A stretch of 34,300 nt of DNA from positions 1 through 34,300 of IMG/VR virus record IMGVR_UViG_3300011337_000588; one strand, given 5' to 3'. The notes beneath the pieces were generated by a model. It saw nothing but the letters and a program-made list of their open reading frames with translations. It did no database searches and was not told the DNA's origin. This document shows, one piece after another, positions 1 through 34,300 of the stretch; position 1 is the first letter of the stretch; every line of letters starts with the position of its first letter. The stretch comes from a virus. Its lineage: Duplodnaviria; Caudoviricetes. A program made the position numbers and the translations under genes.

Positions 1-121
1 ATTTTCGTACCGCTGTAGTGATCGGAATGCCGGTGTTGTACGATTTATCTACGACGGCCACCTTGAGATACTCGGGTAGATTCGTTACGACTTGCGGCCT
101 GCTGGTGTAATGCCTTGCCAT
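1..121 (-). CDS. Partial small protein, possible ribbon-helix-helix (Arc/CopG-like) DNA-binding protein; runs off the window edge
   Basis: Not in the ORF track. Minus strand reads AAAGGA-N9-ATG(121), then MARHYTSRPQVVTNLPEYLKVAVVDKSYNTGIPITTAVRK...; the strand-LP-helix-G-helix pattern resembles RHH proteins. Confidence 0.4.
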   Translation of the reverse strand, partial: MARHYTSRPQVVTNLPEYLKVAVVDKSYNTGIPITTAVRK

Positions 122-138
122 TTTCGGGAGTCCTTTCA

Positions 139-591
139 ATGCTAAAAATTGACCGTGATCCTCAAAATCTATGCCCTTGGTTTGCTGAACGTTTTTCCAA
201 TGCCCTTGCGGAATGCCAATCCCTTGGTTTCCGGGTATCTCTTTTCGAAGGCTACAGATCGCCCGAGAGGCAACAGGAACTTTACAATCAGGGCCGGGTA
301 ACGCGGGGTAAGATCGTTACTTATGCAAGACCCTTTCAATCGTGGCATCAATTTGGCCTCGCCGCTGACATCGCGTATCGCACCCCGGACGGTCAGTGGA
401 CATGGGACGGGGATTTCATCCGACTCGCCCCGATATTTCAAAGTCACGGTCTGCAATGGTACGGCCCCGGTGATGCAGGCCATTACGAGTGCCCGGCCTC
501 GTCCCTCCAGTCCGCCAAAACCTTGCTCGATTCTGTTGGACTTGAGGGAGTTTGGTCGGACGCTCTTAAAAGGGAATCTCATCGAGTGTAG
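139..591 (+). CDS. M15-family (L-Ala-D-Glu-type) peptidase, probable endolysin
   Basis: Motifs EGYRSPERQQELYNQGR, SWHQFGLAADI (SxHxxGxAxD) and DAGHYE. GGGAG RBS precedes ATG at 139. Confidence 0.85.
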   Translation: MLKIDRDPQNLCPWFAERFSNALAECQSLGFRVSLFEGYRSPERQQELYNQGRVTRGKIVTYARPFQSWHQFGLAADIAYRTPDGQWTWDGDFIRLAPIFQSHGLQWYGPGDAGHYECPASSLQSAKTLLDSVGLEGVWSDALKRESHRV

Positions 592-946
592 CGGTCTGAT
601 CGCGAATAGCGGCAGACGGGTCCCCCAATGATCCTCTAGCGTCTTTTTTGTCGGTGCCGGATTCAGTTATCCCAAGTTTAAGAGCGATTTTGTCCCAAAC
701 AACGCTCTGCTTTTCACTGATTCGGCCAGAAATATTGAATTGTTCAATTAAACTGTGAAGAAAATTTTGTTCCCATGGCGTGGGATTCAAAGTTAAAGCC
801 TGTTCAGCGGTCGAGACACTAAAGCTCGCCAAGACATCATCATGCCAAGAGACATGAGACAGAGTATCGATATCGATTGTGCGGCCAGTGTAACTTGCCC
901 CGTCAATGGACCAAACGCCTTTAATGCGGTGTGTACGATTTTTCAT
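566..946 (-). CDS. Hypothetical phage protein with a WExxF...SxKQ motif and an SSB-like acidic tail (LDEIPF)
   Basis: TGGAGGGC RBS before ATG at 946; own putative promoter. Confidence 0.7.
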   Translation of the reverse strand: MKNRTHRIKGVWSIDGASYTGRTIDIDTLSHVSWHDDVLASFSVSTAEQALTLNPTPWEQNFLHSLIEQFNISGRISEKQSVVWDKIALKLGITESGTDKKDARGSLGDPSAAIRDQTATLDEIPF

Positions 947-973
947 GTTGCCCTCCATTTGCTGTTCAAAAGC

Positions 974-1001
974 AATATACACGGGTGATCGAAAAGCACA
1001 A
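974..1001 (-). promoter_or_regulatory. Putative sigma70 promoter for the 946..566 gene
   Basis: TTGTGC-N16-TATATT on the minus strand. Confidence 0.4.
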
Positions 1002-1019
1002 TAGATATTTGAATGATAC

Positions 1020-1048
1020 TTGTAATTTTGTTATCGGCGTGAAATAAT
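1020..1048 (+). promoter_or_regulatory. Putative sigma70 promoter of the sRNA
   Basis: TTGTAA(1020-1025)-N17-AATAAT(1043-1048), with extended -10 TG at 1040-1041. Confidence 0.6.
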
Positions 1049-1052
1049 TAAG

Positions 1053-1120
1053 GTCTTCTGTCGCCCTCCAAGCCAAGAAGGCAATGCCCCGATAGGAAAC
1101 TATTGGGGTGTTGTTTTTTT
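1053..1120 (+). ncRNA. Candidate trans-acting anti-Shine-Dalgarno sRNA (two hairpins)
   Basis: Stem GUCUUCU/AGAAGGC encloses a 16-nt loop containing GCCCUCCAAG, complementary to the early-gene RBS. Followed by a GAAA-loop terminator and U7; no ORF. Confidence 0.7.
1082..1120 (+). terminator. Intrinsic terminator of the sRNA
   Basis: CAATGCCCCGATAG-GAAA-CTATTGGGGTGTTG-T7; the G-U pairs work only on the + strand. Confidence 0.8.
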
Positions 1121-1134
1121 AAGCAAACAACAAA

Positions 1135-1314
1135 CTAACTGTTGGGATTATCGAGGTGCCTGCGAAAGTCGCCAAGACGTTCGGCGAATTCTTTCTTCCT
1201 CAACTTGTCGGCAATTTTGCGAGCGGCCTTGCGCTCTCGTTGGTCAAGTTTAAGACGCTTTGTTTTAGTTTTTACTTCCAAGTGAAGTCTCTCTCTAAAA
1301 TTAAGTAATGTCAT
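1135..1314 (-). CDS. Small Lys/Arg-rich hypothetical protein (start uncertain: ATG 1314 or TTG 1428)
   Basis: Helical basic C-terminus KRLKLDQRERKAARKIADKLRKKEFAER; weak RBS. Confidence 0.45.
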   Translation of the reverse strand: MTLLNFRERLHLEVKTKTKRLKLDQRERKAARKIADKLRKKEFAERLGDFRRHLDNPNS

Positions 1315-1386
1315 GACATACACCAGCAAGCCAAATATTGATATACCTTGCGGCCCCCGGTCTTTTATTTTATCCTCCCAATTATT

Positions 1387-1930
1387 GGAGTGGACCGCCG
1401 ACTCCTGCGACAAGAATATCGCGAACAATCGGCTCTAGTCCGGGGAAATTTCTGCCCGGTAATCAAGTCAGGCTGCCAACAGCCCCGGACCAGTAGTGTG
1501 ATTAGGATGCCAGTCCGATGTGAGCAACGGGGTAATCTATTAGTAAACCACCTCATGCCCTTCGGATGCTCCAAAGTTACACTGTAAATTTCTGTGCGAG
1601 TGTCTTGAGCGTAAGGGATACAGCATGGGTCGTGAGGTAATGGCTCACGAGTACCGATGCGGCCGTACTTAATTAGATTGCTACGGAATCCAACACGCGA
1701 GCGGTGGAGCAATGTTCCACTACAGTCGGAGTTTTACTCAGTACTACGAAGTGCCGAGCCTTGTGGCCGACAGTATCCCAAGCTCAAGAGACAAGAGCAG
1801 ATCTGGTGTGTCTTTACATGATGTCATGTTTAATCATGGCTCCCGTTGGTCGCTGGAAGGTTCTTCTACAGTAGACTGAGTATGTGTAAAGGCAGCAAGG
1901 CTATCAGTCAGGCCCCGGCCCCCCAAGGCG
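1387..1930. ncRNA. Candidate large structured RNA (or structured ssDNA element)
   Basis: Many perfect helices including long-range ones (1603-1610/1782-1789, 1615-1621/1773-1779, 1438-1445/1483-1490, 1630-1636/1644-1650); no convincing ORF. Confidence 0.45.
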
Positions 1931-1988
1931 GTTATGCTTGTGATGATGGTTAGGGGTTCTATTGCTAAAATATAATAGGGGGGTAAAC

Positions 1989-2444
1989 GTGAAAGATTAC
2001 TTCGTAGGGGTGGACCCCGGTAAGTCAGGCGGAATTGTCGTCTTGGATCATCAGGGAACTATTGTTGCGGCCTGTACGATGCCCGATCATGTTGGGGGAT
2101 TGATTGCAGTCGCTCGGCTCTATCAGAAGGCTCACTGGACAATTGAGAAGGTCGGTCCGGTATTTATGTCGTCGGCTAAGAGTGCTTTCACGTTCGGCTA
2201 TGGTGCCGGTCAGATTGAGGGAGTGCTGTCGGCTTTGGATATCAAGTTTGCCATGGTTCCACCAAAGAATTGGCAGAAGGCAATGCTCGAAGGGGTAGCG
2301 GGGGAATTACCACCAAAGGAGCGGGCATACCGATCGGCTTACCGTCTGTTTCCGGGGTTCCGGTGGCCGGTAGTAGGCAAGAAAGCCCATGACGGGATTG
2401 TGGACGCTGCCTTGATTGCAGCCTATGCCCTTAAAGGAGCGTAG
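1989..2444 (+). CDS. ruvC: RuvC-like Holliday junction resolvase
   Basis: VGVDPGKSGG, TIEKV, SAFTFGYGAG, VPPKNWQK and HDGIVDAALIA motifs; GTG start after GGGGG. Confidence 0.85.
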   Translation: MKDYFVGVDPGKSGGIVVLDHQGTIVAACTMPDHVGGLIAVARLYQKAHWTIEKVGPVFMSSAKSAFTFGYGAGQIEGVLSALDIKFAMVPPKNWQKAMLEGVAGELPPKERAYRSAYRLFPGFRWPVVGKKAHDGIVDAALIAAYALKGA

Positions 2445-2488
2445 AAGCCCCCACAGTGGCCGGGACAGCCACCGGGGGTATCTGGGTA

Positions 2489-2716
2489 TCATATGTTCAT
2501 CATGGGGGATTTACGGGCATCCAAGATCAACTTGATGGCTGACTTCAGGTCGATGTCCTCGATAAGACCGTATGGGTCGAGGTTACGCCTGCGGTTGGAG
2601 AATTGCCGGTCAAGGGTTGCCGCTAACATCTCAGCAGCTTCTACGATATCGGGAAGGGTGTCCTCAATCAGTGTAACCATGTCTGCCACCGTTTTCTGTG
2701 TATGATAATTGAGCAT
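2489..2716 (-). CDS. Hypothetical protein
   Basis: Start overlaps the stop of the upstream gene (TAATG). Confidence 0.6.
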   Translation of the reverse strand: MLNYHTQKTVADMVTLIEDTLPDIVEAAEMLAATLDRQFSNRRRNLDPYGLIEDIDLKSAIKLILDARKSPMMNI

Positions 2717-2895
2717 TAGTGTGTCGCTTCCGGGAAAAGAGTATACGCAAGATCGTCTGATATGAAGTGCCTGCCTGTTGGATCTTCACCAAAAAAGTGA
2801 CACGCAAGTTGGAAACGATCGTAGAACGTGTATGCGCTTGAATCCTCTCTCCAGATATACTCTCCACCCTCTGTCCTGATAGTAACTGAAACCAT
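2716..2895 (-). CDS. Small early-gene hypothetical protein
   Basis: Shared GCCTTGGAGGGC RBS before ATG 2895. Confidence 0.7.
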   Translation of the reverse strand: MVSVTIRTEGGEYIWREDSSAYTFYDRFQLACHFFGEDPTGRHFISDDLAYTLFPEATH

Positions 2896-2901
2896 TGTTT
2901 T

Positions 2902-2963
2902 GCCCTCCAAGGCTGTTATTTGCTGACATTGATTATAGTATTTGAATAGATATTAGGTGTCAA
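2902..2963 (-). promoter_or_regulatory. Early cassette promoter plus shared RBS leader
   Basis: TTGACA(2963-2958)-N17-TACTAT(2940-2935); GCCTTGGAGGGC at 2913-2902. Confidence 0.8.
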
Positions 2964-3147
2964 TGCCTGATTTGCGGTCGAAAGTCATAAATGAGAACCA
3001 TGAAGAACCCATGTAAAAATCATACTTAAGGATTCCCCATGCCTGTCGTTTCTCGCACCAGTTTAGAGAAAACTCGCCATCAGGATCGGCGTGTAAACGA
3101 GCCAAGCGATTAAATTCTAAAAGGATTGCTAACGATGGTGTAAGCAC
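2953..3147 (-). CDS. Small early-gene hypothetical protein
   Basis: GCCTTGGAGGGA RBS before GTG 3147. Confidence 0.65.
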   Translation of the reverse strand: MLTPSLAILLEFNRLARLHADPDGEFSLNWCEKRQAWGILKYDFYMGSSWFSFMTFDRKSGIDT

Positions 3148-3151
3148 GTTT

Positions 3152-3214
3152 CCCTCCAAGGCGTGCCGTTATTGGCTTGCGTCAATTACTATTTGAATAT
3201 AATATGCATGTCAA
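3152..3214 (-). promoter_or_regulatory. Early cassette promoter plus shared RBS leader
   Basis: TTGACA(3214-3209)-N17-TAGTAA; hairpin GCC-AATAAC-GGC; GCCTTGGAGGG at 3162-3152. Confidence 0.8.
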
Positions 3215-3235
3215 CAAATAATTTGGCGACAGGGT

Positions 3236-3260
3236 AAAAAAAAAGCCCCGGATGGGGCTT
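3236..3260 (-). terminator. Intrinsic terminator after ardC
   Basis: AAGCCCC-ATCC-GGGGCTT followed by a T-tract on the minus strand. Confidence 0.8.
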
Positions 3261-3265
3261 GGTGA

Positions 3266-4129
3266 CTAACCGGCAAGGCATCCATCTTTGGGGACCCTTT
3301 GCAGGGATACAAGTAACTCGCAGGCTTTTTGTGCCGCCGATGCTACCGATACCAAAGCCCTGCTATCTTTCTTGGCAGCGGCAAGCCATGACGACAGGTA
3401 AGCAGCAGAGTTTTTCATGGAATGAAATTCGGTGTTGGTCGCAGCGGCAAAGAAACAAGTAGCAAGCTCTGCGGTAAGCTCCTCAATAGCGTAGGCATGG
3501 GAACCAAAGCGGTTACCGAAGTCACGTTTTAAGCGTGATTCGTGACCTGTCCAGTGTGACGCTTCATGCACTAGGGTACTGAAATAGGCGGAATGACTAA
3601 CGAATGATGACGGGAGAGGTAAAGTCACAGCGTCAAAGCCGGGAGAGTAGTATGCTGTCGCGGTATCGGCGTGCGTTAGTTTCATGCCCTCAAAAAAGAA
3701 ACCGGGTTTAATCGGGCAAAGGGTAGTCGGCTCGATCACGTCCGGGGTATCGCAGGCGAGGGTAGTTTGATCAATGTTGAACACGGTATAGTAGCGGGCC
3801 ATGATAGACTTCTTATCCTCGCCCGCATCATTCTCGTATTCGTTGATCTTAAAGAAAATAATCGGGGTACCCTTGGAACCGGGAAGGACAGAGCCACCTT
3901 CAGCGGCAATTTGCTTGAACGTGCCCCAGAGGGGCGAACGAAAGCCCATTTTCGAGCGTTGGAAGGATAGGACAAGGTTATTGATCCCGTTGTAAGCACG
4001 TCCCGACAGGTTGACGGGCTTGCCGGATGCCCGAGCTGACTCGACAAGGTAATGTTCCCACTGGCCTGCACCTGATTCGAGAATCTCAATGATCTGCTTG
4101 GTAACGATCTCATATACGTCGATCTTCAT
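3266..4129 (-). CDS. ardC: ArdC-family antirestriction / ssDNA-binding protein
   Basis: N-terminal motifs YNGIN, WGTFKQ, GxKG and YYTVFNIDQ; C-terminal metallopeptidase-like HEASHWTGHESRLKR...YAIEELTAEL. Confidence 0.9.
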   Translation of the reverse strand: MKIDVYEIVTKQIIEILESGAGQWEHYLVESARASGKPVNLSGRAYNGINNLVLSFQRSKMGFRSPLWGTFKQIAAEGGSVLPGSKGTPIIFFKINEYENDAGEDKKSIMARYYTVFNIDQTTLACDTPDVIEPTTLCPIKPGFFFEGMKLTHADTATAYYSPGFDAVTLPLPSSFVSHSAYFSTLVHEASHWTGHESRLKRDFGNRFGSHAYAIEELTAELATCFFAAATNTEFHSMKNSAAYLSSWLAAAKKDSRALVSVASAAQKACELLVSLQRVPKDGCLAG

Positions 4130-4134
4130 TGTTT

Positions 4135-4194
4135 GCCCTCCAAGGCTGCCGTTAGTGGCAAGTAATTAGTATTTAATTGTGATAAGAGTGTCAA
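4135..4194 (-). promoter_or_regulatory. Early cassette promoter plus shared RBS leader (ardC)
   Basis: TTGACA(4194-4189)-N17-TACTAA; hairpin TGCC-ACTAAC-GGCA; GCCTTGGAGGGC at 4146-4135. Confidence 0.8.
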
Positions 4195-4208
4195 GGGGAA
4201 AAGTAGGC

Positions 4209-4233
4209 AAAAAAAAGCCCCCGAGAGGGGGGG
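4209..4233 (-). terminator. Intrinsic terminator
   Basis: CCCCC-TCTC-GGGGG-C-T8 on the minus strand. Confidence 0.75.
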
Positions 4234-4240
4234 ATGGTGG

Positions 4241-4474
4241 TTAGTCGCGAACAAAGAGCCATTGTCCTTTAACTAGAACGTAACAGCTACCGCTGTTGCC
4301 ATAAATGCAACAGTAAACGCGGTACTTTCGTTTATTGCCGTTGAAAATTAACATGTGGTCGGTCGGGACTTTCATGCCGTAACCCATTTTTGATTGTCCG
4401 CGTCGCCAAGGCGTGATGATGGGATTTTTGATCAAAGTGTAATTCTCGGCGTAAGTAATGAGTGTGTTGGTCAC
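4241..4474 (-). CDS. Small early-gene hypothetical protein (GYGxKxPT...YRVYCxxYxNSG)
   Basis: Shared RBS before GTG 4474; flanked by a promoter and a terminator. Confidence 0.75.
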   Translation of the reverse strand: MTNTLITYAENYTLIKNPIITPWRRGQSKMGYGMKVPTDHMLIFNGNKRKYRVYCCIYGNSGSCYVLVKGQWLFVRD

Positions 4475-4479
4475 AGTTT

Positions 4480-4542
4480 GCCCTCCAAGGCGTGTCACTA
4501 ATTGACGAACTAATTAGTAATTAAATATCCATTGGGTGTCAA
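4480..4542 (-). promoter_or_regulatory. Early cassette promoter plus shared RBS leader
   Basis: TTGACA(4542-4537)-N17-TACTAA; hairpin GTCA-ATTAG-TGAC; GCCTTGGAGGGC at 4491-4480. Confidence 0.8.
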
Positions 4543-4644
4543 CAAGAAAAAGCGGGCAAGTGAAAATATTGGGACATATATACTTAATTAATATATACTA
4601 TCAAAATAGGGTAATGAAATTAGAGAGTTAGAGGTGTACCACAG

Positions 4645-4914
4645 ATGATGTTACCAATTCTAGCGATTTTTGTCGTGTTTAGCTTAATTTCTTGTTGCTT
4701 TCTATCAGGGATTGTGTGTTGGGATTTAGTTGAGAGGCGAAAGGTGGGCATCTTGCTCGCGGATGCCCGGGCTGAAATGAACGCGATCGCGCTTGCTAGT
4801 AATGAGAATAGTCAATCACTTTCGGTAGCCGTTGGGGAATTGCAAGAGCGTGTGCAGTCTCACGAGCTGCGACTATCGGGTGGCATCAGCAAGTCTGCCG
4901 TAATACGCCAATGA
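4645..4914 (+). CDS. Small membrane protein (N-terminal TM helix plus coiled coil)
   Basis: GAGGTG RBS; hydrophobic first ~27 aa. Confidence 0.65.
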   Translation: MMLPILAIFVVFSLISCCFLSGIVCWDLVERRKVGILLADARAEMNAIALASNENSQSLSVAVGELQERVQSHELRLSGGISKSAVIRQ

Positions 4915-4999
4915 AGGCCTCAAACGTCGATTCTGAGAGCCTTAACCGCATGGCAAGGGGATAGCCTAGGCAAGGCCCTTTTGTGCGTTTATAAAGGTG

Positions 5000-5029
5000 T
5001 TGACATATAGTATTTAAATGTGATATGAT
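5000..5029 (+). promoter_or_regulatory. Promoter of the packaging/structural operon
   Basis: TTGACA-N18-TATGAT with TG extension. Confidence 0.65.
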
Positions 5030-5062
5030 TAGGATTTGTTGTTTTACTCGGGGGGTGATTGC

Positions 5063-5719
5063 TTGGCAAAAAAGGGATGGCGGGGTGATCCGGCGAACAT
5101 AGGCAAGGGTCGGTTTAGCCAAGAATACCGTGATCAAAAGATTACGGTGAAGCGAGAGTTTGTTACCGCACTAGCTAACCTTGCGCATATGAACGTGGGA
5201 CAGATAGGTGCGGTAGCACAGAGCGAGGAATTACCAGCCCTACAGGTGTTGATGGGGAGGATCGTCCTCGACGCTATCGAGGGTGATAGTCACGCTCGGA
5301 CCATCTTGCTTGACCGCTTGTTCGGCAAGGTTGCGGATGCCGTCGACGTATCGCATAGCCTTGAGATGGATTCAGACTTGATGGGCGTGCCTGTCGATCA
5401 ACTAGTAGCAATCTTAGAATTACAACAGGGAGGCGGCAGGAGTGACGTATCACAGGAACATGACAAACGAAGAGCGTATGGCTTACCGGGAGAACCAGCT
5501 CAAGAACCCCAAGCCGGGGGAGTACCTACTAGGCTACGTGATCCCGCCACCGCACCTGAGAGGCCCGGAAGTGGGGACACCTGTGGACAACTCGGCTCTG
5601 ATGGCCAAGATCATCACGGGGGGGACGGGGGATATAAAGTCGCACCTATGGAAGTTAGGGACTCTCTATTGGAAGTTGGATTCGTTGCAGCAAAATATAA
5701 GGGAGACGCTCTTAAGTAA
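5063..5719 (+). CDS. Probable terminase small subunit (3' part overlaps terL)
   Basis: Lies before terL; GGGGGTG RBS then TTG; helical motifs AIEGDxxA and LLDRLFGK. Confidence 0.6.
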   Translation: MAKKGWRGDPANIGKGRFSQEYRDQKITVKREFVTALANLAHMNVGQIGAVAQSEELPALQVLMGRIVLDAIEGDSHARTILLDRLFGKVADAVDVSHSLEMDSDLMGVPVDQLVAILELQQGGGRSDVSQEHDKRRAYGLPGEPAQEPQAGGVPTRLRDPATAPERPGSGDTCGQLGSDGQDHHGGDGGYKVAPMEVRDSLLEVGFVAAKYKGDALK

Positions 5720-6998
5720 GAAAGAAAGCAGGGTATGCATCCTGTCATCCCGGCAGATAGGCAAGTCATACGTCTCCCGTTGCTATGCCATTGAGTACGC
5801 TATTAAGAACCCGAACATAATCGTGCGGTATCTTGCGCCTACCCTTAAGCAGTGTCACGACATCGTGGCCGATAACTTTGCCAAGATCATTGCCGATGCT
5901 CCGAGTGGCCTCATCGTGTCCAACAAGTCTGCTTACCGCTGGAAGGTCGGAAGCAGTGAGATCAGGCTAGGAGCCCTTGAGAGAGCCCACGTCGACAGTA
6001 ACCGTGGTGGTAACGCCAAACTGGTGATCTACGACGAGTGTGGCTTTGTCGGCTCGGAAGACTTCCAGTACGCCGTTGAGAGTGTCATGTCGGCTCAGCT
6101 CCTGCGCTATGGGGGACGAGAGATCTTCATATCGTCGCCCTCAGACGACCCCGAGCATTACTTGCATCAGGCGGTCATGTCCGAATGTGAGGCTAACAAC
6201 ACCTTGTTCCGCTATACCGTCAACGACTCGCCTTCCATCACCCGTGATCAGATTGAGAAGATTGCTGAAGCCTGTGGTGGCATGGATACCGACACGTTCC
6301 GGCGCGAGTATCTTGCCGAGATTGTAAGATCCCCAGAGAAGCTAGTCGTGCCGACCTTTGACGAGGCTAAGCACGTTACCAAGTGTGAGCCTGTCCATGG
6401 TGCCTTGATGCACTATCAGGCTGATTGGGGCGGGGTGAGGGACAAGACGGTATTCCTTCTCATGGCCTACGATTACTTCCATGACAGGATTCATGTATTC
6501 GAGGAAAAGGTGTTCGATTCCAACACAACAACAGCAGTTGTGCTGGAGTCGCTTAAAGTTTGGGACGTTAAGTATCCCGACCTCTCGCGGTCCATTGACT
6601 GTCCCGGTCAATTGCAGGTGGACTTGGTACAATCCCATAATTTACTTTTCAAAATACCAAATAAAGTTGATTGGCAGGCCAAGATCAACCAGATGAACAT
6701 TCTCTTCTCTCTCGGCAAGATCGACATTCATCCTAGCTGTACGTTCCTCATTCAATCCCTCAAGGGTGGCCGCTTTAACAAGATGAAGACGGACTTCGAG
6801 AGGACGAGGCTTCTTGGTCACTGCGATGCTTTATCTGCCCTTGCCGATGGTATCCGCGAGCTTCCAAAGCAGAACCCTTATCAGGACGCTGTTCAGGATA
6901 CGTTTAACTTTAACGTTGAACGTCACCGGAAGTCTGACGATGCTCCTAGTTTGATCAAAAGTTTCACGGGTGGCTTCAAGAAATTTGGCGGGAAGTAA
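5442..6998 (+). CDS. terL: Terminase large subunit
   Basis: Walker A SRQIGKS, Walker B VIYDE, ISSP coupling motif, FRREYLAE, nuclease motifs ADWGG and HCDALSAL; GGAGG-N8-GTG start. Confidence 0.9.
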   Translation: MTYHRNMTNEERMAYRENQLKNPKPGEYLLGYVIPPPHLRGPEVGTPVDNSALMAKIITGGTGDIKSHLWKLGTLYWKLDSLQQNIRETLLSKKESRVCILSSRQIGKSYVSRCYAIEYAIKNPNIIVRYLAPTLKQCHDIVADNFAKIIADAPSGLIVSNKSAYRWKVGSSEIRLGALERAHVDSNRGGNAKLVIYDECGFVGSEDFQYAVESVMSAQLLRYGGREIFISSPSDDPEHYLHQAVMSECEANNTLFRYTVNDSPSITRDQIEKIAEACGGMDTDTFRREYLAEIVRSPEKLVVPTFDEAKHVTKCEPVHGALMHYQADWGGVRDKTVFLLMAYDYFHDRIHVFEEKVFDSNTTTAVVLESLKVWDVKYPDLSRSIDCPGQLQVDLVQSHNLLFKIPNKVDWQAKINQMNILFSLGKIDIHPSCTFLIQSLKGGRFNKMKTDFERTRLLGHCDALSALADGIRELPKQNPYQDAVQDTFNFNVERHRKSDDAPSLIKSFTGGFKKFGGK

Positions 6999-7381
6999 TG
7001 GCAAAATTTACGATCAACAGGCTTCTGGAAACTAGCAAGTTTATACAAACGGAAGCTGGCTCAGAACTAAGTGATTTCATTGACTATGTTGCTACGTTCA
7101 GCGAACAGACTTTGCGTGGCCTTAGAAACAATCTTTCCTTTGGGGATAACTTTGCTTGCATCATCAAGACGGTCGATGTTGTTCACAATACGGACACGTT
7201 AATTCTTACCGACGGCACTTCTCCCACGGGGATCTTGGTAACTCGCGTAATATCTGCTGTTTACGGTGTAGATTCATTTGCTTGGTGGTTAAACGATAGT
7301 GGTCAGACGGTGGTGAGGGTTGGGTTTTCGGGTGCTCCTACGGAAGCTCTGAAGGTTCGCCTAGTTATATTAACAGCCTAG
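6998..7381 (+). CDS. Hypothetical virion-associated protein
   Basis: Coupled to terL (TAATG). Confidence 0.7.
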   Translation: MAKFTINRLLETSKFIQTEAGSELSDFIDYVATFSEQTLRGLRNNLSFGDNFACIIKTVDVVHNTDTLILTDGTSPTGILVTRVISAVYGVDSFAWWLNDSGQTVVRVGFSGAPTEALKVRLVILTA

Positions 7382-7400
7382 TACCCATGAGGAGACTAAA

Positions 7401-8282
7401 ATGGATCAAGGCGAAGTGTCTGGTGCAGTAGATAGTGGTGGTGGTGAATCTGCTCCTGTTTCTACGGAAGCTCCTGCTTCTGTGGCGGCCGCTGAGAAGA
7501 AGTACAAGTTAAACGTTTATGGTTCCGAAGTTGAGTTAAGCGAGAGTGATTTGGTGCGTGAGGCTCAGAAGGGTTTTGCCGCTGACAAGAAGTGGAAAGA
7601 GGCGAGTGAGTTACACAACAAAGCAAAGCCTGTGCTTGATAAGTTACAAGCTGGTGATTTATCATTCATTTTAGAATCTTTACCGAAAGATAAGATTCGC
7701 GCCTTTGCTGAAGATTACCTGCTTGAGCAACTGGAATGGGATAGCCTTACTCCAGATCAGCAAGAGCATAGGGAACTTAAACGCTTCAAGGAAGAAACGG
7801 ACCGGCAAAGGTTGAGTGAGCGTGAGCGTGCCGAGCAGGATGCTAAGGCTCAGGCTGTGAATCATTGGGCAGAAAAACTTGATACGGAAATAGCTGACGC
7901 GATTACTTCTAGTGGTCGCAAGGTTACTCCGAGGACGGTTAAGAGGATGGCGGAAAATATGCTGGCCTTGCTGGAGAAGCAAGCACCCGGCGATGAGTTT
8001 CGCCCAGTATCGGCTAAGGATGCATTTGGTAGCGCGATCAAGGAACTTGAGACGGACGTTACTGACTACATCGGTGGACTCTCGTTAGAGCAGCTTACGA
8101 ACATTCTACCCAAGGGTTTCTTGGACGAGCTTCGTAGGCAGGATGTTGACCGGGCAATGAAACAGAATCCTACCTACACAAAGCGGCAGGCGGCTGAGAG
8201 TATCCCGACAACGAAGAAGACGAGCAAGATCACTTCAACGGATGATTACATTAAAACTTTAATAAATAAATTCGGGGGATAA
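7401..8282 (+). CDS. Probable capsid scaffolding protein
   Basis: Acidic coiled coil with a YKLNVYGSEVELSESDL motif; lies upstream of the capsid gene; GAGGAG RBS. Confidence 0.65.
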   Translation: MDQGEVSGAVDSGGGESAPVSTEAPASVAAAEKKYKLNVYGSEVELSESDLVREAQKGFAADKKWKEASELHNKAKPVLDKLQAGDLSFILESLPKDKIRAFAEDYLLEQLEWDSLTPDQQEHRELKRFKEETDRQRLSERERAEQDAKAQAVNHWAEKLDTEIADAITSSGRKVTPRTVKRMAENMLALLEKQAPGDEFRPVSAKDAFGSAIKELETDVTDYIGGLSLEQLTNILPKGFLDELRRQDVDRAMKQNPTYTKRQAAESIPTTKKTSKITSTDDYIKTLINKFGG

Positions 8283-8283
8283 T

Positions 8284-8772
8284 ATGTCAGATATGCACTT
8301 ATTTTATTGGCAAGAGCAACTGTACCGGACGCAGCCTCGCATTCTGCGTTTGATGTACAAGATCACGGCTGCAAAGACCGTGGCTCCTATCGTTTCGCCG
8401 ATTCCTGCTTTGGTTTCTTTCGATGCCCTTACTCAGGCTCAGATCGATGCTCAGCTTGGAACTGTGAACGAGTTTTTGGCTGCTGATTTTGACGCGACGG
8501 CTATGGGTGCCGATGCCTTTGGTGGCGTTGTTGCCATGAAGGGTCAATGCGCCAAGGTGCTCGACATGAAGGCTCAGTGCTTCAGCGCGTCGAACACCAT
8601 TGTTACCCGTCAATGTCAGGCTTTGGGTCTGACTGCTTCTACTCTTGAGACGGCTCTTGAGTTGGGTGCTAACGGTAACTTGGGCTTCAAGGTTAACTTT
8701 GGGAACACTCCTGATTTTGACGCTTTGACCGACGGCACAGTCATTATCGACATCACATGGATCAGCAAATAA
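8284..8772 (+). CDS. Structural protein (possible capsid decoration/minor capsid)
   Basis: Between scaffold and capsid genes; GGGGGA RBS. Confidence 0.55.
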   Translation: MSDMHLFYWQEQLYRTQPRILRLMYKITAAKTVAPIVSPIPALVSFDALTQAQIDAQLGTVNEFLAADFDATAMGADAFGGVVAMKGQCAKVLDMKAQCFSASNTIVTRQCQALGLTASTLETALELGANGNLGFKVNFGNTPDFDALTDGTVIIDITWISK

Positions 8773-8799
8773 TTCTTAATACCCGAAGGGGGACGTTAT

Positions 8800-10134
8800 A
8801 TGTCAGCAGTAAGTAATGGCGATGTACTTCAGATTTTTAAGAAAGTTTATGGGGATATCAACAACCTTGTTCCGGAAGATTACGAGCTTGCAAAACTCAT
8901 TCCTTACACGCAGTCGCAGCGTGTTGGTGATGTGTATGTTGAGGCTGTCATTCTGTCCAACGAAGTGGGTCAGACTTGGATGGGCAGTGGTACGGATGCT
9001 TTGGAACTCCAAGCTCCTATTGCGGGTGCTGTAAAGCAGGCAGAGGTTCGCGCCTTTGCTCAGGTTCTTTCCAGCTTGGTTCCCTTTCAGGTGATTTCCC
9101 GTTCGGCTGTTGCAGGCCCGACGGCATTCCTTCAGGCAACGCGCCACATCATTGCAAACAACATTAAGTCTCACGGCAAGTTCCGCGAGATCAGCCGTTT
9201 GTATGGTCAGTCGCCTAACCTGCTCGGTGCTACGTCGTACTACACTGGCACTTACCGTGGCGTGTCCTTTACGTCTGGTACGGGAACTTTGGTTTCTGAC
9301 GTTTACGGCTCGGTTGCTTTCACAAACGGTGTCAATGCCGCTCAGAACTTGATTCTGTTCGACAAGGGTACGTTTGCAGCGGCGATGTGGGTTGGTATGG
9401 AAGGCGTGAAGGTTGCTCAGGTTAACTCCTCGGGCGTTATCTTGGCTTCCGGTCAGCTTGTGAGCGTTGACACGAACCTTGGTATCATCAAGGTGGACTT
9501 CGCTCCGACGGTTGCTACGGGCGTTAATCTTCAGCGCGTGGCTTTCACGGATTCCTTGGATGCTAAAGACATGCTCGGCATGGATTATATCCTTGGTCAG
9601 CGTGGCTCGCTCTTTGGAATTAACAACGCTTCCTTCTCGCTGTTCCGTGGCGGTAGCTACGATGCAATGAGCAAGAAGCTGTCGCTGGAAGTTCTCCAGA
9701 AGGCTTTGGCTCAACAGGTCAACGCTGCCGGGATGGAAGGCGACGTTGTTTGTCACGTGAACCCAAGAAGCTGGTCGAGCCTTGCTCAGACGGAAGCTGG
9801 TGCTCGTCGTTACGACAACAGCTACAAGTCTGCTGAAGCTGAACAGGGCTTTGAGAAGCTCTGTTACTACACTCAGACGGGCAAGATCGAAGTGTCGGCT
9901 AACCGTTACGTCAAGGAAGGCGAGGCATTCATCATGTCTCCTGAGACGTGGAGCCGTTCTGGTTCAGCTCCGATTGGGTTCAACATCCCGGGTCTGGATG
10001 ACTCGCGTTTGATCTACCCAAGCCCGAACCAGACCGCATACATCTTCCGTTCTTACTCGGATGAGTATATCTTCACTGCTATGCCTGCTCGTAACATCAA
10101 GATCATCGGAATTGATGACGAGTCAGCTACCTAA
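8800..10134 (+). CDS. Major capsid protein
   Basis: 444 aa after the scaffold gene, followed by a terminator; N-terminal FKKVYG; biased codon usage. Confidence 0.75.
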   Translation: MSAVSNGDVLQIFKKVYGDINNLVPEDYELAKLIPYTQSQRVGDVYVEAVILSNEVGQTWMGSGTDALELQAPIAGAVKQAEVRAFAQVLSSLVPFQVISRSAVAGPTAFLQATRHIIANNIKSHGKFREISRLYGQSPNLLGATSYYTGTYRGVSFTSGTGTLVSDVYGSVAFTNGVNAAQNLILFDKGTFAAAMWVGMEGVKVAQVNSSGVILASGQLVSVDTNLGIIKVDFAPTVATGVNLQRVAFTDSLDAKDMLGMDYILGQRGSLFGINNASFSLFRGGSYDAMSKKLSLEVLQKALAQQVNAAGMEGDVVCHVNPRSWSSLAQTEAGARRYDNSYKSAEAEQGFEKLCYYTQTGKIEVSANRYVKEGEAFIMSPETWSRSGSAPIGFNIPGLDDSRLIYPSPNQTAYIFRSYSDEYIFTAMPARNIKIIGIDDESAT

Positions 10135-10150
10135 CGTGTAGTTTCTTTCT

Positions 10151-10184
10151 GGGGGGGGGAATTAAAAACTCCCTCCCCTTTTTT
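10151..10184 (+). terminator. Terminator after the capsid gene
   Basis: G9A.../CTCCCTCCCC-T6. Confidence 0.75.
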
Positions 10185-10219
10185 CTTAAATAAACTTTGT
10201 CTTGGAAGGACGCCATCAG

Positions 10220-13200
10220 ATGTCAACACCTGTAACGTGGAACGGCACTACATATAATATTCCTGCGGCTGGCGATTTAAACTGGTCTAGCCTTAGCAAC
10301 TTCTTGATTGCCCTCGGCAACAATGCTGCTGTTGCGGGTGCTGCTACCACCTTTGGTACCCGAGTTGTTACTACAACACCTGATACTGTCGGACCTACCG
10401 ATACTGTTATTCTAAATCAAGTCTCAGCTCCTTCTGTTATTAACTTGCCAACCACTGTCGGAAATTCTGGCCGTATTGTGGTTATTGTAGATGCTTTCAA
10501 CAGTGCTCGTACTTCTAACCGTCCAATTACGATTAATGCCTTCAGTGGCAACTTAATTAACGGATCAGCTACTTACGTTATTAATTCCGATGGTGGAGCA
10601 GTAATTCTTGTTGGCGCAAGTAATTCTTGGGTCATTTTGGGAGCTTACGAAGGCTCGCAGATTCTAAACAGCAGGACCACCGCTACAAGCGCAAATACTG
10701 CAAGTGCAATTGTGGCGAGAGATGCTTCTGGTAATTTTACAGCCGGGACGATTACGGCTGCCCTTAGCGGGAATGCTACAACGGCAACATCTGCAACGAC
10801 AGCGGCTAATCTTTCGGGCAGTAATTTGAGCGGCAGCGTAACAAACGTAGACAATGCAGTAACAATTGCATCGGGCGTTATTACGAATGCCATGGTTAAT
10901 GCCTCCGCTGGAATTGTAGACACAAAGTTAGCAACTATTTCTACGGCTGGTAAGGTTTCTAATTCCGCAACAACAGCAACTAATGCCAACACTGCCAGTG
11001 CAATTGTAGCTCGCGATGCTTCCGGCAACTTCTCGGCTGGTACTATCACGGCAGATCTTTCTGGTAATGCGACTACGGCAACGACCGCAACTAGTGCAAC
11101 AACGGCAACTAGCGCAACATCTGCTGCTAACTTAACTGGTAGCAATTTGACTGGTGACGTTACTAACGTGGCTAACGCCATGACCATCACCGCTGGAACA
11201 ATTACTAATGCAATGGTCAACGCCTCGGCGGGGATTGTTGATACAAAGTTGGCGACGATTTCTACAGCCGGAAAGGTGTCCAACTCGGCTACGACGGCAA
11301 CAAGTGCAAACACAAACAGCGCAATTGTTGCAAGGAACGGCTCGGGTGATTTCTCGGCTGGTGCGGTTACTGTCACCCAATTAAACAGTACGGGCGTGGT
11401 GGGATTGGCTCAAATTGCTACTCCTACGGCTCCACTTTCAACCGTAACTAACGTGTATGCCAAGACGGATGGCAAGATTTACCGTCAAACAAGTGATGGT
11501 GAGTTTGGAATCGGTAGCGGAAGTGGTTCTGGGATTAACTATCTAACGGATTGGAATGACGGCTCAAAGTCAGTCAATTTGGTATCAACGGTTGCGGCGG
11601 CTGGCAACGTATCTGTTACGGGAAGTTACACGACGGCAACTTCTGCTTGGTATGCTGACGCAACTTCAGGGGCGTCGGTTACGGCTGGCTCTTTTGTTGT
11701 AGGAAAAGCCTACGTCATTACGTTTGTTGGCAGTACAAACTTTGTTTCTATCGGTGCTGCTAGTTCCACGGTAGGCGTGACGTTTATTGCAACGGGCGTA
11801 GGCATTGGCACTGGAACCGCTGGTTCTTCCGCAATTTATTCAAACACAAACATAACTTTGCGCGGAACGACAAACTATTTAACTCAGCTTTCCAGTGCGT
11901 CTACTTCCGGGACAACTTTTGTTCAATCTCCAGTTTTCTGTGTAGACGGTACGGATCTTGGCAAAGCTCTTTCGATTCAATTTGACGTTACCGGAAACAC
12001 CACGGCTAATGATTGGGACGTTGTTGCGGTTCGTTACGATAGCGCAGGAACTTTTGTCTCGCTGATTCCGATTGCAGGGATTGTAAGCACGACCACGGGG
12101 ACGGCTTCAGCTCAGTTGCCTACGGGAACGACGACGTTTAGAGGGTTCTTTATCACAAGCTCGACTGCTTCTGATGTCTACGCAATTAGGTGGCGTCGCA
12201 GAAACGCAAGCAATGCCATTCGCCTTGATAGCCTCTTGGTCGGCCCGAATCAGGTGCTTCAGGGTGCGATTGTTACGGATCAAACCAATAGCTATGTCCC
12301 GACAATTACAGGGTCAACCTCAAACCCATCGCTTGGAACGACAACCACCAATATTTCGTATTGGGGTCGTGCTGGCGACAAGATGAGCGGAAATTACAAT
12401 CTCGTTCAAACTACTGCTGGAACAGCAGGGAGCGGGACATATTTAATTTCAATGCCAAGCGGTTACACGATTGACACGGCAAAACTTCCAGCAAACAAAC
12501 CTTCTGTTGGTGTTGCTCATATCTATAACGGAACAAACATTTCCGTTTGCGATGTGTTTGTTTACGACTCTAGCAATCTGATGATTTCTGGAACTTACGG
12601 AGTAGCAGCAGGAGGTGGAGGCGGAGATTGGGGAAGTACCTATTACCCTTTAACCAATGCGTCCACTATCGTTCGCATGAATTTCTCTGTTCCAGTTGTT
12701 GGTTGGGTTTCCAACACCCAGCAGGCAGCTCGTGCGGTTGAGGAGTATGCGTACAATACATCAGCTTGGGGTTCTGATGATTTAACCACTAATAATTTTG
12801 CAAATGGGCCGCAAGGACAGCAAGGAGGAACAACAACACCGGCGACAACTTACTTTCAAAAACGCATCAGGTTTCAATCTCCAATATTGCCGACCGATGC
12901 AATTTTCTTGGAATTATCACCAGATAAAATAGTTTGGACCAGCAAAACAATTGGTCCCGGCACAGGTGTCATTGAATCACTCAGATATGATGGAACTAAT
13001 TACGTCGGAGCAGGACTGTATCAAAATTCAGGTCTTCCAAATACTGATTATTATGTGATGTTTGGGAAATATCAGACGGGAACAAGTTTAGCTTGGAACG
13101 GAACATGGTACTGGCGCGTTCGTAAAGTAAGTTCTGGCGCAGCCGTAGGCTTCCCCGTCGGTGCTCGCAACGTCATCGGTGACACGACTGGGACGACGGT

Positions 13201-13642
13201 TCCGGCTGGATATATTGGGGAGAAGTTAGAAGCTACAATTACTTCTACATTCACCCAAGCCTCGCCTGTAGCTCAAACTATTTATGATGTGACTGGTCTT
13301 AGCATTTCCGTAACTCCCGGTGTTTGGATTATTTCAACATTTGCCGTGGTATCAGTATCAAGCGCAAACACTTCGGTAACTGGTGTTTTATATTTACGAG
13401 ATAGTGCAAACAATAACATTCAGTTTGCAACAGGGAGTCAAGGACATCCGCAAACCCAATTAGGTCAAGCGTCCGCGTTATATATAAGCGAGCCGGTTGT
13501 TGTCTCATCAACGACTACTTATAAAGCTAGTGTTGCAAACAGAAGAACTACTGGAACTGTACAAACAACTCCAACGCTAATGGTTCAAGTTGGTGTTGAC
13601 TATTCAGTTAATGCCTATATCCGCGCAGTCCGTATCGCATGA
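10220..13642 (+). CDS. Long tail fibre / receptor-binding protein
   Basis: ~1140 aa, T/S/A/G-rich, with internal repeats; ATG 10220 after GGAAGGA. Confidence 0.8.
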   Translation: MSTPVTWNGTTYNIPAAGDLNWSSLSNFLIALGNNAAVAGAATTFGTRVVTTTPDTVGPTDTVILNQVSAPSVINLPTTVGNSGRIVVIVDAFNSARTSNRPITINAFSGNLINGSATYVINSDGGAVILVGASNSWVILGAYEGSQILNSRTTATSANTASAIVARDASGNFTAGTITAALSGNATTATSATTAANLSGSNLSGSVTNVDNAVTIASGVITNAMVNASAGIVDTKLATISTAGKVSNSATTATNANTASAIVARDASGNFSAGTITADLSGNATTATTATSATTATSATSAANLTGSNLTGDVTNVANAMTITAGTITNAMVNASAGIVDTKLATISTAGKVSNSATTATSANTNSAIVARNGSGDFSAGAVTVTQLNSTGVVGLAQIATPTAPLSTVTNVYAKTDGKIYRQTSDGEFGIGSGSGSGINYLTDWNDGSKSVNLVSTVAAAGNVSVTGSYTTATSAWYADATSGASVTAGSFVVGKAYVITFVGSTNFVSIGAASSTVGVTFIATGVGIGTGTAGSSAIYSNTNITLRGTTNYLTQLSSASTSGTTFVQSPVFCVDGTDLGKALSIQFDVTGNTTANDWDVVAVRYDSAGTFVSLIPIAGIVSTTTGTASAQLPTGTTTFRGFFITSSTASDVYAIRWRRRNASNAIRLDSLLVGPNQVLQGAIVTDQTNSYVPTITGSTSNPSLGTTTTNISYWGRAGDKMSGNYNLVQTTAGTAGSGTYLISMPSGYTIDTAKLPANKPSVGVAHIYNGTNISVCDVFVYDSSNLMISGTYGVAAGGGGGDWGSTYYPLTNASTIVRMNFSVPVVGWVSNTQQAARAVEEYAYNTSAWGSDDLTTNNFANGPQGQQGGTTTPATTYFQKRIRFQSPILPTDAIFLELSPDKIVWTSKTIGPGTGVIESLRYDGTNYVGAGLYQNSGLPNTDYYVMFGKYQTGTSLAWNGTWYWRVRKVSSGAAVGFPVGARNVIGDTTGTTVPAGYIGEKLEATITSTFTQASPVAQTIYDVTGLSISVTPGVWIISTFAVVSVSSANTSVTGVLYLRDSANNNIQFATGSQGHPQTQLGQASALYISEPVVVSSTTTYKASVANRRTTGTVQTTPTLMVQVGVDYSVNAYIRAVRIA
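10675..11362 (+). repeat. ~2.3 tandem ~100-aa repeats in the tail fibre
   Basis: TATxANTxSAIVARxxSGxFxAG x3 and NAMVNASAGIVDTKLATISTAGKVSNSA x2. Confidence 0.9.
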
Positions 13643-14616
13643 TCCCAACTGTCCGGAAATTCCAGATAGTCGCGTGCCTCGCGGGGTTTATCCTCGCGGG
13701 GTGCGGCCTTCTACCAAGAAATCAAGAAAAATCACGGCAAAAATTAAACCCTGCGTTAGTTGAAAAAGTTGCCCTTTATAAAAGTCTGCAAAAGGATCGC
13801 CTTGATATCCTTGGCTGGGTTCAACCAAAATGCGATTCGCTCCTTTTCACTTCTCTTTGCAAAGTTGCCGGTGGTTGTTCTCAGGCCAACATCTTGATGG
13901 CAAGGGACGAGGCGGGGGCGTGGCATAGGGACTGGCATCGCGACTGTTGGCAGACGGGCGGCAGCGCAAGTACGGTATCCAAGGATATGCTTATGGGCCT
14001 CGCTTATTACGCCGCTTTCGCGGCGGCAAAGCAAGAGGGGTGCCAGATAGCGCAAGGTGTACTTGACTATGCAATTTCGCATAATTTGGTAATGGGTCAG
14101 CCAGCGAGCGAAGTAGGAAGGGTAATAATAACTCCGTCACTAATTCAGGTTTTTTACGATATAGAGGAATTACAATGTCCATCCTCCTCAAGGCTTCTTG
14201 CTGCTCCTCAGATTGATGTTGAGGACATCTTAGATGCTCTACTTGTCCGGCGAGGATTTGCAGCGCATTTACAAGTGCTTCGGATAACGCTAACTGCAAA
14301 ACTAAAAGGTGGGGTGTCAGCTCTTGACTTAGAAGTGCTACGGCGTCTAGCTCAACGGGAAAGCGAAAATGCTTTATTTCAGGCAGCGTATCATAAGTTT
14401 CTTGACGGCATTCAATATACCGCCGAACAGCTTTTACTAGACGAGCGTCGGTTCCCACAGTTTCACCTCCCGGATTTATCTAACTATTGTACTCATTATT
14501 TGTGGCAACGCGACATGGCATCAAGTAGTGGGGTCAATCCTGATTGGCTACCATGTTCAGATGGCAAGTGGGACGGGGTGGACTTTTTGTTCGCCGCTTG
14601 GATGGCTGGCTACTAA
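13639..14616 (+). CDS. Cys-rich lipoprotein of unknown function
   Basis: Signal peptide with an LAGC lipobox; ATGA overlap with the fibre gene. Confidence 0.7.
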   Translation: MIPTVRKFQIVACLAGFILAGCGLLPRNQEKSRQKLNPALVEKVALYKSLQKDRLDILGWVQPKCDSLLFTSLCKVAGGCSQANILMARDEAGAWHRDWHRDCWQTGGSASTVSKDMLMGLAYYAAFAAAKQEGCQIAQGVLDYAISHNLVMGQPASEVGRVIITPSLIQVFYDIEELQCPSSSRLLAAPQIDVEDILDALLVRRGFAAHLQVLRITLTAKLKGGVSALDLEVLRRLAQRESENALFQAAYHKFLDGIQYTAEQLLLDERRFPQFHLPDLSNYCTHYLWQRDMASSSGVNPDWLPCSDGKWDGVDFLFAAWMAGY

Positions 14617-14634
14617 AAAAGGGGGAAATTTCTA

Positions 14635-14838
14635 ATGCCTAGAGTAACTGTTGAACAGATTATGATGACTGTTTTGACGGCTCTTTTGACCTTTGCGGTA
14701 AACTTTCTGAAAGACATGAGCGTGAGCGTAGCGAAACTTAATGTGCAAATGTCGCAAGTGATTGATAGAATAGCTGTAAGTAACGACAAACTAGATGACC
14801 ACGAGTCAAGACTAAGCAATTTGGAGAGAAAAAAATGA
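14635..14838 (+). CDS. Small TM plus coiled-coil protein (holin-like)
   Basis: One TM helix, C-terminal LDDHESRLSNLE; GGGGG RBS. Confidence 0.6.
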   Translation: MPRVTVEQIMMTVLTALLTFAVNFLKDMSVSVAKLNVQMSQVIDRIAVSNDKLDDHESRLSNLERKK

Positions 14839-15149
14839 TGAAAGAAGAAGGCAAAATAGGCGCGTTAAAACTTCTTATTAAAAATATGATGTCCAAGATT
14901 GTTGGTGGGGACGGTGACGACGAGATGCTTGAAGGAGACATTGCAGAAGAAGCTGCTCCTGACGTTGAAGCACACCCGGAAATAGCTTCTCCCGGCGAAG
15001 GTAACGACGACGAGCTAAGGGAAGCACTTGCTCTGGCCTTGGGCGGCAGACGTCCCAAAGCAAAAGCCGTGACGAAAGTATCTTTTGGCTTTATGGGCGA
15101 TGCCGGTAAGAACGATATGCCTAAAATGAAAATGAAGATGAAAAAATGA
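14835..15149 (+). CDS. Acidic hypothetical protein with a KM-repeat tail
   Basis: ATGA coupling on both sides. Confidence 0.65.
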   Translation: MMKEEGKIGALKLLIKNMMSKIVGGDGDDEMLEGDIAEEAAPDVEAHPEIASPGEGNDDELREALALALGGRRPKAKAVTKVSFGFMGDAGKNDMPKMKMKMKK

Positions 15150-16081
15150 CGGTTACAACGGATCAATTCATTGCAAACGTAAAGAGGCGGATCACCATTC
15201 CTGCCTCACAGGCTTTAATGTCCGACGAGGATATTTTGGCTCACGGCGATCACCAAATGAGGGTGCGCGTTTTGCCGATGATTAAATCCATTCGGCAAGA
15301 ATTTTTTGTGGTCAAAAAGGATCAATTAGTCACAATAAACAAGGCGGAGTACAAGATCCCCCACCGGGCGGTTGGAAGAACTCTGCGAGACGTTAAGATG
15401 GTGGATTCCACCGGCAACATCACGGTGGACTTGGTGCAATATGCTGAAGAAGACATTGCATACATTAGCAATTCTGGCGGTTTTGTTCGCCGTGGCTTTT
15501 ATTTCCGCGGCGATAGTATTGTCATTGTTCCAATACCAAACATTAGCACGCTGACCTTAGAGCTTTGGTACGAGTTGCGGCCTAGCAAGATGGTGCCGAC
15601 GGATTATGCGGCGGTGGTGTCTGTAATTGCAGGGAATGTGGTGACTTGCACCAATGTAAGCTCGCAATTTCCGGCAAGCGGCGCGGTCACGGTAGACATC
15701 ATAGATAACTATCAGGGCAACAGCACGACGGCCTACGATTTGGCGGCAACTCGCGCCGGAAACAACTTTACTTTCACCTTGGCGGATCTTCCCAATAGCT
15801 TGGCTGTAGGAAATTACCTTGCCATTGCCGATACGAGTCCGGTGGTTCAACTTCCGGAAGAAGTAACGGTATTTTTAGAGACTTTGACGGCTATTAGAGT
15901 TTGCCATGCGATTGGAGACTTTGAAGGCAAGCAAATTTTAGAGGCAGAAGCTACCGTGGAAGAAACGGCTATGAAAATGATGCTTCAGCCTAGAATCACT
16001 GGCGAGACACAGAAAATTATTAACCGTGATGGTCTACTTCGCAGAAGTAGGTTCAACTTTCGGCGAGGGTTCTTTGGATAA
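15146..16081 (+). CDS. Probable tail adaptor / tail tubular protein A-like
   Basis: Size, position before the large tail gene, and a helical N-terminus followed by EYKIP...LRDV. Confidence 0.55.
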   Translation: MTVTTDQFIANVKRRITIPASQALMSDEDILAHGDHQMRVRVLPMIKSIRQEFFVVKKDQLVTINKAEYKIPHRAVGRTLRDVKMVDSTGNITVDLVQYAEEDIAYISNSGGFVRRGFYFRGDSIVIVPIPNISTLTLELWYELRPSKMVPTDYAAVVSVIAGNVVTCTNVSSQFPASGAVTVDIIDNYQGNSTTAYDLAATRAGNNFTFTLADLPNSLAVGNYLAIADTSPVVQLPEEVTVFLETLTAIRVCHAIGDFEGKQILEAEATVEETAMKMMLQPRITGETQKIINRDGLLRRSRFNFRRGFFG

Positions 16082-19000
16082 TGCCTGTAACCTATCCAGA
16101 AATCAGAAAATTTGCTGGATTATTCCTTCAGCGCAATAGTTTCAACGTACCAGACGGTGCGCTTGAACAGGCTGAAAACGTAGTAATCAGCCAAGACGAA
16201 ACAATCCAAAAAAGGCGCGGTTTCTATCAGTATTTTGATAGCGTTTCAAGTGTTTTGAGCAACGTGACTTTGTACAGAAACAATTTAGTTGGTATATTTA
16301 GTACAAGCATAAAATATTTTACAGATACGGGAACGGCTCCTAACCAGACGGGGACGGCGACGGCTATTTCCGGCTCTATCAGTGTTACCTCACCCCGCAA
16401 AGCTCGCACGCTTCAGGCCAACAACAACCTTTATGTAACCACAGACAACGGTGTTGTTAAGGTCGAGAACCTAACGGGTGAGCCAATTAGAGAATCCGGA
16501 ATCCCTCCTGCAATTGACATTGAAGGGGTGTCTTACCCGGATACTAATGTGGGGCCGGTTTTGGCTGACACGCAAGTATCCTACCGGGTGTGTTTTGGCA
16601 GAAGAGACAGCAACGAGAATTTGCTGCTCGGTGCTCCTAGTCAGCGGTTTTACTATAGCAATCCAAAGCTAACTGGATCGACGGTTGTTGTTCATACTGG
16701 CGTGGCTACGGTTGTAACTCCTTCGCATCATAATTTGATTGTTGGCAGTATTTTGATAATTTCCGGATATACCGGCGGCCAACCGGATGTCAACGGAACT
16801 CATACCGTTGCTACAATAATTAGCGATACAAGTTTTACTTTTACAACTGCTGCGTCAAACTTTACTTCTGTTACCGTTACCGTTGCAGTAGACCGGCAAG
16901 TATTGCTGCAAATAGGAATCCCATACGGGATTGACCATACAAGTGGTTATTTTTGCCAAATTTACCGGACCAGTCCAAGCGCGTCCGCTACGGCACTTCC
17001 TCTAGGCGACTGGGCTTTGTTAGATGAAGTAAACTTAAACACCGCTAACACAAGCGGGTTTTTTACCTATGTAGATAACGTCGATGAGTTGTTCCGAGCC
17101 AGCTCGGTAGTTCTATACACCAATGAGAACAGTGCAGAGGGCGAGGCTCAGGCCAATTACAGAGCACCTCTTTGCGCCGACGTTACTTATTTTAGGAATT
17201 ACGCAATTTATGGCAACTGTGCAACGAGGCACTTGCTTAACTTGGCTGTGGTTGCCACGGATAGCGGTGCTAACGGCGACACAGTTAGTTTTAAGGTGGG
17301 AAGCAATACCTACAACTATACCGCTCGCGTAGGCTACGGAAACATCCTTTACGGGGCTTATCAGGGCGATATTGCTGTTGCGTCTTCTACAGAACTAACA
17401 ATAACCACTCCTACGGCTCACGGGTATCAGGTTAACGACGTAGTTATAGTTTCCAGCTACATTGGCGGCGGAACTTTTGCCGACGGTTCTCATACCGTAA
17501 CAGCCGTAACTACTTTTACTTTCACCTTGTCTGGTGGAGTTGGGTTAAGTGCAACACCTCCTGACGAGCCAAAATTCTTTGCCTTCTGGGCTAAACAAAA
17601 CTCGGCTGGAAACAAGTTATTTACTTTGTCTCAGATTCCCAACGTAATTGGCGCGGATTTGGCAAATACGGCAAGGGGCATAGTCAAAGCGGTTAACCGG
17701 GACACGACGACAGATATTTACGCCCTCTACACAAGTTTAGAGGATAAGGTGCCGGGTCAGTTTTGGGTTCAGGGTAACGGCTTTGTAGATACGATTTTTG
17801 CCAAAGCTAGTATAGAAGGCATGGCAAATTGCTTTGCCCCTACGCTTCCGACATCGTTTGTTGGATCTGGACAAGTTTTCAGTACCAACGATCAGCAGCC
17901 AAACGCTTTCTTTTCGTCCAAAGTTTTGGAACCAGAAGCAGTCCCCTTGCCTAATATGTTTCCTGTGGGTTCTCGCAACGCTGCTATTTTGAGGATTGTG
18001 GCCTTACGCGACTCTATGATTGTTATAAAGCAGGACGGTGTTTACCGCGTGACGGGAACCAGTCCTTCTAATTTTGAAACGACGATTTTAGATAACACTG
18101 TCTTTTGCGTAGCGGCTGATAGTGTCGTGGTGCTCAACAACTTCCTTTATATGCTCTCTAACCAAGGCGTTGTAAGGATTAGCGAGACAAATGTTGAGAT
18201 CCTTTCGCGGAAGATAGAAAACGTAATTGCACCTATTCTTGGGCAAACTAACCTGTCAATAAATACGTCTGCTGCCGGGTACGAGAGTGAGAGGCAGTAT
18301 TATTTATCTACAACCTCGCCAACAGATACAAACAGGTCGGTAACTTACGTCTACAATTATATTAACGATACTTGGACGACGAGTACGCAGTTATTCAAGG
18401 CGGGGACGATTGGCCCTAACAACCAATTTTATCAAGTAGATGACGCTAACGACATTAACAAAGAGCGCAAAAGCCAGAACAGAATAGATTATTGCGGTCA
18501 GAATTATGCCACCTCTGTCAGCTCAATAGATGCCGATGCTAAGGGTGCTGTAATTATAAGCAACAGTGTTGCTCCTGTTTATGGCGATTTGCTTGAACTC
18601 ACTGGCGCATTTAGCAGGATTATAAGTGTCGTTAGTCTTGGCGGAACTTCGTACCACGTTAGGTTTGCTAGGACGACGTTTCTTGCAAGCGCGGATACAC
18701 CGATCCTCTATCAAGGCTACGATGCAACGGTTAAATTGGCCCCAATTCACGGGGGTCTTCTTGGCCGGGCAAAACAATTCTCTCAGATGCAAATTCACCT
18801 TAGAGATTCTGCCATTACGCTGTTAGATTTATTTTTCACTAATGCTCAATACGGCGGGTCAGCAAGTATTTCGTGGGACGGCACGCTTTTAGGGGCTAAC
18901 GGTGGTTGGGGCGCAGAATCATGGGGATTCTTTGCTTGGGGTCAACCGGACGGCATTCTAAACAGCTATTCTACAAGCCCGGCAAACATAATTAGGATTT

Positions 19001-19131
19001 ACATTCCATTGGTTGCGCAAAGATCAACTTACATTCAGCCAGTATTTATTCATTCGCAAGCTGGCGAGCCAATGGATGTGCAGGCTATTTCGCTTGCTGT
19101 TAGGGCATATAACGAAAGGGTTTCTAAGTGA
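16081..19131 (+). CDS. Probable tail nozzle / tubular protein B-like with inserted beta-rich domains
   Basis: N-terminal GL...P.GAL..AENV...I.KRRG; beta-propeller-like C-terminal half; two T.x.HG/HN-type inserts. Confidence 0.6.
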   Translation: MPVTYPEIRKFAGLFLQRNSFNVPDGALEQAENVVISQDETIQKRRGFYQYFDSVSSVLSNVTLYRNNLVGIFSTSIKYFTDTGTAPNQTGTATAISGSISVTSPRKARTLQANNNLYVTTDNGVVKVENLTGEPIRESGIPPAIDIEGVSYPDTNVGPVLADTQVSYRVCFGRRDSNENLLLGAPSQRFYYSNPKLTGSTVVVHTGVATVVTPSHHNLIVGSILIISGYTGGQPDVNGTHTVATIISDTSFTFTTAASNFTSVTVTVAVDRQVLLQIGIPYGIDHTSGYFCQIYRTSPSASATALPLGDWALLDEVNLNTANTSGFFTYVDNVDELFRASSVVLYTNENSAEGEAQANYRAPLCADVTYFRNYAIYGNCATRHLLNLAVVATDSGANGDTVSFKVGSNTYNYTARVGYGNILYGAYQGDIAVASSTELTITTPTAHGYQVNDVVIVSSYIGGGTFADGSHTVTAVTTFTFTLSGGVGLSATPPDEPKFFAFWAKQNSAGNKLFTLSQIPNVIGADLANTARGIVKAVNRDTTTDIYALYTSLEDKVPGQFWVQGNGFVDTIFAKASIEGMANCFAPTLPTSFVGSGQVFSTNDQQPNAFFSSKVLEPEAVPLPNMFPVGSRNAAILRIVALRDSMIVIKQDGVYRVTGTSPSNFETTILDNTVFCVAADSVVVLNNFLYMLSNQGVVRISETNVEILSRKIENVIAPILGQTNLSINTSAAGYESERQYYLSTTSPTDTNRSVTYVYNYINDTWTTSTQLFKAGTIGPNNQFYQVDDANDINKERKSQNRIDYCGQNYATSVSSIDADAKGAVIISNSVAPVYGDLLELTGAFSRIISVVSLGGTSYHVRFARTTFLASADTPILYQGYDATVKLAPIHGGLLGRAKQFSQMQIHLRDSAITLLDLFFTNAQYGGSASISWDGTLLGANGGWGAESWGFFAWGQPDGILNSYSTSPANIIRIYIPLVAQRSTYIQPVFIHSQAGEPMDVQAISLAVRAYNERVSK

Positions 19132-21101
19132 ATAAAGAACATGATGTTTATTGGATGACCAAAGCCCCCAAGGATATTGCGGATAAGCTCATTAGTTATC
19201 ATCAAGTTGGGTCATACTGGTCGAACCATCCAATATCTCAGGCTTGGGTAAGAAATTCGCTTAGTTACTACTCGACCATTATGGATGCCAACGCTTGGGA
19301 TACGTCTCTGGTATATACCGGGGAACAGGGCGAGTTGGTAAAGATGAGCGTACCGCAAGCTCGGTCACTTATCAGGCAGGTCGTCACTCTTACCTCCAAG
19401 CAGAAATTAGCCTTTCAAGCATTGGCTCAGACGGATTCTTCGGAAGTATCTAACACAACAAAGTTAGCCGACGCCGTATGTGAGCAAATTGTAAAGCAGC
19501 AAAAACTCGACCTGAAGGGTGAGAAACTTTGCGAGCAATCACTGGTCTTGGGCATATCGTTTCTCAAAACAACTTGGCGGTCAGACCGAGGAAACCCATA
19601 CGCAGCTACTCCAGACGGCGAGGTGGTGTATGACGGTGATGTTGAGATTACGGTTTGCCATGTCGATGATTTGCTTTTTGATTTTACTATTTCTGAGTGG
19701 GACGATTTGGATTGGATCGAAGTCAGGACCATTAAGAATAAGTGGTCATTGGTTAGCCAGTTCCCAGAACTGAAAGACAAGATTGTTGATTTGCAGCCAA
19801 TTAAGAACGTAGTTCGTGCTGGAATGTCGGAATACATGAGCGTGAGCGAGGCGGATCTTTGTTATGTATATGAGGTTTATCACAAGCCTACTCCAGCACT
19901 TCCTTTGGGCCGCATGGTGGTTTACGGCGACAGTGATTGTGTGTTCTTTGACGGTCCTAATCCTTACGGTTGCATTCCAATTTCCAAGATGTGTCCTGAG
20001 CCAATCTTCAACTCAGGATTTGGTTTTCCGTTACTAAGTTACATCCTCCCGGCACAGGAGATGTTCGACCATGTGCTAAGTTGTCTTGCCACGAATATGG
20101 GCAACTTGGGGGTCAATAATGTCATTGCCCCTCGCGGTGCGAACATTGGAGTACAGGACTTTGCTGGAATGAATTTGCTTAGCTATACGCCGCAAAACGC
20201 GGCTAACGGCGGCAAGCCAGAAGTTTTGAAACTTTCAGAAAGCAATCCTCAGTTGTTCCAGTTTTCTACGGTTCTCCTAGAGAATATGCAGCAGATGGTA
20301 AACTTAAACAGTGCGGCTCGGGGTTCTCCTCCCGCTGGTGTCACGGCTGGAGTAGCAATTGCTACTCTTACCGCTAACGCCCTTGAGTTTTTGAACTCGG
20401 TGTCTAAGGCATACCAGATGTGCCTAGAAGACAGCATGATGCACGCAATCAACGCTTACAGGCGGTTTGCAAGTATCCCGAAGATGGTGTCCATTACCGG
20501 GAAACAGAATCAGACGATGAACAAAGAGTTTTTGGGCAAAGACTTGGACCCCGTCAAAGCTATCAAGATCAGTGTGATTAACCCGATCATGCAATCGACG
20601 GCTGGCCGGGTGGATATTGCCGAAAAGCTACTGGCTCAGGGTATGATTAAGAATGCAGAAGATTACATAGCAATTTTGGACGGTGCTCCATTGTCTCGCA
20701 TGACCAAGGGTGTTTTGAGCGAAGTAGATTTGGTCGAGCTAGAGAACGAAAAGATGGGAGAGGGTCAGGAAGTTCAGGCCCTTGCTACCGACAAGCATTC
20801 TTACCATATCAACGAGCACAAAACTTTGCTCAACGATCCAGAGGTGAGAGGCAACGCTCAATTGGTTCAGCTTGTTTTGAATCATGTCTTGCAACACTTA
20901 CAGCTTGAAAAAGAAACAGATCCAATGCTGAAAGCAATTATTGCGACGGGACAAGCTCCGATGATGCCTCCCGGTCCTCCAATGGGTGGACCTCCGATGG
21001 GGCCTCCTCCTCCTCCAGATGGCGGGGTAGGTCCGGTGATGGGCGAAGGAACAAACGAGGCTTCCGAACCAAGCAAAGACTTACTCGGTAGGGGTGAATA
21101 G
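19128..21101 (+). CDS. Portal (head-tail connector) protein
   Basis: 657 aa with portal-like motifs (GPNPYGCIP, PAQEMFD, AARG..PAGVTAGVAI) and a Pro/Gly/Met-rich tail. Confidence 0.75.
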   Translation: MNKEHDVYWMTKAPKDIADKLISYHQVGSYWSNHPISQAWVRNSLSYYSTIMDANAWDTSLVYTGEQGELVKMSVPQARSLIRQVVTLTSKQKLAFQALAQTDSSEVSNTTKLADAVCEQIVKQQKLDLKGEKLCEQSLVLGISFLKTTWRSDRGNPYAATPDGEVVYDGDVEITVCHVDDLLFDFTISEWDDLDWIEVRTIKNKWSLVSQFPELKDKIVDLQPIKNVVRAGMSEYMSVSEADLCYVYEVYHKPTPALPLGRMVVYGDSDCVFFDGPNPYGCIPISKMCPEPIFNSGFGFPLLSYILPAQEMFDHVLSCLATNMGNLGVNNVIAPRGANIGVQDFAGMNLLSYTPQNAANGGKPEVLKLSESNPQLFQFSTVLLENMQQMVNLNSAARGSPPAGVTAGVAIATLTANALEFLNSVSKAYQMCLEDSMMHAINAYRRFASIPKMVSITGKQNQTMNKEFLGKDLDPVKAIKISVINPIMQSTAGRVDIAEKLLAQGMIKNAEDYIAILDGAPLSRMTKGVLSEVDLVELENEKMGEGQEVQALATDKHSYHINEHKTLLNDPEVRGNAQLVQLVLNHVLQHLQLEKETDPMLKAIIATGQAPMMPPGPPMGGPPMGPPPPPDGGVGPVMGEGTNEASEPSKDLLGRGE

Positions 21102-21103
21102 AA

Positions 21104-22876
21104 ATGGCTTACGTTTACAACCAAAACAAAGAAGATGAAGTTCCGCAGTCAGGTTCAAATATATTTAACGCTCAGCCTCAACCGGGTGCTCAGCCAGATT
21201 CTAGTGCCGTTAGTAAAACTGGCGATACTGGCATTATGGCTGCTGGTGGCGGAGCTGGCAAGGGACCGGAAAAAAGCGCGGAACAAGTACAACAAAGGTC
21301 TGCCCAACAAAGGCAGGCGGCATTTCCTTTGCGGGAAATATTCAAACGTAATACGGCGGCGCAAGTTGGTGCTCCCGACTTCAGCAAGACTAGCAACGCC
21401 ATTGCTCAAGCGGGAACTGCCCTTCAAAACGCCGCTAATGCTTATACGGCTTCAAATGTTAGTGCAGTGCCTACAATTGACCAAGAAACAATTAATACGT
21501 ATGCCGGGATAGCTCCTCCTCCTGCTAGACAAGTTAAGCCTCCCACAGAATTTGGAGGCGTACCTCGTGAGGATAAAATAACGCCCGCGGTAGGTACTCC
21601 CGGAAGGAAAGATCAGCCGCCTCCTCCGCCGCCAGCTCCGGTTTCAGACCCAATTGCTGAACAAGAAGCCGGAAACAAAATCATCGCCGCAATTACCCCA
21701 AGGTCAGCGGCCCTTACCAAATTTGAATTGCCAACAGAAGCTGCTCTACCAACAGAAAATGATCTTGCCGGAAGATTTAATACGTCTTCTGGATTAACTA
21801 ACGAGATCCTTAAAGCTAACCCTGTTATCGGTCAATCAAGGGGTGCCGCTGGACTTGATACGGCTTTCCTTCAAGGCAATACGGCCTTTCAAAAATCTAA
21901 AGATGCTATTTTAGCTTCTGGTAAAGAAGCTATAGGAAAACAAAACACGCTTCTTGCCACTTTACCGGAAACAACTCGCGTAGCTGCTCAGGCTGCTATA
22001 GATACCGCTAACGCTAACGCTCGCGCTTTGCTTGCTTCTACAGCCGGTGGCTATGAAACAACCGCTCAAGCTAAACAGGCCGCATTTGAAGCGGCTAGAG
22101 TTGAATTACAAAACAGAATAAATAGCGGAAATTTGTCTCCTGAAATGAAAGCGCAAATTCTTGCGGCTTTTGACGCTCAAACGTCTGGATTTACTCCTAA
22201 TCAACGAACTATGTCTTCTGATTTTAGAAATTTCTTATCAGATCCAAACAGAATGGGTCTTGCGTCGTCATTATTATCAGAAATTGGAGAATACGGCGGA
22301 GACGTTGGTAATTACAATGTCAACAATTTTAACAACGCTAATTTGGCAAAAGGATTTTCGGTTGCAGATACGTCAACAAATTTAAGCGATTTTATGTCCG
22401 ACGATCAGTACAATCCTTATTCTAAAATAAGCGGTTTGCTTGGCAAAGTTACAACTAGAGGCACGTCGGCTAACGCGCAGCCGTTGGCTTACGATCCAAC
22501 TAATGCAACTAATTTAGCAATTCAATATCAACAAATGCAAAGCGATCTTGCTTCTGGCAAAAAACAATACGAAGACACAAAAACAATTATTCAAAATAAA
22601 GTTAATGAATTGAATGATTTGAAAAGTAATCTTTTAGCGTCACAACAACAAGTTCCCGGTACAAAAAACTTTAGAAAAAGTCCGGAAATAATAAAAAAAG
22701 AATTAGAAATTCAACAATTATTTGATTCATTAACTACAAAATTAAGTGCTGCTAAAAAAGAACAGCTTAGATCGCAAGTATTTCCTTCGTTTGCACAAGA
22801 ACCGACAATAAATTTTCAAGATACAAGCAATGATATTCGCGTGCCAACGTCAAGTCTCTCTAGGGGGTTTAGATAA
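21104..22876 (+). CDS. Putative internal virion / ejection protein
   Basis: Low-complexity A/Q/N/P-rich protein after the portal gene. Confidence 0.5.
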   Translation: MAYVYNQNKEDEVPQSGSNIFNAQPQPGAQPDSSAVSKTGDTGIMAAGGGAGKGPEKSAEQVQQRSAQQRQAAFPLREIFKRNTAAQVGAPDFSKTSNAIAQAGTALQNAANAYTASNVSAVPTIDQETINTYAGIAPPPARQVKPPTEFGGVPREDKITPAVGTPGRKDQPPPPPPAPVSDPIAEQEAGNKIIAAITPRSAALTKFELPTEAALPTENDLAGRFNTSSGLTNEILKANPVIGQSRGAAGLDTAFLQGNTAFQKSKDAILASGKEAIGKQNTLLATLPETTRVAAQAAIDTANANARALLASTAGGYETTAQAKQAAFEAARVELQNRINSGNLSPEMKAQILAAFDAQTSGFTPNQRTMSSDFRNFLSDPNRMGLASSLLSEIGEYGGDVGNYNVNNFNNANLAKGFSVADTSTNLSDFMSDDQYNPYSKISGLLGKVTTRGTSANAQPLAYDPTNATNLAIQYQQMQSDLASGKKQYEDTKTIIQNKVNELNDLKSNLLASQQQVPGTKNFRKSPEIIKKELEIQQLFDSLTTKLSAAKKEQLRSQVFPSFAQEPTINFQDTSNDIRVPTSSLSRGFR

Positions 22877-24057
22877 TGGAACCAGTTGTTACAGCAATGT
22901 TAGCGGCTCAAGCCGTATCTGCCCTTGGTCAAATGTATACTTCAGAACAAGCAGCAGGTGCTTCTCGGGCGCGCCTTAATGAAATGAAACGTCAATTTGA
23001 AGCATTGGTTGTTCCTAATTCCGGCGTAACAATTGACAACGCTGGAACGATGGACCCTAAGTATATTGCTTCTCGCGTGGCTCCTACTCAGTACAATATG
23101 TCTAACCTGTCGCCAATGGTGTTTCAGGCGGTAGGTCAGTACAAGCCCGAAGCCTACCAGATGTTCTTGACGCTTCCCAACGCGCCATACATCACCACTG
23201 AGGCAGGCGAGACGGGTAAGGATGCACAGCTATCAGCCCTTACCAGACTGCAACAGATCGCTTCCGGGGAAACCCCAGACGCTAATTTGCAGGAACAACT
23301 CTTTAAGGTCAGGAACGCAGCCGATCAAGCTGGTCAGCAGAGGCAGGCGAGCATTCTGAGGGACTTCGAGCGGCGTCAAATGCTTGGCTCTGGCAGTCAG
23401 CAATTGGCTCAACTTCAGGCAGCGGGTGACGTTACCAACAGGCAGGCTCAGGGAGACATTGCGGCGGCGGCGGAAGGATACCGTAACCGCCTTGGTGCTC
23501 TTAGCGAATCCGCTCAACTTGGCGGGACGATTAAACAGCAGGAACGTCAATTCGCTGCTGGTAACGCTGATTTGATTAACGAGTACAACAGAAGGATGTC
23601 TACTAATTATCAAGACACGTTAAATAGAAATACGGCGCAGTCTAATCAGGCTCAGGTTATGAACCTGAACGCAGCTCAGGGGATTGCTAACCGCAATGTT
23701 GAGTCGCAGTACAGTACCGCTGACCGGAATCAAAGATACGGTAATGAGATGTTGGACGCGCAAAGGGGTCAGGAAATCGGCGAGCAGCAAAGATACCTTG
23801 GCAATAACCAGACGGGATACCAGAATCAGTTGTCTCGCCTTCAGGGTATGTACGGCATTTCTAACGCTCAAAATCAGCAAGACATGGGATATGCAGCGCA
23901 GCGGAATAGTCAGTATCAAGGGCTTGGTGACGCGGCAACAAAGTATGCATACTACGATGCTTTGAAAAACAGGGCTGCTACTCCAACTGTTAAACCAGCA
24001 CTTCCAGATATTGATGCTAGTTACCCAGATGATCCTTATTTCAAAACTATAGTTTGA
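22876..24057 (+). CDS. Putative DNA ejection (pilot) protein
   Basis: Q/A/N/G-rich helical protein with a hydrophobic N-terminus. Confidence 0.5.
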   Translation: MEPVVTAMLAAQAVSALGQMYTSEQAAGASRARLNEMKRQFEALVVPNSGVTIDNAGTMDPKYIASRVAPTQYNMSNLSPMVFQAVGQYKPEAYQMFLTLPNAPYITTEAGETGKDAQLSALTRLQQIASGETPDANLQEQLFKVRNAADQAGQQRQASILRDFERRQMLGSGSQQLAQLQAAGDVTNRQAQGDIAAAAEGYRNRLGALSESAQLGGTIKQQERQFAAGNADLINEYNRRMSTNYQDTLNRNTAQSNQAQVMNLNAAQGIANRNVESQYSTADRNQRYGNEMLDAQRGQEIGEQQRYLGNNQTGYQNQLSRLQGMYGISNAQNQQDMGYAAQRNSQYQGLGDAATKYAYYDALKNRAATPTVKPALPDIDASYPDDPYFKTIV

Positions 24058-24071
24058 AAAGAGAAATTCAA

Positions 24072-25622
24072 ATGGAATCTTTTTCTGAATATTTATCCGC
24101 GTTGAAACGATTTGCTGGCATTGGCGAAGATGGTGTTGCGCCCGTAGAGGGCATAGATCCAAATGCCCCCGCTTTGCCTCCAAAAATTTCTTACGACAAC
24201 GACGGAACGCAAAAACTCAAAATGCCTCCGATTCAAATTGATGGAAATCCTCCAGATTCTCGTTACATCCCGGCAAAAGATGCGCTTGGCAAAAATCCGG
24301 GAGATAACGCGCAACCATCGTATAATTTGGATGCTACGTTTAACAATTCTCCAGAAAGCGTAAAAACTCCATTTTCTGATTTATCGGAACCCAGAAACTA
24401 CAATCAAAAAAAAGTAATTGATCCAAGCAAAATTTCTCCAGACATCCCAGTGTCTCCTGCTGCTGCGGGAACTCAACCAGCTTCCGCTCCACTTCCAAGG
24501 CCGCAGCCAAAATATGCTCCTCCCGCAGACCCATATTTAGCAAAATTAGAAGAAGGCGCTGAAAGTCGGACGTTAAACCCTGAATCAGACAGTCAAATTG
24601 ATGAGCAACAACTTCTTAACGATTATTTAGTGGCTCTCAAAAACTCCAAAGATAACGAAGCTAAACTTGCAACAATGAATGAAACGGCTCTCGACAACTC
24701 ACGCCTTGCCATGCTCGGTGAAGGTCTTAGTGAGTCGGCCAGCAAAATGGGGAATCTCATGGGCAAACCCACGGGTTCTACAATGGCTGGCTTTGGCAAA
24801 GAGGCCGGGGCAATAGAGCAAAACAACGTAGATCAGTTGCGTAAAATATATGGTGGAGAAGGTCCACAGCTTCAATTAGCAAGAACAGCGCAAATTGCGC
24901 AGATGTTAGAGGGTATCAGATCAAGTAGAGCAAAATCAGCGCAGGACGCGGGGCGACTTGCAATTCCAAAGCCGGATGCAAACGACAAAGAAAAAGCTCT
25001 TAATGTAGCACAAACAAGAAATAGGGATTTTGCGGGACGCATGGCGGCAGCCGAAAAGGTAATGGAAGACTTAGAAGCTAAAGGTTACAAACCTAATACT
25101 TATCGTGCAATGGCTTCAAAATCGGTAAAATTACCTATTTTAGGAAAAGTTACTTCAAGTGCAGATGCTATTGCCTATGACCAAGCTCGTGACGAATGGA
25201 TTAATGCTTTAGCTAGAAAAGATTCAGGAGCAGCAATAAAAGATAGCGAATATGACAAATACGACAGCATTTATATGCCTCAAGGTTCTGACCCCGATTC
25301 AATGATTGCTCAAAGAAGAAATTCACGCAAAAAAATACAACAAAACACTGCAAATTCTACCGACGCAAATTTTGGATCACCAGCTCCTTTGATAACGGGA
25401 AGCGGCTCTGCAAAACCAACGCAATCCGCCCCAAGGTCACAGGCTGGGCAGGGCGGTGCTACCGTTGGCGGGATTCCGCAAAGACATCAAGGGAAAATAA
25501 TCTTCAAAGATACCGTTACTGGAGATGTGTATTCCGCCGATACAGAAGAAGAATTTAATGGAATGAACAATCAGGGAAACGCTAAACAAGGCGGCCAATC
25601 ACGATATGTGAGGATAAAATAA
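24072..25622 (+). CDS. Putative ejection protein
   Basis: YDQARDEWINALARKDSGAAI..SEY motif resembles podovirus injection proteins. Confidence 0.5.
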   Translation: MESFSEYLSALKRFAGIGEDGVAPVEGIDPNAPALPPKISYDNDGTQKLKMPPIQIDGNPPDSRYIPAKDALGKNPGDNAQPSYNLDATFNNSPESVKTPFSDLSEPRNYNQKKVIDPSKISPDIPVSPAAAGTQPASAPLPRPQPKYAPPADPYLAKLEEGAESRTLNPESDSQIDEQQLLNDYLVALKNSKDNEAKLATMNETALDNSRLAMLGEGLSESASKMGNLMGKPTGSTMAGFGKEAGAIEQNNVDQLRKIYGGEGPQLQLARTAQIAQMLEGIRSSRAKSAQDAGRLAIPKPDANDKEKALNVAQTRNRDFAGRMAAAEKVMEDLEAKGYKPNTYRAMASKSVKLPILGKVTSSADAIAYDQARDEWINALARKDSGAAIKDSEYDKYDSIYMPQGSDPDSMIAQRRNSRKKIQQNTANSTDANFGSPAPLITGSGSAKPTQSAPRSQAGQGGATVGGIPQRHQGKIIFKDTVTGDVYSADTEEEFNGMNNQGNAKQGGQSRYVRIK

Positions 25623-25624
25623 TT

Positions 25625-27145
25625 ATGCCAATCAATAAATTTACAAGCTCAGAACTTGAAGAATTGGATAATTATTCCGGCGAAGAAAACGCTCCTGTAT
25701 CCGGACCTTCTTCTATTCCGGAACAAGCTCCCAAATATGATTTTCAAAAAGGCCCGGTTCGTCCAAGGATTAGTCCACTAGAGTCTGGAACTCGTGGTGC
25801 AATTGATGCTGCTACCATGAATTATGGCGACGAACTTTATGGTTCTGCTTTTTCTTTACCGGGCGGCAAAGATCCCGAAGAAGAAGCGGCGTATCAACGC
25901 TACATGAACCAAGAGGCTTATAGTCAGAATCCCGGCAATTACTTAACGGGTTCTGTTGCTGGCTCTATGGGAATCAACGCTATACCTATTATGGGTCCAG
26001 CCGTTACGGCAGGTCGTCTCATGCGGGGCATCGTTGCAGGGGGTAAGGGTGCCGTTGAAGGATTTGGTAGCGGTGATGATCTCCAAAGCAGAGTTAGCAA
26101 TGCCATTACCGGCGCAACTGTTGGTGGCCTAGCTGGTGCTGTTGGCGAGCCAATTGTTCGCGGTTCGATAGAAGCTCTTACTCCTACCCCTACCGGGATG
26201 TTTGACCGCGCAAAATATAGAGCCGTTAAAGCCGTAACCGGCGGAAGTCGCGATGCACGCGCTAAAGACATGATGGCAGACTACCCATTTTATGGTGAGC
26301 AACTACTAAAGCCTACCGACGAATTAGGCGGTAAAGCGGTTATTCAATTTGGAAATAAGCCAGAAACAACAGCTCAACTTGCGGAACAAGCAAGGGTTGG
26401 TGTTGGAGCCAAAATGGGAGAAGCTGTTCAAGCAATAGATAAAAATATTCCGTTTATGCTTGAAGAAACAAAAACGTCTTTAACACAAAAATTACAAGCT
26501 CTGCCTAGAAAATTGGGATTGCCACAAGCTCAAGGCGACATTGGCAAATCTGATAGAGAATCCATAGCTGCTTTAAGTGCTCAAATTGAAAATGCAACTT
26601 CGATAGAAGATTTAACTAGAATCCGAAATAGAATTAAATTTGATCCATCAAAAGAACAGCCTTCTCTTGCCGCTACTAAACAGGCAATGCGCGATACCAT
26701 AAACGACGGCATCAAAGAGGCTACCGAAAAATCTAAAGATTTGATGGGTAAAGGATTTGAGCCTCAAAAAGATTTGCTCACCGACTATTTAGAGAACGCT
26801 AAAAAATATAGAGCCTTTAAGCCAGCTTCTAAACTTTTAAGCCAGCAAGTTACCAACGAAAAATTAGGCAACAACGTAACTACTGCTGGAATAGGCACAA
26901 TTAAAAGCGCAACTTTGGCGGTGTTGAATAAGCTCGGACTTGAGAGGGGCAATTCAGCCATGGCCGTTTCTTACAACAATTTGGCCAAGGCTCTGGATGC
27001 CTTTCCGGAACCCATGAAGAAGTTTTACCCGATGCTACTTGAGGCTAGTAAAAGGGGCGGAACATCCCTTGCGGTTACTCACGCAGCATTGTTAAATAAA
27101 AACCCTGAATACAAACAAATGATTGAAGAAGGTGAAAACGAATGA
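25625..27145 (+). CDS. Putative ejection protein
   Basis: AATMNYGDEL motif and Gly/Ala-rich membrane-like segment. Confidence 0.5.
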   Translation: MPINKFTSSELEELDNYSGEENAPVSGPSSIPEQAPKYDFQKGPVRPRISPLESGTRGAIDAATMNYGDELYGSAFSLPGGKDPEEEAAYQRYMNQEAYSQNPGNYLTGSVAGSMGINAIPIMGPAVTAGRLMRGIVAGGKGAVEGFGSGDDLQSRVSNAITGATVGGLAGAVGEPIVRGSIEALTPTPTGMFDRAKYRAVKAVTGGSRDARAKDMMADYPFYGEQLLKPTDELGGKAVIQFGNKPETTAQLAEQARVGVGAKMGEAVQAIDKNIPFMLEETKTSLTQKLQALPRKLGLPQAQGDIGKSDRESIAALSAQIENATSIEDLTRIRNRIKFDPSKEQPSLAATKQAMRDTINDGIKEATEKSKDLMGKGFEPQKDLLTDYLENAKKYRAFKPASKLLSQQVTNEKLGNNVTTAGIGTIKSATLAVLNKLGLERGNSAMAVSYNNLAKALDAFPEPMKKFYPMLLEASKRGGTSLAVTHAALLNKNPEYKQMIEEGENE

Positions 27146-27471
27146 TTACCCAATCAATAGGGGCAAGCCCCGCCTCATCCTTTACCTTTTCCGGCCCCTT
27201 CAGCATTGGGGAAGCGGAAAGCTACTCGGTTCAAATTAACTTTAGTGGAGTAGATGTTGCGGGAACCTTAATTTTACAGGCCAGCAACGACTCCACAAAT
27301 TGGGTGGATATCGCTACTACTTCAACGGCTGTAACGGCCAGTGCTTCCGCTTTATTCTCGGAAGGATCGGCTCAATGGCTTTATTTGCGGGTCAAATGGA
27401 CCTATACTTCCGGGACCGGAAATCTTAGTGGCTTGGTAGTGGCTAAACAACCGGAACGCTTCAACAGGTAG
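27142..27471 (+). CDS. Small beta-rich structural protein
   Basis: LQASNDxxNW and YLRVKW jelly-roll-like motifs. Confidence 0.6.
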   Translation: MITQSIGASPASSFTFSGPFSIGEAESYSVQINFSGVDVAGTLILQASNDSTNWVDIATTSTAVTASASALFSEGSAQWLYLRVKWTYTSGTGNLSGLVVAKQPERFNR

Positions 27472-27478
27472 TCTATTT

Positions 27479-27856
27479 ATGGCTTTTATCCAAACAGGCG
27501 CGGGTGGGATTGGCAATGGTGCTCAATCGATTGACGGCGTTAAAACTTTCAACGATTTGCCAGTTTTACCAAATTTGCCGGTTGCCGATGAGCAGGCCGC
27601 AAATAAACTTTACGTTGATACGACAGCCGGTGGCGGTGCTGGTAGCATTGCAAAAAGGGTGGCCAATTGGACAGAAGGCACTCAATTTACAATCACTCAT
27701 AATCTCAATACCTTAGACGTATTTATAATCGTCAGGGATATTTCCAGCGGCGATATTGTGATGATGCCTATGGCCGTTGTCGATGAGAATAGCGTCATCC
27801 TTGAATCGAGCGAAACGCCACCTATGGGTGGGTGGCGCGTAGTTGTAATGGGTTAA
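27479..27856 (+). CDS. Small fibre-associated protein (THNL domain)
   Basis: QSIDGVKTF and AANKLYVD fibre motifs; C-terminal ITHNLNTLDV domain. Confidence 0.65.
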   Translation: MAFIQTGAGGIGNGAQSIDGVKTFNDLPVLPNLPVADEQAANKLYVDTTAGGGAGSIAKRVANWTEGTQFTITHNLNTLDVFIIVRDISSGDIVMMPMAVVDENSVILESSETPPMGGWRVVVMG

Positions 27857-27874
27857 TTTTTAGGGAGTATCACG

Positions 27875-28591
27875 ATGCCAGCAGTACCAGCTCCAATGAG
27901 AATGTTTGGTTCTTTTCAAAAACTCGTTTCAATCCTTTTTGCTAAAGATGGTTTTAGTCAATCGCTGAAACCAAACGTAGCTACCACTTACACCGCTGAC
28001 GTTATTGTTCAATTGCCAGCGGTTGACGTTGATTGCGTTTTGCTGTCACGCGGCGAAGCCGATACCAGTTACCAGCCGCTTGCGCCTGAACTGACTGCGA
28101 TTGCTGGCATTGCCGGACCCGGATTTATTGTTAACGACGGTGCTTTTGGTGCGTTTGCTCGCACAATCGAAGCCGCTGCTGACGCTGGTCTTAGTGTTGC
28201 CAACGGCAACGGCGCAGCCGGAAACGCAAGTTTGTCACTCTCGCTTGCAAACTTGCAGTCTGAAACTGCAACTTTGTCTGACAAAATGATTTTCGGCGAT
28301 GTCTCTGCATCGGATGCTCCTAAGTATTTGACCATTCAGGACTTGGCCGATCTTGTCGGACCGGGAGCGTATGGTTACGCCGAAACTTGGGATAACGGCA
28401 CAAATTCGGTTGTTGTTCAGCATGATCTTGGTTCTTTGGATGTCATGGTTCAGCTCTATGATGTCGCAAGCAAAGACACAATCATGATTGACCAGATTTA
28501 CCGCGTTGACGCTAACAACATTCAATTGTTGGCTTCAGAAATACCGCCTGCTGGTACGGGCTGGCGCGTTTTGGTTCAAAAAGTAGCCTAA
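27875..28591 (+). CDS. Fibre-associated protein (shares domains with both neighbours)
   Basis: YQPL..ELTAIAG fibre motif; C-terminal VQHDLGSLDV domain. Confidence 0.65.
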   Translation: MPAVPAPMRMFGSFQKLVSILFAKDGFSQSLKPNVATTYTADVIVQLPAVDVDCVLLSRGEADTSYQPLAPELTAIAGIAGPGFIVNDGAFGAFARTIEAAADAGLSVANGNGAAGNASLSLSLANLQSETATLSDKMIFGDVSASDAPKYLTIQDLADLVGPGAYGYAETWDNGTNSVVVQHDLGSLDVMVQLYDVASKDTIMIDQIYRVDANNIQLLASEIPPAGTGWRVLVQKVA

Positions 28592-28616
28592 TTAAACCTC
28601 GCCGGGAGTAAGTGGG

Positions 28617-29075
28617 ATGAAGTTTTTTGGTCAAATTAAACGGTTTACGTCTTTGATATTTCGCGATGTTGAAGACGCAAAGGACATAACTTTACAGTTT
28701 GATCCAAACACCGTTTATACGGCCAATAGAGTCATCTCACTTCCTCCCGGCGACCAGAACATGGTCTTGATGCCTTACCCTGTCGCAGGGGTAACGGCTA
28801 ACACCGTTCCTTACTTTAGCGACACCACCGGCAATTTGCTCGCAAGCTCAACAACTTCCACGGAACTTGGTTATGTCCACGGCGTAACATCTTCCATTCA
28901 GGACCAACTAAACAATGCAGGCGGCGGAAGTTTCCCCTTATACACAACCGCTCAAAGGGATGCCCTAACTCCAGCCGCTGGCATGGTTATCTACAACACG
29001 ACAACAAATAGATTCCAAGGCTACTGTGCAGGTTCAGTGGCGGCATGGGTAAACCTTCATGGTTGGGGTGCGTAA
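28617..29075 (+). CDS. Short tail fibre-like protein
   Basis: TSTELGYVHGVTSSIQDQLN and TTAQRDAL..AAGMVIYNTTT fibre motifs. Confidence 0.7.
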   Translation: MKFFGQIKRFTSLIFRDVEDAKDITLQFDPNTVYTANRVISLPPGDQNMVLMPYPVAGVTANTVPYFSDTTGNLLASSTTSTELGYVHGVTSSIQDQLNNAGGGSFPLYTTAQRDALTPAAGMVIYNTTTNRFQGYCAGSVAAWVNLHGWGA

Positions 29076-29407
29076 TGAAAGAAGACGTAAAAGAGCTTGG
29101 CGAGCTAGTTGTCTTTGTCGGTAAGGCAGGCTCGGTCATTAACGCAATTATGGCAGACGGCAAAGTGGGCATTACGGATCTTCCAAAACTCTTGGGACTT
29201 GTCCCATACTTTCCATCGGCCTTTACGGGCATGGAAAAGATTCCGGCGGAACTCTCTGACTTGGACTCGCAGGAAGCTCTTTACTTGGTCGATTTGTTTA
29301 TCTCAGAATTTAAGCTTAGCTCGAAAGAATCCGAAGAAAAAATCAATGAGATCCTCAAGGGGCTTATTGAACTGTACAAGTTCTTCGGTGGGCTGAAGGG
29401 TCTCTGA
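29075..29407 (+). CDS. Hypothetical protein
   Basis: TAATG coupling; ADGKVGITD motif. Confidence 0.65.
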   Translation: MKEDVKELGELVVFVGKAGSVINAIMADGKVGITDLPKLLGLVPYFPSAFTGMEKIPAELSDLDSQEALYLVDLFISEFKLSSKESEEKINEILKGLIELYKFFGGLKGL

Positions 29408-29415
29408 AAAGCAAA

Positions 29416-29443
29416 GGACCCGGCGGGTCAAGCCACCGGGTCC
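29416..29443. terminator. Hairpin between convergent operons
   Basis: GGACCCGG/CCGGGTCC inverted repeat. Confidence 0.55.
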
Positions 29444-29498
29444 CACGCGCTGAGATTTGTTAGTACAAAGATAGTACCACTCTAGCAAGCGATTTAAT

Positions 29499-30299
29499 TT
29501 ATTCTACCGATCCCGCCACGATGTATCCAGCTTCCTCGCCAATTTTAGCGCAGCCAAACGGAACCAGTGAATAACCCTTATCGCCCCATTCTTCTCCCCA
29601 CGAATTAGCCATGATCCACTTGTCTTTGTCGGTCCACCCTACGAGTGTAACCATGTGATTTGTCGTCTTGCTCTTGCAGGCAGACGCCGGAAGCTCACCA
29701 GAGGTTCCGCCCCAACCATTGCCAGCGGCGACGGTCACGAATGAACTACCGTAATTATATATGGCGATTTTAATTTCTTCAGCCGTAGGCGACTTGTTAG
29801 CCGATCCAAGCAGCTTAACTTCAGCGGCCTTGGCATACTTGGGGGTTTTCTTACACTTCAGGTTAGACGCTTTGTACGGCCAGTGAGCCTCGTCGGTGAT
29901 CCCTGAGAGAAGGAAGTTAGCCGACTCCATGTAACCGCCGGAACACTTGGCGGCGTCCTTAGCGCAGGACACCATGTCTTGCTCGCTCAGGTCGAGAGGC
30001 TCGCCCTTTTGCTTGGACAGGTTAATTTCTAGGGCGCGAGTAGATGCAAAGGCCCAACATGAGCCGCAAGCTCCTTGGTCACGGATCGGCGGGTGCTTAA
30101 TAAATTTACGGGAATCATAATCAGCCGGAAGGTGATCGGCGGGAAGCTCTGCCATGGCATACTCAATCGGCTCGGCTGCTTTGGTGTGTCCCAAATATCC
30201 CGTAGCTTTGGGTCCGGCGATGGTGTCAATAACTTGGCGGTTATCACCCAAGGCAACGGTTGACGCCAAGAGCAAACAGAAAGACAGATATTTCAGCAT
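29499..30299 (-). CDS. Secreted papain-like (C1A) cysteine protease
   Basis: Signal peptide; QGACGSCWAF, NHMV and NSWG catalytic motifs; LSEQDMVSC. Confidence 0.92.
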   Translation of the reverse strand: MLKYLSFCLLLASTVALGDNRQVIDTIAGPKATGYLGHTKAAEPIEYAMAELPADHLPADYDSRKFIKHPPIRDQGACGSCWAFASTRALEINLSKQKGEPLDLSEQDMVSCAKDAAKCSGGYMESANFLLSGITDEAHWPYKASNLKCKKTPKYAKAAEVKLLGSANKSPTAEEIKIAIYNYGSSFVTVAAGNGWGGTSGELPASACKSKTTNHMVTLVGWTDKDKWIMANSWGEEWGDKGYSLVPFGCAKIGEEAGYIVAGSVE

Positions 30300-30365
30300 A
30301 AGTGAGTTACCCCGGTGAATGTTAAAGATAAAATCTTACTAACATTCACTAGGGATTCAAGGGGT

Positions 30366-30551
30366 TTATTCTTTGTGCAGGCGGTCCAGCAAAGCCTGAA
30401 GGCGGGTCAGATCATTTGCTTTTCGGGCTTCTTGCATAGCTCCAAGGCATTCCTTGGCAAGGGCCGGATTCTTATTACGCAGTTTTACAATTAATTTAAT
30501 AATTTCGATGCAGACGGAAATGATTGTGAAAATAAGCATCACACCACCCAT
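30366..30551 (-). CDS. Small membrane-anchored protein
   Basis: N-terminal TM helix. Confidence 0.55.
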   Translation of the reverse strand: MGGVMLIFTIISVCIEIIKLIVKLRNKNPALAKECLGAMQEARKANDLTRLQALLDRLHKE

Positions 30552-30555
30552 GCTA

Positions 30556-30978
30556 CTAATCCCCTTTAAGACGTTGTTTTAGCTGATACGTTCTAGCTAC
30601 AGCCTTGTCGGCGATACCTGAGTACAGTTGCCGGTCAGCCTCTCTAGGCAAATCCTTGCAGAGATCCTCTAAGGCAAGGATAAGCTCTCTCTCCATGGCA
30701 AGCATGGCCGACCACAGCTTGTCGTTTTCCTTGTCGGGAAGAACCATAACTAGGTCGGCGGCCTCGCCCCAATAGTTAAGGCTAAGGACATCTGCCCCGA
30801 AAAGGCCGATGAGCCTCTCGCTTGCGGCGTCCGCGTCAAGTTGTACGGCATCGTAAAAATTGGCGGCGGCCCCGTGATCGGAAAAGAAGGAACAACCAAC
30901 AACCTGATGATGGGTGTGAATGTAACCCATCTGGAGTGCCCGAAGTTTAACCACTATCTGGTATGCTTTAACTTTCAT
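30556..30978 (-). CDS. Dps/ferritin-like protein
   Basis: HTHHQVVG..FFSDH...FYD...AD...ERLIG follows the Dps ferroxidase helix pattern. Confidence 0.65.
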   Translation of the reverse strand: MKVKAYQIVVKLRALQMGYIHTHHQVVGCSFFSDHGAAANFYDAVQLDADAASERLIGLFGADVLSLNYWGEAADLVMVLPDKENDKLWSAMLAMERELILALEDLCKDLPREADRQLYSGIADKAVARTYQLKQRLKGD

Positions 30979-31184
30979 TCCGGTCCATCTTCCTCTGCTA
31001 AAAGCATTTTCTGAACTAGTTTAGCCATGCGCTTCATTTTGAGCCGTAAACGCCATTTGAAGAAAGGCCCGGCAAACATCCGGCGGCGGTCCTTCAGCTC
31101 GTCAAATTCGCCGTAAAGGGCCTCTACGACGACTTTTCTAACACGCCACGAATCACAGTCACGGTATATACGAAAATGGATCAT
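30975..31184 (-). CDS. Hypothetical protein
   Basis: GAGGT RBS; ATGA coupling. Confidence 0.6.
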   Translation of the reverse strand: MIHFRIYRDCDSWRVRKVVVEALYGEFDELKDRRRMFAGPFFKWRLRLKMKRMAKLVQKMLLAEEDGPE

Positions 31185-31228
31185 TTTTACCTCGTCTGCT
31201 TAGGTGTAAGTAACGCCTATGGGTGAGG

Positions 31229-31375
31229 TTACATGGGAGATCCATCCTCCTCCAATTTCTCGTAACAGTACCAGCAGGTGGCCGGGTTGCAATCCCCCAT
31301 GTTGTGGCGGAACTGGTCATTGAAGTGCCTAAACATACTTATGTTTTCTGATTCATATTTATATTTAAGTAGCAT
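31229..31375 (-). CDS. 48-aa protein with an H-x4-C-x4-CxxC cluster
   Basis: Below the ORF-track cutoff; GGGAG RBS; MLLKYKYESENISMFRHFNDQFRHNMGDCNPATCWYCYEKLEEDGSPM. Confidence 0.5.
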   Translation of the reverse strand: MLLKYKYESENISMFRHFNDQFRHNMGDCNPATCWYCYEKLEEDGSPM

Positions 31376-31445
31376 AATAACTCCCACTTTTTGTAAGAGT
31401 ATAAGGTAATATAGTCTTTAAGTATATATTATCTATTAGTTACCA

Positions 31446-31682
31446 TTATCCATTTTCTTTCCCTTCGCCGGAACCGTTACCTCGACGCGTTCCTATGCCG
31501 TCGCCGTAACCATTTCCAACGACTTCGCCCCAACCGTAGCTGCCGCCTGCGCCAGAACCGGAACCGTGGCCGTTGCCGTTGCCGTGGTCGTAGCCAGAAC
31601 CGTCGCCGCCGCCGTAGCCGGTACCATCGAAGTAGTTAGAGCCGGAACCATCGCCAGTGCCTTTTCCGTAATCCTTATCCAT
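31446..31682 (-). CDS. Gly-rich protein 3 (78 aa)
   Basis: MDKDYGKG...; start lies within the ATGGATAA overlap. Confidence 0.65.
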   Translation of the reverse strand: MDKDYGKGTGDGSGSNYFDGTGYGGGDGSGYDHGNGNGHGSGSGAGGSYGWGEVVGNGYGDGIGTRRGNGSGEGKENG

Positions 31683-31896
31683 TCCCGCTCTCATCACAAT
31701 TGCCATAGCCGTAGTCGTTACCGAAATATGCGCCCTTACCTTCACCACAAAATTTTTCGCGAAGATTACCGCTTCCACAAGCGCATCCCATTCCATAATT
31801 ATTTAGTGATGAGGCCCCGTATCCAAATCCTTCTACAGATCCATAGCCAGTTATAACGCCGCTGCCGGTGCCGCAATACCTGTAATCTTTAACCAT
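31675..31896 (-). CDS. Gly-rich protein 2 (73 aa)
   Basis: MVKDYRYCG...; start lies within the ATGGTTAA overlap. Confidence 0.65.
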   Translation of the reverse strand: MVKDYRYCGTGSGVITGYGSVEGFGYGASSLNNYGMGCACGSGNLREKFCGEGKGAYFGNDYGYGNCDESGNG

Positions 31897-32125
31897 TCCC
31901 GTTTTCCTTGTGATTGCCGTAACCAGTACCGTACCCGGAACCGCTTTCGCAAAACCCGTAAGGAATCCCGTAACCGGAACCATGCCCACAATTTAATCCG
32001 GAACCGGAACCGTATCCGTTTCCATGTCCGTTATGTTTACGATTGCTGTCGCCTCGGCCATTTCCCATGCCAGTTTGGTCGCTGTTTCCGCATCCTGAAC
32101 TAAAACCGCAACCTAAGCCGACCAT
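31889..32125 (-). CDS. Gly-rich protein 1 (78 aa)
   Basis: GxG repeats; overlaps the 3' end of the upstream gene. Confidence 0.65.
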   Translation of the reverse strand: MVGLGCGFSSGCGNSDQTGMGNGRGDSNRKHNGHGNGYGSGSGLNCGHGSGYGIPYGFCESGSGYGTGYGNHKENGNG

Positions 32126-32454
32126 ACCGGAACCGAGTTAATTGATTTTCTTGCTTCTTCCGTTACTTGCAAAATTTCGCATACACCAAAAATTTCGTGA
32201 TCTTCCACAGCAACAGGGAACTTACACTCGCCCGGATTCTTAACGCCCTTTACGGAAAGCTCCGACAAGCTCGCGGCCCCGCTCCAGTACCAGAGACGGC
32301 GCGACGAATACATCAAGACAGTATTTCCTTTACGCTCGCCCAGTTCACCAAAGAACACGCCAGCCTCGGCGGAACGAACAATTACCCACGGGTGCTCGCT
32401 CTTTTCTTTTTCCGCGTGATACCGAACGCCGTTCACCAAAATGATGTCATCCAT
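32113..32454 (-). CDS. DUF6948-like phage protein
   Basis: VIVRS..AGVFFG...RRLWYWSGAASLSELS..GV...CKF; GAGGAG RBS before ATG 32454. Confidence 0.7.
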   Translation of the reverse strand: MDDIILVNGVRYHAEKEKSEHPWVIVRSAEAGVFFGELGERKGNTVLMYSSRRLWYWSGAASLSELSVKGVKNPGECKFPVAVEDHEIFGVCEILQVTEEARKSINSVPVWSA

Positions 32455-32455
32455 T

Positions 32456-32614
32456 TTATTTCTCCTCGGTCTGCAAGACGATTTCGCCGTCAAAGTAAAA
32501 TCCCGCACCGCGCAGGAACTCCGTAAACCTCTGCAAAACTTCGACCAAGTTGGATGCCTCGATTTGGGTTTCTGTTATGAAACTTTGTTCTTCTGCACAA
32601 AAAGTCATTTTCAT
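32456..32614 (-). CDS. Small hypothetical protein (FLRGAGF motif)
   Basis: GGAG RBS; ATGA overlap. Confidence 0.6.
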   Translation of the reverse strand: MKMTFCAEEQSFITETQIEASNLVEVLQRFTEFLRGAGFYFDGEIVLQTEEK

Positions 32615-33105
32615 GTTGTCTCCAGTAACGAGTAAAAAGGTTCCAGCTCTCGGTATCTCAAATTGAAACAATCTATTGTAAAAACAAAATCACCGTCTCT
32701 ATCCCCCTTGTTGGCTTTTCGAGACAGGTCTTTGAAGTCGTTTACATCCATCCATCCCATGAGCCAGCCAAAGTCATACGATTTCAGTACCCTTGCAAAA
32801 ACGTAACGGTCAGCTCTTTGCTTTGCGTTGTATGCGGCCACATGACAATTAAAATCTAAACTTGGGAACACCGTGGTCTGGACTGTTTTGATTTCTATTT
32901 TTGATCCAAGATAATTGATGTCGTGCTGATAGGTGTTTTCCGAAAAGGAGCCGGGAAATGTCTTTAAGAACATTTCTTCTCCAAGGAACCCGGCTAGGTT
33001 GCCCTTCCCTCCAAGGATTGAATGTTTCAACGAACCAAGGTCGTCTGCCTTACGCTTGGCCCGTTGAAGCATTTCATCGTCAATCAAAACCTCAACGGCA
33101 AACAA
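32611..33105 (-). CDS. PD-(D/E)xK-like nuclease-fold protein
   Basis: GFLGE...HDI...IEIKT motif arrangement. Confidence 0.55.
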   Translation of the reverse strand: MFAVEVLIDDEMLQRAKRKADDLGSLKHSILGGKGNLAGFLGEEMFLKTFPGSFSENTYQHDINYLGSKIEIKTVQTTVFPSLDFNCHVAAYNAKQRADRYVFARVLKSYDFGWLMGWMDVNDFKDLSRKANKGDRDGDFVFTIDCFNLRYRELEPFYSLLETT

Positions 33106-33339
33106 TTAATCCATCACTGTCTGAAGTGAGATTTCAGGTGCAGCCGGGGCATATATATTTAGCTCGCGGCCATTAACCTCAACGTGAGTAAAGTCTGTGT
33201 CGGGAGAAGGGAAGGTGTAGCCAGATATCCCGGCCCCTTCTACGATTTCGACGTCCCCAATACGGCCATTAATTACTTGACTGCCCTTCGGTGCCGTCAG
33301 CAGGCTCGCCGCCACTATCGTGCTCAGGATTGTCGCCAT
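33106..33339 (-). CDS. Small protein with a signal-like N-terminus
   Basis: TTGGAGG RBS. Confidence 0.6.
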   Translation of the reverse strand: MATILSTIVAASLLTAPKGSQVINGRIGDVEIVEGAGISGYTFPSPDTDFTHVEVNGRELNIYAPAAPEISLQTVMD

Positions 33340-33517
33340 TTGTCTTTTCCTCCAAAAAAGAATTACTTACGTTAATGTTTTTCACTTCTCGAAAAAACTC
33401 TATGATTTTTTCTTTCATGATTTCTTCGTCATACTCGCAGTCAAGCACAACGTCCGGACCATATTTATCGAGCACCCACTTAGTCCAAGCCTTAAATTCT
33501 TTTTTGGTTGCCTTCAC
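33269..33517 (-). CDS. Hypothetical protein
   Basis: AGGGGGG RBS before GTG 33517. Confidence 0.55.
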   Translation of the reverse strand: MKATKKEFKAWTKWVLDKYGPDVVLDCEYDEEIMKEKIIEFFREVKNINVSNSFLEEKTNGDNPEHDSGGEPADGTEGQSSN

Positions 33518-34274
33518 CGTTTTTTCCCCCCTGCACAAAATAATTCACAATCTCAGCTCCAGACATCCCGGCAAACTCATCAATAACTACTGATTCCAGT
33601 GGAAGTTGATTGGCCTCTACTTGTTTGTAGAACCATTCCTTTTGAGCAGCAACGGAAGGGTCGAAGCCCACTGCAACTTTCTGAACGGTTGGCTTTGTTT
33701 CTGCCTCGCCTGCCGGAATAGCTTTGCTAGGTTCCACCTTAACCTCAACCACTTCACCATCTTCATTTACATTTGCTCCCAATTCTTCCGCTGTATATGA
33801 AACGCCAGCCACGCAATCGGGGAAAAGACTACGAGCAAGCTCAGAAATGCAGCGACTTCTAAGCATTGCCCGGGGGTACTTCCTCCAGTTCTCTTTCGTG
33901 TCAAGGCCAGCGGCCTTGGCGTCTGCCATAGAAAACGAAAACGTGCTCGGCTCGCCGCCGGGACGACTTGCTTTGATTGTGCATTTCTCATTCGTTACCT
34001 CAAGATACTGAATCTTTGTGCCGGGACAATTCTTAAAGATCATCGCCAACATGACTTCAGCCGACATCGTGGGCTTGCCTTGGATGATAACGATGTGTGC
34101 ACAGCTATACATCGGCGGCAAACCAAGCTCGCGGCCCTTAAGGATCACGGCCAGAAATTGCTCGGGCGACTTAATACTTGAAGGGATAAAGCCCGACTTC
34201 AGCAGCTCGGCCCCCTGCTTTTTCATCACGTCCCAAGCCCCTTGTGAGGGGAGCAATTCGTTTAGGGATATCAT
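33492..34274 (-). CDS. RecT-like single-strand annealing recombinase
   Basis: GRELGLPPM...IQGKPTMSAE and NWRKYPRAMLRSRC...RSLFPD...G.Y..EE motifs. Confidence 0.75.
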   Translation of the reverse strand: MISLNELLPSQGAWDVMKKQGAELLKSGFIPSSIKSPEQFLAVILKGRELGLPPMYSCAHIVIIQGKPTMSAEVMLAMIFKNCPGTKIQYLEVTNEKCTIKASRPGGEPSTFSFSMADAKAAGLDTKENWRKYPRAMLRSRCISELARSLFPDCVAGVSYTAEELGANVNEDGEVVEVKVEPSKAIPAGEAETKPTVQKVAVGFDPSVAAQKEWFYKQVEANQLPLESVVIDEFAGMSGAEIVNYFVQGGKNGEGNQKRI

Positions 34275-34300
34275 TTAATCTTGATCCTTTCCGAGCACAC

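Follow-up and report, generated by a model that had tools for sequence, protein, structure and literature searches.

In phage early-to-late switches, proteins are usually given the credit. Several described systems that feature a trans-acting RNA or a repeated early element are relevant here. The c4 RNA of phages P1 and P7 is a trans-acting phage antisense RNA of ~77 nt that targets the antirepressor (ant) mRNA (PMC12197685). In Staphylococcus aureus, RsaE binds mRNAs through an unpaired UCCC-type motif and blocks formation of the initiation complex independently of Hfq (PMC2790875). SviR of the PLE satellites is a trans-acting sRNA that lowers translation of phage mRNA (10.1101/2022.04.08.487710). 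Cluster K mycobacteriophages carry the 13-bp SAS repeat, with 11-19 copies at non-structural genes, the function of which was left open in 2011; K1 phages have one reversed copy without a gene start, and the same text contrasts SAS with stoperators and leaves open whether its partner is protein or RNA (PMC3203893). The PeSL elements of T4-type phages combine repeated strong sigma70-like early promoters and stem-loop terminators with non-essential genes (PMC2839356).

The window, by which we mean the whole 34.3-kb stretch of DNA analyzed, is an entire virus record present in aquatic runs, riverine ones included. Its genes code for a lysin, resolvase, ArdC, terminase, P22-like portal, capsid, RecT and a C1 peptidase. 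This gene set points to a podovirus-like phage, the genome of which is probably incomplete here. Among named matches to the terminase, the best lies in a Silvanigrella prophage (34.5% identity), whose top ribosome-binding site (RBS) 7-mer is unlike that of the window; the terminase also gives a 43% match to one contig in a Phycisphaerales MAG. Terminase-based searches returned 79 viral, 73 metagenome and one genome loci. One distinct relative, contig L003 (terminase 75% identical), covers the locus discussed here; the contigs of the close relatives L086-L088, L095, L098 and L110 end short of it. The minus strand also encodes a papain-family (C1) cysteine peptidase (29499-30299; E 8.6e-41), an unusual phage cargo with a 32% relative in L024, a Dps-like (ferritin-family) protein (30556-30978) with a weak NF052461 match below the cut-off (E 2.4e-6), and short Gly/Ser/Tyr-rich repeat ORFs clustered beside DUF6948 (31446-32508).

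Early genes of the window share an extended RBS. The preliminary description had named CTTGGAGGGC as the RBS of the genes starting at 2895, 4129 (ArdC) and 4474, and exact copies lie upstream of all three. The 10-mer occurs exactly four times in the window, always on the minus strand (1063-1072, 2902-2911, 4135-4144 and 4480-4489). Allowing one mismatch gives eight matches against 1.89 expected, a number that none of 100 shuffles reaches. The partial matches are likewise as described, with 9/10 positions for the gene starting at 3147, 8 nt for that at 946 and 7 nt for that at 33339, and a further 9/10 copy, absent from the earlier account, lies within an ORF at 33006-33015. The early cassettes are laid out as TTGACA-N17-TA(C/G)TA(A/T), leader, CTTGGAGGG and start codon. 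Their predicted promoters, all on the minus strand, are TTGACA-N17-TACTAT at 2935-2963 and three that belong to repeat family D6, namely TTGACA-N17-TAGTAA at 3186-3214 and TTGACA-N17-TACTAA at both 4166-4194 (ardC) and 4514-4542. The final -10 T is missing from three of the four, and terminators (3243-3260, 4218-4234) lie immediately upstream of two of them. The TT preceding GGAGG has no possible pairing with the canonical 16S tail. It nonetheless stands before start-associated GGAGG at 5/9 sites in the window and 7/11 in L003, versus 14/96 in distant phage loci, and YTTGGAGG followed by a start codon occurs six times in the L003 record, against 0-2 per record in 35 others. Cassettes of the close relatives retain the YTTGGAGG tag.

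Within the cassette region (2895-4592), the points at which relatives' contigs part from the window coincide exactly with the boundaries of cassettes (2895, 3161 and 4126-4224), which is consistent with gene shuffling among cassettes. An AT-rich near-palindrome, ATTYAAATA, recurs in the window at 1005-1014, 2938-2949, 3189-3200 and 5010-5019, and reads AATAGCTATT in L003 (positions 2588, 3546 and 3888) and L087. It overlaps early -10 elements and is also found in a late promoter near 5000-5029 and just upstream of the -35 of the predicted small RNA described below. This candidate operator could couple the early promoters to the small RNA.

The fourth exact copy of the tag, at 1063-1072, has no gene behind it. 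As had been claimed, no start follows: there is no ATG, GTG or TTG within 25 nt, and near-cognate codons at a spacer of 16-24 open frames of just 4-24 codons. On the plus strand the copy falls within a predicted ORF-less small RNA of ~66-68 nt (1053-1120), in which start codons open frames of at most 11 codons. Two abutting hairpins are predicted, with a fold z-score of -4.6 on the plus and -2.6 on the minus strand. The seed, GCCCUCCAAG (1063-1072, plus strand), is antisense to the early RBS, and its letters CCUCCAA are predicted to be unpaired (p 0.98-1.0). It is enclosed by a 5' stem, CUUCU/AGAAG (1055-1080, plus strand; p ~0.7). The 7-bp stem and 16-nt loop proposed earlier turn out to be a near-optimal alternative to this fold: the stem is stable over 5 bp (1055-1059/1076-1080), positions 1081-1082 mostly lengthen the terminator, and CCUCCAA forms a 7-nt loop that two inner G-C pairs close. 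For an RNA starting at or before 1052, the minimum free energy structure instead pairs AGAAG with the U tail and leaves the seed mostly open. Only 17 of 2000 random arms equal the pairing of the 5' arm.

Directly 3' of the seed hairpin lies a predicted intrinsic terminator with a GAAA tetraloop and U7 (1081-1120, plus strand); a consensus scan missed it, and a separate scan found it at -22.6 kcal/mol, in agreement with the original reading. G-U pairs and the U tail favour the plus strand in both the window and L003. Upstream, the match to a sigma70-type promoter, TTGTAA-N17-AATAAT with extended TG (1020-1048, plus strand), is real (9/12, TG present), but such matches are no more frequent than chance predicts (7 vs 6.8 expected in 1-5200). 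From composition, the chance expectation per phage is 0.0003 for the 10-mer near a window terminator and ~0.02 for the 7-mer, both computed post hoc. A single metatranscriptome contig spans 954-1184 and so runs past both predicted ends, contigs being unable to show ends, strand or level; runs X13 and X14 have no coverage of the locus. Between the small RNA and a large non-coding element, the minus strand holds an ORF for a basic, helical-looking protein of 59 aa (1135-1314), which has no family match and is missing at the matching place in L003.

The L003 locus occupies the same position as that of the window, upstream of a shared non-coding element and the resolvase. Its first 80 bases contain TGA, then 24 nt (25 in the window) and then CCTCCAAG, which lies in the loop of a hairpin that directly adjoins a terminator with a U tail, and L003:17-82 (~65 nt, z -5.4) is predicted to adopt a two-hairpin layout like that of the window. 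The L003 seed is GAGCCUCCAAG, and the letters CUCCAA of its loop are predicted to be unpaired at 0.98 or above. The promoter TGA and the A at -11 are kept; the contig begins too late to show the -35. Stems and terminator share no recognizable sequence between L003 and the window, and a MAFFT alignment left the two RNAs out of structural register. The L003 5' arm is no better than random, with 462 of 2000 arms pairing equally well.

Loop and RBS change together. The six early RBSs of L003 read YTTGGAGG(C/T), one G fewer than in the window, and the loop has one C fewer, so that GCCCUCC faces GGAGGGC in the window and GCCUCC faces GGAGGC/T in L003. The co-variation between loop and RBS that the preliminary description proposed to look for in relatives is therefore present, across two distinct lineages, the window and L003. 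The early sites of L003 differ from those of the window beyond the YTTGGAGG core and are thus not recent copies. Since the tag is enriched in the window and L003 and kept in the close relatives, tag and loop co-occur in one clade.

A closer relative, ~90% identical and represented by contigs from four runs of four studies, has two listed substitutions in 1051-1120 versus nine substitutions and two indels in 1022-1050 (Fisher p 1.4e-5); measured against a background of 8-12%, the conservation of 1051-1120 is modest (p 0.07-0.007). Seed and terminator are unchanged and, read by eye, one stem-edge pair is broken. The promoter carries one deletion and one insertion that together keep the 17-nt spacing, and TG and the -11 A are kept as well, while the last -10 T is lost. 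Many alphaproteobacterial promoters also do without this T (PMC7703639), as do three of the four cassette promoters, so its loss counts only weakly against a promoter.

Searches for further homologues added little. In line with the statement that the RNA belongs to no recognized family, Rfam gave no meaningful match to it: c4 was not matched at E≤5 in the window or at E≤10 in 600-2000, the RsaE, RNAIII and cuckoo/ar14 models had no match in the window, and the best overlap, Spot 42 (E 7.6; 15 bits vs a gathering score of 80), was dismissed as chance. ARAGORN found no tRNA or tmRNA, and none of 50,697 annotated phage records gave a blastn match to 1000-1960. Exact 19-mer matches in the viral contigs L001, L002 (= L203), L204, L205 and L206 lie inside coding regions of unrelated phages and were likewise attributed to chance. 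Among the more distant relatives no homologue of the small RNA was recognized. A scan of 157 sequences for CCTCC plus a terminator returned 18 rows; apart from those of the window and L003, the remaining 16 were put aside on inspection by eye. With a looser pattern, 19 distant genomes and the Silvanigrella prophage were scanned as controls, and 11 of these 20 had hits (18 rows), among them G026, where the top 7-mer was matched. The resolvase search recovered L003 again and one 36% match, and nothing else. We found no published description of such an anti-RBS switch in the literature covered by our search, which lay largely outside the subscription journals.

The large ORF-less element (~560 nt) lies at 1388-1955 (plus strand) in the window and at 99-650 in L003, where it is directly 3' of the small RNA's terminator. 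The two copies are 73.5% identical over the first 340 nt, with indels. Their consensus fold reaches -137 kcal/mol on the plus versus -89 on the minus strand, with 21 of 128 pairs of the plus-strand fold changed on both sides; the single folds have z-scores of -3.1 and -1.6. Upstream of the element, both phages have possible promoters of the form TTGCG-N17/18-TAnnnT. The element has no Rfam, tRNA/tmRNA or annotated-phage match, and L003 is the sole other carrier found. It is a candidate for an undescribed large phage RNA in the size range of ROOL.

Pairing between the small RNA and phage leaders was ranked by a seed-plus-accessibility calculation over 36 leaders of the window and 18 of L003, leaving out the window terS leader, the start of which is uncertain. 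The best seven of the 36 window leaders are those of ardC, the genes starting at 2895 and 4474, terL, and the genes starting at 946, 3147 and 33339, whereas 13 of the 36, major capsid among them, have no site. All predicted target sites are on the minus strand. The RBS of ardC (gene 3266-4129, site 4135-4144), encoding ArdcN and MPTase-PolyVal Pfam domains, pairs at 10/10 positions with -12.7 kcal/mol, joint first of 36, and equals that of the 59-aa gene starting at 2895 (2902-2911; 10/10, -12.7 kcal/mol). The RBS of the 77-aa gene starting at 4474 (4480-4489; phrog_3436, function unknown) also pairs at 10/10 (-12.1 kcal/mol). Shorter sites are predicted for the 64-aa gene starting at 3147 (3152-3160; 9 nt, -8.2 kcal/mol) and the divergent 126-aa gene starting at 946 (950-957; 8 nt, -8.3 kcal/mol), the product of which has four homologues at 61-92% identity and no informative family or atlas match. 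The RBS of the gene starting at 33339 (33349-33355; 7 nt) is a weak possible target, and the best predicted site of this gene is elsewhere, in its first codons.

In L003, six early leaders pair with the cognate RNA at -13.8 to -6.0 kcal/mol among the 18; late and other leaders pair too (terS -10.0, 5th of 18; g6364 -6.9; resolvase -6.6), and the early gene e1668 has no predicted site. The expectation that early genes would rank at the top is thus borne out for ardC and the genes at 2895 and 4474, but terL comes 4th of 36 in the window (-10.2 kcal/mol) and terS 5th of 18 in L003. When the RNAs are swapped in silico, all 10 of the 10 cassette leaders prove to pair more strongly with their cognate RNA, although two margins are just 0.4-0.5 kcal/mol and the deficit after the swap is partly the cost of opening the loop. 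The loop-RBS duplexes are computed at 8-11 bp and -17.6 to -22.5 kcal/mol for 11 early leaders, versus -9.3 to -10.7 for a 16S-type tail, i.e. about twice the strength of 16S pairing. The two-hairpin fold, the open loop and these duplexes are all computed predictions.

The tag, its start-less copy, the promoter cassettes, and their recurrence and co-variation in L003 can be read in the sequences themselves. Because the loop is an exact mirror of the phage's own early RBS tag in two phages, a small RNA that acts as a joint off switch for translation is likely, and we consider that 1053-1120 probably encodes a trans-acting anti-RBS RNA that would silence the early cassettes. Several results count against this reading: the layout was recovered in two distinct lineages only, the promoter match is at chance frequency, the L003 5' arm is no better than random, terminase leaders pair too, and the loose form of the pattern occurs in 11 of 20 control genomes. 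The original idea of a loop occluding a standardized early RBS has thereby gained comparative support (the L003 layout, the co-variation and the 10/10 cognate preference), although its specificity is not clean; the accompanying label of an anti-defence regulon fits ardC, but the other cassette genes match no named family. The host polymerase would transcribe a stable RNA of ~66 nt from the promoter, which would build up after DNA entry. Its open loop would nucleate on YTTGGAGG tags and exclude the 30S subunit. The strong cassettes (ardC and small genes of no known function) would be translated immediately, until enough RNA has built up to shut them down, so that the RNA would serve as a timer. 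If the phage persists in a carrier cell, this RNA would likewise keep an incoming sibling's early genes silent. We favour the timer, since no integrase or repressor was found in the 34.3 kb; the choice is a weak one because the contig is partial.

The tag copy might instead be the RBS of a deleted early cassette gene, left beside a two-way terminator that stops the minus-strand gene ending at 1135 and read-through from the plus-strand lysin gene. The orphan copy shares its strand with the true RBS copies, and common descent would make it co-vary with them; relatives differ by shuffled cassettes (with joints at cassette boundaries, as in PeSL shuffling; PMC2839356), and the terminator candidate of the lysin gene itself is weak (-10.8 kcal/mol). 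Some L003 leaders also have a hairpin immediately 5' of the RBS, and the L003 5' arm is not significant. Such a relic, however, would have to persist at one place in two phages with fully diverged flanks, and no cassette promoter is present upstream on the minus strand. The unusual pairing of the window 5' arm (17/2000), the seed retained in the ~90% relative and the G-U pairs favouring the plus strand also speak against a relic, and we regard descent from a lost gene as unlikely. A protein could also read the tag, as a DNA operator or a translational repressor site, with the orphan copy as operator of the divergent promoters or as a minus-strand decoy. Asymmetric oriented repeats near starts can bind proteins (PMC3203893), and all four exact copies have the same orientation. 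Yet the motif coincides with the Shine-Dalgarno (SD) sequence at the correct spacing, the cassettes carry the separate AT-rich near-palindrome suited to an operator role, and a DNA site has no need of flanking hairpins. The orphan GGAGG on the window minus strand is moreover predicted to be buried in a stem and would therefore make a poor decoy, which leaves a protein site, to our judgment, very unlikely.

The extent of the complementarity bears on whether the RNA is directed at the phage at all. The open core CCUCC is the anti-SD core of 16S rRNA, and a generic anti-SD RNA could act mainly against GGAGG-containing mRNAs of the host or of competitors, the match to early phage leaders being secondary. 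C-rich sRNAs such as RsaE hit many mRNAs in this manner (PMC2790875), and pairing extends to some late leaders. The loop, however, is also complementary to the phage-specific TT and to the additional G, and varies when they vary, and a silencer directed at the host would strike the phage's own early genes hardest. We therefore think it quite unlikely that the early-gene match is secondary, and continue with an RNA that targets the early cassettes.

The reversed SAS copy of the K1 phages offers a parallel. The right half of Adephagia holds 15 forward SAS copies and a single reversed one, the latter forming the predicted open loop of a long intergenic hairpin (L207:28659-28715; JF704105, ~58,660-58,715) that a second hairpin precedes. 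This hairpin region matches 146 phage records, and we picked eight further records from the divergent end of 25 among the matches listed. The reversed SAS core is predicted to be unpaired in 5/5 Anayavirus (K1-type) phages, on sequence-variable stems, these being five of the nine cluster K phages checked. At the corresponding place the other four (Hurricane, DarthP, TClif and Pixie) carry no reversed copy, and tags of this kind can therefore occur on their own; a stretch of TM4 likewise holds 10 forward copies and no reversed one. As the reversed copy sits in a conserved open loop of culturable phages, the idea is testable with standard genetics.

It is possible, and we propose it tentatively, that such barcode-and-reader switches evolved repeatedly in unrelated phages, this locus and the K1 SAS repeats being two examples. 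Early genes would share a private SD extension, an RNA with the mirror loop would shut the whole class off, and any gene newly recombined into a cassette would be captured automatically. If this is correct, an RNA of ~65 nt that reads a standardized RBS would give a phage a compact way to shut off translation across a whole regulon. It would also account for the conservation, in some phages, of RBS letters to which the ribosome is blind. Natural matched RNA/RBS pairs would also be possible parts for synthetic translational control.

How the locus compares with the described systems differs from one to the next. The window cassettes, like PeSL, combine a repeated strong sigma70 promoter with an adjacent terminator stem-loop; no antisense partner is described in the available part of the PeSL source, and the analogy covers the cassettes, not the orphan loop (PMC2839356). 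SviR, unlike the window RNA, is encoded by a satellite and acts against a helper phage, and also on satellite mRNAs (10.1101/2022.04.08.487710). As with SAS, an extended RBS repeat is found on non-structural genes and is conserved beyond 16S pairing. The two elements have no sequence homology: window leaders read CTTGGAGGGC and depart from the 13-bp SAS consensus, with the GGAG core alone in common (PMC3203893). The SAS orphan is reversed relative to the other copies, in a hairpin without a U-tailed terminator, whereas the window orphan faces as the others do. With the RsaE/RNAIII class the predicted fold shares an unpaired C-rich motif complementary to the SD, and we found no sequence relation to either RNA. 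Those RNAs are chromosomal with host targets, in contrast to the single loop matched to a private, phage-specific SD extension seen here. Like c4, the predicted loop pairs around the RBS of the phage's own mRNA (PMC12197685). In contrast to c4, the seed consists of the anti-SD itself, and pairing is predicted with five to six separate early cassettes, comprising ardC and unnamed small genes, with no antirepressor among the 44 window proteins scanned. By analogy, the small RNA would thus work like c4 and the RsaE class while being a member of neither family.

Follow-up and report, generated by a model that had tools for sequence, protein, structure and literature searches.

The window analysed here is the whole of IMG/VR record IMGVR_UViG_3300011337_000588, a tailed-phage genome (Duplodnaviria; Caudoviricetes) of 34,300 bases that is 95% complete. 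Comparison of its open reading frames with PHROGs and Pfam recognized a terminase, a P22-like portal, RecT, ArdC, an M15 endolysin and a RuvC-like resolvase. Two related metagenomic contigs, L080 and L083, bridge the end of the window to its start across the ∼700 bases missing from the record, and in these contigs the missing stretch carries a Gam-like gene and a possible ribbon-helix-helix gene. Between 94 and 95% of sampled words of bases 1–5000 are present in river metagenomes. The nearest cultured phage is that of Silvanigrella aquatica, with which eight packaging and virion proteins are held in common. As these proteins share 27–38% identity, an assignment to the Oligoflexia is reasonable, and the host probably belongs to this group. 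The Silvanigrella phage record itself (CP017838.1) displays an apparent duplicated block (22920–25293 and 31982–34355), with three open reading frames of the same lengths and two identical tblastn matches, which is possibly an assembly artefact.

On the late strand, between the endolysin gene and ruvC and close to the anti-restriction gene ardC, lies a long stretch with extensive potential for base pairing (Table 1). A first-pass annotation had proposed a densely paired region and candidate large structured non-coding RNA at 1387–1930. The folded element is indeed found there, but it does not end at 1930: it continues to about 1960, leaving ∼30 nt to the start of ruvC, and its most conserved part, at 1937–1959, is the 3′ extreme of the element and falls outside the interval originally drawn. 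The remark that the reading frames of this region look unlike those of proteins was borne out. The frames at 1135–1428, 1348–1587 and 1365–1712 have no match in PHROGs or Pfam; no conserved open frame was found on either strand, with 4–16 stops per frame in each of six homologues; the longest frames are not common to the homologues, and insertions and deletions break frame in the alignment. No terminator-like site was detected on either strand in 1340–1960, nor between the 3′ end of the element and ruvC. The putative promoter is the best plus-strand site within 1300–1720, yet it scores below the threshold of the scanning tool. Promoter-like sites, all weak, end 5–9 nt before the 5′ end of the element in the window and in the homologues L002 and L085, that is, in three of four lineages. 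Metatranscriptome run X20 (share 0.06) has low depth and covers coding and non-coding parts alike, and provides no evidence of expression.

Table 1. Positions of genes, predicted RNA domains and motifs in the window
Feature	Position	Strand	Remarks
M15 endolysin	115–591		
Small-RNA candidate (∼70 nt)	1020–1121	+	promoter-like site 1020–1048, loop word GCCCTCCAAG 1063–1072, hairpin and T-run 1075–1121
Predicted sigma-70-like promoter of the large RNA, weak	1350–1378	+	TTGCGG, 17 nt, TATCCT; putative
Large structured element, predicted RNA	1385–1960	+	∼575 nt (484–583 nt in homologues); six-locus alignment
5′ domain, predicted H-type pseudoknot	1387–1433	+	1387–1390/1402–1405 and 1397–1401/1429–1433, inner stem 1407–1411/1418–1422; replaced in L082 and L083
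Hairpin 1440–1444/1455–1459, and stem 1467–1469/1488–1490 with hairpin 1471–1475/1480–1484	1440–1490	+	invariant GGG/CCC core in hairpin 1440–1444/1455–1459
Possible long-range partner of 1947–1952, unproven	1460–1465	+	pairs in 6/6 rows, one-sided changes only
Long covarying arm	1494–1584	+	1494–1502/1576–1584, 1506–1522/1559–1571, 1529–1532/1552–1555
Multibranch domain	1603–1789	+	closed by 1603–1610/1782–1789 and 1615–1621/1773–1779
Hairpin-tip word CTTGTG	1760–1765	+	direct repeat of 1937–1942; predicted partner is the template DNA strand
3′ motif, near-invariant, containing a G-run; persistent RNA–DNA hybrid predicted to begin here	1937–1959	+	in 7/7 loci reaching it
A/T-rich stretch, A-run at 1967–1970; predicted RNA-to-DNA switch region	1961–1976	+	by analogy with ColE1
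RuvC-like Holliday junction resolvase	1989–2444	+	phrog_1770, E 2.6e-29; next gene downstream of the element

Homologues of the element are few. A terminase scan led to L002, along which the element aligns over its full length (nhmmer E 4.6e-59), and a scan of JGI metagenomes with a RuvC alignment returned 12 loci. Five of these carry the element, which is complete in L080, L082, L083 and L085 and represented by its 3′ part only in L081. Four loci begin at or within ruvC and are uninformative about the element, and the remaining three, which are distant (31–41%), show no match to it, one of them having only 90 bases upstream. Wherever RuvC is at least 59% identical and upstream DNA is present, the element precedes ruvC (6/6 loci). 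In L082 a 180-aa gene (phrog_3704; 913–1455, plus strand) is inserted between the RNA and ruvC. The alignment used below consists of the window and the five full homologues; pairwise identity within it ranges from 46 to 91%, and the six sequences represent about four independent lineages. Relative to L080 the element is 89.6% identical, above the endolysin (86.8%) and ruvC (84.9%) genes and flanking segments (75–87%). The picture in L082 and L083 is very different: RuvC is 88–91% identical to that of the window and the flanks ∼78–83%, whereas the element is only 46–47% identical. Given this disparity between flanks and element, sequence comparison indicates that the element is exchanged as a module between relatives.

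The element does not correspond to any catalogued RNA. An Rfam search at gathering thresholds, covering the window and 20 loci, gave no match to the element and excluded GOLLD and ROOL, the phage RNAs brought up in the first-pass annotation. At E values up to 10, positions 1000–2100 and six homologue loci gave only chance-level matches outside or across the element, and ARAGORN detected no tRNA or tmRNA in the window. The window, L083 and L085 RNAs had no blastn match among phages or plasmids, and short 3′ queries returned only matches at E 0.2–7. DNA-pattern scans of IMG/VR (59, 5, 6, 3 and 1 stretches) yielded the L002 contig as the only genuine hit, the rest being chance matches, as were all those from a scan of GTDB genomes (3 stretches). 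When IMG/VR was scanned for RuvC, the yields were 0 and 3 loci, and the RNA is present at one of these. A covariance model (R2) run over 34 sources recovered its six training sequences only. Antisense targets of at least 12 nt in the phage genome amount to one match each way, taken as chance. No description of the element was found in the literature: the candidates of Fremin 2023 (PMC10690425) are 29–151 nt long, and a motif search of the portion of its supplements that was covered gave no match, although pieces of the RNA may be listed there.

Statistical evidence for a conserved structure is strong. The plus strand of 1380–1940 folds at −198.5 kcal/mol (z −2.67, with 3/100 shuffles as good) and the minus strand has z −3.89 (0/100 shuffles as good), while the 200-nt window 1601–1800 reaches −3.7 and −4.5 on the plus and minus strands, respectively; in the folding test called for in the first-pass annotation, the region is thus more stable than shuffles on both strands. 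RNAalifold applied to the six sequences predicts 88 pairs, 39 of them with two-sided changes. In the covariation test a consensus of 86 pairs was assessed, of which 39 show a two-sided change and 93.5% of cells pair, with a score of 0.528. None of 500 shuffles reaches any of these measures and slid controls score no higher than 0.096. As the 86-pair structure was drawn from the same alignment on which it was tested, the shuffled and slid controls are both tilted in its favour, but the margin over them is wide. The earlier description as a large structured non-coding RNA is supported by this covariation. The strand, which had been considered ambiguous, can now be assigned as plus: the alifold energy is −83.9 on the plus strand vs −65.3 on the minus strand, the folding z is lower on the plus strand in all five homologues, and G–U cells outnumber A–C cells by 42 to 9 in the plus fold as compared with 28 to 18 in the minus fold. 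In four runs of near relatives, read by hand, the substitutions fit the fold and include several changes to G–U. It can be held with high confidence that the element is a real, uncatalogued family of large structured RNAs belonging to a few uncultured phages.

The eight complementarities from which the original proposal was built are all present in the window, with the qualification that GGTGGAGC/GTTCCACT needs two G–U pairs and the suggested pseudoknot one bulged A. Their conservation differs considerably: five of the helices hold as drawn or in a shifted register and one is kept in four of the six rows. The outer helix of the multibranch domain, 1603–1610/1782–1789, persists in 6/6 rows with 7–8 of its 8 pairs, as does 1725–1729/1767–1771 (6/6). 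The inner closing helix 1615–1621/1773–1779 holds in 4/6 rows as aligned but forms only 3/7 pairs in L083 and L082. Hairpins 1630/1644 and 1703/1714 are complete in only two of the six rows as aligned; single-sequence folds of the other rows place a hairpin in the same slots. Helix 1387/1401 is kept in 4/6 rows, with a compensatory change in L002, and is replaced in L082 and L083. Two proposals did not survive comparison. Helix 1438/1483 retains 2–5 of its 8 pairs in the other five sequences and is broken by two changes in near relatives. The pseudoknot 1735/1871 occurs solely in the window and L080 (7/8 pairs), its 5′ strand being missing in the other four, and was dropped for a local hairpin, 1737–1744/1751–1758, in which a substitution seen in near relatives (1755 C>T) restores the single mispaired position and which forms 7/8 pairs in L080 with a two-sided change.

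In the resulting model, compensatory changes support both stems of the 5′ pseudoknot, and hand reading of three near relatives reveals the paired changes 1401+1429 and 1408+1421. Two-sided changes affect 5/9, 6/13 and 3/4 pairs of the successive stems of the long arm. The multibranch domain encloses stem 1623–1626/1657–1660, hairpin 1630–1650, a variable hairpin slot at 1703–1721 and stem 1725–1729/1767–1771, and its helices show two-sided changes in 5/8, 6/7, 2/4 and 3/5 pairs. Duplex prediction places 1460–1465/1947–1952 among the top four sites in five of the six sequences, never as the best. Two hairpin modules of the 3′ domain of the window RNA, 1830–1856 and 1863–1886, occupy the 1703–1721 slot in L083 (about 3809–3840) and L082 (about 728–755), respectively, showing that modules shift place within the RNA.

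The two longest invariant runs of the alignment, 1940–1951 (12 nt) and 1953–1959 (7 nt), both belong to the 3′ motif. This motif begins with a word that is also displayed at a hairpin tip of the multibranch domain. Each RNA contains between 96 and 178 pairs of directly repeated 5-mers, and a single site pair, in two overlapping registers, is common to all six sequences at homologous columns. The word at 1760–1765 and 1937–1942 is the same at both sites within each RNA and changes between RNAs: the window and L080 have TTGTG, L002 has CCGTG, and L085, L083 and L082 have CTGTG. The repeat is also present in L081. It is only 5–6 nt long, and about four independent lineages underlie its covariation. 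A Watson–Crick complement of the tip word is absent from the RNA in 4/6 sequences, and no RNA partner common to all six exists even when G–U pairs are allowed. Since a word cannot pair with its own copy and the six RNAs offer no partner in common, the natural partner of the tip would be the template DNA strand at 1937–1942.

This arrangement is reminiscent of plasmid origins at which a transcript primes replication, and a ColE1-like primer was tested because no replication protein had been recognized in the phage. It appears moderately probable that the element is transcribed on the plus strand and provides the RNA that primes replication of the phage DNA, much as ColE1 RNA II does for its plasmid. 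Among the options originally put forward (a novel large RNA, a regulatory leader or a structured origin), the origin, in the form of an RNA primer, is favoured, and a ROOL/GOLLD-like RNA and a leader are less so. In the proposed mechanism, host RNA polymerase would start near 1385 and the nascent RNA would fold and display the tip word. When polymerase reaches ∼1937, the tip would pair with the template strand exposed there, and the G-rich transcript of 1937–1959 would remain hybridized as an R-loop. RNase H would then cut the hybrid near the A-run at ∼1967–1970, DNA polymerase I would extend the primer and host primosome proteins would load onto the displaced strand. The RecT, Gam-like and RuvC proteins of the phage might handle subsequent recombination-dependent replication and the resolution of branches. 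Exchange of the RNA between relatives would be as expected of replicon modules.

The likeness to ColE1/pMB1 extends to a structured non-coding stretch of ∼550 nt behind a promoter-like site with no Rep gene recognized, a word in an internal loop that recurs shortly before the end, a G-run followed by an A-run, and an origin-proximal identity of 15/18. In ColE1 an upstream run of six Gs pairs with the template of a downstream run. The two G6 runs lie at about −269 and −22 (NC_001371.1), a spacing of about 247, whereas in the phage element the repeated word is YYGTG and its first copy lies 94–178 nt upstream. For the window, L080 and L085 RNAs (3/6), the best local match to ColE1 RNA II is the 3′ motif, 15/18, which in both molecules lies at the origin-proximal end. 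When the motif is expressed as a matrix, its best site falls at the origin-proximal place in ColE1 and in two divergent ColE1-like plasmids, with P 0.0056 within RNA II; over the entire plasmid P is 0.069, which is not significant, and equal or better scores are obtained by E. coli 23S rRNA (14.6) and a pAsa10 gene (14.9). Neither the origin of the Aeromonas plasmid pAsa10 nor the Pasteurella plasmid pB1005 yielded the motif. As ColE1 was considered after many RNA families, the match is post hoc and this resemblance of sequence is suggestive only; the co-varying repeat constitutes stronger, internal evidence. Colinear homology between the six RNAs and ColE1 RNA II was not detected (global z −0.75 to 0.8; best local p 0.075–0.76). 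In further contrast to ColE1, a small plasmid, the element resides in a tailed phage, neither RNA I nor Rop was found, and no conserved minus-strand promoter exists at a place fitting an antisense RNA I. The skew at four-fold sites is 0.09 vs 0.33 on either side of the element (p 0.028), with no clear switch, and this difference is not repeated in L002. There is a fair chance that the predicted RNA would act like ColE1 RNA II as portrayed in the available parts of the literature (PMC5043065, PMC8683028, PMC5935869, PMC3640518); on homology and on RNA I it falls outside that family.

RNA-primed origins have been described for ColE1-like plasmids, MRB plasmids and some mycobacteriophage prophages (PMC3035462, PMC8683028, PMC7157519). 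The length of the element, 484–583 nt, was counted in favour of a primer, as the accessible accounts give ∼550 nt for ColE1 RNA II (PMC5043065, PMC8683028) and at least 465 nt for the MRB RNA II of Vibrionaceae (PMC3035462). The MRB origin, compared here by its description only, resembles the element in RNA II length but has an overlapping antisense RNA I, which the same account describes as showing no similarity to that of ColE1 (PMC3035462); none was found for the element. The RNA-based prophage origins of the mycobacteriophages Alma, LadyBird and RedRock are likewise phage non-coding RNA regions of ∼400–500 bp that replace an initiator protein; as described, they adjoin parABS in temperate phages of actinobacteria (PMC7157519), whereas parAB was sought in the phage studied here and not found. 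A more ambitious proposition is doubtful: that these RNAs form a family of RNA-primed phage origins in which a re-programmable guide word sets its own R-loop start without a phage replication protein, that the RNA is swapped as an incompatibility module, that a small RNA silences early anti-defence genes via one leader, and that the 3′ motif was inherited from an ancestor shared with ColE1, beyond the plasmids of gamma-proteobacteria.

The replication genes of the phage and its relatives bear on the same question. No match to a primase, helicase, polymerase, initiator, integrase or reverse transcriptase was obtained among the phage reading frames tested, although several of them belong to no family and might conceal an initiator. 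The Silvanigrella phage harbours a primase and an integrase and lacks any sequence matching the RNA. In G064, a complete but distant relative, neither the primase family of the Silvanigrella phage nor the element is present, and mutual exclusion of primase and RNA is for this reason only loose.

A free-standing ornate phage RNA of the ROOL, GOLLD or OLE kind, which would fold, perhaps oligomerize, and act as a late scaffold or protein decoy, is the main rival to the primer and is considered unlikely. ROOL, GOLLD and OLE are similarly large, ornate RNAs of unknown function with variable linker regions, and the former two are phage-borne. Their Rfam accessions are presumably RF03087, RF02032 and RF01071, respectively. 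In size and multibranch fold the element is comparable to ROOL (659 nt) and OLE (577 nt), and in the available description the resemblance of all three to the element is one of size only (PMC12286853). Its place on the late strand between endolysin and ruvC and the variable slots, with short hairpin modules that change place between homologues, would also suit such an RNA. However, the element matches none of these families, or any other, in Rfam; ROOL and GOLLD lie near tRNA genes, of which, as of tmRNA genes, ARAGORN finds 0 in the window; and kissing loops need complementary words, whereas the sole co-varying word pair common to the six RNAs repeats one word in direct orientation and finds no common partner within the RNA. 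Imitation of ribosomal RNA, whereby copies of 16S hairpins soak up ribosomal proteins or rRNA-cutting defence nucleases, is highly improbable, a weak lead at most. Hairpin 1632–1648 is identical to a natural form of the 16S helix-11 tip (17/17), the L080 variant is identical to another natural form (17/17), a helix-11 model matches both hairpins (E 0.0012 and 0.002), 1828–1856 agrees with E. coli 16S positions 11–39 at 23/29, and the sum of the top three matches has p about 0.01 in the window. Against this, L002, L085 and L083 remain at chance level (p 0.12–0.92), nhmmer gives no match either way, 23S gives no signal, the matches are scattered rather than colinear and helix 11 was picked post hoc.

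Since covariation cannot separate RNA from single-stranded DNA and the plus transcript is only predicted, a structure at the DNA level may also be envisaged, a single-strand origin or promoter that folds when the plus strand is displaced and yields no functional transcript; the proximity of ardC is in keeping with it. The many conserved G–U pairs, the many-branched fold, promoter-like sites just before the 5′ end in 3/4 lineages and virion genes that point to a double-stranded DNA phage make this reading very unlikely. A cis-regulatory 5′ leader of ruvC or the late operon is of equally slight probability as rRNA imitation. The element does end ∼30 nt short of ruvC, shares its strand, has no intervening terminator and is upstream of ruvC in every informative locus; but another gene sits between the two in L082, RuvC proteins that agree at ∼90% follow RNAs that agree at only 46%, leaders are usually far shorter than 575 nt and no riboswitch family was matched. 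Least probable of all is a ribozyme or self-splicing intron (group I, group II or RNase P-like) or a guide RNA for the adjacent RuvC. Size, the pseudoknot, the neighbouring RuvC and a self-matching loop of the type also seen in guide-type RNAs are compatible with it, yet the homologues searched have no Rfam match at E up to 10, there is no reverse transcriptase, neither an interrupted gene on either side nor flanking exons are present, Rfam and ARAGORN recognize no catalytic-core or tRNA-like motif as expected of RNase P or tmRNA, and RuvC is an ordinary 151-aa resolvase that does not co-diverge with the RNA.

If the primer interpretation is true, it explains how genome copying starts in small tailed phages without recognizable replication genes, and the element may furnish a replication origin for vectors in a host group with few genetic tools, probably the Oligoflexia. 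According to the accessible part of one review, what triggers formation of the persistent hybrid in ColE1 is still speculative (PMC5043065). The natural variants in which loop word and DNA word change in step provide a ready-made compensatory-mutation test of pairing between loop and template. Even if the primer interpretation fails, an uncatalogued family of large structured RNAs with strong covariation stands.

Upstream of the large RNA, a candidate small RNA is kept in 6/6 loci (L080 3055–3124, L083 3413–3489, L082 326–407, L085 3385–3447 and L002 17–80, in addition to the window). Its loop carries the word GCC(C)TCCAAG, whose reverse complement forms a leader 3–5 nt before the starts of four minus-strand genes, which in the window lie at 950, 2902, 4135 (ardC) and 4480. 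The word occurs 8 times on the plus strand of the window and 0 times on the minus strand, and the copy in the small RNA is not followed by a start codon. Loop and leader change together between clades, with GGAGGGC in the window, L080, L082 and L083 and GGAGGC in L085 and L002. The small RNA may silence the early genes as a set; alternatively, the match reflects a plain preference for a strong Shine–Dalgarno sequence. Between the small and the large RNA, at 1135–1314 on the minus strand, the window and L080 hold a 59-aa basic open reading frame without family, which is missing from L002, L082, L083 and L085.

The contigs of relatives skip 2902–3152, 3258–4147 and 4146–4592. As several of the joints (window 2902, 3152 and 4146) fall at or beside leader repeats, the pattern suggests that the early genes, ardC included, are shuffled as cassettes. 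Elsewhere on the minus strand, the early cluster includes a Dps-like protein at 30556–30978 (NF052461, E 2.4e-6, falling well short of the cut-off) and, at 29499–30299, a peptidase of the papain family, and three short glycine-rich open reading frames with GxG-type repeats (31446–32125) come after the DUF6948 gene at 32113–32508.
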